Virus record (IMG/VR): IMGVR_UViG_3300045988_021913 | Location: 1 to 43,136 of that record | DNA length: 43,136 nt | Strand: one strand, 5' to 3' | Source: a virus | In this document: positions 1-43,136 of the stretch, in pieces | Position numbering within the stretch: position 1 is the stretch's first letter | Layout of the letters: the number at the start of each line of letters is the position of its first letter | Notes under the pieces: model-generated | The model's database searches: none | What the model was told of the DNA's origin: nothing | Seen by the model: only the letters and a program-made list of their open reading frames with translations | Position numbers and translations under genes: made by a program

Positions 1-77
1 ATGCCCGCCTGCAAAAGCTGCATATCGCGGGAAAAATCGGTTTGCTTGTCCTCAATGATGCTGTCATCAAAGTCGAT
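1..77. repeat. 77-nt terminal duplication, copy 1 (identical to 43060..43136). This is a circular-contig overlap.
   Basis: Read directly. Both ends read atgcccgcctgcaaaagctgcatatcgcgggaaaaatcggtttgcttgtcctcaatgatgctgtcatcaaagtcgat. Confidence 0.95.
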
Positions 78-1316
78 GGAGATTTCTACATTTTCGTCAA
101 GCCCCGCGTTCATGGTGGCATTCCCAAGCCGGAGAAGAACACGGCACAGCTCAGTCAATGCCTGCTCAAGGATAATTTCATGCTTCTTGATTGTTCGGAA
201 CATGGTGCTATTCTCGCTGATGACCTGCGTAGCCGTGGCAATGCTATCTCCACTGAACCGATAATAGGTCTCGCCAAACCCGCACTTGCTGGAAAGAATA
301 TTGAGCTGGTCTTGCAACCCGATATTTAACTGCTGGGTCCTTAACTGTGGGGAAATTGGTTCGACAACGTTCCCTTGCTGCGTGTCCTCTGGGAGAAGGT
401 AAAACCTACTATCGTTATTGTTCAAAGTCGGTTTCCCGTCCTCATACCTTGTTGCTGGCATTTTTACCATCAGCAGCAACGCGCCATTGTCAAACTCGTT
501 GCCATAGCAGTTAAACGCCTTGTCTACACTTTCCAGCACATCAAGAGCATTTGCATAAACAGGGACACCGACGGGCAAGAGATAATCGAAATTGTTGGCG
601 ATGTTCGGGCGATCGATTACAAACTGTTTTTCCGCGCTCCCTGTATGGACGACATGCGGGATATGCTCAAAGCCATCAACGGATGCAAGGCTAACTTCCG
701 ACAGCGTTTCATTCTCGTACAAATAAATGCTGTTTTCGATTGTGTATTTTCCATTCCGCTCTTTTTTAAAGATTTGCAGGAACAAATACTTATGTCCGAG
801 CCGTGTTACAACGCTATCAAATGCGCACTCTGTAATCACACCATTTCGCCACGAAAGCGGGTAAATGTGCTCCATCGTCACATAGTCGATTGCAATGTCT
901 TCCGCACTTCCGGGAATCGGAGCGTCGTAGTCGTTTACTTTCTGTCCAATAACGCGCGGTACATATGCAACCGTTCCGAGCGCGGACTTCATTTCCTGCA
1001 TTTCGTTTGCTTTTACGGTAAAGTTGTTTTCTTCCAAAATGCGGTCAATAAATTCCTGCTCTTTTTTGCCTTCAAGCGTGATTTTAACCTTTTCGTTCAT
1101 GAGCAGATTTGCCCAATCTTCGCAGACTTTCTTTCCCATTCCGAGCGAAGCCCGCTTCTTTTTCACCCACTCATGCCCGTTATATTCCCGGTATCTGTGG
1201 AAATCCTTTACTTTCCCAACATACCAGGACTTCCAGAGGTCAACTTGGCTGTAAAACTCTTCCGGAATCGTCGTATAGCCAAGATCTTTCAACTTTTGGA
1301 TAACTGCACTGCTCAT
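1..1316 (-). CDS. Portal protein, SPP1 gp6-like, 5' part. The ORF runs off the window start and continues in frame at 43059..42945.
   Basis: Absent from the ORF track because it has no stop inside this end of the window. Minus-strand ATG at 1316 gives MSSAVIQKLKDLGYTTIPEEFYSQVDLWKSWYVGKVKDFHRYREYNGHEW... and stays open to nt 1. ATGA overlap with the terL stop. The codon phase was checked across the 77-nt junction (..QLLQAGI|MNDWEFRMKW..). Total length is about 476 aa. It occupies the canonical position after terL. Confidence 0.85.
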   Translation of the reverse strand, partial: MSSAVIQKLKDLGYTTIPEEFYSQVDLWKSWYVGKVKDFHRYREYNGHEWVKKKRASLGMGKKVCEDWANLLMNEKVKITLEGKKEQEFIDRILEENNFTVKANEMQEMKSALGTVAYVPRVIGQKVNDYDAPIPGSAEDIAIDYVTMEHIYPLSWRNGVITECAFDSVVTRLGHKYLFLQIFKKERNGKYTIENSIYLYENETLSEVSLASVDGFEHIPHVVHTGSAEKQFVIDRPNIANNFDYLLPVGVPVYANALDVLESVDKAFNCYGNEFDNGALLLMVKMPATRYEDGKPTLNNNDSRFYLLPEDTQQGNVVEPISPQLRTQQLNIGLQDQLNILSSKCGFGETYYRFSGDSIATATQVISENSTMFRTIKKHEIILEQALTELCRVLLRLGNATMNAGLDENVEISIDFDDSIIEDKQTDFSRDMQLLQAG

Positions 1317-2551
1317 GCAATAACTCCCATTCTACGGCTCACAGGCTCTAAGGCGTACCTTGTCGCATCGATCAAATGATTGTTTGCGTCTGGGTAGCCG
1401 CTGATAATGTCGCCGTCTTTGTTTCTTTCGTATTCGTATCCCACGAACTCATTGTAAGCGTGCGGTGTGCGCCGCCTGTCAATGACAATTGTTCTCCGCT
1501 GCAAAAACTTCATGCCGTACTCTACAGAGCCAGGGCCTTTGATGGCTTCAAAAGCTGGAAGCCGCATAGCGCGGAAGTCCGCAACGCTTTTTGGCTCAGC
1601 GCTGTCGCAAATAATGCGCGTATCGTTGTACCTCCGCTGCAATATCATTTTTGCGCTTTGCTCGTTGGACATTTTGTTTTGATAAATCTCGTCCAGCAAA
1701 TAGATAGTTTCTCTTGCGCGGTCGTAGTAAAGCCGGATAAACGCAAACGGGTCAGGAAAATAGCCCCAGTCCACGCCTTGATACAGTTTGTCAAAACTCG
1801 CAACCTCTGCGTCAGTTATCTCACGCAGCTCCAGCCGGTCAAACACGTTGCCACCCGTGCCCACAGGAATACCTAAATACTCATGCTGGTACGCTCTCTC
1901 GTCCGTGGCCTTGAGATGTTCCGCCTCCGCTAAAAACTGCTCACCAAGCCACTCTGGCGGGGCTTGCAAGTACGTTGACTTGTGACACAGCCTGTCTGTG
2001 CGTTCTTCCAGGCTGTCCTTGTTCGCCCAGTTATCGCGGCTTATCGGCGGGTTGTAGCTTTCAAAGTTCCAATACTTCGAACCGCCGCGCATTGTGGACT
2101 GCAAAATCGTTCGAATTTCTGCGCGTCCGGCAAACTGGTCTTTTTCCTCGAAGTGCGTCACGGCAATGTAGCCAAACGGCACCTTGATAGACTTGATCTT
2201 CATGGGATCGTCAGCGCCCCGGAACATGATTTTCTGGCCTGTAGGCTTGTAGATCAGCTCCATCGGGGAAACCTTTGCTTCCCAATACGCCGCCATGCCC
2301 AGTTCGCCGATTGCCCAGATATACTGTGCGTACACGCTATCGCGGATGGTGTTTGCCACCTTGCGCAACACCAGCGCATGTGTGCCGGGATTGGCAACCA
2401 GCAGAAGCGGCACGATAATTGATACCGTGGAAGATTTCAACGAGCCGCGCCCACCGCTAAAGTCGTAGTGCGTATGCCTATGATGAAAAATGTCATGAGC
2501 AATATCGTAAAACGCAGGGCCGATTTTTTCGGATAAACGAATGTCAGACAT
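1313..2551 (-). CDS. terL: Terminase large subunit (PBSX/Terminase_3-like)
   Basis: 412-aa ORF with a Walker-A-like FSGGRGSLKSST. The overall sequence is typical of PBSX-family terL. It overlaps terS by 8 nt and the portal start by ATGA. Confidence 0.9.
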   Translation of the reverse strand: MSDIRLSEKIGPAFYDIAHDIFHHRHTHYDFSGGRGSLKSSTVSIIVPLLLVANPGTHALVLRKVANTIRDSVYAQYIWAIGELGMAAYWEAKVSPMELIYKPTGQKIMFRGADDPMKIKSIKVPFGYIAVTHFEEKDQFAGRAEIRTILQSTMRGGSKYWNFESYNPPISRDNWANKDSLEERTDRLCHKSTYLQAPPEWLGEQFLAEAEHLKATDERAYQHEYLGIPVGTGGNVFDRLELREITDAEVASFDKLYQGVDWGYFPDPFAFIRLYYDRARETIYLLDEIYQNKMSNEQSAKMILQRRYNDTRIICDSAEPKSVADFRAMRLPAFEAIKGPGSVEYGMKFLQRRTIVIDRRRTPHAYNEFVGYEYERNKDGDIISGYPDANNHLIDATRYALEPVSRRMGVIA

Positions 2552-2915
2552 CGATAATCACCTTGACAACGGAATCGGCGCTTGTGTTGTCTTGCTTGTC
2601 GAACACACCCGTATGCTTCGCCAGCATTTCAAGTGCTTTTAGCTTATTCGCGTATTTCAAATCGCTTTCCGTGCAATCAGACGCAGGCTTATCTGCGATT
2701 TCTTTGAGTTTTTCTATAACATAGTCCTGTGTTACTTCCGTCCGTTTCTGCCTTTCTGCCTTTGCTTTCTGGATAGCAGCCGAAACGTTACTATTCGTAA
2801 CTAACTGCCTACCCTTTTCAGCATTCTTGTAACCGGCTCTCGCGGCGGCCTGAGTGGCATTTAAGTCCACAAGGTACTCTTGCACAAATCTCTCTTGCTT
2901 TGCTGTTAATGGCAC
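2544..2915 (-). CDS. terS: Terminase small subunit (Terminase_2-like)
   Basis: GTG start at 2915 after GGTGGTG. The N-terminus PLTAKQERFVQEYLVDLNATQAAARAGY is the classic small-terminase HTH motif. Confidence 0.85.
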   Translation of the reverse strand: MPLTAKQERFVQEYLVDLNATQAAARAGYKNAEKGRQLVTNSNVSAAIQKAKAERQKRTEVTQDYVIEKLKEIADKPASDCTESDLKYANKLKALEMLAKHTGVFDKQDNTSADSVVKVIIDV

Positions 2916-3196
2916 TCGTCACCACCTCTCTTGTCGCATTTTTTTGCTACCAGCCCCCGCCCCTTGGCCTTACATAGCAGACTTTACCCGCCCAGAGGGG
3001 CATACACATTTGCCGTCTTCCCGCTTAGATTGTCACACGCTACCAGCAACTACGCTCCGAAAAGTCGTAGCCCCTATTCCGTCAGGTCAAACCGGTCTTG
3101 ACGTATCAAGACAAGCGCAGTTTTCAGCAAGCATTGTCATTTTCATGTGAGCCATGACGACAACGGTCTTACATTGTCCGGGCGCTACCCGGCCTC

Positions 3197-3273
3197 TGGC
3201 AGGGACGGTTGGGAATCGAACCCACCCAAGCGGTTTTGGAGACCGCCTCGCCAGCCTTGGAACATTCGCCCCT
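3197..3273 (-). tRNA. tRNA-Trp(CCA)-like element, possibly an aberrant or pseudo tRNA
   Basis: The reverse complement reads AGGGGCG..GCGGT-CTCCAAA-ACCGC..GTGGG-TTCGATT-CCCAAC-CGTCCCT-G-CCA. It has a perfect 5-bp anticodon stem, a CT-CCA-AA loop, a 7-bp acceptor stem (one G.U) and an encoded CCA, and is close to bacterial tRNA-Trp as remembered. However, the D-arm region is about 3 nt too long and pairs poorly, and the T-arm needs one extra nt or a G.A mismatch. Confidence 0.55.
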
Positions 3274-3382
3274 AAATGTCCCCGCTGGGACACATCGTTG
3301 AGAGGTGCGCGGGGTCCTGTGCCACATAAGAGGTGCGACCTCTCGGCCCTGATCGTGGGCTGCATCGTGCGTGCGTCATGGT

Positions 3383-3421
3383 GCGGGGGCGGTGTGAAAA
3401 GATGAAAAGCACCGCCCCCGC
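3383..3421. other. Perfect 12-bp GC-rich hairpin (gcgggggcggtg / caccgcccccgc, 15-nt loop) in the non-coding region upstream of the tRNA-like element
   Basis: Read directly. There is no U/T tract on either side, so it is not a canonical intrinsic terminator. Confidence 0.6.
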
Positions 3422-3523
3422 TATGGCGCAGGAGGTAAACGCCATGAATGAGAGAACCGCAAAGGCTTTTACACCTCTGCGATTCTATTATCTCATAAGC
3501 AAATGGCTTTTTAAGGCCAACTT

Positions 3524-3835
3524 TTAATCATCGAGCAGCCCGTAGTTCCGTGCGACGCACTTGATAAAATCGGTATGCCAGCGTCTCGCCGTCCGATCGG
3601 AACAGTTGACTGCCATCGCCGCCCCTTCGAGCGTGTGGGTCTTGTCCCAGAACACAAGGCGGATAAATTTTAAGCGCTCTTCTCCGTCTTGCATTAACTT
3701 TGTTTCGCTCACCGCTTTTCGCACAGCGTTGCTTTCTAACAAAGACACTCCATGCAACTCCTGCTCTCGGTCGGGGGCATAGCGGCGAATAATGGCTTTT
3801 ACATAGCCCCACCAACTATAACGAGGTTTACTCAT
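3524..3835 (-). CDS. Putative late-gene transcriptional activator (RinA/ArpU-like, sigma-70 region-4-type HTH)
   Basis: 103-aa ORF. It is the last gene before the packaging module. The C-terminal ..EGAAMAVNCSDRTARRWHTDFIKCVARNYGL resembles an HTH. Confidence 0.5.
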   Translation of the reverse strand: MSKPRYSWWGYVKAIIRRYAPDREQELHGVSLLESNAVRKAVSETKLMQDGEERLKFIRLVFWDKTHTLEGAAMAVNCSDRTARRWHTDFIKCVARNYGLLDD

Positions 3836-4280
3836 GGCGCGCTACCTTTCTCTTGAACCATGCCCACAGGTTACGCCACGGGTGGGCTTCTACGTAATTG
3901 GCGCGCTGCTCGGCGTTGTAGCGTCTGTTACGCATTACATTAAGGGCCTCTTGCTTAAAAGCGCACTCGTCGTTCGCTCGCCCAAGCGCCGCCTCAGTGT
4001 CAGCGAGCTTATTTCGCAGCGCATCCGCGTCTGCTTTCAGGTTCGCAATCTCGTTTGCCTTGTTGATGGCCTTGCCGTTCATCTGGTCAAGACGTTCGGT
4101 CAAAGCGACATTCTTTTGATGCATCGCCGCCTTTAGGTTCGCATATTCGGCAATCAGATCATTCTTCTCATCGATACAATTTTTCAGCTCGATGATCTCT
4201 GCTTCAAGCGCCGCAGTTTTCTCCTTCGCTTCCTCCACCATTTTCGCCATCTGGTCTTTGGTGTACTTCTTTACGTTCAT
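3828..4280 (-). CDS. Hypothetical coiled-coil protein
   Basis: Track ORF trimmed to ATG 4280 (MNVKKYTKDQ..) behind GAGGGGAG. Heptad-like and K/E/A-rich. Confidence 0.6.
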   Translation of the reverse strand: MNVKKYTKDQMAKMVEEAKEKTAALEAEIIELKNCIDEKNDLIAEYANLKAAMHQKNVALTERLDQMNGKAINKANEIANLKADADALRNKLADTEAALGRANDECAFKQEALNVMRNRRYNAEQRANYVEAHPWRNLWAWFKRKVARHE

Positions 4281-4438
4281 TTGCGTTCTCCCCTCATTCC
4301 GATTTGTTCGTATTTTCGGTCGCTTACGATGCTCACGACCTTGCAATCGCCGTATCGCTCGATGTCCATGGCGATGCGCTCCTTGATGCCCTGCGCGTCA
4401 GCGGCGGGGACGTTGGCTTTAATCGTGATCGTCAGCAT
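4277..4438 (-). CDS. Hypothetical small protein (53 aa)
   Basis: Below the track size cut-off. GGAGGG lies 6 nt before ATG 4438 (MLTITIKANVPAADAQGIKERIAMDIERYGDCKVVSIV..). Its TGA overlaps the next ATG (ATGA). Confidence 0.45.
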   Translation of the reverse strand: MLTITIKANVPAADAQGIKERIAMDIERYGDCKVVSIVSDRKYEQIGMRGERK

Positions 4439-4470
4439 GTGCGCCCTCCTTCGGCTCGCCGTAGATGTAC

Positions 4471-4692
4471 TTATCCATGCTGCGTCGTCTCCTCCTGAGT
4501 CTGGTTGAGCAGCATGATTTCTTCCAAGGACAATTCGTTGCGAGCAACTGCCAGCACCTGCCTGTCCGTCAGGCCGTACTTGTCTCTAAGTGGCGCCAAA
4601 ATCGCACACATATTCTTCTTGGTGAAGGGGACCTGCCCAGACGTGAGCTTGCTGTAAGCCTTCTGAATTTCAACGGCTGCTTCTAACTGCAT
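4471..4692 (-). CDS. Hypothetical protein (73 aa)
   Basis: Track ORF with AAGGAG about 10 nt upstream of ATG 4692. Confidence 0.55.
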   Translation of the reverse strand: MQLEAAVEIQKAYSKLTSGQVPFTKKNMCAILAPLRDKYGLTDRQVLAVARNELSLEEIMLLNQTQEETTQHG

Positions 4693-4766
4693 AGTTTAAT
4701 ATCTCCTTTCAGTCGATGAGTTGATGCTGCAGCCCACGCAGCGCACTTTCGCAGGAAGCCGGGCGC

Positions 4767-5030
4767 TCAACGTTCAGTGTTGTCACCTCCGTCCATCTTG
4801 GCCCCGCAGTTGGGGCAGTAATTGAAAGTGTTTGTATCGTTGTCGCAGTAGTTCCACTGTCTCTTGCACCCAGAGCATTCCATTTCGTCAAGGTGTTCCA
4901 CCCACAGCCCATGCACCACCGGCGCAACGTCAGCGGAGGGCATATCCGAGATGGATTGCAAGTTTTTTGCGCTGCACCCGTCCTGCATTAGTTTCATAAG
5001 CGCCGCTTCTCGCTTGATGTATTCAGGCAT
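4767..5030 (-). CDS. Small zinc-ribbon protein, paralog 2
   Basis: ATG 5030 after GGAGGTG. MPEYIKREAAL..ADVAPVVHGLW..C-x2-C..CPNCGAKMDGG. Paralogous to the upstream gene. Confidence 0.65.
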   Translation of the reverse strand: MPEYIKREAALMKLMQDGCSAKNLQSISDMPSADVAPVVHGLWVEHLDEMECSGCKRQWNYCDNDTNTFNYCPNCGAKMDGGDNTER

Positions 5031-5268
5031 TGTCCGCACCTCCGTCCATCTTCGCGCCACAGTTTGGACAAAATGGAGTTTCGTCCCTACACTCTACAAA
5101 GCATTCAGAGCAGTACGGGTTCGATGAACCTTTTATCCACCGCCCATGCACCACCGGCGCAACATCAGCGGCGGGCAGGGCCTCAATATACTGCGACGGC
5201 TCAAGGCCTTTTGCCCACGCGTGCTTTGCGGCCTCAATCGCCGCACTGAGCTTAATGTATTCAGCCAT
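5023..5268 (-). CDS. Small zinc-ribbon protein, paralog 1
   Basis: ATG 5268 (the track starts 2 codons earlier at a TTG). MAEYIKLSAAI..ADVAPVVHGRW..CSEC..CPNCGAKMDGG. Confidence 0.65.
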   Translation of the reverse strand: MAEYIKLSAAIEAAKHAWAKGLEPSQYIEALPAADVAPVVHGRWIKGSSNPYCSECFVECRDETPFCPNCGAKMDGGADNA

Positions 5269-5298
5269 TGTCAATAGACCGCTTCGCGCTTTGATTTG

Positions 5299-5670
5299 CT
5301 AATTTCCATCGTCAGCTCTCCTGTTCCATGCTTCTTTTGCCTTTGGAATCGACCGCCCGGGATCCAGCGGCAAGAGAAAGAGCCTGCCTTCCTTGTCGGC
5401 CTCGGCCAGTTCCCGCAGGCGGTCATAGCTGCAAAAACTTTCCAAATCAGCAAGTCGCATAAGCTTCAGCGCGATCTCGTCCGCCTTATCCTTCGGCAAA
5501 ACCTCCTCCGGCGTCAGCCCCGTGTCCTCGTAGGCTGCAAGACGCTCCACACACGTCTGTCTGTACGCGCTTTTTGCCGCACGGTCATTGCAATCATTGC
5601 CACCGTAGCAATCTGCCGGATAATTGTAATCCGCTGCGCCGCTTGCGAGATATTTTGTCAGTCTCTTCAT
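5299..5670 (-). CDS. Hypothetical protein (123 aa). Its C-terminal ..EAWNRRA motif is reminiscent of Lar-type restriction-alleviation proteins.
   Basis: ATG 5670 overlaps the upstream TGA. Contains LAAYEDTGLTPEEV and KAKEAWNRRADDGN. The functional link is weak and rests on memory only. Confidence 0.55.
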   Translation of the reverse strand: MKRLTKYLASGAADYNYPADCYGGNDCNDRAAKSAYRQTCVERLAAYEDTGLTPEEVLPKDKADEIALKLMRLADLESFCSYDRLRELAEADKEGRLFLLPLDPGRSIPKAKEAWNRRADDGN

Positions 5671-6425
5671 CACTCCACCTCCTGCATCTTACTAATCACT
5701 TTTCGGATCACATCGCCGCCATAAGCGTCTTTTGTCAACTCCAAAAACTCCGCCAGCGTCATTATGCCGTGCTCGAGATCAACACCGTGGTCGCGGGCAA
5801 ACTGTTTTCTGCCCATGTCGCATGAGCCGGTCAAACGGTGATGCCAGTCGTAAAAATACTGTGTCGGATATGCTTTCTCGCGGTCTGTTTCTCGCAGAAA
5901 CGTGTCGATGCGTTCATCTTCCGGCATATCCTTGAAAAGCTTGCCTCGCAGCGCTTCCATTGCTTCGCGCAGCGTTTCGCCGTGTGCGAAAACATTTCCC
6001 TGCTTGACGATATAGCACGGTGTGAGCGTCAAATCGGCGTTCACGATTGCCCCATGCGCGGTGTTGCCGCGCACGGAACGAATCAGCGTATTTACGCCGT
6101 CAATTCGATAGATTGGTTCTCCATTGAAACTTTTAATGCCGTAGCCGTAGCCGGAGCCGTAGCCGTCGCCGGAGCCGTAGCCGTCGCCGTAGCCGTCGCC
6201 GGAGCCGGAGCCGTAGCCGGAGCCGTCGCCGTAGCCGTAGCCGGAGCCGTAGCCGGAGCCGTAGCCGGAGCCGTCGCCGTAGCCGTCGCCGGAGCCGGAG
6301 CCGTAGCCGTCGCCGGAGCCGGAGCCGTAGCCGTCGCCGTAGCCGTAGCCGTAGCCGTCGCCGTAGCCGTAGCCGTAGCCGGAATTTGCCGTCAGGAATG
6401 CTTTGGTCTTCTCCTCAAGCGTCAT
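5670..6425 (-). CDS. Gly/Tyr-repeat protein: an approximately 81-aa (G-Y-G-[DS]) low-complexity tract followed by a conserved-looking globular C-terminal domain
   Basis: Track ORF trimmed to ATG 6425 (AAGGAGTGG RBS, ATGA overlap with the upstream gene). MTLEEKTKAFLTANS-(GYGYGYGDGYGYGYGDGYGSGSGDGYG...)-IKSFNGEPIYRIDGVNTL... Confidence 0.7.
   Translation of the reverse strand: MTLEEKTKAFLTANSGYGYGYGDGYGYGYGDGYGSGSGDGYGSGSGDGYGDGSGYGSGYGSGYGYGDGSGYGSGSGDGYGDGYGSGDGYGSGYGYGIKSFNGEPIYRIDGVNTLIRSVRGNTAHGAIVNADLTLTPCYIVKQGNVFAHGETLREAMEALRGKLFKDMPEDERIDTFLRETDREKAYPTQYFYDWHHRLTGSCDMGRKQFARDHGVDLEHGIMTLAEFLELTKDAYGGDVIRKVISKMQEVE
6138..6380 (-). repeat. Coding tandem repeat (6/12-nt period, gccgtagcc/gccggagcc) that encodes the GY tract
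   Basis: Read directly. There are about 243 nt of near-perfect short-period repeats. Confidence 0.9.
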
Positions 6426-6712
6426 CTCTTCCACTCCTTTACGCCTCGAAGCGACACCGATGCAGCATCCGTGCACGGGATGATCTGGATTGCTCCCAGC
6501 ACGGTCATCCACGGAATCGTCACGGTAAAACGGCAGTTGCCCGGTGTTTTTGTGCCGTCCTGTGCGAGCTGTTCCACAGCGCATGCGCCATCCCAGCTCC
6601 ACAGCTTACGCACATCAGTCATGGTGACTTCGGAGCCGTTTCTCTCCTTGATCTTTCCGAAAAATACGCCTGCGCAGTCGCAGCGAACGATATAGTCCTG
6701 ATTGTTGTTCAT
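6422..6712 (-). CDS. Hypothetical conserved small phage protein (96 aa)
   Basis: AGGAGG lies 10 nt before ATG 6712. Sequence ..IVRCDCAGVFFGKIKERNGSEVTMTDVRKLWSWDGACAVEQLAQDG... Confidence 0.65.
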   Translation of the reverse strand: MNNNQDYIVRCDCAGVFFGKIKERNGSEVTMTDVRKLWSWDGACAVEQLAQDGTKTPGNCRFTVTIPWMTVLGAIQIIPCTDAASVSLRGVKEWKR

Positions 6713-6736
6713 AGTGAAAATTCCTCCTGATTTTTG

Positions 6737-6928
6737 TTAAAATTTGAAGCTCTCTCTGAGCCTGCTCCCGTTTACCTCCGCCTCCGCCGTAAAGTAGCGG
6801 TGGCTCTCGTTGATGTAGATCACGCGCCCATGCGCAGTCGTCTCTTTCGTGGTCACGCTCATAATGCCGTTGCTGCCCTGAAATGCGGCAGGCTTCCAGC
6901 TAAATGGTTCACCGATGTACATGGTCAT
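6737..6928 (-). CDS. Hypothetical protein (63 aa)
   Basis: ATGA overlap with the methyltransferase stop. GGGGAGGA RBS. Confidence 0.55.
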   Translation of the reverse strand: MTMYIGEPFSWKPAAFQGSNGIMSVTTKETTAHGRVIYINESHRYFTAEAEVNGSRLRESFKF

Positions 6929-8499
6929 TCCTCCCCGAATCTAAGTTTTGTAACGGCAACGGGAAATTCTTCGATCTCGCTTGCCCATCGTGCCGTGCCT
7001 TTGCCGTTGTGCCGCTCAAATACCAGGGGGAACCCGCCGATGCCATCAAACAGGCTGCCCATCGTAACGGGGCGCAAATACTGCGCGCTGATGCGCTTTG
7101 CCAAAAAGTCCCAAAACGGCAGCGCGATCGAGTTGCCGCAGGCCTTATAGCGCGGGCTGTCCGCGCTGTCGCGGAGCTTGCCCTTGCTGTCGCGCCACTC
7201 GCCGATGTCCGTCCAGCCGTCCGGATAGCCTTGCAGCCGCTCGCATTCCATCGGCGTGAGGCGGCGCACGATCATTCCCGTGCGGACAGTGTTTTGCAGA
7301 TTCAAACTCTGCCCGCCGCTCTCTTTGGCTTGCAGTGTTCCGTTGATCTCGCCTCCCTCGGTGAAATTGCGGCAATCAACACTGCTGACCACTAAATCGG
7401 TGCTGTCCTTGTAGTCCCGCTGCTTGCAGCTGCTCGCAACATTGCCCTCGCGATAATCACCGAAGCCCTGCATTTGATAGCAAACCGCCGGGACCTCGCC
7501 GAAGGTGTGCAGTGCAGGACACGGCTTGTCCAGTCCGACGGTGCTGCGGTTATTCGGCGATGTGATCTGCGCGCGATCAAATATCAAAACAGACGGACGT
7601 TGATTCGGCCCGTTTGATACCGCGCTCAGCGTCGGCGCGCATTCCTCGGCGTAGCCGATGCCGTTCGCCTTTGCACCCTGCCCCGCCTTAAAGGCCGCGC
7701 AGATCACCGGCTGATTGTTCCCGCTCATGCCGGCCGCAGCGGTCAGCGTAGGTGCTCTGTCGTCTGTGCGAATCTCTGCACCGCCCTGCTGCGTCGCCAT
7801 GCAGATCACTCCGCACGATGCTTGCCCCCTGCTGCTGCCGGCCGAAATGCACATTGCCTTTTCTTTGCTTGTAATCGGGTCTTGCGTCAAGTGGACCGAG
7901 ATTGCGCAGCCAGCGCCCGCTCCAAAATTTCCGGCAGCTTCTTCCCCCGCCGCTCCGCGCGGCGCAGGATGCCCTGACGCGCTTTTGCGCTCAAAGAGTA
8001 TTTCCCCTGCGGTGTCTCCTCCAAAATCTGCGACAATCGAGATACGACGGCGACGTTGGGGGACTCCCCAGTGTTGCGCGTCATGCACTCGCCAAGCCAC
8101 GCTCCATCGTCCTCCCACGTCATCGTGGTAGCCCCCCCAGGTGTTCCAGCCTTTTTCAGGCACTTCAATATCGGGGGCTTCCGGCTCTGCGATGCGGATG
8201 ATCTCTTCAAGGACTGCCGCGAAGTCTCGCCCTTTGTTGCTTGAGAATGCTCCGGGCACGTTTTCCCAGACCATAAACCGAGGTCTGACCATGTCACCTG
8301 TCCGTCCGTTCGATCTGTCATGTTCTCTCATCTCCTTTACGATGCGAACCTGTTCCATGAACAATCCGCTCCTTGCACCGGCCAATCCGGCGCGTTTCCC
8401 TGCAATGCTCAAATCCTGGCACGGGGAGCCGCCCGTGATAACGTCCACGGCCTCGATCTCCGCGCCATTGATTTTCGTAATATCGCCGAGGTGCTTCAT
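6925..8499 (-). CDS. DNA (cytosine-5) methyltransferase with circularly permuted motif order (IV-VI-VIII-TRD-IX/X-I)
   Basis: Track ORF trimmed to ATG 8499 (MKHLGDITKING.., ATGA overlap with the upstream HTH gene, GAGGGAAGAGG RBS). GGSPCQ lies at about 8416-8433, ENV at 8257-8265, QRRRR at 8044-8058, RRLTPMECERLQGYP follows, and GNS is at 7129-7137. Motif I/II (MGSLFDGIGGF..WASEIEEF) is at 6928-7062, at the C-terminus. Confidence 0.85.
   Translation of the reverse strand: MKHLGDITKINGAEIEAVDVITGGSPCQDLSIAGKRAGLAGARSGLFMEQVRIVKEMREHDRSNGRTGDMVRPRFMVWENVPGAFSSNKGRDFAAVLEEIIRIAEPEAPDIEVPEKGWNTWGGYHDDVGGRWSVAWRVHDAQHWGVPQRRRRISIVADFGGDTAGEILFERKSASGHPAPRGAAGEEAAGNFGAGAGCAISVHLTQDPITSKEKAMCISAGSSRGQASCGVICMATQQGGAEIRTDDRAPTLTAAAGMSGNNQPVICAAFKAGQGAKANGIGYAEECAPTLSAVSNGPNQRPSVLIFDRAQITSPNNRSTVGLDKPCPALHTFGEVPAVCYQMQGFGDYREGNVASSCKQRDYKDSTDLVVSSVDCRNFTEGGEINGTLQAKESGGQSLNLQNTVRTGMIVRRLTPMECERLQGYPDGWTDIGEWRDSKGKLRDSADSPRYKACGNSIALPFWDFLAKRISAQYLRPVTMGSLFDGIGGFPLVFERHNGKGTARWASEIEEFPVAVTKLRFGEE
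7887..8321 (-). CDS. 144-codon alternative-frame ORF embedded in the methyltransferase catalytic core (possible overprinted gene, or a frame artefact)
   Basis: ATG 8321, 10 nt after AAGGAG. The product ends ..GESPNVAVVSRLSQILEETPQGKYSLSAKARQGILRRAERRGKKLPEILERALAAQSRST, which is helical and protein-like. See findings. Confidence 0.3.
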   Translation of the reverse strand: MTDRTDGQVTWSDLGLWSGKTCPEHSQATKGETSRQSLKRSSASQSRKPPILKCLKKAGTPGGATTMTWEDDGAWLGECMTRNTGESPNVAVVSRLSQILEETPQGKYSLSAKARQGILRRAERRGKKLPEILERALAAQSRST

Positions 8500-8741
8500 C
8501 CTCTTCCCTCGCATTCCCCGAACAACTCCCGGAACGTCATCCCGGTCAAATCTTCCAGCGCGAGAAACGCTCGCACGGTCACGTCCACGTCGCCCTTGAC
8601 GTAGCGGCTCACGTTGGTCGCCGAAATGCCGGTCGCCTCGGCAAGCGTGGTCTGGTTGTAGTCGGTCTTCTCCAGTGCCGCTTTTAAGCCCAAATACGGG
8701 CAGCGCTCCCACGGGGTCTTGCTCATAACAAATCGGCTCAT
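8496..8741 (-). CDS. HTH (XRE-like) DNA-binding protein
   Basis: AGGAGG lies 8 nt before ATG 8741. Sequence ..YNQTTLAEATGISATNVSRYVKGD... Confidence 0.75.
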   Translation of the reverse strand: MSRFVMSKTPWERCPYLGLKAALEKTDYNQTTLAEATGISATNVSRYVKGDVDVTVRAFLALEDLTGMTFRELFGECEGRG

Positions 8742-8742
8742 A

Positions 8743-9174
8743 TCACTCGCCTCCTAACAGCGCCGCGATGGACACGTCCAGCGCTTCGGCGAGATAGAGA
8801 TACGTCGTGACTATACCGTATCGCTCGCCGCGCTCGATGGACGAGATCGTGCTGTCTGCGACGCCTGACTTCTCCGCAAGTTCTGTTTGGTTCATCCCTC
8901 GCATCAGGCGCAGGGCTTTCACCCTCTCGCCAATGCGTTTCTCGGTCGGGATTCCGCTTTTCCCCTTGTCATCCTCCCGTAAAAAGTCGAGCAGGTTAAT
9001 GCCGACGGCGCGGCAAATCCGCTCGCACAGTGGAATAGTCGGCATGATGCGCGCCATCTCGTAGTTGCACAGCTGCCCTTGCTCAATGCCACACATGCTG
9101 GCAAAACTCGCTTGGCTCATGCCAGCGGCAGCTCTCAGCCCACGAATTCGCTCCGCAGTGTCTTTTACATTCAT
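8743..9174 (-). CDS. Protein with two tandem XRE-type HTH domains
   Basis: Contains ..RAAAGMSQASFASMCGIEQGQLCNYE.. and ..RLMRGMNQTELAEKSGVADSTISSIERGE... Confidence 0.8.
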   Translation of the reverse strand: MNVKDTAERIRGLRAAAGMSQASFASMCGIEQGQLCNYEMARIMPTIPLCERICRAVGINLLDFLREDDKGKSGIPTEKRIGERVKALRLMRGMNQTELAEKSGVADSTISSIERGERYGIVTTYLYLAEALDVSIAALLGGE

Positions 9175-9186
9175 CTTTTCGCTCCC

Positions 9187-9381
9187 TCATTTCGTTCGTT
9201 GGTAGCGCCTCGTCTTAAACTGCCGCGCGCCCCAATAGGCACCGCGTTCCTGCGTTTGGCGCGCTTCTTCTTCCTTTGCCTCGTTGTACTTGGCGATATC
9301 CGCCTGATAGTACGGGCAATCGCCGTGACAGCCTACGTGCCGCGTTGGCGGCTTGCAGCTATGGCAGTGCTCAAAGCTCAT
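9187..9381 (-). CDS. Small Cys/His-rich protein (64 aa)
   Basis: MSFEHCHSCKPPTRHVGCHGDCPYYQ... GAGGTG RBS. Confidence 0.6.
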   Translation of the reverse strand: MSFEHCHSCKPPTRHVGCHGDCPYYQADIAKYNEAKEEEARQTQERGAYWGARQFKTRRYQRTK

Positions 9382-9382
9382 C

Positions 9383-9820
9383 TCACACCTCGCGGATCGT
9401 GATGCCGTACTTGTCCTGCATCAGTTTCTTTTTCAGCAGATAGTCCTTCGTTTTCACGCCCTTCGCGTCCTCGACCTCGCGCAGCCAGTGCACCGTGCCG
9501 TTGCAGTCCGGCTCGGTCTCCCGCTCGTAGGTAAAATCCGCGCGATAGACCATCGGCTTGATCCTCTCGCCCTCGATAGTCGTGTATCCCTCCACGAGGA
9601 TAAAATTCGCTTGCAGCCGCAAATCGCGAATCCTGCCCATCGCTCGCAGCACTTTCAGCTCGCCGAACCGCGCCGCCTCACGCTCGGAATCAAACTTGAT
9701 ACCGTCACGCACGACCTTGCGGTTGCCGTATTTGCTGCGCTTTTGGACTTCCTGCACGGCCATCTTTGCCATGACCTGAGCTTGAGCATCTTTCCCAAGC
9801 TGAGAAATATCAATGCCCAT
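9383..9820 (-). CDS. DUF1064-like protein (putative PD-(D/E)XK resolvase-type nuclease)
   Basis: ..SKYGNRKVVRDGIKFDSEREAARFGELKVL..RIRDLRLQ.. matches the DUF1064 pattern as remembered. GGAGGG RBS. Confidence 0.7.
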   Translation of the reverse strand: MGIDISQLGKDAQAQVMAKMAVQEVQKRSKYGNRKVVRDGIKFDSEREAARFGELKVLRAMGRIRDLRLQANFILVEGYTTIEGERIKPMVYRADFTYERETEPDCNGTVHWLREVEDAKGVKTKDYLLKKKLMQDKYGITIREV

Positions 9821-10637
9821 TGCTTCCCTCCAACACCGACTTGACGTACCGCAGGCGCTTATTCGCCTTTTCGCGTCGCAGATTGTCGCCCTTGAACACC
9901 AGTGGCGTACACATCTCGATCACGCGGTCATAAATGCGCTGATAGTCCATGTTTTTCGGCTTGCACAGCTCGTCCAGAGTCAAGTTCGTGGTGACGATCA
10001 GCGGCTTTTTTGCCTTATAGCGCTCGTCAATGACCGTGTATACCGTCTCCATTGCGTACTCGCTGCTGCGCTCTGCGCCAAGATCGTCAATTACCAACAG
10101 CGGGTAGTACCTCACCTGCTTGATGATCTCCTGCTTGTCGTATCCCGCGTTGAGGATTCGCGGGAAGCTCGTAATCATCGCCGGAATTCCGCGATCGATC
10201 AGCTCGTTAGCGATGCACGCCGCCGCGAAAGTCTTGCCGTTGCCGGTGTTCCCCCACAGCAGAAGCCCATTGTTCTCGCGCCGCATATCGTCCCACGCGT
10301 CGGCATAGCGCTTGCATTTGACGATCTCGTCACTCATCGTTGCCGTGCCGAATCGGCACGCCGTCAGGCTCTTGTCGCGGATTCCGTCAGCACGCAGCGT
10401 TTCGATGCGCAAGCGCTTCTCGCGGTCAGCGCGAGCTTTTTTCTCAGCCTCGTACTCTCGCGCCGCACAAGCACACTGACACCCGACAAGGCGGACGCCC
10501 CCGCCGATGGGGATGCGGCACTGCTTCGGCGTGTTGCAATGGCCGCAGTACAGCAGCCCGTCTTTCTCGTAGTCGACCAGATCGCGCACAGGCTCGGCCT
10601 TTTCCGCGATGCTGTCAATCAATGCGTCAACGTTCAT
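9810..10637 (-). CDS. DnaC/IstB-like AAA+ helicase loader
   Basis: Walker A LLLWGNTGNGKTFAA and Walker B LLVIDDLGAE. ATGA overlap with the upstream gene. Confidence 0.85.
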   Translation of the reverse strand: MNVDALIDSIAEKAEPVRDLVDYEKDGLLYCGHCNTPKQCRIPIGGGVRLVGCQCACAAREYEAEKKARADREKRLRIETLRADGIRDKSLTACRFGTATMSDEIVKCKRYADAWDDMRRENNGLLLWGNTGNGKTFAAACIANELIDRGIPAMITSFPRILNAGYDKQEIIKQVRYYPLLVIDDLGAERSSEYAMETVYTVIDERYKAKKPLIVTTNLTLDELCKPKNMDYQRIYDRVIEMCTPLVFKGDNLRREKANKRLRYVKSVLEGSNGH

Positions 10638-11287
10638 AGGCTTCCCTCCGTGTTGCCGTAGTCGTAGTGATACCCTCTGCCGCTCTCGGGTAGCTCATCG
10701 TCCCACCGGCCTTGATTCAGCCATGTAGCGGGGTGTGGAATAAACTGCCCGTTGTTCTGCGTCCATTGGTCGCTGCACTTCTGCCGCTCCACTGCGGTCA
10801 CAAGTGTTTCGAGTGGTACTTTGACCCGCTCGAAAGCTCTCTTAGCAGACTGTTTCCCGATTTTTCGCGGGTAAACTGACCAAAAACGCTCGAATGCGTC
10901 CCCCGTAGAGGGGGATTTAGAGGGTATATCGTCTTCTGTCTTATGTTCTTCGTCTTCTGTCTTATGTCTTATGTTATTAGTAGGCTTGCATTTGCTTACA
11001 TTTGCTTGCATTTGCTTGCATTTGCTTACATTTGCTTTTGACGCTCTGCCGCCAGCCGCTCCATTTTGAGCCAGCGTACCGGATTTTTGAGCGTCACGGT
11101 CGACGACCGCCTTGAATACCGGAAATAAAAGGGACTCTCTCCCAAGGGTATCAGGAATTTCACCAGACCTGGCATATTCTAAAATCGCAACAAACAGACG
11201 GCCTTTTTCGTCATCTTCCAGTGCTGCTGTTTGCTCGATCCAGTCGTAATATGCCTTTACATAGCACCTTGTCGATGCAGCTCCCAT
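10634..11287 (-). CDS. Replisome organiser / replication initiator-like protein
   Basis: C-terminal FERFWSVYPRKIGKQSAKRAFERV...FIPHPATWLNQGRWDDE is typical of phage replication-organiser proteins. It carries internal DNA iterons. Confidence 0.7.
   Translation of the reverse strand: MGAASTRCYVKAYYDWIEQTAALEDDEKGRLFVAILEYARSGEIPDTLGRESLLFPVFKAVVDRDAQKSGTLAQNGAAGGRASKANVSKCKQMQANVSKCKPTNNIRHKTEDEEHKTEDDIPSKSPSTGDAFERFWSVYPRKIGKQSAKRAFERVKVPLETLVTAVERQKCSDQWTQNNGQFIPHPATWLNQGRWDDELPESGRGYHYDYGNTEGSL
10930..11038. repeat. Iteron cluster inside the organiser gene. There are two copies of cgtcttctgtcttatgt (10930, 10951), followed by 5 tandem 10-nt units gcttRcattt (10984-11038).
   Basis: Read directly. 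The repeats are mirrored in the protein as HKTEDE/HKTEDD and ANVSKCK x2. Confidence 0.85.
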
Positions 11288-11299
11288 GCCGTCACCGCC

Positions 11300-11695
11300 T
11301 TAAAACGGCAGCTCGGATTCGTCCTCGCTCGTAACGTCTTGAAACTCGGAAGGTTCATATCGCGGCTCCTCGCGTTTACTGTCGCCGAAATAGATATTGT
11401 CGGAAATAATCTCCGCGTTGCGGCGCTTATTGCCGTCCTTGTCCGTCCAATCGCGGACAGTGAGCTTGCCCTCGACCACGACCATGCGGCCCTTGCTCAA
11501 ATACTGGCAAGCAAACTCTGCCTGCTGCCGCCACGCCACCACATCGAGGAAATAGGTTTTCTTTTCGCCGGTTGCCTTGCTCTTGAAATCGTCATCGACG
11601 GCAACGGTAAAGCTCGTGACCGACGTTCCGTCCTGCGTGCGGCGCAGTTCCAGATCGCGCGTAATGCGCCCCATAATGCAAACTCTGTTTAACAT
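11300..11695 (-). CDS. ssb: Single-stranded DNA-binding protein
   Basis: OB-fold N-terminus MLNRVCIMGRITRDLELRRTQDG and an acidic tail ..SEDESELPF. Confidence 0.9.
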   Translation of the reverse strand: MLNRVCIMGRITRDLELRRTQDGTSVTSFTVAVDDDFKSKATGEKKTYFLDVVAWRQQAEFACQYLSKGRMVVVEGKLTVRDWTDKDGNKRRNAEIISDNIYFGDSKREEPRYEPSEFQDVTSEDESELPF

Positions 11696-11988
11696 GATTC
11701 GTCCTCCAAATAGTTTTTCTTAAATACGGCCATAAAAGTATCGTGGCCGTAAAGCTCTTCAAAGCGCTTCTGACACTCGCGTTTCAGCCGCATATCCAGT
11801 TCGTGACCGTCTTTCCCGTGCACGCCGTAGTCGGCCATGTTGTGCCAGTCGGCGCGCAGCCACACCCAGCAGCCCCAAATATCGGATAGCTGCCGACGGC
11901 CACCACCGTAAATGTGATGTCGCGCGAGGTTCGTTGAGAATCCTGAGATATAGCACTCCCGCTTGTCCTGCATGATGCTTTTAGTCAT
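11689..11988 (-). CDS. HNH/His-Me-finger-like small nuclease candidate
   Basis: ATG 11988 (ATGA overlap, GGAGGA 9 nt upstream). Sequence ..CYISGFSTNLARHHIYGG..WLRADWHN..GVHG... Confidence 0.45.
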   Translation of the reverse strand: MTKSIMQDKRECYISGFSTNLARHHIYGGGRRQLSDIWGCWVWLRADWHNMADYGVHGKDGHELDMRLKRECQKRFEELYGHDTFMAVFKKNYLEDESC

Positions 11989-12506
11989 CTGCCCCATTCC
12001 TCCTTCAATGCGTCAAGTTGCTGCGGGGTCAATGTCTCAATCCCCAGCTCCTTGCAGTCCTGCACGATGTTGTCGATCAGGCGTGACATTTGCCTTGTGT
12101 CAAAGGTGGACGAGCCGTAATACAGCACCACGTTTTTGCATCCGTCGATTTTGCTGTCCATCACTTCCGTCTGCCAGCCGATACCATTCTTGTTCCAGCC
12201 GTCACATAGCTTCTGCACGGCTTTCTCGCGCACACAGACGGTTTCTGTGTTCCCGCCAACGTCCCGCACCTCTCGCCGGTAAACCTCGCTCTTTGGCGCT
12301 CCTGTGGCTTCTGCAAGCTTATCCAGCAGCACCCATGAGTAAGCGTTTGCATCAAGGCTCCGCTTCTCGCGGTGCTTTTTGATGGTCACATCAACGTCAA
12401 CCTCATGCAGCTCGTCATACAGTGTTCCGACGTTCTCCCGCGTAGCAATGGTGAGTAAATACCCACCATCGCGCGCAAGGGTTAGATCATGCAGTCGGGC
12501 TTTCAT
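11985..12506 (-). CDS. NinB/Orf-like recombination mediator (tentative)
   Basis: ..KKHREKRSLDANAYSWVLLDKLAE.. and ..GSSTFDTRQMSRLIDNIVQDCKELGIET.. resemble lambda NinB as remembered. Confidence 0.5.
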   Translation of the reverse strand: MKARLHDLTLARDGGYLLTIATRENVGTLYDELHEVDVDVTIKKHREKRSLDANAYSWVLLDKLAEATGAPKSEVYRREVRDVGGNTETVCVREKAVQKLCDGWNKNGIGWQTEVMDSKIDGCKNVVLYYGSSTFDTRQMSRLIDNIVQDCKELGIETLTPQQLDALKEEWGR

Positions 12507-13122
12507 TTGCTTTTCTCCTTGCCATCATGCAAGCCCAGCAGAGCGGAGCTTTATAGGTCTTTCGCGCGTTCTCCACGATCTCTGCAACCGTGTACGACTT
12601 GCCGCTGTGCGTCACAGGATAGATGGGCTTGCCGCAGTCCTTGCAAACCGGTTTTCCAGCTGCCTCGTTTGGTTGCTGTCTCTCCGGCCTTTGTGTGTAC
12701 GTGGTCGCGTCCTTTGCCCAATACACATCAGCGCCAAAACCGAGCGCCTTGCAGGCAACGGAGATAGCGTCGGTCAGCGCCATTTTGAAGCACTCGTCAG
12801 AGGTGTAAAGCCCGTTTCGTTCGCTGGCGACAAACGCGCTTCCGCCTGTGCCGGGGATCGCATCTGACCACTCACCATCGACTTTAATAAAAAGGTCAAT
12901 GTCCACAAATGCGGAAACCTCGTTGTTCGCGCCATTTTCAAGGCGCTTATCGGTGATGGTATATTTCCAACCAATACCGCAAGGGCCGAACTGCTCCGTC
13001 AGCGCCTTAATGCGCCACATGGGGTTAATGTCGGTCTTGCCTTTCAGCCTCCCCGCTTGAATTTCGCGCTGTGCAAACGGCGGGACTTGCCGCACGCTTT
13101 CATAAATTCCAAGGTTTTCCAT
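12487..13122 (-). CDS. Rad52/Sak-type single-strand annealing protein with a C-terminal zinc ribbon
   Basis: ..GRLKGKTDINPMWRIKALTEQFGPCGIGWKY..SDECFKMALTDAISVACKALGFGADVY.. The C-terminus has CKDCGK...CWAC. Confidence 0.8.
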   Translation of the reverse strand: MENLGIYESVRQVPPFAQREIQAGRLKGKTDINPMWRIKALTEQFGPCGIGWKYTITDKRLENGANNEVSAFVDIDLFIKVDGEWSDAIPGTGGSAFVASERNGLYTSDECFKMALTDAISVACKALGFGADVYWAKDATTYTQRPERQQPNEAAGKPVCKDCGKPIYPVTHSGKSYTVAEIVENARKTYKAPLCWACMMARRKANESPTA

Positions 13123-13607
13123 CACTTCACCCCCATGCTCATGCCCTGTACAAGCATCGCACCGTCGATTTCAGCACCGTTTTTCAGCAACGGGGCAAGG
13201 TCAGTCTTGCTCACCGTGGGGGCGTTGTAAGTAACCTCGCCATCGTGACCGTTGGCGAGCATCCACGCCACCACCGCGCCCATGTCGGAGACCTCCACGC
13301 TGGTGGTCTTGCGGTAGCTGATGGAGCATCGCGGGGTTGAAAACTTCTCGCCGTTCAGAACAGAATCGAGATATTTTTTCTTGCTCTCTGCCGCGCGTTC
13401 TAAAGCCTGTCTGCGCGCCGCAAGGGTCTTCTCTTCTTCGCGGATCGCCTTTGCTTCGGCAACATCGTTTTTAATCCAAAGCGCGATGTTCTCGATCTTC
13501 TGATCTCGTTCCATACTCAGCGCCATGAGCTTCTCAACGTCAAGGATTTCGCCGGTCTCGGCGTCTACACATTCCGCAAGCGCGGAATCAATCTGATAAA
13601 GGTTCAT
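13122..13607 (-). CDS. Siphovirus Gp157-like protein
   Basis: Track ORF trimmed to ATG 13607 (GGAGGGA RBS). MNLYQIDSALAECVDAETGEILD...IENIALWIKNDVAEAKAIREEEKTL... Confidence 0.7.
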   Translation of the reverse strand: MNLYQIDSALAECVDAETGEILDVEKLMALSMERDQKIENIALWIKNDVAEAKAIREEEKTLAARRQALERAAESKKKYLDSVLNGEKFSTPRCSISYRKTTSVEVSDMGAVVAWMLANGHDGEVTYNAPTVSKTDLAPLLKNGAEIDGAMLVQGMSMGVK

Positions 13608-13752
13608 CTTTTCCCTCCGTAATATTGTCTGTGCCACAGTAAGGGCACACGGTTTGAGTGGTAATCGTCCAGTTTTCAGCGTCCAAATTTTCCCGGTACG
13701 CATAAAGCGCAGGCTCCCGGAAATCCGCACCGCAAGCAAAGCAGTGCATCAT
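13588..13752 (-). CDS. Small zinc-ribbon protein (54 aa)
   Basis: Below the track cut-off. Its ATG overlaps the upstream TGA. MMHCFACGADF...VCPYCGTDN... Confidence 0.45.
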   Translation of the reverse strand: MMHCFACGADFREPALYAYRENLDAENWTITTQTVCPYCGTDNITEGKDEPLSD

Positions 13753-14288
13753 TCCGCCGCCTCCAAATACGCCATCGCGCTCTGCACGCCGAACATGCGC
13801 GCTGCCTGATGATCGTCAAAAAACACGTCGATGTGGTTGCCGTTCACTCCGCCGCCGCAATCCTCCGCAATATAGCTGCGCTGAGTGCCGTCCGGCCAGA
13901 TCAGCAGGACGCGCGTCCCGTAGGGGATCACCTTCGGGTCGACCGCGATCGTGCGCCCCTCGGTCGCCAGCGTGCCGGTGGCGGTGTAGCCGCTTGCCCA
14001 CTTGCCGCAGCAGCAGCGCTTAGGGCAATAGGCCGTCAGCGTAAACTCACCGAGGAAAACGTCGTTGCACACCGCGCTTTCAGTCGCGGGAATGTCCCAC
14101 GCGGGGTCGTATTCCTCGACGGCCTCCGTGGATTCCTCGGGTGCTTCGACCGCCTGCGCGCTGGTGGCTAAGATGACGACCACGATCAAGAGGATCGTCG
14201 CGCCAAGGCACGCCGCCGCAATCAGCGCCGATTCATCGGCCTTGCGCTGCTCTCTCGTGCGCTTGTCGCGCCGCCTCACTTCCTGCAC
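13749..14288 (-). CDS. Membrane-anchored 3D-domain (RlpA/MltA-like double-psi beta-barrel) protein
   Basis: GTG start. N-terminal TM helix ALIAAACLGATILLIVVVILA. The 3D domain reads ..FTLTAYCPKRCCCGKWASGYTATGTLATEGRTIAVDPKVIPYGTRV..DCGGGVNGNHIDVFF... Confidence 0.8.
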   Translation of the reverse strand: MQEVRRRDKRTREQRKADESALIAAACLGATILLIVVVILATSAQAVEAPEESTEAVEEYDPAWDIPATESAVCNDVFLGEFTLTAYCPKRCCCGKWASGYTATGTLATEGRTIAVDPKVIPYGTRVLLIWPDGTQRSYIAEDCGGGVNGNHIDVFFDDHQAARMFGVQSAMAYLEAAE

Positions 14289-14431
14289 CCCCTGTCGATA
14301 AACGGCAGCAGCTCATACAGCACCTTGCACACCGCACACGCGCCGATGACGGCAAGGGAGGTTGCAAAGTCGCAGCTGTTGAGCGCGATCACCGCAGCGG
14401 CAATGCCGCCGAAAAACAGCGTGTCAATCAT
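14276..14431 (-). CDS. Small membrane protein (51 aa)
   Basis: Below the track cut-off. ATGA overlap with the upstream gene. MIDTLFFGGIAAAVIALNSCDFATSLAVIGACAVCKVL... Confidence 0.4.
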   Translation of the reverse strand: MIDTLFFGGIAAAVIALNSCDFATSLAVIGACAVCKVLYELLPFIDRGCRK

Positions 14432-14673
14432 TTCGTGCCTCCGATCAGCATGAGCTTTTCCGCGTCGGTGAATTGCAAAACTCGGTCAAGCTCCCAAATT
14501 TCCTCTAACGTCCAGCGGGAACGCCCCGCCATGCGGTTACAGATTTGCGTTTCTGACAAGCCGATTTCCTCGCCCAGCTCCTTGCCGGTGCGAATCAATG
14601 CTCGTCCCATCGCGCCGCGCACTGCTCGCTCAAGGTCATTTCGCCGTCGCGTTAACTGTTGTGGCTTTAGCAT
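14428..14673 (-). CDS. Small HTH DNA-binding protein
   Basis: Track ORF trimmed to ATG 14673 (AAGGAAAAGG RBS). Sequence ..ELGEEIGLSETQICNRMAGRSRWTLEEIWEL... Confidence 0.6.
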   Translation of the reverse strand: MLKPQQLTRRRNDLERAVRGAMGRALIRTGKELGEEIGLSETQICNRMAGRSRWTLEEIWELDRVLQFTDAEKLMLIGGTK

Positions 14674-14744
14674 CTTGCCTTTTCCTTTCTCTCGTGCTAC
14701 AATAAGCACGGACACAATATCTTGTGGTGAGATTTGTCCCACCC

Positions 14745-14776
14745 GCCCCGCTCGATGCTGCAGCATTGGGCGGGGC
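14745..14776. other. Compound inverted repeat (gccccgc..atgctgcagcat..gcggggc) at the promoter-distal edge of the repeat array
   Basis: Read directly. The 7-bp outer arms enclose a 12-nt perfect palindrome. Confidence 0.6.
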
Positions 14777-14779
14777 ATT

Positions 14780-15347
14780 TTAAAGGCCTTGCGCTTCGAA
14801 TCGGTGCCATTCCATAGCAGATCGGTTCTGTTCGCCGCGTCTCTATTCCGCCGCGCATCTCCGCAGTTCTGTTCCTCCGCGTTGCGTTGACTTGCTTAGC
14901 AGTTCACGTCCATTCAACTCCCATGCATCTCATCGCTCCTCAACCCCACTGCGCATCTCCGCTAATCGTCTCATTGCCCTCGCTCTCGCTACTCTGTGCA
15001 AAGCGGTTCAGTGCCGTTGCATCTCAAGGCCATACCGTAGCATCTCTAAGCGATTCCGCAGCGCATCACTGCTAAGCAGTTCCTTCGCTCTGCTCGGCGA
15101 ATCATTGCCCTTCCTGGCTTTTCCCTTGCTCTGCCCATCTGTTCGCCGCCGTTCCGTTGCTCGGCAACGATGTTCACGGCGAAGCCATTCCGGTGCATCT
15201 CTTCGCTGAACTATTCCTCTGCATCTCTCTGCGTTTCTATTCCATTGCGTTGCCTTCCAATGCTGTGCTGCGCTTCGCATTGCGAAGCGATTCCTTTGCT
15301 ACGCCATCGCAACGCTGGGCAAGGCTTGTCGATGCTACTCCATCGCG
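14780..15347 (-). repeat. ORF-free, strand-asymmetric array of about 13 degenerate direct repeats (minus-strand consensus GAGATGC-N3-7-GGAATRG). Candidate ncRNA or protein-binding array.
   Basis: GCATC[TA] occurs on the + strand at 14855, 14925, 14953, 15019, 15040, 15063, 15195 and 15221, with a degenerate copy at 15135. ATTCC-type partner elements accompany them. Longer sub-repeats and three palindromes are present. There are stops in all six frames. The + strand is about 70% pyrimidine (18 purines per 60 nt, counted in two lines). Confidence 0.75.
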
Positions 15348-15941
15348 TTACTCGATTTCCTCCCAGCGGAATCTGCCTTTTCCACTGTTGCGCCACTGGC
15401 CGATGCCGGAGAATCTGCCGTAGTCCAACCAGTCGCGCACAACGTCGATATGCTCATCACACAGACACACAACCGTAAACTCGCACGTTGCCCCGGCGGG
15501 GATTTCCTCGCTCATGGCAAGGCTGACACGCTCGCCCTGCGCCGTCTGCGCTCTCAGCGGGCGCTGGCACTCCTTGATCTCGCCGTCAAAGAGAATTGGA
15601 ATGGTGCGCGGCTCGGGGAAAATCAGTTTGTCGATTTCCTTCTTGTAAGCCTTGATTTTGCTGCTGGACGAATCCTTGACCTTGCGCAGACCGCCGCAGG
15701 TGTCCTTGAAAAAGCCCTTGATCTGGTAGTCGTACAAAAACGGCGTGCCATCGTCCAGACGAGGAAAAATGGTCATGGACTTTTCGGCTACCGCGTCAGC
15801 GCCGAGCGCTGCCACCTCGTCCTCCACGCTCGCCGCATCCGGTGCGTGGCTGCCGATAAACTCGCGGTAGATATCGGGGTTCGCGGGGCTGGTGCCGAGA
15901 ACCGGCTCAATAAACGTGAGCTTAACTTTGAGTTCCTTCAT
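15348..15941 (-). CDS. Cas7/Csm3-like RAMP-fold protein candidate (197 aa, otherwise uncharacterised)
   Basis: AGGAGG RBS. The motifs KVKLTFIEPVLGTSP, TPFLYDYQIKGFFKD, RPLRAQTAQGERVSLAMSEEIPAGATCEFTVV and DYGRFSGIGQWRNSGKGRFRW appear in the order and spacing of RAMP hallmarks. Confidence 0.45.
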   Translation of the reverse strand: MKELKVKLTFIEPVLGTSPANPDIYREFIGSHAPDAASVEDEVAALGADAVAEKSMTIFPRLDDGTPFLYDYQIKGFFKDTCGGLRKVKDSSSSKIKAYKKEIDKLIFPEPRTIPILFDGEIKECQRPLRAQTAQGERVSLAMSEEIPAGATCEFTVVCLCDEHIDVVRDWLDYGRFSGIGQWRNSGKGRFRWEEIE

Positions 15942-15964
15942 CTTTCATTTCCTCCTGTTGTGTG

Positions 15965-16168
15965 TTAGTTCTCTTCGCTGGATTTCAGCAGCACATCTAC
16001 GGTAACGCCGAAGTAGTCGGCGATGGCTTTCACGGTATCAATGCGCGGAGCATTGATACTGCCATTCCACTTCCCAATCGCGCCATTTGCGATGCCGCAC
16101 GCTCTCTCAAGCGCCCAAATGCTGATATTTCGCTCATCGCAAAGGCGCTTGACGTTCTCATAAATCAC
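15965..16168 (-). CDS. Cro-like XRE HTH repressor
   Basis: GTG 16168 lies 7 nt after AAAGGAGG. (M)IYENVKRLCDERNISIWALERACGIANGAIGKW... Divergent from the CI-like gene. Confidence 0.75.
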   Translation of the reverse strand: MIYENVKRLCDERNISIWALERACGIANGAIGKWNGSINAPRIDTVKAIADYFGVTVDVLLKSSEEN

Positions 16169-16190
16169 TCTCGATCCTCCTTTCACACTC

Positions 16191-16217
16191 ATTCGCATTG
16201 TCAAGGGCAATGCGAAT
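16191..16217. promoter_or_regulatory. Operator candidate: perfect 10-bp inverted repeat ATTCGCATTG-N7-CAATGCGAAT
   Basis: Read directly. It sits just upstream of the cro-like RBS. Confidence 0.6.
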
Positions 16218-16264
16218 TTCTATAGCGTAGCATAGAAAATTTTGAGGGAATTGCCCCCACGCTC

Positions 16265-16294
16265 TTGACAAGAAGATAGAAAACGCGCTATTAT
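16265..16294 (+). promoter_or_regulatory. Sigma-70-type promoter (TTGACA, 18 nt, TATTAT) facing the CI-like gene
   Basis: Read directly. Confidence 0.5.
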
Positions 16295-16323
16295 AGTTTT
16301 GCAGACATAATTCAACATTTTCT

Positions 16324-16355
16324 AAGGCCCGCATTCGGTGGGGGCTTGGTTTTTT
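16324..16355 (+). terminator. Weak hairpin plus T-tract about 25 nt downstream of the + promoter. Possible short leader/sRNA end or attenuator.
   Basis: aaggccc-N10-ggggctt followed by ggtttttt. One mismatch in the stem. Confidence 0.3.
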
Positions 16356-16372
16356 GTCACCCTCTGAAAGCT

Positions 16373-16401
16373 ATTATAGTAGAAAACCCGCTACTTGTCA
16401 A
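16373..16401 (-). promoter_or_regulatory. Consensus promoter on the minus strand (TTGACA, 17 nt, TATAAT) driving the cro-like/early operon
   Basis: Reverse complement of 16396-16401 is TTGACA. Reverse complement of 16373-16378 is TATAAT. Confidence 0.65.
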
Positions 16402-16435
16402 TAGCTAATTCGCTACAAAAGAAATATTTTTGCCT

Positions 16436-16792
16436 ATGAATACACGTAATAAAATCATTGTCCAAAACATAAGAAGCTTTGCGCAAATACGCGGGACCTC
16501 GATCAAGCAAATAGAGAAAGACCTTGACCTTGGGAATGGAATGATTGGTAAGTGGGAAGATTCCAAAAAAAGTCCGCCGTTTGAAACCATTGAAGTAATT
16601 GCAAATTACTTGGGGGCGTCTATTCTTGAGCTGGCGGGAATAACGCCGAGCGAGAACGAAAAAGCCCCCGCCACAGAGGGCGAGGGCTTAAGCGCAGCAA
16701 AGAAAGCGCTATTGGTAGCTATTGATGATTTGTCCGACGCTCAGTGTGAAAAGCTCCTTCCGATTGTATTGAGCGCAAAACAAGTACTATGA
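16436..16792 (+). CDS. CI-like XRE HTH repressor (no peptidase domain)
   Basis: ATG 16436. Sequence ..IRSFAQIRGTSIKQIEKDLDLGNGMIGKWE... No obvious SD, so it may be leaderless-like. Confidence 0.75.
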   Translation: MNTRNKIIVQNIRSFAQIRGTSIKQIEKDLDLGNGMIGKWEDSKKSPPFETIEVIANYLGASILELAGITPSENEKAPATEGEGLSAAKKALLVAIDDLSDAQCEKLLPIVLSAKQVL

Positions 16793-17187
16793 GTAATGTT
16801 TTTATTCCGACCAATCCGCATGATAAGATATTGACCGATGCAGAGCGGCAAAAGTGGGAAAGCGATCTTGATAACAAGAAAGATGACTTCCCGTATATCG
16901 CTTTGACAAAAGCGCAGCTAAAACTTTTAAAGCAAGCGCGAACCGATGCCGTATTGATAACCGCGCATAATGAAAATGATGCTAATGTACTCTGCGGTCA
17001 TAGATTTGCATATTACCTTGTAAATGGCGAAAAGCGAGGGCTTATTGCTCGCCAAAGAGGGGCTAATTATCTTGCATATGCGCAGAAAGAAAACTCCCAA
17101 GCGTGGTCTATAACGGCGAGGGATTGCCTCGTTGCTGCAATAGGTGCTGTTTTCGGGTTTCTGCTGAATTGCTTGTTCTCTGGTTAA
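16789..17187 (+). CDS. Hypothetical protein with a C-terminal TM helix, co-transcribed with the repressor
   Basis: ATGA overlap with the CI-like stop. Sequence ..CLVAAIGAVFGFLLNCLFSG. Lies in an AT-richer region. Confidence 0.6.
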   Translation: MSNVFIPTNPHDKILTDAERQKWESDLDNKKDDFPYIALTKAQLKLLKQARTDAVLITAHNENDANVLCGHRFAYYLVNGEKRGLIARQRGANYLAYAQKENSQAWSITARDCLVAAIGAVFGFLLNCLFSG

Positions 17188-17504
17188 TTATATTGCCACT
17201 GAATGTTCAGCGCTTCTCGGATAGCTTCAGCTTTTTCGGGGGTAATGTCTGTCGGCTCGTAGTCTTTGCAGGGATTGTCTTTCCCGCAGCCAAGAACGTA
17301 CCAACCACCCCAAGTAGTATAGCGGACCACAACATGCTTGCACCCAGAGCACGCGATGCTTTTGCACTTCGGAAGCGCCGCTTTGTCAATGATGGCAGAT
17401 CGGCGGTTGTATTCTCGCTCCGCTTCCTGCGCCTCTGCAAGCTGCAATTTAAGTTTGCGGTTTTCTTCCCGCAGATTATTTAATTCTCTTCCTGCAATAA
17501 ACAT
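17184..17504 (-). CDS. Hypothetical Cys-rich protein (106 aa)
   Basis: GGAGG lies 6 nt before ATG 17504. Its stop is shared with the convergent gene through TTAA. Confidence 0.55.
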   Translation of the reverse strand: MFIAGRELNNLREENRKLKLQLAEAQEAEREYNRRSAIIDKAALPKCKSIACSGCKHVVVRYTTWGGWYVLGCGKDNPCKDYEPTDITPEKAEAIREALNIQWQYN

Positions 17505-17611
17505 TCTAGCCTCCATAAAACATATTCCGCCTGGCTGTCAGTAAGTGATAGCACCTCAGATTTTAGGCACTCTCTAATAAGAATAGCATGGTTTTCTTCT
17601 TCGCACAACAT
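17480..17611 (-). CDS. Hypothetical small protein (43 aa)
   Basis: Below the track cut-off. GGAGGG lies 7 nt before ATG 17611. MLCEEENHAILIRECLKSEVLSLTDSQAEYVLWRLE... Confidence 0.35.
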   Translation of the reverse strand: MLCEEENHAILIRECLKSEVLSLTDSQAEYVLWRLECLLQEEN

Positions 17612-17659
17612 TTTGTGTCCCTCCAAATAATTGATAGTAACGGGGCTATGTGTCGATTA

Positions 17660-17675
17660 TTGCACAAGCGTGCAA
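17660..17675. promoter_or_regulatory. Palindrome TTGCAC-aagc-GTGCAA upstream of the small basic-peptide gene
   Basis: Read directly. It shares its half-site with the palindrome at 18024-18040. Confidence 0.45.
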
Positions 17676-17708
17676 CAGAAAATACAAAACCAAAAGGTGG
17701 TGTGCCAA

Positions 17709-17861
17709 ATGGCGAAGAGCAAAATTCCCGGCCTGTCATTTAGTTGGAAGCGTGCGCTCGGAATCACGAAGATGAAAAGGAAAATTTCAAAAGCAACTGG
17801 GATCCCAACGACCAAAGCAGGGCGGCAAAGAAAACTTGGCAAGCTCCTTGGTATGAAGTAA
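17709..17861 (+). CDS. Small highly basic peptide (50 aa)
   Basis: AAAGGTGGTG RBS. MAKSKIPGLSFSWKRALGITKMKRKISKATGIPTTKAGRQRKLGKLLGMK. A strong terminator follows. Confidence 0.5.
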   Translation: MAKSKIPGLSFSWKRALGITKMKRKISKATGIPTTKAGRQRKLGKLLGMK

Positions 17862-17866
17862 GTGAT

Positions 17867-17906
17867 AAGCCCTCGCCGCCTCTGCAACAACGGCGAGGGC
17901 TTTTTG
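17867..17906 (+). terminator. Rho-independent terminator
   Basis: Perfect 12-bp stem aagccctcgccg/cggcgagggctt followed by ttttt. Confidence 0.8.
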
Positions 17907-18023
17907 CAGCCAGCGGGGAGCGGTCGCCGCTGCTTGTTTTCACCGTACAACACCCAGCACTGCACTTTCAAGACTTGGATTCGACACTTCGACAGCGTCC
18001 GACATATTTCATTGCTACAAAAA

Positions 18024-18040
18024 AGTGCAACATTTGCACT
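18024..18040. promoter_or_regulatory. Palindrome AGTGCAA-cat-TTGCACT upstream of the HTH-TM gene
   Basis: Read directly. Confidence 0.45.
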
Positions 18041-18058
18041 GAAAGGATATGATGTTAA

Positions 18059-18475
18059 GTGAACATTCAGAAACGATGTCAGGAGCAAAAAGACTTGTTA
18101 AGACTAACGCATCAAGATATTGCCGACAAAGCAGGCTTACCGTTGCAAACAGTAAAAAATTTTTTCTCCCGCGCATCTAAGTCCCCATCAGTTTATACGG
18201 TCGCTGCGATTTGCAAAGTGCTTGGCATATCTCTTGATGAAATATTCGGAATTTCCGAACACTTGACGCCGACCGAAGAAACCTTGCAGGCGCGAAACGA
18301 TGAGCTAGAACGCCACGTTGACGCAAAGACTGATACCATCGAGATCATGCGGCGTGGAGTGCGTATCCGCAACATTGTGATTGCTATAATGTTTGTCATC
18401 ATTGCTATGCTTGCTGTGTGGTGCGTGTACATTGATTTTCACTGCATAGATTACGGATTTTGGAGGGGGATTTGA
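18059..18475 (+). CDS. Membrane-anchored XRE HTH protein
   Basis: GTG start. Contains ..LRLTHQDIADKAGLPLQTVKNFFS.., then a coiled segment and the TM helix IVIAIMFVIIAMLAVWCVYI. Its stop overlaps the integrase ATG. Confidence 0.65.
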   Translation: MNIQKRCQEQKDLLRLTHQDIADKAGLPLQTVKNFFSRASKSPSVYTVAAICKVLGISLDEIFGISEHLTPTEETLQARNDELERHVDAKTDTIEIMRRGVRIRNIVIAIMFVIIAMLAVWCVYIDFHCIDYGFWRGI

Positions 18476-19488
18476 TGAAAATACCAAAAGCAAAACTGCT
18501 GCCATCTGGGAACTGGAATGTCAGCGTCATGGTAGACGGAAAGCGGGTGTCCGTCACAGCGCTTACCAAGCGGCAAGCAGAGAACGAAGCCGCCGCATTG
18601 AAGTCCGGCGCGAAGTCTGCTGCTCGTGCGTCCGAGCGCACGGTTGGTGATGCTATCGACCGATATATCGACAGCAAGGACGCAATACTCTCCCCCTCCA
18701 CCGTCAACGGGTACAGAAAACTCCGCAAGGTGGTTTTCCCGGAGCTGATGAGCGTTAAATGCGCCGCGTTGACGCAAGACCGCGTGCAGCGTGCCGTGAA
18801 TAAGATGGCGCGGGAAAAGTCCCCTAAGTATGTCCGCAACGCTTACGGCCTGTTTACTGCGGCAATGGCGGAGGAATGCCCGGATAAAGTGTTCCGTGTA
18901 TCCTTGCCACAGAAAGAAGCCCCTAAAATCAAAATACCTACCATGGAAGAAATCAGAACCTTACACGAAGACTGCAAAGGCACAGCGTTTGAATTGCCTT
19001 TCCTTCTGGCCGTCTGGCTCGGCCTCCGTACATCGGAGATCAGAGGTCTGACATGGGATTGCCTTGACGGCGATATTCTGACGATCAAGCAAGCAATGGT
19101 AGACGGTGAGGACGGCCCGCAGCTCAAGCAGCCTAAAACCTATAGCGGAAACAGAAGACTAAAAGTGCCGCCGTATATTATGGGGCTGCTTAACGCAACA
19201 CCGCGCGCAGATGAGTATATTGTCCATGCGACCAGGAACGTCCTGTATAAGCATCTGCAACGCGCGTGCGCTCGATGTGGTATCCCTCCGTTCCGATTTC
19301 ACGACCTCCGTCATGTAAATGCGTCGGTCATGCTCAGGCTCAACGTTCCCGACAAATACGCAATGGAGCGCATGGGGCACTCTACAAACAACATGCTAAA
19401 AAACGTATATCAGCACACAATGAATGATAAAGCCGTAGCAGTGGCAGATGCCGTTGACGGCTTTTTTGAATCCGAATTTCATCTGTAA
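18475..19488 (+). CDS. int: Tyrosine recombinase / phage integrase
   Basis: ATG 18475 after GGAGGGGG. Contains ..LRTSEIRGLTW.., HDLRHVNASVML, ..MGHSTNNMLKNVYQH... Confidence 0.9.
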   Translation: MKIPKAKLLPSGNWNVSVMVDGKRVSVTALTKRQAENEAAALKSGAKSAARASERTVGDAIDRYIDSKDAILSPSTVNGYRKLRKVVFPELMSVKCAALTQDRVQRAVNKMAREKSPKYVRNAYGLFTAAMAEECPDKVFRVSLPQKEAPKIKIPTMEEIRTLHEDCKGTAFELPFLLAVWLGLRTSEIRGLTWDCLDGDILTIKQAMVDGEDGPQLKQPKTYSGNRRLKVPPYIMGLLNATPRADEYIVHATRNVLYKHLQRACARCGIPPFRFHDLRHVNASVMLRLNVPDKYAMERMGHSTNNMLKNVYQHTMNDKAVAVADAVDGFFESEFHL

Positions 19489-19514
19489 TTCCATCTGCAA
19501 TTCATCTGCAAAAG
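19479..19514 (+). repeat. Three tandem approximately 12-nt repeats (T/C)CATCTG(T/C)AAT(T). Candidate integrase arm-type sites (P arm).
   Basis: Read directly. The first copy overlaps the int stop codon. Confidence 0.7.
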
Positions 19515-19595
19515 TGTTGTTTTAACGGAAGATAACTTACAAATATCGCAAGTAATGCACAAACAGGCAAGCCAGAAAACCCTTGAAAATACAAG

Positions 19596-19634
19596 AAAAA
19601 CCCCGCAGTCGTTGAAACTGCGAGGTTTTTTCTT
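19596..19634. terminator. Bidirectional rho-independent terminator
   Basis: aaaaa-ccccgcagt-N7-actgcgagg-tttttt. Confidence 0.7.
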
Positions 19635-19662
19635 TGGTGGAGGCGGCGGGAGTCGAACCCAC
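19635..19662 (-). other. attP core candidate: the 3' end (T-arm, acceptor strand and CCA) of a tRNA gene
   Basis: The reverse complement is GTGGG-TTCGACT-CCCGC-CGCCTCC-A-CCA. Upstream sequence does not fold into anticodon or D arms, so this is a fragment and not a gene. Confidence 0.6.
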
Positions 19663-19706
19663 AACCGAAATCGCAAAAGCATTGATATTGCAAGGTTTTT
19701 TGTAAC

Positions 19707-19730
19707 TCATCTGCAATTTCATCTGCAATT
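19707..19730 (+). repeat. Two tandem perfect 12-nt repeats TCATCTGCAATT. Candidate arm-type sites (P' arm).
   Basis: Read directly. Same orientation as the 19479-19514 set. Confidence 0.7.
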
Positions 19731-20050
19731 TACTTTTCCAGTTTCCGCATGACGCTATTATAGACGCGCTCGTTTACAATTTTCAAGTTGTCCATCAGCT
19801 CGTCCATGATCTCCCACGCCTTGTCCGGTGGAACATCTGCCACTGCGCGCAGAAAATCGCTGTCGCCGTATGTCTCGACGCTAACCGGCGCGGGTGCTGC
19901 GGAGTATTCCATTGGCAAAGCCCTCTCTCTGTTGCCGCTTTGCTGGTCGCGGATGGCATACAGCACGGCAAGGCGCTCATAGTTTTTCCAGCTCGATTCT
20001 TCTGTTTCAAGGCGGGCTATCCAGCGATTGACCTCATTCTCGTCGACCAT
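19730..20050 (-). CDS. Hypothetical protein (106 aa). Accessory island.
   Basis: Track ORF with a G-rich RBS. Sequence ..LAVLYAIRDQQ..GDSDFLRAVADVP..WEIMDELMDNLKIVNERVY... Confidence 0.6.
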   Translation of the reverse strand: MVDENEVNRWIARLETEESSWKNYERLAVLYAIRDQQSGNRERALPMEYSAAPAPVSVETYGDSDFLRAVADVPPDKAWEIMDELMDNLKIVNERVYNSVMRKLEK

Positions 20051-20065
20051 AGGGGTGCCCCCCCT

Positions 20066-20473
20066 TTAGCCCTCGATCGTGTCCATGCAGCGCTGGATGG
20101 CTCTGCGGATGCTTTCGTCGTCGGCGTTGTCCAGCATTTCCTGCAACTGGCGTTTCATGTTGTCGATGCCGCCGTCACGGGAATAGTGGCCGCGCACATA
20201 ATGCGTGCCACGTCTCGCGTTGGACATATCACGGTCATAAGCGCCGTGCATACCCGGCTGCCAGTCTCCGTCGCGAGAATAGCGGCGAGAATAGTCTTCA
20301 TCGCGGGAATAGCCGTCGTCCTCCAACATCTCAATCTTATCGATGTTCTTGATGGTGTCCGTCAGCTTGTGCGCAATTTCGAGATCGCCCGCGCCAAGCT
20401 CGCCCTTACGTGCTAGCTCGTCAAGTTCGTCGCACAGCATATTGCGCAGCTCGTACATTGCTTTCTTACTCAT
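20066..20473 (-). CDS. Hypothetical D/R/Y-rich protein (135 aa)
   Basis: ATG 20473, 7 nt after AAAGGAG. Sequence ..LTDTIKNIDKIEMLEDDGYSRDEDYSRRYSRDGD... Confidence 0.6.
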   Translation of the reverse strand: MSKKAMYELRNMLCDELDELARKGELGAGDLEIAHKLTDTIKNIDKIEMLEDDGYSRDEDYSRRYSRDGDWQPGMHGAYDRDMSNARRGTHYVRGHYSRDGGIDNMKRQLQEMLDNADDESIRRAIQRCMDTIEG

Positions 20474-20486
20474 GTCCATTCTCCTT

Positions 20487-20909
20487 TCACGCGATTCTCT
20501 CAACCATCAAATTCGAGTTGGCGAAGTTGACGGCCTGAGTGCTTGTGTTTTCCATTGCGACCGTTAGGCAGCAGCCTTTCGGGACGCAGGCCTGTGCGGA
20601 AACATAAATGTTAAAGTAGTTTCCTACCGCCGCGGGCGTGACGGTCGCCGTTGCACTGGTCAATGGCTCTCCGTTGATGGCAAGCGCCGCCGTGATAGCC
20701 TCGACCGTGCCTCCGGTGGGAATAGCGATGTTGCCGCCATAGGAGACCCTAAACAGGGCGCGATTTTGATTGGTGATGCCGCGAAGCGTGACAACGCCTG
20801 CGCCCTGACGATGCACGATACAGGGTTTGCTATTGACCGCCGTTTCGGTCAAGGGAACGTTCTGGCCAGCAGCAACGGTCTGAATTGCCGCAGAAGTAAA
20901 TTCTGCCAT
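20487..20909 (-). CDS. Hypothetical beta-rich protein (140 aa)
   Basis: ATG 20909 about 9 nt after AAGGA. A resemblance to BclA-C-terminal/C1q-like domains is only an impression. Confidence 0.55.
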   Translation of the reverse strand: MAEFTSAAIQTVAAGQNVPLTETAVNSKPCIVHRQGAGVVTLRGITNQNRALFRVSYGGNIAIPTGGTVEAITAALAINGEPLTSATATVTPAAVGNYFNIYVSAQACVPKGCCLTVAMENTSTQAVNFANSNLMVERIA

Positions 20910-20930
20910 TAAAATCATTCCTTTCTCAGT

Positions 20931-20963
20931 TAAAATACAGCGGCAGGGCTATTGCCCCGCCGC
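20931..20963 (-). terminator. Rho-independent terminator (minus strand)
   Basis: 10-bp stem gcggcggggc/gccctgccgc (one G.U), then tgtatttt on the minus strand. Confidence 0.5.
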
Positions 20964-21031
20964 GTTGTCGTAGTATCGGCACGGGGCCGAACATTTCCCC
21001 CACATGGGGAAAAAGCTATGCTATGCAGTTG

Positions 21032-21763
21032 TCAGCAGCCGCAACCGGAACCGCAGCCACCATAGCCGCTACCCGCCCACGGGTTACATGTAATGTAAGC
21101 GGGGGAAGGGCACGGACGCAGCTGCGAAATCAGATAGTTGTTCTGCGCGGCCTGAGATGCCGCCAGTTTCAGATTCTGATTCTCGGTCTGGAGGTCAGCC
21201 AGCTTGCTCTGCGTCAGGAAGTCGAGGATGGCGCGGCTGTTCTGGTTATTCGCGTCAATGATGTCGCGTGTGGCGTTCTGCACGGTGTTGCGCGTGTCGC
21301 ACGCCTGCGCCGCCATGTCGTAGCGCACCTGGGCGATAGCTGCACGGTTTTCGCAGCAACAATTAGCGGCCTGCATCTGCATGGCGTTGAGCTGCTGCAT
21401 CAGCGCCGCCTGCTGGTTTGCGCGGGACAGCTCGGCCTGTGCAAAGCCGTTTGCCATCGCCATGTTGGTGCCGTTGACAAGCTGCGCCTGCTGGTAAAAC
21501 CCGTTGCAAAGGCCGTCGTTCACGCTGTCGATCTTGCGCTCGATGTTGGAGAAGTCGGACGCCAGTACATAGCCGTCGACCACGCCGCCGGAATTGACGC
21601 CGTTGTTCCCCCATCCGTTGCCACCCCAGCCGCAGAAAACAAACAGGAAAAGAATGATGATCCACCACGCGCCATCGCCGCCGAAGCCGCCAAAGCCGCT
21701 GTTCATCATGCCGGTTGGCGTAACAGGCATAGTGGCCTGAACTCCGCCGTCAGAAAGAGACAT
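21032..21763 (-). CDS. Membrane protein with a Gly-rich N-terminus, an N/Q-rich coiled coil and a Cys-rich tail
   Basis: AGGAG RBS. Sequence ..GFGGFGGDGAWWIIILFLFVFCGWGGNGWG..., CCC, ...GSGYGGCGSGCGC. Confidence 0.65.
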   Translation of the reverse strand: MSLSDGGVQATMPVTPTGMMNSGFGGFGGDGAWWIIILFLFVFCGWGGNGWGNNGVNSGGVVDGYVLASDFSNIERKIDSVNDGLCNGFYQQAQLVNGTNMAMANGFAQAELSRANQQAALMQQLNAMQMQAANCCCENRAAIAQVRYDMAAQACDTRNTVQNATRDIIDANNQNSRAILDFLTQSKLADLQTENQNLKLAASQAAQNNYLISQLRPCPSPAYITCNPWAGSGYGGCGSGCGC

Positions 21764-21816
21764 AGTATCACTCCTTTGAAAAATTTTTATTTATCAAATC
21801 GTGGCCACGATGTTGA

Positions 21817-22017
21817 TTACTGCATCAAGCTTTGGAACTGCTTTGCCATCTGCTGCAGCTGGTTGAGCTGCTGCTGGTTGAGCCTACCGCTCTGCAAGAG
21901 CTTTTCGACCTCCGCTTTGGGGTCGCCTTGGAAGTTTGCTTTGAACTGCTGGAACTGCTGCATCATCTGCATGAAGCCGTTCCCGCCGCCGAGCGCACCG
22001 AAAAAGGGATTATTCAT
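21817..22017 (-). CDS. Small G/Q-rich protein (66 aa)
   Basis: ATG 22017, 8 nt after AAGGAGGA. MNNPFFGALGGGNGFMQMMQQFQQFKANF... Confidence 0.55.
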   Translation of the reverse strand: MNNPFFGALGGGNGFMQMMQQFQQFKANFQGDPKAEVEKLLQSGRLNQQQLNQLQQMAKQFQSLMQ

Positions 22018-22435
22018 CGTCATCGTCCTCCTTGCGCTTCTTCTTGCCCTTCAATTCGCCCACAAGCGCCGCCAGCGCGTCAAACTCCTTACGGGTGACA
22101 AATTCCACGCCCTTTTCCTGTGGCGCTGTGCGGGGCGTTTCTGCGCGTTCTACGAGGTCATAAATCTTGAGCGTCGGCTTGCCGCTTGCGTCGGACTGTT
22201 TGAGGTACACCGTCGGCGCGCTGGAATCCCACAGCGCAACGGCAGAGTTGGGCGCGATGAGATAACCTCTCGCCTCCTGCTCGCCGTTGACCCACTGCAC
22301 GCCGCCCTGTGCGATGGGGTTCTGTTGCACTGGCTGCTGCATGGGCTGCATCTGTGGCTGCTGCATCTGCCGCATCTGCATGAGGTTATCCGGCATTGGC
22401 TGCGGATAATAGGGATTGAAATAGGGATATGCCAT
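22010..22435 (-). CDS. Protein with a P/Q/M-rich N-terminus and a globular C-terminal domain (141 aa)
   Basis: ATG 22435, 7 nt after GGAGGA. MAYPYFNPYYPQPMPDNLMQMRQMQQPQMQPMQQP..VQWVNGEQEARGY... Confidence 0.6.
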   Translation of the reverse strand: MAYPYFNPYYPQPMPDNLMQMRQMQQPQMQPMQQPVQQNPIAQGGVQWVNGEQEARGYLIAPNSAVALWDSSAPTVYLKQSDASGKPTLKIYDLVERAETPRTAPQEKGVEFVTRKEFDALAALVGELKGKKKRKEDDDDE

Positions 22436-22437
22436 GT

Positions 22438-22821
22438 TCATTCCTCCGTTTCTTTTACCCAGTAATAAAGCGGGATTTCATTCTCGCTGTTCCAACTGTC
22501 ATGGATTGTCCCGTCCTGAACGCACACCACATGCCCAGAGAGGGCGAGAATATACGTCCCGCGCGGGTGCTCGTCGGCAAACCTACCGACCGTGTAGCAG
22601 TCCGGGCAAGTGTCCGGTATGATATATCTCCGGTAGCCTAAAGACCGCAGATACGCGCCCCAACAGGCGTTTGCATTGGGCAAGTCGCCGTCTAAGTACC
22701 CCCGTATGCACAGCGACAAATAAACCTCTCCCCAGTCCTTCCCGGTCGCCTTACAGATCGCGCGCACGGTGCAGTCCGACGCGTTTCGCCCATTTGGATT
22801 TGGGTTGAAATAGCTATACAT
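22438..22821 (-). CDS. Hypothetical protein with a possible papain-like Cys/His pair (127 aa)
   Basis: ..NASDCTVRAICKATG.. and ..LSGHVVCVQDG... The assignment is tentative. Confidence 0.55.
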   Translation of the reverse strand: MYSYFNPNPNGRNASDCTVRAICKATGKDWGEVYLSLCIRGYLDGDLPNANACWGAYLRSLGYRRYIIPDTCPDCYTVGRFADEHPRGTYILALSGHVVCVQDGTIHDSWNSENEIPLYYWVKETEE

Positions 22822-22936
22822 GGAAAAGCTCCGCGAAATAGACGTAAGTGCGCAGCTCGTCGGGATTGGGGAACAACGTCAAAATATCCATCGCCATCTG
22901 CTCGGTAAATCCCAAAGCTAAAAGCCGTTCGTACAT
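22814..22936 (-). CDS. Hypothetical small protein (40 aa)
   Basis: Below the track cut-off. AAGGAGGTG lies 6 nt before ATG 22936. Overlaps the next ATG. Confidence 0.4.
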   Translation of the reverse strand: MYERLLALGFTEQMAMDILTLFPNPDELRTYVYFAELFHV

Positions 22937-22968
22937 TTCGCGCACCTCCTTTATTATCTATATGGTAT

Positions 22969-22996
22969 CAAAAAACGGGCGCTCAAAAGCGCCCGT
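22969..22996 (-). terminator. Hairpin plus T-tract on the minus strand, inside the leader of the accessory-island operon
   Basis: acgggcgc-tcaaaa-gcgcccgt, with tttttt following on the minus strand. Confidence 0.55.
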
Positions 22997-23048
22997 AAAA
23001 TGCCCGTATTCTGCCGCAAAAATATTTTCAAAAACTTCGATTTTGCGC

Positions 23049-23077
23049 TTGACATATTATACCATATATGATATATT
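23049..23077 (+). promoter_or_regulatory. Promoter TTGACA, 17 nt, TATATT for the acidic-protein/HTH cassette
   Basis: Read directly. Overlaps a divergent minus-strand promoter. Confidence 0.6.
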
Positions 23078-23085
23078 TATATCAA
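23056..23085 (-). promoter_or_regulatory. Promoter TTGATA, 18 nt, TATAAT (minus strand) for the accessory island
   Basis: Reverse complement of 23080-23085 and of 23056-23061. Confidence 0.5.
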
Positions 23086-23116
23086 CAAGAGGGGCGCAGC
23101 CCAGGAGGTAAATGAA

Positions 23117-23428
23117 ATGAACGATATCCAGATGATTATGGCCATGGCAAACGGCGAGATCCCAACCGGTTCTGAAACGATTGCAGAAAAGACGTTCACG
23201 ACGAACGACGGAGAGTATTCCGCCACCGCATCCATCAGCGTCCTGCACGAAGTTTTTGAAGACGGGCACCTGGGTGAGATCGTAAACGGCGGTTGCGATG
23301 TCACCACCAGCGGCGGTGTTGTGTACGCCGCGCAGACTTACTACGAAGCCATTAAGATGGCAGAGGAACTTGTGACTCATTGGAACGACGGTGACTACAA
23401 CTGGGAGCCTAAAAAGGCTCAGTGGTAA
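23117..23428 (+). CDS. Small, strongly acidic protein (103 aa; 17 D/E versus 4 K, no R). Anti-defence candidate.
   Basis: AGGAGG RBS, own promoter, opposite strand to its neighbours. Confidence 0.65.
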   Translation: MNDIQMIMAMANGEIPTGSETIAEKTFTTNDGEYSATASISVLHEVFEDGHLGEIVNGGCDVTTSGGVVYAAQTYYEAIKMAEELVTHWNDGDYNWEPKKAQW

Positions 23429-23441
23429 AGGAGGATTCGGC

Positions 23442-23891
23442 ATGACGATCAAGGAATATCGCGAAGAGCTTGGCATGACGCAGGCGCAGCTCGCCGCTGC
23501 GCTGGGCGTCGCTCAGAACCACATTTCCCGCTGGGAGCGCGGCACCGTGAGTCCGAGCGCGGACACCTTGCGAAAGATGGCGGAGATCTTCTCCTGCCGC
23601 ATGGACGATATCACGCCCGCGGTCAAAAAACTCAAGGCAAAGGATATTTTCACCCGCGAGGCCTACGAGGGGGCGACCGCCGAGCAGCGCCGCAGAGAGT
23701 TTAAGGTCCAGCAGGCGTGCGAATACAGCGGATGGCGTAGGTACCCCACAATCATGCACTTGCTGGTGGAACGCATCCCGGCGGAGTGGTGGGATATGTA
23801 CAGTGCACAGCAGATCGGCGAAACAATGGCGCTGCTCAAAGCCACCTATGATGACGGAGTAGCTTTTGGGCGCGCGCACCCAGAAATGTAA
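23442..23891 (+). CDS. XRE-type HTH protein with an extra C-terminal domain (Aca-like position)
   Basis: AAAGGAGG lies 6 nt before ATG 23442. MTIKEYREELGMTQAQLAAALGVAQNHISRWERGTVSPS... Confidence 0.75.
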   Translation: MTIKEYREELGMTQAQLAAALGVAQNHISRWERGTVSPSADTLRKMAEIFSCRMDDITPAVKKLKAKDIFTREAYEGATAEQRRREFKVQQACEYSGWRRYPTIMHLLVERIPAEWWDMYSAQQIGETMALLKATYDDGVAFGRAHPEM

Positions 23892-24014
23892 GGTTGACAT
23901 TTGCGATCCGGCGTGGTACATTGATGATGTCGAGTATGAGAGGCGCTCATTCTCGGAGCGGCGCGATCCCGCCGCCGTGGATTGAAATATAATTTAGAAC
24001 AAGTACAAAGTGGG

Positions 24015-24045
24015 AAAAGCACCGACTAACCGTCGGTGCTTTTTT
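24015..24045. terminator. Bidirectional rho-independent terminator
   Basis: gaaaa-gcaccgac-taacc-gtcggtgc-tttttt. Overlaps the stop of the 24026-24274 gene. Confidence 0.75.
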
Positions 24046-24274
24046 CTTGCCCATTTGCAATTTTTGTATACGCTCTTCGCTTGATTTTTGCCAATCCGTC
24101 AACGCTGACGTGCAACATGTCCGCGACCTGTACGCAGCTTTTCCGCCGCACGTCGCACTCGATGAGGCATGCCATCTCATCGGGAGGCAAGTCATAGGCT
24201 TGGATGTAAGCTATAGCCCTGCGCGGGGCCATAGAGGATAGTTGCGCGCGGATTGCTCGGTGCTGCTTGTCCAT
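24026..24274 (-). CDS. Small sigma-70 region-4-like HTH regulator. The start is uncertain (24274 or GTG 24304).
   Basis: ..YDLPPDEMACLIECDVRRKSCVQVADMLHVSVDGLAKIKRRAYTKI... Confidence 0.55.
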   Translation of the reverse strand: MDKQHRAIRAQLSSMAPRRAIAYIQAYDLPPDEMACLIECDVRRKSCVQVADMLHVSVDGLAKIKRRAYTKIANGQEKSTDG

Positions 24275-24365
24275 GCTGTGCGCTGGGGCTTGCAGAGCGC
24301 TCACGCGAGGGGAGACGTTGCAGGCCTCCCGCCCGTTTTCCTTTCCGTGCCCGATTCGGGCACCG

Positions 24366-24974
24366 TTATTTTGTCGCTCTCTGGATCATCGTCACGACTT
24401 CTTGCCGCGTGATAAATCTCTGCGGCGCGCTGCCGTCCGTGATGCCCACAGCTTTTGCCGCCGCCCAGTCTTTCGCCGCCCACGAAGAGACGGGCTTGGT
24501 GCCGATCTGTGCCAAATAGCTGTCCATCATCTTGTTAAACGTTGCCTGATCCATGTACTCCTCCATTTCCGGCGGGTACTTCCCCGCCAAAATCATGCGC
24601 CCTGTGTATCGCATATGGTCGTCCCACTGGAAATGCGGTCGGTCGGGGAATTTCTTCCAGTCGCCGCCCCACGAAAAGCCGACATGCTTGCCGATCTGCC
24701 CGCAGCGAGCGAAGAACGACGGATCGTCGTACTCATGCCCCTTGACGTTTTTGCAGATGTCGAACGCCAGCCCAGCTTTGACGCCGTGGAACGTCGGGCG
24801 CGTCGCGGTCTTTGCCGCGTAGCCGTTCGCGGCAAGATAACGCTGGTACTCGGCATCCCTGACCGTCTCCGTCACGAGTACGGGAAGCCCCGCCTCCTTG
24901 CAGAGGTCGAGGAAGATAACGCAGTTTGCGCGCACGTCCGCCCGCAGGTCGGCGATGTCCCTACTGTGATACAT
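24366..24974 (-). CDS. Endolysin: M15-family (VanY-like) peptidase with a C-terminal SLH-like wall-binding segment
   Basis: ..VTETVRDAEYQRYL.., ..GLAFDI.., ..DRPHFQWDD... The C-terminus reads ..SSWAAKDWAAAKAVGITDGSAPQRFITRQEVVTMI. Confidence 0.8.
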   Translation of the reverse strand: MYHSRDIADLRADVRANCVIFLDLCKEAGLPVLVTETVRDAEYQRYLAANGYAAKTATRPTFHGVKAGLAFDICKNVKGHEYDDPSFFARCGQIGKHVGFSWGGDWKKFPDRPHFQWDDHMRYTGRMILAGKYPPEMEEYMDQATFNKMMDSYLAQIGTKPVSSWAAKDWAAAKAVGITDGSAPQRFITRQEVVTMIQRATK

Positions 24975-25185
24975 CGCCGTGCTCCTTTTTGTAGTTGGCG
25001 CTGGATACGCCGATGAGCGCGCCGATAAACAGTGCCACGGCGCTGATGGTGGTTGTGACCTGCTCTACATACCCCCAGCCCCAAACACCCGCCAGCGCGG
25101 CGTAGAGGCCGGAGCAGGCGGGCAGTACGATGAGCACGAGCCACTTGAGCACATCGTACACCTTGTTACTCATTTCAAACTTCAT
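24961..25185 (-). CDS. Holin
   Basis: AAGGAG lies 8 nt before ATG 25185. Sequence ..VLKWLVLIVLPACSGLYAALAGVWGWGYVEQVTTTISAVALFIGALIGVS... Confidence 0.75.
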   Translation of the reverse strand: MKFEMSNKVYDVLKWLVLIVLPACSGLYAALAGVWGWGYVEQVTTTISAVALFIGALIGVSSANYKKEHGDVSQ

Positions 25186-25423
25186 TGTTCTTCTCCTTTC
25201 GTTTTCGTCCAACGATAATTTCCACCAGTGTCAGAAGCCCGGTAAAGGCTTCAATGATGCCGCCCGTACCCAGCAGGTACGGGAAGATGTTGTCCCACTG
25301 CCACCCCTTGATGCTGTAAAAGATGACCGTGTAGATCACAAAAGCGGCGATGAAAATGCCAACGATAATCAAAATGATGTTCCTCGTTCGCAATTTCGAT
25401 GCCTTTTTGATAAGGCGCTTCAT
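25175..25423 (-). CDS. Small membrane protein (holin-like or holin accessory)
   Basis: ATGA overlap with xhlA. MKRLIKKASKLRTRNIILIIVGIFIAAFVIYTVIFY..LLGTGGIIEAFTGLLTLVEII. Confidence 0.65.
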   Translation of the reverse strand: MKRLIKKASKLRTRNIILIIVGIFIAAFVIYTVIFYSIKGWQWDNIFPYLLGTGGIIEAFTGLLTLVEIIVGRKRKEKNNEV

Positions 25424-25722
25424 CCGACCGCCCCACTCAGCAGCCACGCGATAAACGCGCCCGCCAGCGCCGCGAGAGCCTTGTCGACCAAACTGTCCCA
25501 GCGTTTCCCGGGCTTTCCTGTGATGGCCTTTACGTCCTCTTTGATCTCCTTGACATCGCCCTCGACGGTCTCCTGCTTGGTCGCCAGCACTTCCACTGAC
25601 GTTGCCAGCCTGTCAAGCGCCGTTTGGTGCTCCTGCAGCTCGTTGATTCGATGCGTATTGCTCTTGCATCGGCTTTCGATCAGCGCGATCGACGCGTCAT
25701 CGTAGTGCTTTGCATTATCCAT
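25420..25722 (-). CDS. xhlA: XhlA-like haemolysin/lysis protein
   Basis: Coiled coil plus a C-terminal TM helix ALAALAGAFIAWLLSGAV. First gene of the lysis cassette. Confidence 0.6.
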   Translation of the reverse strand: MDNAKHYDDASIALIESRCKSNTHRINELQEHQTALDRLATSVEVLATKQETVEGDVKEIKEDVKAITGKPGKRWDSLVDKALAALAGAFIAWLLSGAVG

Positions 25723-25746
25723 ATTACGCTCCCTTTCTGCGGCGTA

Positions 25747-26553
25747 TTACGCCGCCTTGAAATAGTTGCCGATGAGCTCGTGCGGCAGATATTGCAGCGT
25801 GATCTTGCCGCCTGCCTGCTCGCCGGTACGCTCGCAGAGGTACACCTTTCCGTCCTCACCGTCGAGGTAGTATTTGCCGTACTCGTACTCCATGCCGCGC
25901 GCTGCGGGGATGGGGTCATCCTGCGTGCCCGCGTGCTCGGCGTCGATGACCGCCCAGAGATTCGGCGTCTTGTCCGGCGTCCAGTCGGCCTGCGAGGTAT
26001 GACCCTGGCCGGGGCGTACCTTGTACACTTTTCCGCCGTAGCTCCTGCGGTCGCCCTCCGCGTAAGCGACAGGGTACGCCCATGCCGTGATGAGTTCCGG
26101 CACGCTTGCCGCCTCGCCGTCGCTCAGGCTGACCGTCGCCTGCTCGATAATGGGGCGCAGCTCCACCGCGCGGGCATACGTGACCGGCTCACCGGCAAGG
26201 GCGGTGACGGTCGCTTTGGCGCTCTCGGTCTCCGTGGGCTTGCCCATCTTGATAGATACCGTGCCGTCGCGGTGGTCGGTGATGGCCCCGCTCAGGCTGT
26301 ACGCGCTGTTGTCCCACTCGTTGACGACCTCTTTGGTCTCGCCCGTGGGCTGTCCGTCCTCGTCGTATTTGGGAACGGTGTCGCGCTGGACGATGCTCCA
26401 CGGCGTGTTGTCGGGCAGCAGCACCGCCGCGTCCGTGGCGGTCATTGTCAGGCGGATGTTCTTGACCTCGCGCTCGTTCCATTCGCGGTCTTTCAGGATG
26501 CCCGTGATGGTCGCGGGGTACTCGGTGTTGTTGACTTTTACGTAGATGCTCAT
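25747..26553 (-). CDS. Tail-associated protein with a CBM5/12-like carbohydrate-binding segment
   Basis: ..GGKVYKVRPGQGHTSQADWTPDKTPNLWAVI... Confidence 0.6.
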   Translation of the reverse strand: MSIYVKVNNTEYPATITGILKDREWNEREVKNIRLTMTATDAAVLLPDNTPWSIVQRDTVPKYDEDGQPTGETKEVVNEWDNSAYSLSGAITDHRDGTVSIKMGKPTETESAKATVTALAGEPVTYARAVELRPIIEQATVSLSDGEAASVPELITAWAYPVAYAEGDRRSYGGKVYKVRPGQGHTSQADWTPDKTPNLWAVIDAEHAGTQDDPIPAARGMEYEYGKYYLDGEDGKVYLCERTGEQAGGKITLQYLPHELIGNYFKAA

Positions 26554-26565
26554 ATGTGCTCCTTT

Positions 26566-27681
26566 CTATTGCTGCACGGCGTTCGCTTGCAGCCATGTTA
26601 AGAGGTCTCCCGTAGGCGGTTCACTGAATGTGATGGTGCGCTTTGCGCTATCTCTCCAGCGGCTCTGTCCGTTGGTTTGGGCATACACCCACAGCGGGTC
26701 GGTTTCTGATGCCGTCGAGAAATACTGCAATGTATAGAAGCCGAGGTTACCGTTGAAGCCATATTTAATGCGGACGTAAGACGTCCCATCTGAAGACTGA
26801 AAATTTGCGCTTTTGTCTACGCTCCCACTCAGCACTTCATTTAACACCCACGTCTTTCCGATTGCCTCCTCAAACGTGATGTCATACCCCGTGCCGTTAA
26901 TCAGCGTCCTGCCCTTCTTGATGCTGTACACAGTGCCGTTGACCATGCACTTGCCGCCCTGCACGGTGTAGGCCGTGCCGTTGATGAGGGTTTTGTGTGT
27001 AGCGGGAGGGGGTGGCGTGACATTGCCGGAGCTGTCAACTTCCATGTCGGGCGGAAGAATGAGCGCGGGGCGGATGCCAGCTGAGTTGGATGCTTTGTTG
27101 GTCTCGCAGACGCCGTCGTAGTTGACGAGCCACACCAAGCTGGTGTTGTAGGTGACCGGGGAGCGGAGCCACCAGTAGTCGGCCGAGCCGTTCCAGTACG
27201 CAATGCGCTTGTTCAGCGCAGACGAACCGGTTCCGGCCTCGAAGTAGGACAGCTTCGCACCGTCTACCGGGAGGTAAGAGTTATCGCTGGTCGTGAAGCC
27301 AATCTCGTAGCCGGACAGCAGGAAAATCTTGCAGAGCAGGCCGTTAGCACCACTCTGATCCGAGCCACTGGAACCGCCGTTCTTGCGATACGGAATCTTC
27401 ACCTGCTTGATTGCGTCCCTGATGTTGCTCTCAAATGCGTTCAAGAGCGTGCTGTTCAGTATGCTGTGGATGGTGCTGTTCTCCAGATTGTTCACATCCG
27501 AGCTGTGCCATCGGGTGGCCTCGAAGATGTCCTTCATCAGCAACCAAGTGCCGTCGCAGGATTCGTCGTACAGAGAACTCGGTTTGCCCTGATGGACGAC
27601 GATAAACTCTTTCGCTGCACCGTTGACGTTCAGTTTGACGATACTGCCGACGGCTTTGGTGCCGAGTTTTGCATTTGCCAT
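26566..27681 (-). CDS. DUF6273-like tail/receptor-binding protein
   Basis: ..KIFLLSGYEIGF.., ..YWWLRSP.., ..AGIRPALILP... Confidence 0.65.
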   Translation of the reverse strand: MANAKLGTKAVGSIVKLNVNGAAKEFIVVHQGKPSSLYDESCDGTWLLMKDIFEATRWHSSDVNNLENSTIHSILNSTLLNAFESNIRDAIKQVKIPYRKNGGSSGSDQSGANGLLCKIFLLSGYEIGFTTSDNSYLPVDGAKLSYFEAGTGSSALNKRIAYWNGSADYWWLRSPVTYNTSLVWLVNYDGVCETNKASNSAGIRPALILPPDMEVDSSGNVTPPPPATHKTLINGTAYTVQGGKCMVNGTVYSIKKGRTLINGTGYDITFEEAIGKTWVLNEVLSGSVDKSANFQSSDGTSYVRIKYGFNGNLGFYTLQYFSTASETDPLWVYAQTNGQSRWRDSAKRTITFSEPPTGDLLTWLQANAVQQ

Positions 27682-27693
27682 CTCAGCGCCTCC

Positions 27694-29349
27694 TTATTGA
27701 AAGTACCAGTTGATAGCGTAGTTCTCGGTGGGCGTGGTCTCAACGTTCACCAGCGTCTGCTTGACGATGTTGCCGGATGCGATGTAGTCGCTGCCGCGCG
27801 TCGCTGCCACGATGCCGCCGCTTCCGTTGCCCTTGAGGAGGGAGGTGGTGCTCGGTGCGCTGGCAATCGTCACCGCGCCCGTCTTGCCGTTGACGCTCGT
27901 CACGGGGTAAGGCGGCGGGTTTTCGAGGGAATACTGCCGCTCGTTTGCAACGTTGGAAAGACCAACGTCACTTTTGCTGACGCTCTGCAATGCACTGTCT
28001 GCCTTGCCGAGGGACGTTTGCACGTCCTGCGCAAGGTCGCTCTTAGCAACCGTAGACTTAAAGGCCAGCGCGCCCAAATCGCCAAACCACTTGGCGATTT
28101 TGCCAAACAGCACGGAGAGCTTTTCCCCCGTCGCGATGTTTGCGCGCGTGGTCGCTGCCGTAAAAGCCGCCGTGACGTTACTGCCGTTGCCGGTCTTGTC
28201 CAGCTTACTGGAAATGTCCTGATGCTGTGTCAGATAGCCGCTGTCGTTGGTGAGTTGAGAGGTCTTTGTGGGGATTTCGGCGCGAATGTCGGGGTGCGCT
28301 GTCGTGCTCTCATTGTGAGCTTTGATTTGCGCGGATACGTCCGGCGTAGGGATTTTACCAATAGCGTCATCAACGTACTTGTAGATGTCCGTACGCTTGC
28401 CCCGCGGGTCGTAGATGCTTGCGAGCATATCGCCAGCGCCTTGACCGTTCGCACCGTTATAGACCTCGAAGTCGAACGTCGTGCCGTCTGTCAGGGTGAT
28501 GGTGTACACGTCGCTCGTGCCGGGAGCGTGGTTGCCGCTCTTGAGAGCGATGCCGGAAATGCCGTTACCGGTTGCACCCTTCGGGCCGGGAGCGCCAGTG
28601 CCGCCGCGCGGCAAGCCAAAGACCAGCTTGTAAACATTGTCCACGAGGGATTTGCTCACCGTCGCAGGCTTGCCCGTCTCAAGCGTCACCGCCTCGACGA
28701 TCATGTTGACGATGGCGTCGCGCGCCGCCTGCGCGTCGGTCTTTGCGGTCTCCGCCGCAGACTTGGCAGATGCCGCGTCTTCGGCGCTCTGAGCGGCCTG
28801 TGTGGCTTTCTGCCCCGCAGCGGTCGAACTACCCGCCGCAGCGTCTTTTGCGCTCTCTGCGGCTTTCTGTGCCGATTCCGCCGCCGTCTTAGCGGTCTGT
28901 GCGCCGGTCTGCGCACTCTCCGCCACTTTCTGCGCATTGGCGGCGGCGGTCTGTGCATCCTTTGCCGCCGTCTCCGACTTTGCCGCATTGGTTGCCGCCG
29001 TCTGCGCGGCCTGCACCTTCTCGTCAACGCCGGTCGCAGATGCAGCAGCAGCAGCCGCAGAAGATGCCGCCGCTTTTGCGGAAGTGTCAGCCGCCGCAAC
29101 CTTGTCGTCGATGCCCTGCGCTGCGGTCTCTGCTCTGGCTGCGTCCTTTGCCGCCGCGTCAGCCGATGCCTTGGCGCTGTCAGCATACTCCTTAACGCCC
29201 TGCACCTCCGCCGCAACAGCGTCCTTCGCATACTGCACGACCTGCGAACCTTTCAGCTTCTTCGCCTCGCCGCCCTGCTCAAGCACAAAAAGGTCTTCGC
29301 CCGTGATCTGTAATGCTTGCGTGAGGTCGGAAATTGTTTTATCAGCCAT
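27694..29349 (-). CDS. Tail fibre protein with a long Ala/Lys/Glu/Thr-rich coiled-coil stalk
   Basis: About 190 aa of A-rich repeats (..AKASADAAAKDAARAETAAQ..), a short collagen-like GGTGAPGPKGATGNG, and a C-terminal globular part. Confidence 0.75.
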   Translation of the reverse strand: MADKTISDLTQALQITGEDLFVLEQGGEAKKLKGSQVVQYAKDAVAAEVQGVKEYADSAKASADAAAKDAARAETAAQGIDDKVAAADTSAKAAASSAAAAAASATGVDEKVQAAQTAATNAAKSETAAKDAQTAAANAQKVAESAQTGAQTAKTAAESAQKAAESAKDAAAGSSTAAGQKATQAAQSAEDAASAKSAAETAKTDAQAARDAIVNMIVEAVTLETGKPATVSKSLVDNVYKLVFGLPRGGTGAPGPKGATGNGISGIALKSGNHAPGTSDVYTITLTDGTTFDFEVYNGANGQGAGDMLASIYDPRGKRTDIYKYVDDAIGKIPTPDVSAQIKAHNESTTAHPDIRAEIPTKTSQLTNDSGYLTQHQDISSKLDKTGNGSNVTAAFTAATTRANIATGEKLSVLFGKIAKWFGDLGALAFKSTVAKSDLAQDVQTSLGKADSALQSVSKSDVGLSNVANERQYSLENPPPYPVTSVNGKTGAVTIASAPSTTSLLKGNGSGGIVAATRGSDYIASGNIVKQTLVNVETTPTENYAINWYFQ

Positions 29350-29578
29350 CAGTTACCTCGCTTTCCTCGTCAGGCTTCTCTGCCGCTTTGACCTGAATTC
29401 TCAGCGCGGCAAGCTCGCGTTTGTCCTTTTCGTACTCCGCGACCTCGCGCTGCAAGATCGCATAAGCCTGCTGCAAATCCGTCTGCACGCTGCCGACTTT
29501 GCCCGCCTGAGAGGCGGCGATCAGCACTGTTGAGAGCGTGTCAAACGCCCTATCAAGTAACTGCATTGCCTGTTCCAT
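29342..29578 (-). CDS. Hypothetical small coiled-coil protein (tail fibre assembly position)
   Basis: Track ORF. Overlaps the fibre gene start. Confidence 0.55.
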   Translation of the reverse strand: MEQAMQLLDRAFDTLSTVLIAASQAGKVGSVQTDLQQAYAILQREVAEYEKDKRELAALRIQVKAAEKPDEESEVTDG

Positions 29579-30301
29579 CTAAACACCCCTTCTCCATCCT
29601 GAGCCTGTACCGACCCACGGAATGCCTTTGTAAAATTTCGAACCGTCCGAGCAGTAAAGGATACCTTGCCCAAATGCGCCGCCCTGAGAGAGCCACACGC
29701 GCCCTGTCGTATCTTCTACCCACACAGCGTAGAGCGTGTACCCCTGACCGGGAGAACTCGTCATGCCGCTATACAAAACGATACTGCCACCCGGAGAATA
29801 CACCGTGCCAGAACCATCCGAGTTGAGCGACCAGCCCGCGAATGTATAGCCCGACCGCGACGGCGTTGTGCTCGGTAGATATATCCTTACATACCCTGTG
29901 TTGTTGGTCTCGCTGCCGTACTGCGTGCTCGGCACGCCGCTGCCGCCGTTGACGTTGAATGTGACGTATGCGTAATACGTTTTTGCCGGTGGCGGGGCGG
30001 TGGTAAACGTGCCGTTATCTCTGTACTCGCTGAATGCCCAGCCGCCTGTTGTGCGGTACAGCATATCCGCCGACCATGAATAAGTAACGCCGGGTTCAAG
30101 TCCCGTGATATCCAACGCCCACGTGTTATAGCCGCCGCTTGTCTGCTTAGAATCAATTGTATAGGTGTTGACTCCAAGTATCGTGACTTGCAGCCGTCTC
30201 GCATAATCGTAATCTTCCGAGCCGCCTGTGAACTCACCTGTTAAATACGCTTTTGTGCCGTCTCTGCTGTCCGGCATGATCGTTACGCTTAAAGTTGCCA
30301 T
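29579..30301 (-). CDS. Tail protein with a Listeria-Bacteroides (Flg_new) repeat
   Basis: ..VTFNVNGGSGVPSTQ..PSRSGYTFAGWSLNSDG..YTLYAVW... Confidence 0.65.
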   Translation of the reverse strand: MATLSVTIMPDSRDGTKAYLTGEFTGGSEDYDYARRLQVTILGVNTYTIDSKQTSGGYNTWALDITGLEPGVTYSWSADMLYRTTGGWAFSEYRDNGTFTTAPPPAKTYYAYVTFNVNGGSGVPSTQYGSETNNTGYVRIYLPSTTPSRSGYTFAGWSLNSDGSGTVYSPGGSIVLYSGMTSSPGQGYTLYAVWVEDTTGRVWLSQGGAFGQGILYCSDGSKFYKGIPWVGTGSGWRRGV

Positions 30302-30302
30302 A

Positions 30303-31376
30303 TTAGCTCACCAACTGCACATACAGCTGCCCCGCAGCGCCGGTTCCAGAGGGCGCGGAAGGGCCATAGCTCAAACCGCCGAGGCACAGCGCGCCAGCGA
30401 GCACGATGCGGTTGTTTTGCAGTGTGATCGCGCCGCCCGTGCCAGCCGAAAGAAACAGATTGCCCGCCGCCTGAATTTGTATGCCACCATACGTCGTTTT
30501 GATGCCGAGGCCGATGCCGGTCGTCGTGTATGCAATTTCAATCGACCCGACCGTGGTATTGGTGCTTGCCAGCAGATCAATGTATCTTCCGCGCAGCTTT
30601 TCCGCCGTGATAGAAGTACTGTCAATGTACGTTGCGATTGCACTATTGACCTCATTTGCGCTCAGACCCGCGTTGTTGTCAACGTAAGTCTTGGTCGCAT
30701 AAGACGATCCGTCCTTTAAGTCCCCAACGGAAATGCTGTTCGCCTGAATCTGGTCTGCCGTGAGCTTGCCGGTAATGTTCGCCGCAGCGACGTACAGATT
30801 GTCCGTCTTGATGCTGCTACCGTTGATTTTGGTCGTGCCGCTCGCGTCCGTCACCGTCAGACCGTCCAGCGTGGTCTTGACCTCGGTATACTTGCCATCG
30901 ATCCCCTCAACCTTGAGCATGATTTCCTCGCTGGTTTTGGTGATAGTCGAGCGTGTTTCGGCAATCTTGCGATTAAATTCCTGCGTGATGTACCCCTCGG
31001 ATGGGTATTCATCTTCCATCTCTGCTTCTCCGGGGGAAGAAATACCCGCGTATCCGCGCCCATCATCAGAGAGTTTAGACAGCGGCGAATAAATGCCACC
31101 AACTGTCACGCCATCGCCCAGCTCTGCCGCTGGATCAATGTTTGCCGCGCCTGCTTCGTATGCCTGATACTGGTAGCCTTTCATGGTTTGCAGTAAGGCG
31201 TTTACCATTGGCTGCGTGGCGTGAGGGCAACTTGCAATGACCTCCATGCCGGTATCATCACCCGCCGTCAGGCTGTTTTCATCGTCCACAAGCAGCGTCA
31301 CGCGAGAGATAGGCTTGTACTTGCCCTTGTCGGAAAAACTTGTAACGTCTCTGCCGACATAATACTTTTCAGACAA
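30303..31376 (-). CDS. Tail/baseplate structural protein
   Basis: TTG start behind GGAGGGGTGAGGA. 357 aa, beta-rich, lies in the tail tip module. Confidence 0.6.
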   Translation of the reverse strand: MSEKYYVGRDVTSFSDKGKYKPISRVTLLVDDENSLTAGDDTGMEVIASCPHATQPMVNALLQTMKGYQYQAYEAGAANIDPAAELGDGVTVGGIYSPLSKLSDDGRGYAGISSPGEAEMEDEYPSEGYITQEFNRKIAETRSTITKTSEEIMLKVEGIDGKYTEVKTTLDGLTVTDASGTTKINGSSIKTDNLYVAAANITGKLTADQIQANSISVGDLKDGSSYATKTYVDNNAGLSANEVNSAIATYIDSTSITAEKLRGRYIDLLASTNTTVGSIEIAYTTTGIGLGIKTTYGGIQIQAAGNLFLSAGTGGAITLQNNRIVLAGALCLGGLSYGPSAPSGTGAAGQLYVQLVS

Positions 31377-32046
31377 GAATCCTCACCCCTCCAAATGTGA
31401 TAGCATTGCCCGCTTCTGTAATGAGATAGTTTGTCTCGGTAGGCATGGACAACAACGGAATAAGCAACAGTTTCCCTGTATCGGTGATAATCCAGTTCCC
31501 GCCGTGCGCCGCTGCGATAAAACATAGCTCATTGCGGATGGTGTAATCATTTGCGGGATAGTCGATGGTGTACGAGCTATTGAGCACTGTGCGGCTGTCC
31601 AGCTCCACGCCCATCAACTGGCAAAAGATGTTTACAGCGTCAGGCATAGTCATCGGGAAGTTAAGCGGCTGGTCTGGCTCCCACACAACGTCAGCCTTTC
31701 TCATAGCGTCGTATGCTTCGAGTTCCCAATAATCTCCATCGCAGGAACGGCGGTTGGTAAAAAACACGCCTTTGGGGATCCAGTCTGTCGCCTGACTTCC
31801 ATTAACAAGCCTGAGATAACGCTTGATCGTTGCGGCGCGCGGTACGTTGTCCGCATACAGTGCCAGTTTTAATGTTGCGCAGCAAGCGTTTCCAATGCCG
31901 AATTCTTCAAACAACTGCGATTCGACGGAGTGCGACACTTCCGCATCTTTGCCATATTCCGTGCCCGCAACGTCAAATTTGTACTCTCGTTCTGTGCCGG
32001 GGGCGTGGAGCAGCTCGCGCCACAGTGCACTTGTTGTCTGCCCCAT
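31369..32046 (-). CDS. Tail tip component (Tal/baseplate position)
   Basis: ATG 32046 after GAGGTG. Assignment based on position. Confidence 0.55.
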   Translation of the reverse strand: MGQTTSALWRELLHAPGTEREYKFDVAGTEYGKDAEVSHSVESQLFEEFGIGNACCATLKLALYADNVPRAATIKRYLRLVNGSQATDWIPKGVFFTNRRSCDGDYWELEAYDAMRKADVVWEPDQPLNFPMTMPDAVNIFCQLMGVELDSRTVLNSSYTIDYPANDYTIRNELCFIAAAHGGNWIITDTGKLLLIPLLSMPTETNYLITEAGNAITFGGVRILV

Positions 32047-32047
32047 G

Positions 32048-32407
32048 TCACACCTCAATCAAATTAAACGTCGCGCCGCCCCACACCTCGTTATCGTCTG
32101 CCGCTTCTTCAAGCGTGCATTCCATCGACGAGCAGTAAAACGTGCTTGTTCTCACGCCATGCAAGTCAAGATACTTGACCGTGCACGTTGTCTTATTGAG
32201 GTCATCATCGAGCTTTGCTAGCTTATCGCGAGGCATAGAGCGCGTTGTATAGCTCAGTTTCCGTTTTGTAGTGATCTTGTCGCGCCGCATTTTCCCATCT
32301 TTGGTGCGGGTGGTCTTGTCGCTGTCAAGATCGTTTCTGCTCCACCCATACCCCTTAGTTGCGATTGCGGACGAGTAATCCGTTCCGTTGATAATAAGGA
32401 CTTCCAT
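32048..32407 (-). CDS. Tail component immediately after the tape measure (Dit position, small)
   Basis: GGAGGGG RBS. Assignment based on position. Confidence 0.55.
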   Translation of the reverse strand: MEVLIINGTDYSSAIATKGYGWSRNDLDSDKTTRTKDGKMRRDKITTKRKLSYTTRSMPRDKLAKLDDDLNKTTCTVKYLDLHGVRTSTFYCSSMECTLEEAADDNEVWGGATFNLIEV

Positions 32408-32418
32408 GTTACCCCTCC

Positions 32419-34380
32419 TTAGTACAGCAGTACGGGCTTACCCGCCGCGCGCGTCATGTTGTTAATGTTCTTCACGGTGCTGCGTGCGATTTCTTTACCG
32501 TCAAGCTGGATAACAACAGTGGTTGCACCGCCGCCAGATTCCGCCATAGCCTGCTTAAATGCGTCGACCATTGTTGCAAGCGGTGTTTCGATGTTCGTCC
32601 CGCTTTTCTGGTCGCCCAGCACGGCAAGAAATTCTTTGTTGGGCGGGATAACTGCACCGGTCGCCAAACGCGGCAAACGAACCTCAGAGAGCGAAGAAAT
32701 ATGCCCGCCAATGCTTTTGCCGCCGACACCGGGAACCCAACTCGGAACAGTAAACTTGATCGTATTGATTTTACTAATCAGCCAGTTCAAGCCTTTAATG
32801 ACGGCATTGATGGCGCTCTCGGCAATAATAACGATGCTGTTCCAGATGCCAGAGAAAACTTTTTTGACACCTTCCCACGCAGATTTCCAGTTGCCCGTGA
32901 ACACGCCCTTGATAAATTGGATAATTCCCCCGAGGATATTATCTTTCAAGTTTCTGGCAAACTCTGTCAAATTACCTGTAAGCGCAAGCGCCGCCGTAAC
33001 TACAGATGCGATGCCAGCAATAACAAGAGGGATAACGCTGCCGGTCAGAAAAAAGAACCCCAGCCCCGTTGCCACAATGCCAGCAATCAATAACAGCGTA
33101 TTTTGAAGATTTGCACCGTTATCACAAATGTCCTTAAACGCTGTGATAATCATTGCTGCGCCAGCCACTACAAGGCCGATGCCCGCGCCGACTTTGCCGA
33201 ATGCGATTGCAAGCCCCACGGCAAGCGCCGCTGTGCCTGCAAGCATTTCGAGCAGATTCCCCCAGTTAACGCCGTTATTCCATGCGTCGGATAAGCCGTC
33301 CCACAGAAGAATCAATCCGCCGACCGCGATGAGGATACCGCCGAGTTTGGTTAGAATCTTTCCCAATTCTCCGGGAAGCGAACTGCCGATTTTCCACAGT
33401 GCAAGCCCTGCGGCAATAAGCATGACTGCATCAGCGATTTTCTTTAAGCGGTCGCTGATGTCATCCATGTAGCTAAAGTCCGGAGTGATTGCGTCAGCGG
33501 ATGCGCCACCGCCCGCATCGTTTGCGGTATCGGTGGAAATCTGGTTGATCTCATCAAACGCCGCAAGCTGGCTTGCCGCTTTCTTCGCGGCACTGCCCGT
33601 TCCCTTTAATGCGCTGGTCTCTTTGTTTAGCGCCTTTGCCGAGTTAGCAGTTGCCTTGACGCTCTTGCCGGAGATAAGCGCCACAAGACGCGTGATCTGC
33701 GAGACTACTGCCGTGATAACTTTTACAAGCAGGGTAAAGGCGGGGACAATTACACTTACAAGAGGCTGTGCCAGCGTCAAAAGCGCTCCTTTAAGCTGCG
33801 CAATGGATTCTCTTGCCTTGGAGTTTACCATTACGACGTTCTTTACCCAGTCACGCACTTTTGTTAATGCTTGGGTAATAACTGTAAAAACAAGTGCACT
33901 GCGGACAACGGATTTTAAGCGCTGCCCAAATACTTTCATGGAATCTGCCGCCGCTTCGGTTGCGTTGCGCAGCCCTGCGCCTTTGGCTCTGCCCTCGATC
34001 TGCTGTGTTAGCTCGACTGCCTGCGTTTTTGCGTCGGAAATCTTATCGCCGGTTTTGTTGAGCTTTTCATTGAGCTTATCAATGCTATTTGCAGTTTTGT
34101 TAAATTCGCTTTGCAGCATTCGCACGCGCTCGGCCTGCTCGGACACATCGATTTTCTCATACGTGCCTTTTGGCGCTGTGCGCATATCGGCAAGCTCCTG
34201 TTTTGCCGCATCCAGCTCTGCGCCGATGTTGCGCAGCCGGTCTTCCATCGGCGTTTTTTGGTCGCCGAGCCGGTTGAACTCCTTTTGTAAGGATTCGATA
34301 TTGCTTTTAACTTTGTTTAACTCCTGATGGAGTTTTTTGTCGCTAATAGTCGCTTCAAATACGACTTCGCCGTCAGCCAT
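32419..34380 (-). CDS. Tape measure protein
   Basis: Track ORF trimmed to ATG 34380 (GAAGGTG RBS). 653 aa with a coiled-coil N-terminus and multiple Gly/Ala-rich TM-like segments. Confidence 0.85.
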   Translation of the reverse strand: MADGEVVFEATISDKKLHQELNKVKSNIESLQKEFNRLGDQKTPMEDRLRNIGAELDAAKQELADMRTAPKGTYEKIDVSEQAERVRMLQSEFNKTANSIDKLNEKLNKTGDKISDAKTQAVELTQQIEGRAKGAGLRNATEAAADSMKVFGQRLKSVVRSALVFTVITQALTKVRDWVKNVVMVNSKARESIAQLKGALLTLAQPLVSVIVPAFTLLVKVITAVVSQITRLVALISGKSVKATANSAKALNKETSALKGTGSAAKKAASQLAAFDEINQISTDTANDAGGGASADAITPDFSYMDDISDRLKKIADAVMLIAAGLALWKIGSSLPGELGKILTKLGGILIAVGGLILLWDGLSDAWNNGVNWGNLLEMLAGTAALAVGLAIAFGKVGAGIGLVVAGAAMIITAFKDICDNGANLQNTLLLIAGIVATGLGFFFLTGSVIPLVIAGIASVVTAALALTGNLTEFARNLKDNILGGIIQFIKGVFTGNWKSAWEGVKKVFSGIWNSIVIIAESAINAVIKGLNWLISKINTIKFTVPSWVPGVGGKSIGGHISSLSEVRLPRLATGAVIPPNKEFLAVLGDQKSGTNIETPLATMVDAFKQAMAESGGGATTVVIQLDGKEIARSTVKNINNMTRAAGKPVLLY

Positions 34381-34392
34381 AATATCACCTTC

Positions 34393-34421
34393 TTGCTTTT
34401 TGGTTTTTTGCGTGATATCAT
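34393..34421 (+). promoter_or_regulatory. Candidate extended -10 promoter (TTGCTT, 17 nt, TG-a-TATCAT) for the DUF4352 moron
   Basis: Read directly. Confidence 0.4.
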
Positions 34422-34458
34422 CCAAGAAGCCATAAATAATGGCAAGGAGGAATGAAAA

Positions 34459-35037
34459 ATGGATAAGATGACTACTTGCAAGGTATGCGGGGCATCTATC
34501 GCAAAATCCGCTACCACTTGCCCGCAGTGTGGAGCCAAGCAGAAAAAGCGCCACCCAGTGCTGGGAATTATCATTGCTATTTTCGGTATTTGCATGATCG
34601 CCGCCGCATTAAACGACATGGGCGATGCCCCTGGCGCGGAGAAACAGACATTTGGCGTTGGAGAAACCGCCGAGTTAAATGGGATCAGCGTAAAGTTTGA
34701 TTCCTGCACCGAAAGCAATGGATCGCAGTTCAACACGCCTGATGATGGAAATGTGTTTCTGCTTTGCGAATTCTCAATTGATAACCAGTCGGATAAAGAT
34801 ATTGCCGTTAGTTCTATCGCATCGTTCAACGCCTATGTTGATGACTACTCGACAAATCTGAGCATTTCAGCCACCATCGCAACCGATAAAACTCAGCTGG
34901 ACGGGGCTATTGCTGCCGGGAAGAAAATGACCGGCGTTGTCGGATACGAAGTCCCCAAAGACTGGAAAGAAATTGAAATTCGCTTCACTCCAGACTTTTG
35001 GTCTGGAAACGAAATTACATTCATTGCGGACAAGTAA
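34459..35037 (+). CDS. DUF4352-like membrane-anchored protein with an N-terminal zinc ribbon (moron)
   Basis: AAGGAGG RBS. CKVCGASI..CPQCGAK, TM helix VLGIIIAIFGICMIAAAL, then ..VFLLCEFSIDNQSDKDIAVSS..VVGYEVPKDWKEIEIRF. Confidence 0.8.
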   Translation: MDKMTTCKVCGASIAKSATTCPQCGAKQKKRHPVLGIIIAIFGICMIAAALNDMGDAPGAEKQTFGVGETAELNGISVKFDSCTESNGSQFNTPDDGNVFLLCEFSIDNQSDKDIAVSSIASFNAYVDDYSTNLSISATIATDKTQLDGAIAAGKKMTGVVGYEVPKDWKEIEIRFTPDFWSGNEITFIADK

Positions 35038-35044
35038 CCATCCT

Positions 35045-35077
35045 CGCCCGATGCTATTTTGCGTCGGGCGTTTTTTT
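35045..35077 (+). terminator. Rho-independent terminator of the moron
   Basis: cgcccgatgc-tatttt-gcgtcgggcg-ttttttt. Confidence 0.75.
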
Positions 35078-35623
35078 GCCCAACCACGCATTGATCGTGT
35101 CGTTTTCTTCTTCCGTCATCGGCTTCTTTAGATCGACAAGCCGCCTGTTTTCTCGGTAAAATTCTCGATCCGACTTGTCGAGCGTTTTCCCTTTTGCCTT
35201 CAGGTTGCGGATTCGAACGATGTTTGCAAACAAGCACTCCCCAATTTCATAGTACGCAGAGACGAATGACCACCAATGGAAATAAGGCATTGCGCGTACT
35301 TCATGTCCCACAACACGGTTGATGGGAGCCACAATGTATTGAAAGTCTTGTTCCCAATCCATCAGCTTTGGGCGTTTCCGGTTATCTCCCTCGTCGCCGC
35401 AGTCAAGAAACCATGTCATTTGCTTCACCGCATCAGGGATATGCTCGTCCGGCATTTGCAAAAAATCGGGATAGAAAATATCCAGAGCAGCCAGAACCTT
35501 TTGCCCGTTGCCCAAATCGACCGCAGAAAAGACCGAAAGCACGTCCAACGCCGCACGATAGTCCGAGCGGATAGCATACTCAACGCCGCAGACGTTTAGC
35601 GACGTCGGAAGTTCATACATCAT
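35054..35623 (-). CDS. Phage Gp15-like tail assembly protein (gpT position)
   Basis: ..DWEQDFQYIVAPINRVVG..HWWSFVSAY.. matches the Gp15 family as remembered. Confidence 0.65.
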   Translation of the reverse strand: MMYELPTSLNVCGVEYAIRSDYRAALDVLSVFSAVDLGNGQKVLAALDIFYPDFLQMPDEHIPDAVKQMTWFLDCGDEGDNRKRPKLMDWEQDFQYIVAPINRVVGHEVRAMPYFHWWSFVSAYYEIGECLFANIVRIRNLKAKGKTLDKSDREFYRENRRLVDLKKPMTEEENDTINAWLGKKTPDAK

Positions 35624-36045
35624 TTTTTGTATTTCTGTGTGTACTTGCGGATTTTCTCATCGGCAAGCGCCTGTTCGCGCTTTACTGCCTCATCAAACTG
35701 CTCGATGATGGCGGTCATAAAGTTCTGCCAAACCGGCGCACCGTTGGCCGCGGAATATGCGTTGACGCTGCCAAAAAGCGTATCGGCAATGTCCTGTCCG
35801 AACAAATCATTGATGATGCTGCGCATTTCCTTGTCGAGAGAATCAACCATGTCGAAAAGCTCATCATCGGGGATATCCTTTTCGAGTGTCTTTGCGCGGG
35901 TCTCCTGCTTCTTGCGCAGATTATCAAACGTTTTGTATGCTTTCTTTGCGAAGTTGACATCCGCAGGGTTAAAGTGCACTGTTACGATGCCGTTCACGCC
36001 GCGAATGGTATATTCCTTTACACCGGAATCAAAAGTAAGTTCCAT
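35620..36045 (-). CDS. Tail assembly chaperone (gpG position)
   Basis: ATG 36045 after GGAGGA. Ends ..KYKK on an A6 run that overlaps the next ATG. Confidence 0.6.
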   Translation of the reverse strand: MELTFDSGVKEYTIRGVNGIVTVHFNPADVNFAKKAYKTFDNLRKKQETRAKTLEKDIPDDELFDMVDSLDKEMRSIINDLFGQDIADTLFGSVNAYSAANGAPVWQNFMTAIIEQFDEAVKREQALADEKIRKYTQKYKK

Positions 36046-36090
36046 ATATTCCTCCAAAATGAGGGCTGACAGATGCCAGCCCTCTATGGT

Positions 36091-36615
36091 TCATTCGCCC
36101 TCGGTAAAAGTAACCGTATTGCCAGAGATAGCGGCAGTGCCGACCGTGCGCGTGCCGCCAAACGTCACGTCGATAGGCATACTGATAAAGCCGCCACCTT
36201 CGCCGCCGAGGGATGAGGTCTTAACCATGCAGGACGAATAGCGTTCCGCAAAAACTGCAGTCTTTGCCGTGCCTGCATAAGCGTGGACAATCAGCATGTC
36301 CTGATTCGCCAGCGCCGCCGAGTTCTGCTCCTTGACCGCAAGATTCCAAACCTTGACGATGGCAGGGTCGCCAGCGTCCAGATCAGACGGGTCAAAGGTC
36401 TGAGTGATGATAGGTTTCTTCATAGTCGTGCGCGTCGTGCCAAGAATATCCTTCGAGGAATCCTCCTGCCAGTCGTATTCCATGCTGGAATCCGTGACGC
36501 GCGTGCCGAGGGGCGACCATGTAGGTGTGCCAGATTCGCCCGTATTCAGATACGCGATCAGAAGTTCGCGGTCTACGGTCTGGCCTGCCGTGGTGTTAAA
36601 GGTCGTATCAGCCAT
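36091..36615 (-). CDS. Major tail protein
   Basis: 174 aa. Position and composition fit. GAGGTG RBS. Confidence 0.75.
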   Translation of the reverse strand: MADTTFNTTAGQTVDRELLIAYLNTGESGTPTWSPLGTRVTDSSMEYDWQEDSSKDILGTTRTTMKKPIITQTFDPSDLDAGDPAIVKVWNLAVKEQNSAALANQDMLIVHAYAGTAKTAVFAERYSSCMVKTSSLGGEGGGFISMPIDVTFGGTRTVGTAAISGNTVTFTEGE

Positions 36616-37063
36616 TTTTAATCACCTCGTAGTTCATTTTCATAAGGATTTGATGATCCTCGTCGCCGTTTTCATAAACGGCAAAAAGCGAGGATCGCGT
36701 TGTCGGCTCAATGCGGATGACGCGGCGACCGTCGCCAATGTCAGGCGGCGTTTCGCTTGCTGCCCAATCGCCCAAGGCGTTAAGCAGCTCGTCAGCTTTG
36801 AGCCGTTTGTCGTTGCTATTCCCCGGTTTCATGCGGTAAATGACCTTGAATTGATATTCCGCCTGATACCCGCCGAGAATGTATTTCTGTACGATGTACG
36901 CCGCCTGAATCGTGGACAGCGCCATCGCCGCAGTGTCGGCGGGAAGAAATTCGAATCGAATCAAATCAACCGGCTTATCGGGGAATGTGTTTAACCACGC
37001 AAGCAGCTTGCGGGAGACCTGATCTTCCTCCGCCGCCGAAACCGTCTTTTTAACCTGTTCCAA
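36608..37063 (-). CDS. Tail completion/terminator-like protein
   Basis: TTG start. Assignment based on position. Confidence 0.55.
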   Translation of the reverse strand: MEQVKKTVSAAEEDQVSRKLLAWLNTFPDKPVDLIRFEFLPADTAAMALSTIQAAYIVQKYILGGYQAEYQFKVIYRMKPGNSNDKRLKADELLNALGDWAASETPPDIGDGRRVIRIEPTTRSSLFAVYENGDEDHQILMKMNYEVIKNG

Positions 37064-37469
37064 ATTTCTTCACCGCCTTATCTGCTACGCGCACCCACTT
37101 GTCAAGATTCTGCGCTTTCGATGCTTCGCACCAATGGGCTTGTGCTTGTGGGTGCGCCGTGTGGTTGAACACTAAATTGCGGTCAGTCACGACCTTTGTA
37201 CCGCCTTTCGGCGCGTATGTGCTGCCGGTATTTGGGTCAACCATGACTTTCCCGTAATACAGGAATCTCGCGTAAGGGCCGGGGTAGATGATGTCGTTAC
37301 CAACTACCCTTGTGCGCTGCGTTAATGAGCCTGTGAGCATCGGCACAAAAGGCTGAGTGTCTTTCTCCATCTGCTCGGCTAAAACGTGCTCGGCGCGCGT
37401 ACAGGCCTTTGCAATGGCAGTCCTTACAGCGCCCATTCCATCGGTATGCACGGAAAACTTGATGCCCAT
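37050..37469 (-). CDS. Head-tail joining protein (minor capsid/gp10-like)
   Basis: TAATG overlap. Assignment based on position. Confidence 0.6.
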   Translation of the reverse strand: MGIKFSVHTDGMGAVRTAIAKACTRAEHVLAEQMEKDTQPFVPMLTGSLTQRTRVVGNDIIYPGPYARFLYYGKVMVDPNTGSTYAPKGGTKVVTDRNLVFNHTAHPQAQAHWCEASKAQNLDKWVRVADKAVKKFGTG

Positions 37470-37918
37470 TACGCGCCTCCGACTTCCCAGTGCTGCATAT
37501 CGGTGCTACCGTAGTCCATTGCATCGACCTTCGTCACGTTGTAACAATCGTCATGGCTCAGAACGACAGTCATGTTGTCCGACACAAACTCGCCCTTTAC
37601 AAAGCACGTCATGCCACCGTTACCCTTGTATGAGAGCGTCCATAGGTTAGACTTGTCCGCCGCTTTGAAAAACGATTGCGGGCCGATATAGGTTTTCGGC
37701 TTACCTGTTACCCCGTCCACCGCTTCCACGGAAAACGGAATATACAGGTTTACAGCGTCCGCACTTTCAAGGCCGCTTTCGCGCACGTTCACGCCCTTCG
37801 ATGCTTGCAGCATCACGCCACGCAGGATTGTGGTATAAACTTTTTCGGCCTCATCAAGCGTTGTCGGGTCGATTTCCTGCACGACGTTATAAATTGTTAC
37901 AGTGTGGGGAGCGTACAT
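37469..37918 (-). CDS. Head closure/head-tail adaptor protein
   Basis: Assignment based on position. Confidence 0.6.
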   Translation of the reverse strand: MYAPHTVTIYNVVQEIDPTTLDEAEKVYTTILRGVMLQASKGVNVRESGLESADAVNLYIPFSVEAVDGVTGKPKTYIGPQSFFKAADKSNLWTLSYKGNGGMTCFVKGEFVSDNMTVVLSHDDCYNVTKVDAMDYGSTDMQHWEVGGA

Positions 37919-38334
37919 CTACAACCACCTCCGCGATACAGCAGCCCGGTATGTGCAAGATATTCCATGCACGTTTCCGCAAGCAGTTTCTTTGCCCCGT
38001 CCGTCGCATTGAGCGCAGACAGCGCGGATTCCCCGCCCGTCGCAAGCGTTCTGGAATAGCTGCCTACCGTTTCGCTTTTGACTTCCGCGTCATTTGCCGC
38101 AGCATTTGCAAGGGTTTTCACGGCAAGCGCCTGCGCTAATTCAATGACTGCATACTTGTCAACCAGCGCACAGCAGCACATCTTCACCGCATCAAGATTG
38201 GCGTGGTCTTGTGCTTTATTGCGCGTGTAGTAGTCGAGGAAGGAGCTGGCGCGGAAAACAAGACGCGGGAAGTCATTTTCACTCACAGCGCCCATATAGG
38301 TACCGGTGTAGTATGTATAATCAGCGTATGTCAT
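37897..38334 (-). CDS. Head-tail connector (gp6-like)
   Basis: MTYADYTYYTGTYMG..FPRLVFRASSFLDYYT.. is typical of connector proteins. Confidence 0.65.
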   Translation of the reverse strand: MTYADYTYYTGTYMGAVSENDFPRLVFRASSFLDYYTRNKAQDHANLDAVKMCCCALVDKYAVIELAQALAVKTLANAAANDAEVKSETVGSYSRTLATGGESALSALNATDGAKKLLAETCMEYLAHTGLLYRGGGCRCTLPTL

Positions 38335-38354
38335 ACGGGTCAGCTCCTTTCAGA

Positions 38355-39566
38355 TTAAGAAACGGTAACAGTGGCAGTGCCGGTCTTCGTGCTGTCCTGC
38401 TTGGACTTGGCCGTAACGGTGATACTGGTCTTAGTCTCAGCGGAGTCGATAGTCAGCAAGCCGTCTTCGCTGATCTTGGACTTCGTGCCATTCTGGCTCC
38501 ACTCGACCTCGCCGTTGATAATGCCCTCGCCGGTAACAGCAGCAGTAAACGCCTTGCTGTCGCCCTTTGCCATCGTCGCGGTAGCGGGCGAGACGGTAAC
38601 AGCAGAGATGTCGCCGCCCTTGCCGTAAACAGAGAACGGGAACGGATTTGCCTTTTCCGCGTTGTAGGCGTTGATGGGGTTCGCGATCTCCCAGCCGAGA
38701 CGCATGACTGCGCGCAGCGCCACCATATCGTTCTGCATGAGGTTGTAGGTGATAGCCTTCGTGGTGGGATCCTGAATAACGCCCTCGGTGAAGATCTTGA
38801 AGGTCATGTCCTGACGAATGGCATAAACCAGCTGGCTCCAATCACCGACGATCATCTGCGCCTGTGCGGGGTCAAACGCGCCGTTCATGGGGAAGTACAT
38901 GTCCATGCCGTCCAGGCCGTAACGGGTAGCGCCCTGCATATCGGACTTGAAGATGGGCTGGCCGGTGGTGTCCTTCAGGCCGCGCAGCTTACCGCGCATC
39001 TGGATGGCGGACATGACGCCGTTGGGGTTGAAGCCGTCCAGCTCCACCTTGGCGATAAGGCCGTTCTCGCCCATGATGTCATCGAACACGTTGGTGCCGA
39101 CGGGAACACCGTTACCGGCAGCGATAGCAGCAGGCACAACGCCAGTGCGCCAAGTGCTGGGTTTGTTGGTGCCGAACAGAATAGCCGCGTCAATGACCTT
39201 GCCGAAAGCCTCGGTCAGACGGGGCTTGACCTCGCCCCAAATGTCATAGTCCGCATCATCGAGAGCGGCCTCGGGAATGGGGACGATGACCGCGATCTCC
39301 TCGGCGTACAGTTTCTTCTTGTCCCACGCCATCTTCGTGGTCTGCTTGAATGCCTCGCCTGCGCCACTGTCAGTGGCTTCGCCATTGACAAAGTACGCAG
39401 AGGGAAGTGCGTCAAGCACGTTGATGGTCTGCGTCTTGCTGGACATATTTGCCAGACGACGGCCCATGCGCAGGACCGCGGATTCCGCGATAGCGCCCTG
39501 CATGATCTCGCGGGTTACGGGTTCCGGAATAAGTCCGGAAAGTGCGGAACGATCAATAGTTGCCAT
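38355..39566 (-). CDS. Major capsid protein (HK97-fold type) with a C-terminal Big_2 Ig-like domain
   Basis: AGGAG RBS. 403 aa. The C-terminus reads ..VTVSPATATMAKGDSKAFTAAVTGEG..VEWSQNG..LLTIDSAETKTSITVTAKS... Confidence 0.85.
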   Translation of the reverse strand: MATIDRSALSGLIPEPVTREIMQGAIAESAVLRMGRRLANMSSKTQTINVLDALPSAYFVNGEATDSGAGEAFKQTTKMAWDKKKLYAEEIAVIVPIPEAALDDADYDIWGEVKPRLTEAFGKVIDAAILFGTNKPSTWRTGVVPAAIAAGNGVPVGTNVFDDIMGENGLIAKVELDGFNPNGVMSAIQMRGKLRGLKDTTGQPIFKSDMQGATRYGLDGMDMYFPMNGAFDPAQAQMIVGDWSQLVYAIRQDMTFKIFTEGVIQDPTTKAITYNLMQNDMVALRAVMRLGWEIANPINAYNAEKANPFPFSVYGKGGDISAVTVSPATATMAKGDSKAFTAAVTGEGIINGEVEWSQNGTKSKISEDGLLTIDSAETKTSITVTAKSKQDSTKTGTATVTVS

Positions 39567-39584
39567 GTTGTAATCTCCTTTTCG

Positions 39585-40082
39585 TTACTTGAGTGCGCCG
39601 CGGATCAGATTGTTCATCGCGGCATTGGTATCTGTTTTCTTTTCGCCGCCGCCAACAGCAGCGGACCAGTCGATTTTTACGCCGTCTTGGAACGCGGACG
39701 GATCGGCGCTGACTTGCGCCTTGTGCCATTCGTCAAACCCCTCAAGCGCACCGTCCTTGATTTCAAGGTGCTTTGCTTTCAGGTCTGCCAAATATGCCTT
39801 TTCCGCAGCCTTAGAGCTGAATTTCACGCCCTTTTCAGCAAGCGTCTTACGAATCACGTCTGCGTAGTCATAATCGGCAATCTTGGACTTGTAGCCCTCG
39901 ATCTCCTTTTTGAGCGCTTCCGTTTCCGCGCTGCCGTTTGCTGCAAACTGCTTGTTCTTCTCCACTTCCGCGTCCAGCTTGCTCTGAACAGTCGAAAGTG
40001 CCTTTGTGATTCGCCTGTCGAACTCCGCCTTGTAGGTGGGGTCAGCCAGTATTTCATCAAAAGTCTTAATTTCGTCTGCCAT
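39585..40082 (-). CDS. Scaffolding protein
   Basis: AAAAGGAG RBS. Helical and K/E/A-rich. Directly upstream of the capsid gene. Confidence 0.75.
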   Translation of the reverse strand: MADEIKTFDEILADPTYKAEFDRRITKALSTVQSKLDAEVEKNKQFAANGSAETEALKKEIEGYKSKIADYDYADVIRKTLAEKGVKFSSKAAEKAYLADLKAKHLEIKDGALEGFDEWHKAQVSADPSAFQDGVKIDWSAAVGGGEKKTDTNAAMNNLIRGALK

Positions 40083-40130
40083 TTTTTATTCTCCTTTTAT
40101 TTCCACAGCGTCATTCCCCGCTGCGTATTA

Positions 40131-40173
40131 CAACAAAAGAGCCAACCTGTAAGAAATCTTTACAAGTTGGCTC
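40131..40173 (-). terminator. Rho-independent terminator (minus strand) after the low-GC insert
   Basis: Long hairpin gagccaac.tgtaa / ttaca.gttggctc, followed by ttttgttg on the minus strand. Confidence 0.6.
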
Positions 40174-40193
40174 CCATTGCCCTTTCCCGCGCC

Positions 40194-40646
40194 CTATTGC
40201 GCGGAAGCATATTTTACCGTTTTTATCATCGACCATTCCCCATACAGAAATACCTTACAATATCCCTTTTTGGATAATGCTTTTTCGTACATCTGGAATC
40301 TACGATGGGCTTCTCCGATTATTGCGAGTTTGATTTTCCGTTTACTTGCTGACACTTGTTCAGCCAGTCCTTGCTCAAATTTGGTTATTGCGTGATAGCA
40401 CCAGACCAATGCCTCAAGCCCGCACCGCCCTGTTGATTTTAGTGTAATATTATTATCTCTTGTCTCCGCAAACCAACCAGAAAGATTTTTCTTTTTGTTG
40501 GCAACAGCAAACGCTACATAATAAATGGTTTCGTAGTCTGAGCCATTTTTATAAAATCTTACTTCACAATATTGCCCATTTGATAGTTTGTGCCTTTTGC
40601 GATAAGCGTTTCCCTTGCTGTCCCATTCAAACCCATTCATCATCAT
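40194..40646 (-). CDS. Hypothetical protein (150 aa) in an AT-rich insert within the head module
   Basis: Track ORF. ATGA-coupled to the upstream small ORF. No motif recognised. Confidence 0.6.
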   Translation of the reverse strand: MMMNGFEWDSKGNAYRKRHKLSNGQYCEVRFYKNGSDYETIYYVAFAVANKKKNLSGWFAETRDNNITLKSTGRCGLEALVWCYHAITKFEQGLAEQVSASKRKIKLAIIGEAHRRFQMYEKALSKKGYCKVFLYGEWSMIKTVKYASAQ

Positions 40647-40774
40647 TTTTGCGCATATTTGATTGTTTTCTTGACCTCTAAAACGATGTACCCGTCTCCT
40701 TTGCGGCGAATTTCCACATCGTTACCGCGCTTCAAAATTGCATCGATTGCCTTTTTGACTTCTTCCCAGTTCAA
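40643..40774 (-). CDS. Hypothetical small protein (43 aa, TTG start)
   Basis: Below the track cut-off. TTGA overlap with the minor capsid stop and ATGA overlap with the next start. (M)NWEEVKKAIDAILKRGNDVEIRRKGDGYIVLEVKK... Confidence 0.4.
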   Translation of the reverse strand: MNWEEVKKAIDAILKRGNDVEIRRKGDGYIVLEVKKTIKYAQK

Positions 40775-41937
40775 TACAGCACCTTTGTCCTTTCCCATTG
40801 CAGCGGCAACCCCGCCGCTTCACTAAAAGCCTTATATTTGGCGTTCAGTCTTACAAGTTTCGCTTTTGCAGCATAATATTCGTCCTTTTGCTCGCTTGCC
40901 TTATACGCTGTTACAAGCCTTTTCTGCTTGATAATCTGGCGCTCAACGCGCCGCTGCATCTGCGTTGCTTCGTATGCGGTGTATTTCTTCCCGTCAAACT
41001 CGCAGCCGAGATCATCATCAATATGCTCAAGCTGCTCATCTGTATATGTTCGTTCGCTTACGCCCTCAACCCAAACGTTGCGGCGGTGGCGGCAGTTTGC
41101 TCCTTCCAGCCCATCAACAGCGCCAAGACCGCAGACTTCGTAAATATTCGGGTAAATGTCACCCGCACGGGCGCTGTAAACCTTGCCTTGCCAATCCTTG
41201 TGCGATGACCACGGTGACGGCCCCGGCTTATCACGAGCGCCGGAATGTGCAGAAACCTCAAAATATGGCGTCTCAAGATATTCTGCCGACTGCTCCGTAT
41301 ATTTAGCGCAAATTTGATTTACGCCAGTCATCACGGCTCTGCGCACTGCCACATCGATCTGATCTCGATGCCCACTCTCATAGTCAACTACCTTCAATCC
41401 GCTGTCTGCAAGCTGCTTTACTGCCGTCTTGATGGCCTGATTGTAGTTGATCGCGCCGCTCTGAATCTGCATTTCTGCGTTATCCAAAGCCCACTGATAA
41501 GCGCGCGCGGGCTTTAACATCGTGTTGCCCACAAGGAAACCAGTAGAAGCCGTTAAATTTCGGAATGTATCATGGGTCTGCCGCTTAATTGCATCCACTT
41601 TAGCCGCGTCTACAAGCGTTTCTGGCTGCGTTACATGCGCAAGGTCGATGACTTCGGTGTAATACTTCTGGTTGCGCTCTACAACGTCATTAAGCAAACT
41701 ATTTAGCTCTTGTTTGCTAATCTCTGCTGTTTTGCTAATAGCTTCTTCAATGCTTTTAAGGTCAATTCCGTGCGACCGCAACGCTTGAATATCCTGTACT
41801 GTTACCTCGTTGAGCTGATCTGCCAGCTTCAAGCGGCTGCATATTTCGTCAAGCAGCGTATCTTCAAGAGCGCGGTACAGTTCAGCGAGTTCTTCTGGAA
41901 GTGCGTCAAGGACTTCCGGCTGAAACGGATATTTCAT
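40771..41937 (-). CDS. Minor capsid protein (SPP1 gp7 / Phage_min_cap2-like)
   Basis: 388 aa. Sequence ..VAVRRAVMTGVNQ.., ..EVSAHSGARD..HKDWQGKVY... Confidence 0.75.
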   Translation of the reverse strand: MKYPFQPEVLDALPEELAELYRALEDTLLDEICSRLKLADQLNEVTVQDIQALRSHGIDLKSIEEAISKTAEISKQELNSLLNDVVERNQKYYTEVIDLAHVTQPETLVDAAKVDAIKRQTHDTFRNLTASTGFLVGNTMLKPARAYQWALDNAEMQIQSGAINYNQAIKTAVKQLADSGLKVVDYESGHRDQIDVAVRRAVMTGVNQICAKYTEQSAEYLETPYFEVSAHSGARDKPGPSPWSSHKDWQGKVYSARAGDIYPNIYEVCGLGAVDGLEGANCRHRRNVWVEGVSERTYTDEQLEHIDDDLGCEFDGKKYTAYEATQMQRRVERQIIKQKRLVTAYKASEQKDEYYAAKAKLVRLNAKYKAFSEAAGLPLQWERTKVLY

Positions 41938-42553
41938 TTGCTCTCCTCCGTTTCACAATCTCGTCATAATGCGGCTTCACGCGGATCACATTCCAGTCGC
42001 ATTCCTCCGGCACTCTTCCATAGAATATCACCCATTCCGGCGATAGCCGTTTCATCATTTCCTCATAACCGCGCAGAAACAGCCGCTTGCTTTCCTTGTT
42101 CTGCTGTGTGCCTACCGAGCTAACCGCAACAATTCCACCGACAGGCTCGCCATCAAAGCACCAATCGTAACTGCTCTCATCGCTCCATGAGATTGAGGGA
42201 TAGACCGTCATTCCATGCATTTGCCAGTATGCCGCCAACCAATGCTTGCGATAGTGGTTGTATATCTGCATCGCCAGCGGCATATCTGTGTATGTGGAAA
42301 AGTCCGGCGCGCACACCGCCGCAAACTGCGACAGTTTCGGAATGTATTTGTCCGGCGTGTTCCAATATCGGATGAATTGATAATCGTCCACAAAGAAATG
42401 TACGATTTTTCTTTGCGTGTCTTTTTCCGCGTAATGGTAATTCACGGGGATAAACTCACCTTGTGAGTACGCCTTGACCGGCTCGATTTGCGGAATATCG
42501 TACTTGCCCACACCGGGGAATGTGAACTTGTCGAGATTTTCAAAGTTAATCAT
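41906..42553 (-). CDS. DUF4417-like protein
   Basis: ..VHFFVDDYQFIRYWNTPDKY..APDFSTYTDMPLAMQIYNHYRKHWLAAYWQMHGMTVYPSISW.. matches DUF4417 as remembered. Confidence 0.65.
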   Translation of the reverse strand: MINFENLDKFTFPGVGKYDIPQIEPVKAYSQGEFIPVNYHYAEKDTQRKIVHFFVDDYQFIRYWNTPDKYIPKLSQFAAVCAPDFSTYTDMPLAMQIYNHYRKHWLAAYWQMHGMTVYPSISWSDESSYDWCFDGEPVGGIVAVSSVGTQQNKESKRLFLRGYEEMMKRLSPEWVIFYGRVPEECDWNVIRVKPHYDEIVKRRRANEISVSAGSP

Positions 42554-42945
42554 TCCTTAACCCATCCACCGTTCCGGAATTTATATCCCCGCTTTTTAAG
42601 GGCCTCTTTGACGGCATAGGTTTGCCCGGTAAATGACGTGATTTTTTCAAAATTGATGTTGTGTGGAGTGTCATTTACAAAGCCGTGATCAAGCGTATAA
42701 GTCACATAATTCGTCTTGTTTGTTTTTGCGGTCTTATTGTAGCTATCGGCTTTGGCGTATTGTAATTCTACCTTCCCGTCTCCAACTGAAACAGCCTGTA
42801 GCACCGTATCATCATACCGCCCGCGCGTAAATCCACGTCCTTCGATATATCTGGTTTCAACCTTTAAAGGCTTTTCGCGCCCAAACATTCCGCCTGCGCT
42901 GGACGGCTTGACGCTTCCGCCGCCTGCTCCACCTCTGCCGCCCAT
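42550..42945 (-). CDS. Hypothetical protein with a Gly-rich N-terminus (131 aa)
   Basis: Track ORF trimmed to ATG 42945, which overlaps the portal TGA. MGGRGGAGGGSVKPSS... and ...GQTYAVKEALKKRGYKFRNGGWVKE. Confidence 0.6.
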   Translation of the reverse strand: MGGRGGAGGGSVKPSSAGGMFGREKPLKVETRYIEGRGFTRGRYDDTVLQAVSVGDGKVELQYAKADSYNKTAKTNKTNYVTYTLDHGFVNDTPHNINFEKITSFTGQTYAVKEALKKRGYKFRNGGWVKE

Positions 42946-43136
42946 CACTCTACCTCCGTTTCTTCCTCGGTCGTCATGTCCTGCATCTTGGGCAGCGCCG
43001 CCTTTGCGGTTGCCTCGTCCTCGTTCATCCACTTCATGCGGAACTCCCAATCGTTCATAATGCCCGCCTGCAAAAGCTGCATATCGCGGGAAAAATCGGT
43101 TTGCTTGTCCTCAATGATGCTGTCATCAAAGTCGAT
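42945..43136 (-). CDS. Portal protein, 3' end (same gene as 1..1316)
   Basis: ..DFSRDMQLLQAGIMNDWEFRMKWMNEDEATAKAALPKMQDMTTEEETEVE*, with the stop at 42947..42945. Confidence 0.85.
   Translation of the reverse strand: MDFDDSIIEDKQTDFSRDMQLLQAGIMNDWEFRMKWMNEDEATAKAALPKMQDMTTEEETEVE
43060..43136. repeat. 77-nt terminal duplication, copy 2
   Basis: Identical to 1..77. Confidence 0.95.

Follow-up and report, generated by a model that had tools for sequence, protein, structure and literature searches.

Results

Organization of the locus

The window, by which we mean the whole stretch of 43,136 nucleotides analysed here, is a 100% match to an IMG/VR UViG (a metagenomic viral contig). Its minus strand carries an ORF that is open from the ATG at 8499 to the TGA at 6925-6927 and encodes a product of 524 aa (Table 1). 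The original prediction had the start codon overlap an upstream stop, and this is confirmed as the ATGA shared with an HTH regulator gene. The neighbours comprise a replication initiator, a DnaC-like loader, a resolvase, HTH regulators and small ORFs, without an endonuclease; no cognate restriction endonuclease adjoins the gene, which agrees with the criterion for an orphan methyltransferase (MTase), and PADLOC matches it best to its 'orphan methyltransferase' (oMTase) model. The gene sits within an early replication operon and does not adjoin the lysogeny module. An integrase at 18460-19488 indicates that the phage is temperate.

Table 1. Coordinates of the features at the MTase locus (positions in the window)
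Feature	Position	Strand	Remarks
Upstream HTH regulator gene	8496..8741	-	Stop overlaps MTase start (ATGA)
Permuted C5 DNA methyltransferase CDS	6925..8499	-	524 aa plus stop; homologues with identical layout
Motif III, G5-D-I-T8	8476..8487	-	New N-terminus, immediately follows start codon
Motif IV, GGSPCQDLS, catalytic Cys27	8407..8433	-	P26, C27, Q28 invariant in alignment
Shine-Dalgarno-like site, AAGGAG	8332-8337	-	Ahead of +1 ORF
+1-frame ORF within MTase gene, 144 aa	7887..8321	-	MTase codons 60-204; open in 105/105 homologues
Motif VI, ENV (E79)	8257..8265	-	E79 and V81 invariant
Motif VIII, QRRRR	8044..8058	-	Q148, R149, R150, R152 at least 90% conserved; PDB alignment
Variable region, several TRD-like modules (..APTL..G..NQP..)	7288..7983	-	Residues 173-404; module turnover among homologues
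Motif IX, RRLTPMECERLQGYPDGW	7213..7266	-	Aligns with M.HhaI 271-290; R412 to W429 conserved
Motif X, GNS	7129..7137	-	G455, N456, S457 invariant
Linker KRISAQYLRPVT, old C-terminal helix to old N-terminus	7063..7098	-	Invariant in close homologues; pLDDT 94-98
Relocated AdoMet-binding segment, motifs I and II, then stop	6925..7062	-	M.HhaI 14-55 alignment; dN/dS 0.08-0.10
Motif I, FDGIGG	7033-7050	-	Inside relocated AdoMet-binding segment
Motif II, WASEIE	6970-6987	-	Inside relocated AdoMet-binding segment
Downstream small ORF (phrog_27610)	6737..6928	-	ATG overlaps MTase TGA; ORF start 6928

Motif order of the encoded protein

The product scored 127 bits against the Pfam family PF00145 (cut-off 22), with the match split into four stretches, and 119.7 bits against TIGR00675 (cut-off 100.65). 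The C5-MTase motifs I (FxGxG), II (acidic), IV (PCQ), VI (ENV), VIII (QxRxR), IX and X (GNS) are all present and conserved; the linear I-to-X order of these enzymes is not followed, the chain running III-IV-VI-VIII, TRDs, IX-X, linker, I-II, or III-X and then I-II. In phmmer alignments against the PDB, residues 3-58 align with M.HhaI 57-112, GDIT and PCQ included, and residues 480-523 with M.HhaI 14-55, which covers FxGxGG and the acidic residue of motif II, placing the break exactly between M.HhaI residues 55 and 57.

The circular permutation with motifs I and II at the C-terminus, as originally predicted, is upheld by this alignment and by the motif order, and the predicted positions of ENV, QRRRR, GNS and the C-terminal segment were all correct. 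What did not stand was the reading of the N-terminal motif as motif IV: the protein begins with motif III (GDIT, residues 5-8), and the break therefore lies between motifs II and III. A separate gene supplying motif I had also been considered; tblastn detected the I-II segment nowhere else in the window.

Distribution of the permuted order

The best 120 homologues all show 100% query coverage, start with MKHLGD.. and end with ..FDGIGG..AVTKLRFGEE. Full coverage (residues 1-523) is no proof of collinearity, as the Sellimonas catena prophage gene L045 illustrates, and loci were classed by segment order and frame, upon which several named isolates proved canonical. In this classification, 123 of the 150 closest representatives (clustered at 50% identity) had the order of the window protein (BCA), 15 the canonical order and four the order IX-X-I-VIII (CAB). 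Intact BCA genes occupy 79/80 IMG/VR loci and 37 genome loci, two of these in isolates (Gemmiger sp. An87 and Intestinibacillus massiliensis). The permuted MTase is a large family of phages and prophages and not a one-off. About 18% of permuted loci are frameshifted (26/144 have pieces in different frames), mostly in prophages and MAGs, so the gene is often lost or split. Both cultured Faecalibacterium phages are among the frameshifted loci; the FP_Toutatis and Lelie copies are frameshifted.

Selection, conservation and predicted structure

The dN/dS ratio was 0.08-0.10 in the C-terminal I-II block, 0.09-0.12 in III-IV and 0.14 in IX-X. Purifying selection on the relocated segment is as strong as on the catalytic motifs, which answers the earlier concern that the last 45 aa might be dispensable. 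Among 114 sequences, down to 45% identity, L483, F484 and G486 are invariant, and G488, G489 and E508, as well as H3, G5, D6 and I7 at the new N-terminus, are at least 90% conserved.

AlphaFold gave a pLDDT above 90 for residues 1-170 (with a dip around 21-50) and 411-520, and below 50 in the variable region. The relocated segment (pLDDT 94-98) was modelled as strand 480-483, helix 489-498, strand 503-507 and helix 511-521, and from this confidence and secondary structure we infer that the C-terminal unit would pack against strand 4. The nearest solved folds according to Foldseek are M.HhaI, M.HaeIII and M.MpeI; being dependent on sequence order, Foldseek aligned only ~160 columns, corresponding to motifs III-VIII.

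Canonical relatives and the junction

Canonical relatives (~50% identical) and proteins of IX-X-I-VIII topology (P0128, P0206, P0232 and P0266) sit in the clade of the permuted MTase. The former are Dcm-type MTases of Clostridia phages and prophages (among them P0217, P0241, P0247, P0264 and the S. catena gene). Their ~50% identity extends over all motif blocks, and they have in common with the window protein a post-VIII 'ADFGG..EILFE' signature, some TRD modules, the genomic context and a +1 overlapping ORF (see below). They differ in that their motifs run from I to X, the insert at motifs IX-X is shorter and the C-terminal helix is free. Where a canonical protein reads ..VT..RFPxM|xHLGD.., the permuted one ends in ..VTKLRFGEE and the stop, and starts with MKHLGD; the clean break that had been proposed is residue-exact. 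At the other junction, the helix after motif X runs through ~8 linker residues into the canonical N-terminal T-(L/M)-G-S-L-F-D-G, and the linker KRISAQYLRPVT is also present in the IX-X-I-VIII variants. A rough NJ tree of 277 columns, in which the canonical sequences were limited to the nearest relatives, separates permuted sequences from the 15 canonical ones, with one exception.

A conserved overlapping reading frame

Within the MTase gene, the +1-frame ORF 8321..7887 is open in every one of the homologues compared, frame-0 synonymous change is suppressed across it, and its own dN/dS is 0.18-0.37 versus 1.01 in the control. Among the canonical genes that contain it are those of S. catena and Blautia schinkii. 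The consensus of its product is M..DGQxSLFD..WSGKTSPEHS...GESPNVAVESRLSQILE..P.KYxLSAKACQGILRRAERRGKxLP. The AlphaFold model of this peptide is poor (mean pLDDT 59), only the C-terminal helices reaching 73-84. No match was obtained in Pfam, NCBIfam, PADLOC or the PDB, by sequence or by profile, nor with Foldseek, and the sole match, a weak one to phrog_16143 (E 1.4e-7), was judged uninformative. The peptide was not found as an ordinary in-frame domain elsewhere; all database matches came from MTase loci, as stand-alone calls or as fusions due to frameshifts. We found no description of this ORF in the literature.

Discussion

In this study, we have explored an MTase gene of a temperate phage whose motif order departs from that of its canonical relatives. 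We consider it likely that the product is a catalytically competent DNA (cytosine-5) methyltransferase in a single chain and a natural circular permutant, its anti-restriction role as an orphan enzyme and its origin being inferred. The chain starts at motif III and proceeds through the catalytic motifs IV-VIII, multi-module target recognition and IX-X, and after a short linker the strand-helix-strand-helix of motifs I-II would complete the AdoMet-binding Rossmann sheet. The formation of m5C on DNA is itself an inference, for which we rely on the motifs, on the selection and on the activity shown by engineered analogues.

These analogues come from a study in which Type B was defined, on engineered C5-MTases, as the class with the N-terminus between II and III and with X followed by I (PMC5944983). 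The window protein meets this definition through the two M.HhaI alignments described above. Type B was the most active engineered topology: cp62M.MpeI and cp58M.SssI, which have it, surpassed the other permutants in activity, and cp62M.MpeI equalled the wild type (Albert et al., 2018; PMC5944983). The same authors stated that it is absent from natural C5-MTases, were puzzled by this, and suggested weaker SAM binding as the reason (PMC5944983). A 2020 review still counted 'one alternative permutation', and we found no description of a natural C5-MTase permuted between II and III in the literature. The window protein and the engineered Type B enzymes, as well as the similar cpM.HaeIII variants of a permutation-by-duplication experiment, have in common the new N-terminus between II and III, old termini connected either without a spacer or through a short one, and III-X followed by I-II. 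The engineered proteins, however, are laboratory constructs of CG-specific, monospecific enzymes, whereas the phage enzymes described here have several TRDs, and their topology is natural and old, with members that diverge to ~45% identity. This fold also occurs naturally permuted in Type H/J (M.BssHII, M.Alw26I, M2.Eco31I, M.Esp3I and M2.BsaI), enzymes thought to stem from duplication and truncation. Their break lies in the variable region, with IX-X ahead of I-VIII, unlike the break between II and III seen here; the window protein, being BCA and not CAB, fails the Type H/J criterion, and the original remark that the permutation of M.BssHII is a different one was correct. A permuted Rossmann MTase fold is also found in plant DRM2 and in the class beta amino-MTases, whose order (IV-VIII, TRD, X, I-III) is close to that of the window protein; DRM2, however, runs VI-X and then I-V, and class beta consists of N6A/N4C MTases that are unrelated in sequence. 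For 25 years the M.BssHII type has been the only departure from the usual motif order on record for natural bacterial C5-MTases, and a topology called absent from nature is common in gut phages. The hypothesis of weak SAM binding can now be tested on natural permuted/canonical pairs of ~50% identity.

The overlapping ORF adds a second layer. We lean towards the view, without holding it firmly, that the gene is dual-coding, with a conserved and seemingly undescribed +1-frame protein of ~145 aa lying across motifs V-VIII and the post-VIII linker in a large clade. This clade unites phage C5-MTase genes of canonical, Type B and IX-X-I-VIII topology. The +1 product might act together with the enzyme, regulate it, or be a separate phage factor overprinted on it. 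That the enzyme does work with this product or is regulated by it, or alternatively that indels at G-runs switch the enzyme between fused and split forms, is a possibility that we rate as low without discarding it. Purifying selection on the ORF and its conservation in both canonical and permuted genes are in keeping with such a role. Moreover, in loci whose frame changes after motif VIII, the segment from the TRDs through IX-X to I-II falls in the frame of the alternative ORF 12 times and in the other frame three times, and the indel of L167 lies at a G-run. There is also a precedent in M.EcoHK31I, where a second frame within the alpha gene codes for the beta chain, which supplies motif IX (PMC2836561). 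Both are C5-MTase genes with an internal second reading frame, functional in the case of EcoHK31I, but the likeness ends there: all ten motifs of the window protein, motif IX included, are in frame 0 with nothing obviously missing, and the +1 product, which overlaps motifs V-VIII, has no recognisable MTase motif or family match, so that, unlike EcoHK31I beta, it supplies no missing motif. Its model is weak, the 12:3 bias is weak and comes from related sequences, and it is mostly prophages and MAGs that hold the frameshifted copies, as decay would predict. If translated, the ORF would join the small number of long same-strand overlaps on record for genes of tailed phages, and it lies in a class of enzymes that are in wide use as tools.

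The same frameshifted loci raise the question of whether the permuted enzyme is itself a decaying or inactive gene, with a vestigial C-terminal I-II segment and AdoMet binding lost or replaced by another role; the speculation of Albert et al. on weaker SAM binding by Type B points in the same direction. We regard this as very improbable: the I-II block is constrained as tightly as motif IV, its F484, key glycines and E508 are conserved at 90% or more down to 45% identity, nearly all viral loci are intact, and the gene in the window is itself intact, with translational coupling at both ends.

A further point is what the enzyme may act on. The variable region holds five to six TRD-like modules, and homologues that are 80-96% identical differ by the gain, loss or exchange of entire modules. 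At the level of architecture, this resembles the orphan Bacillus phage C5-MTases SPR, phi3T, rho11s and H2, whose variable region has several tandem TRD modules of ~40 aa, each thought to give one specificity, whereas their motif order is canonical. On module architecture alone, we infer that the permuted MTase is probably multispecific. Expressed with the early replication module, it would methylate the phage DNA, which would thereby evade host restriction enzymes. Protection from restriction is the most likely function, although it is inferred, in the absence of activity, specificity or methylome data for any member. As the phage is temperate, a lysogen could express the gene, and the target might be something other than phage DNA, such as the host genome under epigenetic control from the prophage, or RNA. 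We see little chance of this, given a motif set and TRD/IX region typical of DNA C5-MTases, DNA enzymes as nearest structures, the position of the gene away from the lysogeny module, and a fast module turnover that we read as the prediction of an arms race with restriction systems. Annotation pipelines miss or mis-split such permuted, presumably multispecific MTases, which are relevant for predicting restriction barriers between gut phages and their hosts.

That the assembler simply placed the I-II segment behind motif X, through a chimera or local mis-join, can be dismissed even for a metagenomic contig, since identical junctions recur in hundreds of independently assembled contigs (ENA, Logan, JGI, NCBI), in the two isolate genomes and in GenBank phages, and the sequence diverges across the junction down to ~45% identity with the reading frame kept.

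As for the origin, the direct run from the motif X helix through the linker into the old N-terminal sequence, together with the relatives in the clade, fits permutation by duplication and then truncation, the route first put forward for this gene. An in-frame tandem duplication may have been followed by loss of the 5' I-II from copy 1 and of III-X from copy 2. No redundant intermediate, such as a protein with I-II at both ends, was present among 270 proteins. Having canonical genes and genes permuted between II and III or in the variable region, with a common linker, the clade offers a natural test bed for this model. If our reading is right, it would be a natural record both of permutation by duplication and of a long same-strand overlap in dsDNA phages, with three topologies and one X-to-I linker. 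We also considered whether the old start Met was kept in the linker. This was rejected: M480 corresponds to the third residue (L/M/I) of canonical N-termini, and the position of the old Met is now V, A or P in the permuted proteins.

Motif order and structure of the methyltransferase

We hold that the feature is a natural, widespread and selectively maintained circular permutant of a phage C5 DNA methyltransferase (MTase), cut between motifs II and III; its activity and specificity have not been shown experimentally. The original prediction had the coordinates of the gene right throughout, and its placing of motifs I and II at the C-terminus is confirmed by phmmer alignment to all PDB sequences. 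In these alignments, residues 3-58 correspond to M.HhaI 57-112 (GDIT being motif III and PCQ motif IV), residues 137-157 to the QxRxR region, residues 411-430 to motif IX, and residues 480-523 to M.HhaI 14-55, with the FxGxGG of motif I and the acidic residue of motif II. The chain therefore runs III-IV-VI-VIII, variable region, IX-X, linker, I-II, and the cut falls between M.HhaI residues 55 and 57; only the start had been misread, as the protein begins with motif III and not motif IV. In Pfam, the PF00145 match (127 bits) is split over four separate stretches, and the protein passes the TIGR00675 cut-off. A separate source of motif I was also considered, and no second copy of the I-II segment lies elsewhere in the window. 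Because the ATG shares bases with the stop of the upstream HTH-regulator gene (ATGA) and the MTase stop likewise overlaps the ATG of the small ORF that follows, the gene belongs to a tightly coupled operon.

The relocated segment is conserved. In an alignment of 114 permuted sequences, the most distant at 43% identity, P26, C27, Q28, E79, V81, G455, N456, S457, L483, F484 and G486 are invariant, while conservation reaches at least 90% at G488, G489, W505, S507, E508 and I509. When codons were compared across up to 106 loci, dN/dS was 0.08-0.10 over the C-terminal 42 codons, which hold motifs I-II, 0.09-0.12 over codons 1-58 (motifs III-IV) and 0.14 over motifs IX-X. AlphaFold2, run with an alignment of permuted sequences, left the variable region unmodelled and was confident for both halves of the catalytic domain, with block pLDDT of 91-98 over residues 1-170 (lower, at 65-81, near residues 21-50, and 85 in a single block) and 89-98 over residues 411-520. 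The closest solved folds are M.HhaI, M.MpeI and M.HaeIII. The proposal that the C-terminus completes the Rossmann fold is met in part: the tail is modelled at high pLDDT as strand 480-483, helix 489-498, strand 503-507 and helix 511-521, which on this model is the strand1-helixA-strand2-helixB unit of that fold, but its packing onto the rest is inferred and not measured, since the model coordinates were not readable.

Coordinates of the MTase gene, its neighbours and variants at other loci
Feature	Sequence	Position	Strand	Remarks
Permuted C5-MTase	window	ATG 8499 to TGA 6925-6927	-	524 aa
+1-frame ORF in MTase gene	window	8321..7887	-	ATG start, 144 codons, MTase codons 60-204
HTH (XRE-like) regulator	window	8743-9174	-	two tandem HTH domains
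HTH (XRE-like) regulator	window	8496-8741	-	translational coupling to MTase
Low-complexity ORF	window	5670-6602	-	(G-Y-G-x-G-D/S)n repeat, ~110 residues, then globular-looking C-terminal half; no Pfam or PHROG match
Terminase	window	1313-2551
Gam/exonuclease/NinB	window	11985-13739
Integrase	window	18460-19488	+
Tape measure	window	32419-34554
Major head	window	38355-39566
Third-topology gene P0128	L002	1637-3259
Third-topology gene P0206	L001	1707-2876
FP_Toutatis permuted MTase	L165	1976-3387		NC_047915 gp14+gp15; frameshifted
Frameshift variant	L167	2410-3913		1-nt indel at G-run (AVRIRGG/CDGGGKG)
Frameshift variant	L172	2818-4546		several frameshifts

Distribution and novelty of the permuted form

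The permuted layout is neither an artefact nor a one-off. In a search of 5.8 billion proteins, the best 120 of 8000 matches cover 100% of the query and derive from ENA, Logan, JGI and NCBI assemblies, typically phage contigs of 40-45 kb; the homologue sequences inspected all start MKHLGDIT and all end ..MGSLFDGIGGFP..WASEIEEFPIAVTKLRFGEE. Exhaustive phmmer against 1.84 billion representatives clustered at 50% identity found 4281 matches below 1e-30. With the window protein divided into the blocks A (I-II), B (III-VIII) and C (IX-X), the permuted order BCA was found in 123 of the best 150 representatives, the canonical order ABC in 15 and a third order, CAB, in 4, the remainder being fragments. 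When fetched DNA loci were classed by segment order and frame, the intact permuted gene was present in 79 of 80 IMG/VR loci and in 37 genome loci, including the isolates Gemmiger sp. An87 and Intestinibacillus massiliensis Marseille-P3216T. A further class of permuted genome loci (21) has its pieces in different frames, and 16 genome loci carry the canonical order, for example Sellimonas catena (closed genome), Blautia schinkii, Lachnoanaerobaculum and Ruminiclostridium papyrosolvens. The window gene is identical over its length to that of IMGVR_UViG_3300045988_008597, and the nearest copy in a genome, at 84% identity, is that of Oscillibacter sp. ER4. Mis-assembly is answered by the recurrence of this layout in contigs from all these sources and in isolate genomes.

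Albert et al. (2018) made 21 circular permutants of M.MpeI and M.SssI and found in REBASE 27 natural permuted C5-MTases, all of the M.BssHII type with the cut in the variable region (PMC5944983). In contrast, the window MTase is cut between motifs II and III, the Type B topology of the engineered enzymes, so that the permutation of M.BssHII is indeed different, as predicted. A 2020 review still recorded one alternative natural motif order, and neither our literature searches nor a list of citing papers turned up any account of a Type B enzyme from nature. Public homologue sequences are annotated merely as 'DNA (cytosine-5)-methyltransferase' or split into pieces. We therefore rate this topology as a natural variant, apparently new to the literature, within the known permuted C5-MTases, and not as a new kind. 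A natural permutant of this type closes a gap explicitly noted by the field.

Origin of the permutation

The canonical relatives (homologous proteins P0217, P0241, P0247 and P0264; ~50% identity) read M-T-L-G-S-L-F-D-G-I-G-G-F-P...W-A-S-E-I-E...V-T-x-x-(R/H)-F-P-x-M-x-H-L-G-D-I-T. The permuted proteins start at exactly the internal Met (FPxM) of this reading and their ends read ..VTKLRFGEE or ..HFPE, which leaves no more than one residue duplicated or lost; the clean break point predicted at TKLRF / KHLGD is thereby upheld. At the X-to-I junction, the canonical terminal helix (..GNS.A.P....) is followed by about 8 residues and then by T-(L/M)-G-S-L-F-D-G, the canonical N-terminus without its Met. 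Both junctions fit what would be expected if, as originally suggested, the permuted gene arose by in-frame tandem duplication and then truncation at both ends. In a rough NJ tree (277 shared columns), the 15 canonical sequences cluster together with only one permuted sequence, which is compatible with one or few origins.

Four genes, all complete, have the third order, TRD-IX-X-linker-I-II-III-...-VIII-TRD: P0128 (three contigs), P0206, P0232 and P0266. Their X-to-I linker is that of their nearest permuted relatives, the canonical ..FPxMxHLGD.. junction is restored, and they are dispersed among permuted sequences in the tree. Our inference is that these genes may be the product of a second round of permutation, of the M.BssHII kind, starting from permuted genes of the present type.

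An overlapping reading frame

Within the MTase gene, the +1 frame holds an ORF whose ATG is preceded, at a distance of about 10 nt, by AAGGAG. In two homologues (P0208 and P0201), an unfamiliar N-terminus fused to TRD-IX-X-I-II is this same frame. In all 105 homologous permuted CDS, no stop interrupts the +1 frame between codon 60 and a point 25 codons beyond motif VIII; in the remainder of these genes that frame has 3.7 stops per 100 codons. About 6 stops fall in the +2 frame within the region, and synonymous-codon shuffling of the window gene puts the probability of no stop at ~0.1 per sequence. Frame-0 synonymous diversity, 0.49-0.53 outside the overlap, drops through 0.37, 0.27 and 0.21 to 0.16 across codons 60-204. 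Alt-frame dN/dS (OLGenie-type partition) is 0.37 at codons 61-130 and 0.18 at codons 131-200, where frame 0 has just 0.34; the control codons 1-58 and 400-522 gave 1.01 and 0.66. The first +1 ATG lies at codon 59-61 in 73 of 92 unique genes. Past motif VIII, identity is 0.62 for the +1 peptide (..LSQILE..P.KYxLSAKACQGILRRAERRGKxLP..) versus 0.57 for the frame-0 linker. Both ORF and peptide also occur in canonical relatives and third-order variants; one such case is the closed genome of an isolate, with an MTase that shares only 38% identity with that of the window.

Taken as sequence evidence, these observations speak for selection on the second frame, and we lean towards a real gene of undetermined function. 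Pfam, NCBIfam, PADLOC and PDB gave no match for the peptide; its sole family match, to phrog_16143, is weak and uninformative, and in the databases it is found at MTase loci only. Its AlphaFold model is weak except for the C-terminal helices and gave no Foldseek match. To our knowledge, the only precedent for such a second frame within a gene is M.EcoHK31I, in which the beta chain is encoded in a different frame of the alpha gene and supplies motif IX; frame 0 of the window MTase, unlike this case, lacks no motif.

Frameshifted copies account for 26 of 144 permuted loci, mainly prophages and MAGs, and join the frames in various ways. For shifts past motif VIII, the TRD-IX-X-I-II part is joined to the alternative frame 12 times and to the other frame 3 times, a bias that is suggestive without counting as independent evidence; most of it is explained by decay of resident prophage genes. 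Shifts between motifs VI and VIII occur in Oscillibacter sp. ER4 and in both cultured Faecalibacterium phages, FP_Toutatis and Lelie. Owing to its frameshift, the FP_Toutatis gene appears in the annotation as a pair of 'DNA methyltransferase' CDSs, the first ORF holding III-VI and then an alternative-frame tail. In the L167 variant, found in 4 contigs from different samples, the indel links the alternative-frame ORF to TRD-IX-X-I-II; this and the L172 frameshifts could be decay or phase variation.

Genomic context and likely function

The window is a complete temperate siphovirus-like genome, with the MTase at the end of an early operon that encodes Gam-like, exonuclease and NinB proteins, a replication initiator, a DnaC-like loader, a resolvase and two HTH regulators, both regulator genes lying directly upstream of the MTase. 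No nuclease gene adjoins the MTase, and its top PADLOC model is 'orphan methyltransferase'. The variable region (230 residues) is built from five or six units, each 30-45 aa long, of the type ..(A/S)PTL..G..N(Q)P.., and whole units are missing, gained or swapped between homologues that are 80-96% identical in the core; certain units are also found in canonical relatives. Multispecific Bacillus phage MTases have the same several-unit architecture, and this analogy points to an enzyme that would methylate several target sequences, of undetermined specificity, and so shield phage DNA from host restriction.

Inteins interrupt catalytic motifs in some permuted homologues, at motif VI in P0185 and P0136 (ENV/C...HN/C) and near motif IV in P0170. 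Their Pfam matches are Intein_splicing, Hint_2 and LAGLIDADG_3, and some carry LAGLIDADG homing endonuclease domains.

What the first reader, a model, noticed from the sequence alone, without database searches (positions are those of the whole stretch)
14780..15347. 570-bp ORF-free, strand-asymmetric array of degenerate direct repeats just downstream of the RAMP-like gene
Between the RAMP-like stop (15348) and the next real start (14673) lie about 670 nt with stops in all frames. This is the longest non-coding stretch in an otherwise tightly packed operon. The + strand is about 70% pyrimidine (18 purines per 60 nt in both 14841-14900 and 14901-14960). The transcribed minus strand is therefore purine-rich.
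About 13 same-orientation repeats match GAGATGC-N3-7-GGAATRG on the minus strand. Examples are agagatgcagaggaatag, agagatgcaccggaatgg, agtgatgcgctgcggaatcg, ggagatgcgcggcggaatag and tgagatgcatgggagttgaatgg. The GCATC[TA] cores on the + strand are at 14855, 14925, 14953, 15019, 15040, 15063, 15195 and 15221, spaced 21-28 or 60-72 nt apart.
Longer duplicated blocks are also present: TCTGTTCGCCGC at 14827 and 15138, GCT(T/A)AGCAGTTC at 14894 and 15071, and TCATTGCCCT at 14971 and 15102. There are three perfect palindromes at 15271-15289, 15155-15169 and 15068-15080, and a compound hairpin at 14745-14776.
This is not a CRISPR array and not a simple tandem repeat. Candidate roles are a structured or processed ncRNA bound by the adjacent RAMP-like protein (a decoy, sponge or scaffold), an array of protein-binding sites, or a decayed repeat-protein gene.
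Basis: seen in the sequence. Interest (0 to 1): 0.8.

Follow-up and report, generated by a model that had tools for sequence, protein, structure and literature searches.

The report
Phage VIPR locus: RAMP protein plus guide-RNA array
The "non-coding repeat region" is a 564-nt array of about 109 five-nucleotide units, each starting with a conserved G, next to a Cas7-like protein gene; this matches the phage VIPR RNA-guided DNA-recognition systems first described in two 2026 preprints, so it is a new member of a very recently discovered kind.

Summary
Window 14783-15346 (minus strand) is an unbroken chain of 109 units of 5 nt (90) or 6 nt (19). Each unit starts with G (97%) followed by C or A. 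The chain score is 181, against 16±5 in shuffles and at most 26 elsewhere in the window.

The adjacent 197-aa protein (15348-15941) has a confident Cas7/Csm3-like fold. It aligns end to end with the experimentally characterised Vipr protein of phage SUSP1 (hhalign E 2.5e-6).

All 80 viral and about 50 of 57 genomic relatives, down to 47% protein identity, carry the same kind of array on the same strand beside the gene. The array sequence is not conserved. The phase G is: its substitution rate is 0.02, against 0.11-0.20 at the other positions.

This matches VIPR systems (bioRxiv 10.64898/2026.04.26.720920 and .720927), in which Vipr protomers polymerise one per pentanucleotide repeat on a guide RNA that targets competing phages.

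Three features are specific to this clade:
- There is a single conserved G per unit.
- Arrays reach up to about 200 units.
- One extra G occurs every 5-7 units, at a conserved junction where homology blocks between arrays begin and end.

I found no targets. Expression and binding are untested.

The parts
16373..16401 (-). PR-like early promoter that probably drives cro-like gene, vipr, the array and the early genes
   Evidence: Perfect TTGACA-17-TATAAT match. A divergent plus-strand promoter at 16265-16294 faces the cI-like gene at 16430-16792. Function is inferred, not shown.
15965..16210 (-). Cro-like XRE helix-turn-helix gene immediately upstream of vipr
   Evidence: Pfam HTH_26/HTH_3 and PHROG 8. 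An XRE HTH ORF lies upstream of vipr in 88 related loci. Whether it is a VIPR accessory (vap) gene or only the phage's cro is not resolved.
15348..15941 (-). vipr homologue: 197-aa single-domain RAMP with a Cas7/Csm3-like fold
   Evidence: No match in Pfam, PHROG, NCBIfam or PADLOC. AlphaFold2 pLDDT 89.6. Top Foldseek PDB hits are all Cas7 backbone subunits: type VII Cas7 8z4j_J (E 1.2e-7, TM 0.59) and type III-A Csm3. Family profile against PDB gives type VII Cas7 at 3e-6 and Csm4 at 9e-4, both at the G-rich loop. hhalign against SUSP1 Vipr gives 88.8%, E 2.5e-6, 169 columns. Against the SUSP1-clade profile it gives 69.8%, E 4e-5, 180 columns. The family holds 1763 clusters at 50% identity.
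14783..15346 (-). Pentanucleotide array (candidate vrRNA array): 109 units, G-[C/A]-N-N-N, in about 20 modules of 21-51 nt separated by a one-nucleotide register shift at GCnnnG|GAAwn junctions
   Evidence: Autocorrelation. Segmentation score 175-181 against 16±5 in shuffles, and at most 26 elsewhere in the window. The same grammar occurs beside the gene in relatives. Substitution rates by unit position. 6-nt units spaced every 5-7 units. Module list.
14745..14776 (+). Conserved GC-rich hairpin at the 3' edge of the array, best read as a plus-strand (antisense) intrinsic terminator
   Evidence: Inverted repeat I1. Compensatory changes occur in 5 of its 12 pairs. On the plus strand 226 of 228 cells pair, against 196 of 228 on the vipr strand. 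On the plus strand it is followed by TTTT here and TTTTTT in relatives.
14675..14703 (+). Promoter-like site (TTGCCT-17-TGcTACAAT) that with the hairpin would give an antisense small RNA of about 70 nt (about 14710-14782)
   Evidence: Promoter scan. Both hexamers lie in invariant or near-invariant columns of the 19-sequence alignment. Not shown to be transcribed. The same bases also carry the ribosome-binding site of the downstream gene.
14428..14673 (-). Small HTH protein gene (81 aa) downstream of the array, a doubtful accessory gene
   Evidence: PHROG 4583 'transcriptional repressor', E 1.5e-5. The gene is replaced by other sequence in close relatives that keep the vipr gene, an array and the 14675-14781 block. 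It is therefore not a fixed part of the system.

Best explanation
The locus is a VIPR (Viral Interference Programmable Repeat) system carried by a temperate phage of gut Clostridia.

**Proposed mechanism**
1. The early lytic transcript carries the vipr gene followed by a long array of five-nucleotide repeats.
2. Vipr protomers bind one per repeat. Each holds the conserved phase G (and the C/A after it) in a pocket formed by the G-rich loop, and together they form a helical filament.
3. The filament exposes the variable bases of each repeat, which read a DNA target by gapped base pairing.
4. The bound target, probably a gene of a competing phage, prophage or satellite, is silenced.

**Shown here**
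- The RAMP fold of the protein.
- Its remote homology to SUSP1 Vipr.
- The repeat grammar of the array.
- The conserved pairing of gene and array on the same strand.
- Purifying selection on the phase G.
- The modular mosaic structure of the arrays.

**Inferred from the two preprints on other VIPR clades**
- RNA expression and protein binding.
- Filament formation.
- DNA targeting and the biological role.

In this clade the array appears to be a head-to-tail string of short modules. Each has 5-7 repeats and is offset by one nucleotide at a conserved junction.
For: **Protein.**
- The fold is Cas7/Csm3-like with high model confidence. The G-rich loop is detected by profile.
- The alignment with SUSP1 Vipr runs end to end.
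- I identified SUSP1 Vipr as NC_028808 28474-29061. Its residues H17, R138, D177, W178 and R179 match the numbering in the structural preprint.
- W178 and R179 correspond to W183 (invariant) and R184 (at least 90% conserved) in this family.

**Array.**
- It is a chain of 109 units of 5 or 6 nt in phase.
- Pooled over 73 unique arrays (5,900 units), position 1 is G in 97% of units. This figure is partly set by the scoring profile, but the scores are far above shuffles.
- Substitution rates by unit position are 0.019, 0.112, 0.112, 0.143 and 0.197.

**Gene-array association.**
- All 80 IMG/VR loci carry an array, as do about 50 of 57 genome loci at 47-88% identity.
- Hydrogenobaculum phage 1 also has one.
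- The array is always on the gene's strand. It is sometimes upstream of the gene or on both sides.

**Literature.**
- VIPR consists of a roughly 20-kDa phage RAMP plus pentanucleotide-repeat RNAs.
- The alternative repeat types NNNGG, YNNNG and NNNNG, and 'staggered arrays', are reported.
- One protomer binds per repeat. The filament has six subunits per turn in the binary complex and five in the ternary complex.
Against: - Homology to the characterised Vipr is remote. hmmsearch with the family profile finds no SUSP1 ORF, and the profile-profile probability is only 69.8%.
- The repeat consensus has one conserved G, not GGY.
- The 109 units are continuous, whereas published vrRNAs have 9-16 repeats (up to 30) and each ends in a conserved tail.
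- The only conserved structure after the array pairs better on the opposite strand.
- No accessory gene is consistently linked, apart from a cro-like HTH.
- A gapped-rule target search in about 1 Mb of related phage DNA found nothing above controls.
- There are no expression data.
Confidence: 0.82

Rival explanations
1. The Cas7-like protein coats the periodic RNA to form a ribonucleoprotein that is not a guide. It could be a decoy or poison subunit for host type III (or other class 1) CRISPR complexes, or a scaffold or sponge. This would make it an anti-defence device in the early operon.
For: The gene sits second in the early operon, next to small HTH genes, which resembles an anti-CRISPR/Aca layout. 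The closest solved folds are Csm3 and type VII Cas7. No targets were found.
Against: The variable positions evolve 6-10 times faster than the phase G, and modules are shuffled like spacers. A pure scaffold has no need for this. The homologous system has been shown to be a guide-based DNA binder. No CRISPR-repeat mimic is present.
Confidence: 0.08
2. The array works as DNA. It would be phased binding sites for a DNA-binding protein (origin iterons, a centromere-like site or a nucleoprotein platform), with a G every half helical turn.
For: The mean unit is 5.15-5.17 nt with long-range phase coherence: the variance of 20-unit spans is 0.84, against 2.98 when unit order is shuffled. That equals 10.3 bp per two units, close to the helical repeat of DNA.
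Against: - The partner protein has an RNA-binding RAMP fold.
- The conserved G is always on the gene's sense strand.
- A better origin candidate, 10-nt and 7-nt tandem repeats, lies inside the replisome-organiser-like gene at 10931-11037.
- The extra nucleotide is always a G within a specific junction motif that bounds exchangeable modules. That points to module boundaries rather than helical drift.
- The spacing of about six units also equals the subunits per turn of the Vipr filament.
Confidence: 0.04
3. The region is a neutrally decaying pentanucleotide microsatellite or a dead gene with no function.
For: The region is hypervariable in length (169-1043 nt) and in sequence, even between phages whose protein is 98% identical.
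Against: The grammar is kept down to 47% protein identity and in an Aquificota phage. The phase G is under strong constraint. No relative shows an intact ORF there.
Confidence: 0.01

Closest known systems
VIPR systems, type II as characterised in Escherichia phage SUSP1 and a Pseudomonas fulva prophage (bioRxiv 10.64898/2026.04.26.720920 and 10.64898/2026.04.26.720927)
   Same: - A roughly 20-kDa single-RRM RAMP encoded by a phage, outside any CRISPR locus.
- A long intergenic region beside the gene, on the same strand, made of pentanucleotide repeats with conserved G and variable positions.
- Conserved W and R in the G-rich loop, which contact the repeat in SUSP1.
- Hypervariable content between close relatives.
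   Different: - The repeat is G-M-N-N-N (one conserved G) rather than GGY-NN.
- SUSP1 units are strictly 5 nt. Here every 5th-7th unit has 6 nt.
- SUSP1 has separate leader-repeats-tail cassettes of about 100 nt. Here 109 units run without interruption (up to about 200 units in L104).
- No sense-strand tail was identified.
- SUSP1 residues H17 and D177, which contact the first G, are T17 and Q182 here (remote alignment).
- No vap1-like gene is present.
Cas7 backbone subunits of class 1 CRISPR-Cas (type III Csm3, type VII Cas7)
   Same: The fold is shared: RRM core, thumb hairpin and C-terminal G-rich loop. The expected mode of action, polymerisation along an RNA at a fixed step, is also shared.
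   Different: - The step is 5 nt, not 6.
- The RNA is recognised by a base at every step.
- There is no repeat-spacer array, Cas5, Cas6, Cas10 or Cas11, and no adaptation genes.
- Sequence identity is 8-15%.
CRISPR arrays (as an organisational analogy)
   Same: Arrays are mosaics of short variable modules bounded by a short conserved junction. Some modules are shared between phages and others are unique.
   Different: The junction is only about 11 nt (GCnnnG|GAAwn), and modules are 21-51 nt. The whole array, junctions included, stays in pentanucleotide phase. No acquisition machinery is known.
TRAP binding sites in Bacillus trp leader RNA (11 GAG/UAG triplets with 2-3-nt spacers)
   Same: A protein oligomer reads a short conserved element repeated every 5-6 nt on single-stranded RNA. 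This comparison rests on established knowledge and was not tested here.
   Different: The protein fold is unrelated. TRAP is a closed 11-mer ring that binds about 53 nt. TRAP sites carry no variable guide positions.

Membership tests
VIPR system | Vipr protein: a small (about 20 kDa) RAMP with a single RRM core, a thumb and a glycine-rich loop | tested here: met
   The protein is 197 aa. AF2 pLDDT is 89.6, with a long beta-hairpin at residues 123-147 and a C-terminal GIGQWRNSGKGRF loop. The Foldseek top 50 hits are Cas7, Csm3 or Cas7-11. Profile hits fall on the G-loop of type VII Cas7 and Csm4.
VIPR system | Sequence homology to an experimentally characterised Vipr (SUSP1) | tested here: met
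   hhalign of the family profile against SUSP1 Vipr gives 88.8%, E 2.5e-6. Against a 36-sequence SUSP1-clade profile it gives 69.8%, E 4.1e-5 over 180 collinear columns. The similarity is remote, because hmmsearch finds no SUSP1 ORF.
VIPR system | Encoded by a virus or provirus, in a minimal locus without a CRISPR array or other cas genes | tested here: met
   The window is a temperate phage with integrase, cI/cro-like genes, recombination and replication genes and capsid genes. Rfam shows no CRISPR repeat family and there is no repeat-spacer array. I scanned only about 20 of the window's ORFs against family libraries, not all of them.
VIPR system | Tandem pentanucleotide repeats beside vipr, on its strand, with conserved G-containing positions alternating with hypervariable positions | tested here: met
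   The consensus is G-M-N-N-N, not GGY-NN. The preprint reports NNNGG, YNNNG and NNNNG variants in other types.
VIPR system | Discrete vrRNAs of 9-16 (up to 30) repeats, each capped by a conserved structured 3' tail | tested here: not met
   The 109 units are continuous, with no internal leader or tail and no hammerhead ribozyme. The conserved hairpin after the array fits the opposite strand. The preprint's 'staggered arrays' of directly abutting vrRNAs overlapping by 1 nt (fig. S18) may describe this architecture. The figure is not available to me.
VIPR system | Linked accessory (vap) gene | tested here: inconclusive
   The only recurrent neighbour is an upstream XRE HTH, found in 88 loci, and it may simply be cro. 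The downstream HTH gene is not conserved.
VIPR system | The variable positions match natural DNA targets under a gapped rule (1-nt skip in type II) | tested here: inconclusive
   I tried six choices of guide positions with skips of 0-3, across and within modules. The search space was about 1 Mb of related phage DNA plus the window. No excess over unit-order shuffles appeared, and the only hits were artefacts. The database is small and this clade's rule is unknown.
VIPR system | The vrRNA is expressed, is processed and co-purifies with Vipr, and the complex binds DNA | not testable with these tools
   This needs small-RNA sequencing, pull-down and binding assays.
Class 1 CRISPR-Cas (type III / VII) | Repeat-spacer array and further cas genes (Cas5, Cas10 or Cas14, Cas6, Cas11) | tested here: not met
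   No such array or genes are in the window. Only the Cas7-like fold is shared.
Phage replication origin (iteron array) | Iterons in or beside the initiator or replisome-organiser gene, recognised as duplex DNA | tested here: not met
   The array lies 3.5 kb from the replisome-organiser-like gene, which carries its own tandem repeats at 10931-11037. The array always accompanies the RAMP gene, not replication genes.

The most novel reading that the evidence does not exclude
This clade, abundant in prophages of gut Clostridia, may use a VIPR architecture and code that the two preprints have not worked out.

- Arrays of 100-200 repeats have a single conserved G per repeat.
- They are built from exchangeable modules of 5-7 repeats.
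- Each module is offset by one nucleotide at a conserved GCnnnG|GAAwn junction. That is one extra nucleotide per roughly six protomers, which is one per turn of the six-subunit Vipr helix.

Two readings follow. Each module could be a turn-length mini-guide cut out at the junction. Alternatively, the whole array could be coated as one very long filament. With three or four variable bases per repeat, the pairing rule with DNA may also differ from the type II 'NN, skip one' rule.
Probability: 0.25. Interest if true: 0.7.

Novelty: new member of a known kind. Interest (0 to 1): 0.55.

Why it matters
VIPR was reported only in 2026, as an RNA-guided DNA-recognition system proposed to pre-date CRISPR. 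This locus shows that a large, unannotated family belongs to it: 1763 clusters at 50% identity, with no Pfam, PHROG or NCBIfam model.

The family is carried mostly by prophages of human and animal gut Clostridia. It sits right after cro in the early lytic operon.

The arrays are much longer than the characterised guides. They also have a regular one-nucleotide register shift and a spacer-like module mosaic. If the modules are individual guides, each phage carries about 20 addresses against rival elements. Decoding them would map phage-phage conflict in the gut.

The single-G repeat also offers a natural variant for testing how Vipr reads its RNA.

Tried and rejected
- **Repeat and RNA-family tools.** Tandem Repeats Finder finds nothing in the region. 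Rfam gives nothing at gathering thresholds, and only a chance sR33 match at E 2.2 with relaxed thresholds.
- **Protein libraries.** Pfam, PHROGs, NCBIfam and PADLOC give nothing for the 197-aa protein.
- **Coding hypothesis.** The 90-aa ORF has only a chance PHROG match at E 0.005, and a 5-nt period cannot be coding.
- **Global RNA structure.** The array folds only marginally better than shuffles (z -2.0). It is too purine-rich to self-pair.
- **DNA helical phasing.** I took this seriously because the mean unit is 5.16 nt and phase is coherent over 100 nt. I set it aside because the extra nucleotide sits in a specific junction motif that bounds exchangeable modules.
- **Conserved block 14674-14781 as the vrRNA 3' tail.** It folds well (z -4.2) and covaries. 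However, its main hairpin pairs on the opposite strand.
- **Target search.** Gapped rules gave only artefacts.
- The alignment-based genome scan failed for lack of a conserved stretch.
- **First literature searches.** 'Cas7-like phage' and similar terms found nothing relevant. The search that included 'pentanucleotide' found the VIPR preprint.

Full report
**Context.** The window is a temperate phage or prophage.
- An integrase (18460-19488, plus) and a cI-like repressor (16430-16792, plus) face a leftward early operon.
- That operon starts at a consensus promoter (16401-16373, minus). It then runs through a cro-like HTH (16210-15965), the 197-aa gene (15941-15348), the non-coding stretch, a small HTH gene (14673-14428) and a 3D-domain protein.
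- Next come a Gam-like protein, an exonuclease-like protein, NinB, SSB, a DUF6291 replisome-organiser-like protein and a DnaC-like loader.
- Relatives come mostly from gut Oscillospiraceae and other Clostridia metagenome-assembled genomes.

**The observation.** Seven of the eight GAGATGC copies in the 43-kb window lie within 373 nt, on one strand. The stretch is 64% purine on the transcribed strand.

- The autocorrelation of 14781-15347 has sharp peaks at lags 5, 10, 15/16, 21, 26, 31, 36 ... 57, with z up to 9.5.
- A dynamic-programming segmentation splits the whole intergenic stretch into 109 consecutive units, 90 of 5 nt and 19 of 6 nt.
- Units start with G (97%) followed by C (56%) or A (39%). 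The score is 175, against 16±5 for shuffles.
- Scanning both strands of the window gives one outstanding segment, 14783-15346 on the minus strand, with score 181. The next best, score 26, is a coding Gly-Tyr repeat.
- The array fills the space exactly from the stop codon of the 197-aa gene to the hairpin at 14776.

**The protein.**
- It matches no family in Pfam, PHROGs, NCBIfam or PADLOC, yet it belongs to a very large family. More than 8000 90%-clusters hit the word-index search, and 1763 50%-clusters were found by exhaustive HMMER.
- A 48-sequence alignment gives a confident model, pLDDT 89.6.
- All the best structural matches are Cas7 backbone subunits: type VII Cas7, type III-A Csm3 and Cas7-11.
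- The family profile hits the G-rich loop of type VII Cas7 (E 3e-6) and of Csm4.
- Two natural proteins, P0134 and P0201, are tandem fusions of two such domains. This fits subunits that sit side by side.

**Gene and array travel together.**
- All 80 IMG/VR loci (protein 77-99% identical) have the same kind of array on the gene's strand. In 78 of them it starts at the stop codon.
- Among 57 genome loci (47-88% identical), about 50 have one. It is usually downstream, in seven upstream, and in a few on both sides. The exceptions are mostly truncated contigs.
- In low-GC relatives the second base is T instead of A or C, so only the G is universal.
- Hydrogenobaculum phage 1 gp16 is a family member (E 1.8e-20) followed by a 690-nt array.
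- Array sequence is not conserved even between phages with 98% identical proteins, whereas both flanks are.
- In alignable array segments, substitution rates by unit position are 0.019, 0.112, 0.112, 0.143 and 0.197.
- The selected features are therefore the phase and the G, while the remaining bases are free to vary.

**Identification.**
- A full-text search found a 2026 preprint describing VIPR systems. These comprise a roughly 20-kDa phage RAMP (Vipr) and vrRNAs made of 9-16 YNNGG repeats plus a structured 3' tail.
- The variable NN bases pair with double-stranded DNA with a one-nucleotide skip.
- Natural targets lie in satellites and prophages, and the system can be reprogrammed to repress lambda cro or cI.
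- The methods mention other repeat types (NNNGG, YNNNG, NNNNG). The text also mentions 'staggered arrays' of abutting vrRNAs and ribozyme-interspersed arrays.
- A companion structural preprint shows one protomer per repeat. The right-handed filament has six subunits per turn, or five when bound to DNA. The G's are held by H17, D177, R138 and W178, and the pyrimidine by R179 and neighbours.

**Link to SUSP1.**
- I located the SUSP1 locus in NC_028808: vipr at 28474-29061 on the minus strand, flanked by GGTNN arrays. Its residue numbers agree with the preprint.
- The family profile aligns to it end to end, at 88.8% and E 2.5e-6. Against a SUSP1-clade profile the values are 69.8% and E 4e-5.
- In that alignment W178 and R179 correspond to W183 (invariant) and R184 (nearly invariant).
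- The contacts of the first G, H17 and D177, are T17 and Q182 here.
- This fits an RNA that keeps one G rather than two, but it is an inference from a remote alignment.

**Features specific to this clade.**
1. *Length.* There are 109 continuous units here. Across relatives the median is 417 nt and the maximum 1043 nt. The preprints report at most 30 repeats per vrRNA.
2. *Regular 6-nt units.* They are not scattered.
   - Between 57% and 76% of the gaps between them are 5-7 units, against 20% expected, in every identity class.
   - The mean unit is 5.15-5.17 nt.
   - The sixth base is G in 86-94% of cases.
   - The junction reads GCAAnG|GAAwn.
3. *Exchange at junctions.* Homology breakpoints between arrays concentrate within about 8 nt of these junctions. 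Part of this could come from chance extension into the shared junction motif.
4. *Modules.* Cut at the junctions, the window's array gives about 20 modules of 21-51 nt. Eight are also found in other phages' arrays and twelve are unique among 124 arrays.

The spacing of one extra nucleotide per roughly six repeats equals the six-subunit turn of the Vipr filament. I cannot tell whether this is cause or coincidence.

**What did not work.**
- I looked for targets with six choices of guide positions and skips of 0-3. I used windows that crossed module boundaries and windows within modules.
- The search space was the window plus 139 loci, about 1 Mb, with the arrays masked.
- Nothing exceeded unit-order shuffles. 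The apparent excess for period-5 rules came from array calls that ran into the gene's 3' end or the downstream hairpin.
- The search space is small and the rule for this clade is unknown, so the result is inconclusive.

**The block after the array (14674-14781).**
- It is conserved at 74-99% identity even where the downstream gene is replaced.
- It folds well, z -4.2, and has compensatory changes: 9 pairs and 34 cells, with 0 of 500 shuffles reaching the observed score.
- I first took it for the vrRNA tail. However, its main hairpin pairs in 226 of 228 cells on the plus strand, against 196 of 228 on the vipr strand.
- On the plus strand the hairpin is followed by a T-run. It is preceded by a conserved extended -10 promoter-like site at 14675-14703.
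- The best reading is a small antisense RNA of about 70 nt, similar in layout to lambda OOP. Its relation to the VIPR locus is unknown.

**Verdict.** The finding is real and non-trivial. It is best explained as a VIPR locus. Membership rests on four things: the fold, remote but collinear homology to a characterised Vipr, the pentanucleotide grammar, and the conserved gene-array pairing. The discrete-vrRNA-plus-tail feature is not met as described for type II. Expression, binding and targets are untested. Because the kind was published in 2026, I rate this a new member of a known kind. An open possibility remains that the long, modular, register-shifted single-G arrays are an uncharacterised variant.

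Noticed in passing
window 14675-14782, plus strand: A candidate antisense small RNA of about 70 nt sits between the array and the next gene. It has a conserved promoter-like site (TTGCCT-17-TGcTACAAT) followed by a covarying hairpin with a T-run. The hairpin pairs in 226 of 228 cells on this strand, against 196 of 228 on the other. The layout recalls lambda OOP RNA.
   Followed up: partly
window 14700-14725 (minus-strand sequence ACAAATCT...AGATATTGT): Invariant near-palindromic half-sites lie inside the conserved block, in all 19 aligned relatives. They look like an operator for an HTH regulator.
   Followed up: no
window 10931-11037: Tandem repeats of 7 nt (6.3 copies) and 10 nt (5.4 copies, 93% matches) lie inside the DUF6291 replisome-organiser-like gene (10634-11287). 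They are a likely replication origin with iterons.
   Followed up: no
window 6138-6381, within ORF 5670-6602 (minus): A 6-nt tandem repeat of 40.7 copies encodes a long Gly-Tyr/Gly-Ser/Gly-Asp run (GYGYGDGYG...) in a 310-aa protein with no Pfam match.
   Followed up: no
P0134 (L139 52-1428) and P0201 (L138 4001-5299): These are natural fusions of two diverged Vipr-like domains in one polypeptide. The L138 array (5340-5656) uses GT and GC units and sits between two hairpins.
   Followed up: partly
L141 (Hydrogenobaculum phage 1, NC_028651) 3541-4228: A 690-nt G-periodic array follows gp16, a member of the family. The annotated hypothetical protein gp15 (L141 3776-3946) lies inside the array and is probably not a real gene.
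   Followed up: partly
L092, L095, L102, L103, L108, L119, L135 (upstream); L084, L097, L099, L136 (both sides): In some genomes the array lies upstream of the vipr homologue or on both sides of it, always on the same strand.
   Followed up: no
window 6925-8712 (minus): This is a 595-aa C-5 cytosine DNA methyltransferase. Only residues 73-171 match the Pfam model, so it carries a long unmatched C-terminal part.
   Followed up: no
window 15348-15420 (3' end of the vipr gene): The codons of the G-rich loop (GGCATCGGCCAGTGGCGCAACAGTGGAAAAGGC...) happen to run in pentanucleotide G phase. In several loci this made the array caller extend into the gene and produced false 'target' hits.
   Followed up: yes

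Follow-up and report, generated by a model that had tools for sequence, protein, structure and literature searches.

A probable VIPR module, a RAMP gene with an adjoining pentanucleotide repeat array, in a temperate-phage early operon

The window we analyzed is the whole 43,136-nt stretch of the virus record IMGVR_UViG_3300045988_021913, and its early module, that of a temperate phage, includes genes for an integrase, cI/cro, Gam, an exonuclease, SSB and a DnaC-like protein. The early operon lies on the minus strand and opens with a cro-like HTH regulator of 81 aa (15965..16210; HTH_26/HTH_3 at E about 1e-6, PHROG 8 at E=1e-15). The ORF that begins 23 nt past the stop codon of this Cro/C1-type gene (15348..15941, minus strand) is a real gene encoding a RAMP protein; its product is 197 aa long, contains a single RRM and starts MKELKVKL, and its ATG is preceded by AGGAGG at a distance of 9 nt. 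An early promoter with a perfect sigma-70 consensus (TTGACA-17-TATAAT, a match at 12 of 12 positions) is located at 16373..16401 on the minus strand, and a divergent promoter on the plus strand (16265-16294) faces a cI-like gene (16430-16792). Judging from the sequence, the promoter at 16373..16401 would drive the cro gene, the RAMP gene and the array described below, and no minus-strand terminator-like sites were found between cro and the end of that array. The earlier note on this DNA had described the RAMP gene as lying behind a ribosome-binding site directly after the cro-like gene, as part of the early operon and as lacking any accompanying CRISPR array, and these points are borne out: across the 43-kb window we find neither a CRISPR array nor CRISPR-like repeats, and no Rfam family.

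The vrRNA-like array (14790..15347, minus strand) starts directly after the stop codon of the RAMP gene and comprises about 560 nt of non-coding sequence. Directly past it lies a GC-rich palindrome with 16-nt arms that are 88% complementary (14745..14776, minus strand); this palindrome is kept in MT835513 and could cap or tail the transcript at its 3' end, or serve as an operator. On the 3' side of the array a small HTH protein is encoded (14428..14778, minus strand; PHROG 4583, E=3e-5), whose true start is likely the ATG at 14673 behind the ribosome-binding site AAAGGAAAAGG, giving a protein of approximately 81 aa. This gene is a candidate DNA-binding accessory (vap-like) gene; a homologue adjoins the module in only two loci, and it is not conserved across the family.

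Searches of the PDB with the single RAMP sequence returned three matches at E<=10, one Cas7 and two Csm4 (E 0.3-0.5), which are only suggestive, and the single protein gave no meaningful match in Pfam, NCBIfam, PADLOC or PHROGs and none to a cas family. The profile of the 73-member family (A1) matches a type VII Cas7 with E=3.3e-6, which is beyond chance, and Csm4 proteins with 6e-4 and 0.03, and these matches run through the glycine loop. In the confident AlphaFold model (pLDDT 90.8, pTM 0.84) an RRM palm is accompanied by three further elements: residues 22-45 form a small helical insertion, residues 123-147 the beta-hairpin of the thumb, and residues 179-191 the glycine loop, GIGQWRNSGKGRF. 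A Foldseek search of the PDB with this model gave 168 matches at E<=1e-3, the best 50 of which are all type VII Cas7, Csm3 or Cmr4 (E from 2e-8, TM 0.43-0.59). A viral protein at 69% identity has already been auto-named a RAMP superfamily protein.

Invariant or near-invariant residues of the family lie in the elements of this fold. Among them are L15-G16 at the end of beta-1, Y72, G76 and K79 at the start of helix 1, R127, R130, G136, R138, S144 and E145 in the thumb hairpin, and G179, W183, R184, G189 and F191 in the C-terminal glycine loop. The four RAMP hallmarks named in the earlier note coincide with these residues and with the RAMP elements of the model, and its identification of a stand-alone Cas7/Csm3-like RAMP of about 200 aa agrees with the outcome of the profile and structure searches that it had suggested. 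Among the 73 diverse members only E42 and E145 are near-invariant acidic residues, and there is no invariant Asp; D71 and D173 appear near-invariant only in a 10-sequence alignment. The family offers no invariant His or Asp as catalytic candidate. Three family members have weak matches to Cas6 in Pfam (best E=0.011). Longer family members were considered as possible fusions, but look like gene-calling artefacts.

Read on its sense strand, the array has about 108 G-(C/A)-N-N-N units, grouped into about 18 degenerate super-repeats of 31 nt, each made of five pentamers and one hexamer (5+5+5+5+5+6). The strand is purine-rich (A 0.30, G 0.34). The array reaches 60 bits where the background is -35 +/- 14, and with a threshold of 5 bits it is the only region detected on either strand of the 43-kb window, the one exception being a weaker plus-strand window inside the same array. 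The autocorrelation at lag 5 reaches +0.16 in the array region only, whereas that at lag 6 is about 0, and the lag-5 signal is carried by G (0.46). Fitted over 57 arrays (27 kb), a cyclic HMM puts G at 0.92, followed by C at 0.53 or A at 0.30 and by three free positions; the pooled autocorrelation peaks at 5, 10, 15/16, 20/21, 26, 31, 36 and on to 62, and the ratios of these peaks agree with a strict 5-5-5-5-5-6 pattern. Neither Tandem Repeats Finder nor Rfam returns a match for the array region, because its repeats are too degenerate. RNA folding of the array is not significant (z=-1.55), indicating neither a stable structure nor a special lack of structure.

Substitutions occur at a rate of 3.5% at the phased G, compared with 9-22% for the remaining phases. 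The array of the window shares only 42% identity with that of MT835513, whereas identity is 92% for the gene and 93.5% for the downstream flank. The phased G is under purifying selection, and the remaining repeat positions turn over fast.

This pairing of gene and array extends across the family. In 51 of the 58 homologous loci (490 kb scanned, arrays called at >10 bits) an array abuts the gene on the sense strand and in the same orientation, and four further loci from other phage types, with 36-43% protein identity, carry arrays as well; the co-occurrence that the earlier note had proposed to look for is therefore present. The 31-nt period is clear in three of these four divergent loci and weak in the fourth, L060. 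No antisense-only arrays were found in the 490 kb, and G-phased arrays are almost absent away from family loci. The array is mostly downstream of the gene and sometimes upstream, and in both positions it is the sense strand of the gene that carries the phased G. Family arrays are continuous, with lengths of 180-1160 nt and 36-230 repeats. Across loci we find no conserved partner protein near the module, the G-phased array being the sole invariant partner, and hairpins at the array ends are not significantly enriched (p=0.09). The related loci are prophages or viral contigs, and the module is always found in the early replication/recombination region, where SSB adjoins it in 15 loci and Rep initiators, primases, Erf, Gam and NinB also occur. 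The family comprises at least 8,000 clusters at 90% identity and 1,763 at 50% identity, in unrelated phage types, and the hosts of the clade are gut Clostridia (Oscillospiraceae and relatives). A scan of IMG/VR with the divergent seed P0262 gave no match.

The distribution of the family bears on what a lone viral Cas7 homologue might do. Three functions had been envisaged in the earlier note: poisoning or capping host effector filaments, sequestering crRNA, and working with the adjacent repeat RNA. The last fits the array as invariant partner, whereas nothing points to host Cas proteins as required by the first two. Insertion into or capping of host type III/I filaments, or sequestration of host crRNA, would resemble the action of AcrIB3 and AcrIB4, viral Cas homologues that become part of a defective Cascade. 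Orphan viral cas genes are documented as anti-CRISPRs, with 358 predicted and type III homologues included (10.1101/2023.06.24.545427), and the early position of the RAMP gene, with an HTH gene after it, resembles acr-aca operons. However, the universal and selected partner of the family is its own G-phased array and not a host component, and the array repeats every 5 nt, whereas Cas7-crRNA filaments have a 6-nt period. Moreover, anti-CRISPR families are narrow, whereas this one is very large and spread over unrelated phage types; the downstream HTH gene is not a constant companion; PADLOC and Pfam return no cas family for the protein; and the neighbours of the gene are replication/recombination genes. 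We consider anti-CRISPR activity by mimicry very unlikely.

The statement in the earlier note that no system with this architecture was described is out of date. Two 2026 preprints from the Doudna lab describe the Viral Interference Programmable Repeat (VIPR), in which a phage RAMP (Vipr) acts with vrRNAs of pentanucleotide repeats that guide binding to dsDNA (10.64898/2026.04.26.720920, 10.64898/2026.04.26.720927). In these systems one protomer covers one repeat and six subunits make a turn; the pentanucleotide code takes the form YNNGG, or one of the variants NNNGG, YNNNG and NNNNG, in at least four tandem units, and the array architecture differs between VIPR types, contiguous "staggered arrays" having already been reported (10.64898/2026.04.26.720920, 10.64898/2026.04.26.720927). 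The authors collected 2,664 Vipr sequences and classified 667 representative systems from NCBI NR into seven types, type II being exemplified by Escherichia phage SUSP1 and a Pseudomonas fulva prophage; their phylogeny places Vipr in a separate, early-branching RAMP clade outside Cas7 proper, and they propose that the system predates CRISPR (10.64898/2026.04.26.720920, 10.64898/2026.04.26.720927). At our locus we find a small RAMP homologous to Vipr, far more than four tandem pentanucleotides, which here take the YNNNG/NNNNG form, the alternation of conserved and hypervariable positions, and a viral context free of CRISPR; the conserved structured 3' tail of type II vrRNAs is not seen. On this reading the module of the window is real, but since the 2026 preprints its kind is no longer unknown. 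Sequence and model together indicate that the RAMP ORF very probably encodes the Vipr-type protein of this system, with the adjoining non-coding stretch as its vrRNA array.

The homology to Vipr can be followed to individual residues. The SUSP1 Vipr was picked out in KT454805 by H17 and D177-W178-R179, and hhalign aligns it with A1 over its full length (E=9.6e-6, probability 82.7%, 167 columns), pairing T17 with H17, Q182 with D177, W183 with W178 and R184 with R179. In the published structural model His17 and Asp177 read G1 of the repeat, a thumb Arg together with an aromatic residue of the glycine loop reads G2, and an Arg of that loop reads Y3 (10.64898/2026.04.26.720920, 10.64898/2026.04.26.720927). 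The thumb Arg equivalent to R138 of SUSP1 has three invariant candidates in our family, R127, R130 and R138. The residues predicted to contact G2 and Y3 appear to be kept while both G1 contacts are lost, which fits a repeat with a single G. Our array method recovers the four published vrRNA tracts of SUSP1, and there the G1 position is G in 74% of the units, compared to a median of 24% in this clade. The SUSP1 pocket at the second repeat position (Y3) excludes purines (10.64898/2026.04.26.720920, 10.64898/2026.04.26.720927); in this clade that position is A in 30% of the units, which speaks against the VIPR assignment. The homology to the SUSP1 Vipr and the apparently kept G2 and Y3 contact residues argue for the same mode of RNA binding.

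The periodic stretch might instead be a DNA element, such as a replication origin, a set of iterons or a protein-wrapping site, with the RAMP protein binding DNA or being unrelated to it. In favour of this, the units recur on average every 5.17 bp, or half a helical repeat, 31 bp correspond to three turns at 10.3 bp per turn, and the module is close to replication genes. However, the phased base is G on the sense strand whether the array is upstream or downstream of the gene, neither a promoter nor a terminator separates the array from the stop codon at which it begins, and there is no flanking AT-rich unwinding element. Canonical origin-like iterons are found elsewhere, inside the replication-initiator gene (10931-11037), and VIPR repeats have been shown experimentally to be used as RNA in homologous systems (10.64898/2026.04.26.720920, 10.64898/2026.04.26.720927). 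A DNA element is, if anything, slightly less probable than mimicry. The narrower proposal of a replication origin or R-loop origin, suggested by the purine skew and by the SSB, Rep and primase neighbours, was set aside because of the iterons in the initiator gene, the strict sense orientation, and the VIPR literature, which explains the array. A ring or hexamer-stacking model was also considered, as was a comparison with RecT, whose subunits each advance 5 nt (PMC9772228); the likeness is no more than an analogy.

For a VIPR system in this clade, the mechanism is carried over from distant type II relatives (hhalign probability only 83%) and may be pictured as follows, on the basis of the preprints. 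Transcription from the early promoter ahead of cro would yield an RNA that carries the array, and one protomer would bind each 5-nt repeat, with the thumb Arg and the glycine-loop residues Trp183 and Arg184 sequestering the conserved G and the C/A next to it. The protomers would assemble into a helical ribonucleoprotein filament that displays the variable bases. These could pair discontinuously with the dsDNA of a competing phage or prophage, with the skipped target base at codon wobble positions, and pairing would repress transcription of the competitor. The 31-nt spacing may delimit short vrRNAs of six repeats, comparable to the "staggered arrays", or one six-subunit turn of an RNA-only filament.

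Natural targets of such guides were sought in 0.64 Mb of related prophage loci with six choices of variable positions (four adjacent, two other combinations), each with 0-3 skipped bases, and no pairing rule performed better than shuffled controls. Three IMG/VR seed scans gave chance-level matches only, on unrelated contigs and with flanks matching at 22-31%, and guide matches within the phage genome itself, including self-targeting, were no better than those of shuffled arrays. These searches are far too small to count as negative evidence. The dinucleotides at the N4N5-equivalent positions correlate best with sense-strand codon positions 1-2 (r=0.53), a weak signature of these codon positions.

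The features that set this clade apart admit two further readings. The first, which we put forward tentatively and hold to be possible but not probable, is that the clade represents a distinct VIPR type, with a one-G code, at most three free bases per repeat, continuous arrays of hundreds of nucleotides, and a 31-nt register (six repeats plus one nucleotide) that would either set six-repeat mini-vrRNAs or match one six-subunit turn. If so, its targeting rule and role could differ from those of type II systems, for example through very short or multiplexed guides, or through action in the phage's own replication/recombination module. The second reading departs further from the published VIPRs and envisages a ribonucleoprotein with a different job or code: three bases read per repeat, long filaments acting in cis via R-loops on the phage's own replication/recombination module, or RNA targeting. 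The constant location of the module in the early replication/recombination region would suit such a role, as would continuous, tail-less arrays with a phase shift that is absent from the preprint text, a free G1 position that leaves up to three variable positions per repeat, and the failure of the published rule to yield targets. However, the homology to the SUSP1 Vipr and the apparently kept G2 and Y3 contacts speak against it, variant repeats and contiguous "staggered" arrays already fall within VIPR, the size of the target searches deprives their outcome of weight, and SUSP1-like systems and other inter-phage weapons also sit in early operons. We regard a different job or code as unlikely.

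Assignment of the module to VIPR places it in a newly reported mode of RNA-guided DNA recognition that is described in preprints only (April-June 2026), and it brings the logic of gene plus array to a very large clade of phages of the human and animal gut. The joint loss of the G1-contact residues and of the first G of the repeat amounts to a natural experiment that supports the published structural model, and the strict 31-nt super-period is a candidate register for processing or for the filament. The signature obtained with the cyclic HMM and autocorrelation detects arrays where tandem-repeat finders and Rfam find nothing. In annotation, "hypothetical proteins" and "intergenic regions" of this kind in gut prophages would best be labelled as VIPR modules.

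Among known systems, the whole-length fold resembles the Class 1 Cas7 group (type VII Cas7 in 8Z4J, 8YHD and 9J9E; Csm3 in 6XN3, 6IFL and 7UZZ; Cmr4 in 6S6B) with TM 0.55-0.59. Shared with this group are the length of about 200 aa, a glycine-loop motif detectable by profile, the thumb hairpin between beta-2 and beta-3 and, presumably, head-to-tail oligomerisation along RNA. Unlike these proteins, the RAMP protein is encoded outside any cas operon and is accompanied neither by CRISPR repeats and spacers nor by Cas5, Cas10 or Cas6, its associated RNA shows, from sequence only, a 5-nt and not a 6-nt period, and it would recognise a G in each repeat, whereas Class 1 Cas7 binds the backbone with no sequence preference. 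For the catalytic Asp that follows beta-1 in Csm3 and Cmr4 and serves in target-RNA cleavage, no invariant acidic equivalent is seen in the family. The orphan viral cas anti-CRISPRs (AcrIB3, AcrIB4, AcrVIA2; 10.1101/2023.06.24.545427) and the RNA anti-CRISPRs or Racrs (PMC10651486) likewise are Cas-related proteins or repeat-like RNAs that are phage-encoded outside a CRISPR locus. However, the former are recognisable by sequence as host Cas proteins and act on host complexes (10.1101/2023.06.24.545427), a similarity not found here, and Racrs mimic host CRISPR repeats (PMC10651486), whereas the RAMP protein has its own non-CRISPR repeat RNA.

A protein gene beside a tandem-repeat non-coding RNA is also the arrangement of ToxIN, and the module could accordingly be read as a pair resembling type III toxin-antitoxin systems, in which an endoribonuclease processes the repeat RNA and is in turn inhibited by it; Cas6-group RAMPs are endoribonucleases, and the weak Cas6 matches mentioned above would suit this reading. 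In ToxIN, however, near-identical repeats of 34-40 nt lie upstream of a ToxN-fold gene with a terminator between, which is not what we observe: the units of 5 and 31 nt are highly degenerate, most arrays follow the gene and are not set off from it by a terminator, the fold resembles Cas7 and not ToxN, catalytic His or Asp candidates are lacking in the family, and regulation differs in that the module belongs to a lytic early operon and is not prophage-expressed. We give a toxin-antitoxin pair almost no credence.

The closest relatives of the putative Vipr protein and its array remain the type II VIPR systems, from which the clade differs in several respects. Its repeat is n-G-(C/A)-N-N in place of G-G-Y-N-N, Thr and Gln stand at the G1 contacts where SUSP1 has His17 and Asp177, and one continuous array with a strict 1-nt phase shift per six repeats (31 nt) stands in place of separate vrRNAs of ~100 nt with 9-16 repeats and a pseudoknot tail. 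No vap gene is seen to be conserved across loci, and whereas type II systems are known by experiment from phages of Proteobacteria, the gut-Clostridia clade is known from sequence and model. In common with type II, it combines a phage RAMP of about 20 kDa, whose single RRM is accompanied by a thumb, a glycine loop and a helical bundle, with intergenic pentanucleotide tracts on either side of the gene, no CRISPR array and no further cas genes apparent, and it keeps the Trp-Arg pair of the glycine loop.

The RAMP gene lies where the earlier note had placed it, at 15348-15941 on the minus strand, and encodes a protein of 197 aa. It carries an AGGAGG 9 nt 5' of its ATG (minus-strand reading) and starts 23 nt past the stop codon of a cro-like HTH gene of the Cro/C1 type (15965-16210, minus strand, 81 aa); no minus-strand terminator-like site was found from cro to the end of the repeat array described below. 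A perfect-consensus sigma-70 promoter is predicted at 16401-16373 on the minus strand, and a near-perfect one, predicted at 16265-16294 on the plus strand, serves the cI-like gene (16430-16792). The two promoters are divergent and overlapping, lie between the cI-like and cro-like genes, and form with them a textbook lysis-lysogeny switch. The minus-strand neighbours of the RAMP gene encode a Gam-like protein, an exonuclease, NinB, SSB, a replication initiator, a DnaC-like loader and a methyltransferase, and the integrase sits across the switch from these early genes. The minus-strand genes around the RAMP ORF are a temperate-phage early module.

Two further repeats were observed in the window. 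The first consists of GCCGTA hexanucleotides in tandem (40.7 copies at 6138-6381, 84% match; wider degenerate repeat at about 6090-6419) and falls within a minus-strand ORF that is itself long (5670-6602, 310 aa). Its translation would be an extended dipeptide repeat with residues set by the frame, a low-complexity coding sequence unusual in a phage early region. The second comprises two sets of short iterons at 10931-11037, GTCTTAT x 6 and GCTTGCATTT x 5.4, both contained in the replication-initiator gene (10634-11287, minus strand). These iterons are probably the phage origin; in lambda, ori likewise sits within gene O.

As a single sequence, the RAMP protein had no match in Pfam, NCBIfam, PADLOC or PHROGs, and a PDB sequence search at E<=10 returned only three matches, one 200-aa Cas7 and two Csm4, which align through its C-terminal GIGQWRNSGKGRF. 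Its family is very large (at least 8,000 clusters at 90% identity; 1,763 at 50% identity), and its members, many of them from gut metagenomes, are mostly without names. The family profile, built from 73 diverse members, finds the Cas7 of type VII CRISPR (E=3.3e-6) and Csm4 (E=6e-4 and 0.03). The AlphaFold model from the same alignment is confident (pLDDT 90.8, pTM 0.84); it shows an RRM into which a helical segment is inserted (residues 22-45), together with a glycine loop and, at residues 123-147, a long beta-hairpin. The best 50 Foldseek matches in the PDB are Cas7-group chains only (type VII Cas7, Csm3, Cmr4), with E-values from 2e-8 and TM-scores of 0.43 to 0.59. The four motifs from which the earlier note had proposed a stand-alone Cas7/Csm3-like protein coincide with residues that are invariant in beta-1, helix 1, the thumb and the glycine loop. 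Because profile, model, Foldseek and motif results agree, both that observation and the RAMP assignment are confirmed. A viral protein of 69% identity already stands in BFVD under the automatic name "Cas system-associated RAMP superfamily protein". Two family members, P0134 (458 aa) and P0201 (432 aa), have about twice the usual length and two matched stretches each; no Pfam domains were found in them, and a tandem duplication or fusion of RAMPs may account for them.

The region of about 560 nt from the RAMP stop codon to the next gene contains no credible ORF, TRF repeat or Rfam match. Within it, but not in the sequence on either side, the bases show a strong 5-nt periodicity, and sense-strand G carries that signal. 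Training a cyclic HMM on 57 tracts (27 kb) gave the unit as G (0.92), then C (0.53) or A (0.30), then N-N-N, with hexamers making up about 16% of units. The pooled G autocorrelation has maxima at 5, 10, 15/16, 20/21, 26, 31, 36 ... 62, and the ratios of adjacent lags fit a 31-nt repeat with strict 5-5-5-5-5-6 spacing but not random insertions. Laid out in 31-nt rows, the window tract gives clean G columns over about 18 rows. In the window array (15347-14790), units starting with GC and with GA tend to alternate, and the hexamer is often G-G-A-A-N-(G); therefore each 31-nt block has one canonical-looking GG, which could be a register or processing mark. Directly 3' of the array, at 14745-14776, lies a GC-rich perfect-centre palindrome (GCCCCGCTCGATGCTG / CAGCATTGGGCGGGGC) that is kept in phage MT835513. 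The long form annotated for the next ORF overlaps this palindrome; the ATG at 14673 is probably where that ORF truly starts.

The phased G has a substitution rate of 3.5%, compared with 9-22% at the remaining phases, and is under purifying selection. Between the window and MT835513 the tract is only 42% identical, whereas the gene is 92% and the downstream flank 93.5% identical; the tract as a whole turns over rapidly. In a log-odds scan of both strands of the entire 43-kb window, the RAMP-adjacent tract alone scores (60 bits versus a background of -35 +/- 14). The earlier note had asked whether the repeats accompany the gene in other phages, and they do. In nearly all of 57 homologous loci from bacterial genomes (protein identity 47-88%), a G-phased tract abuts the RAMP gene, always on its strand, mostly downstream and sometimes upstream or on both sides. 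Across 490 kb of related loci, an abutting sense-strand array exceeds 10 bits in 51/58; the loci that fall short are those at contig ends, those whose arrays are AT-rich or weak, and one whose array is displaced by 300 nt. Antisense-only arrays are absent there. Besides the RAMP, no protein family is conserved beside the array across the loci. Four divergent loci from different phage types, with proteins 36-43% identical to the window's, also bear the array, and the 31-nt period is clear in three of them and weak in the fourth (L060).

Only two loci have G-phased tracts not directly abutting the RAMP gene: L042 (5876-6100) and L037 (2076-2225, 4226-4450 and 7476-7900; gene 5001-5582), whose dispersed tracts may be separate repeat-RNA units as in Escherichia phage SUSP1. 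At 2401-2850 in L016 and 5201-5600 in L041, away from the RAMP gene, the lag-5/10 periodicity is very strong (score about 0.5); these stretches are probably genuine short tandem repeats that have nothing to do with the G-phased arrays.

For protein and tract together we weighed an RNP filament, an R-loop origin, a DNA-level element, a ToxIN-like pair and a guide array. Searches for array matches in the phage's own genome, terminal hairpins and array RNA structure were negative or non-significant. The earlier note knew of no described system with this architecture; however, it has been described since 2026. The RAMP gene and its array are a member, with variant features, of the very recently described VIPR (Viral Interference Programmable Repeat) systems, reported by the Doudna laboratory in April-June 2026 (bioRxiv 10.64898/2026.04.26.720920). 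According to that preprint, Vipr is a phage-encoded RAMP of about 20 kDa with RRM, glycine loop and thumb, discovered through structure search and without a CRISPR array. Its vrRNAs are flanking intergenic YNNGG pentanucleotide repeats in which GGY is conserved and NN hypervariable; the NN positions guide binding to dsDNA, with one target base skipped, and competing phages are repressed. Seven types are distinguished, with variant repeats NNNGG, YNNNG and NNNNG and varying array architectures, "staggered" contiguous arrays among them (10.64898/2026.04.26.720920). Of the roles suggested in the earlier note, partnership with the adjacent repeat RNA is supported, and the anti-CRISPR interpretation is not. 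No natural targets of the arrays were found in a local database too small to be informative, and three IMG/VR seed scans gave matches at chance level. The positions equivalent to N4N5 are most like codon positions 1-2 of the sense strand (r=0.53), a likeness that is the only indirect support for targeting.

The window's clade has no conserved 3' tail and no conserved vap gene, and its arrays are continuous (180-1160 nt). The VIPR preprint text makes no mention of the strict 31-nt register of this clade. The register may reflect either the unverified "staggered arrays" of the preprint's authors or the six-subunit turn of the filament. The RNA-only Vipr filament has six subunits per turn, and one protomer binds each repeat (companion structural preprint, 10.64898/2026.04.26.720927). 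Our periodicity method, applied to SUSP1, finds all four published vrRNA tracts. SUSP1 Vipr, which we recognised in KT454805 by H17 and D177-W178-R179, is a 195-aa ORF (28474-29061, minus strand), and hhalign aligns the window's family profile to it over its full length (E=9.6e-6, probability 82.7%, 167 columns). In its structure, G2 of the repeat is contacted by a thumb Arg and the glycine-loop Trp178, Y3 by Arg179, and G1 by His17 and Asp177 (10.64898/2026.04.26.720927). The alignment pairs W183 with W178 and R184 with R179, so that the W-R pair of the glycine loop is shared, whereas the window family has T17 in place of H17 and Q182 in place of D177. Because W183 and R184 are retained but H17 and D177 replaced, the G2 and Y3 contacts would be kept and those to G1 lost. 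G occupies the G1 position in 74% of SUSP1 units, compared with a median of 24% in the window's family, and the predicted loss of the G1 contacts parallels this family's one-G repeat.
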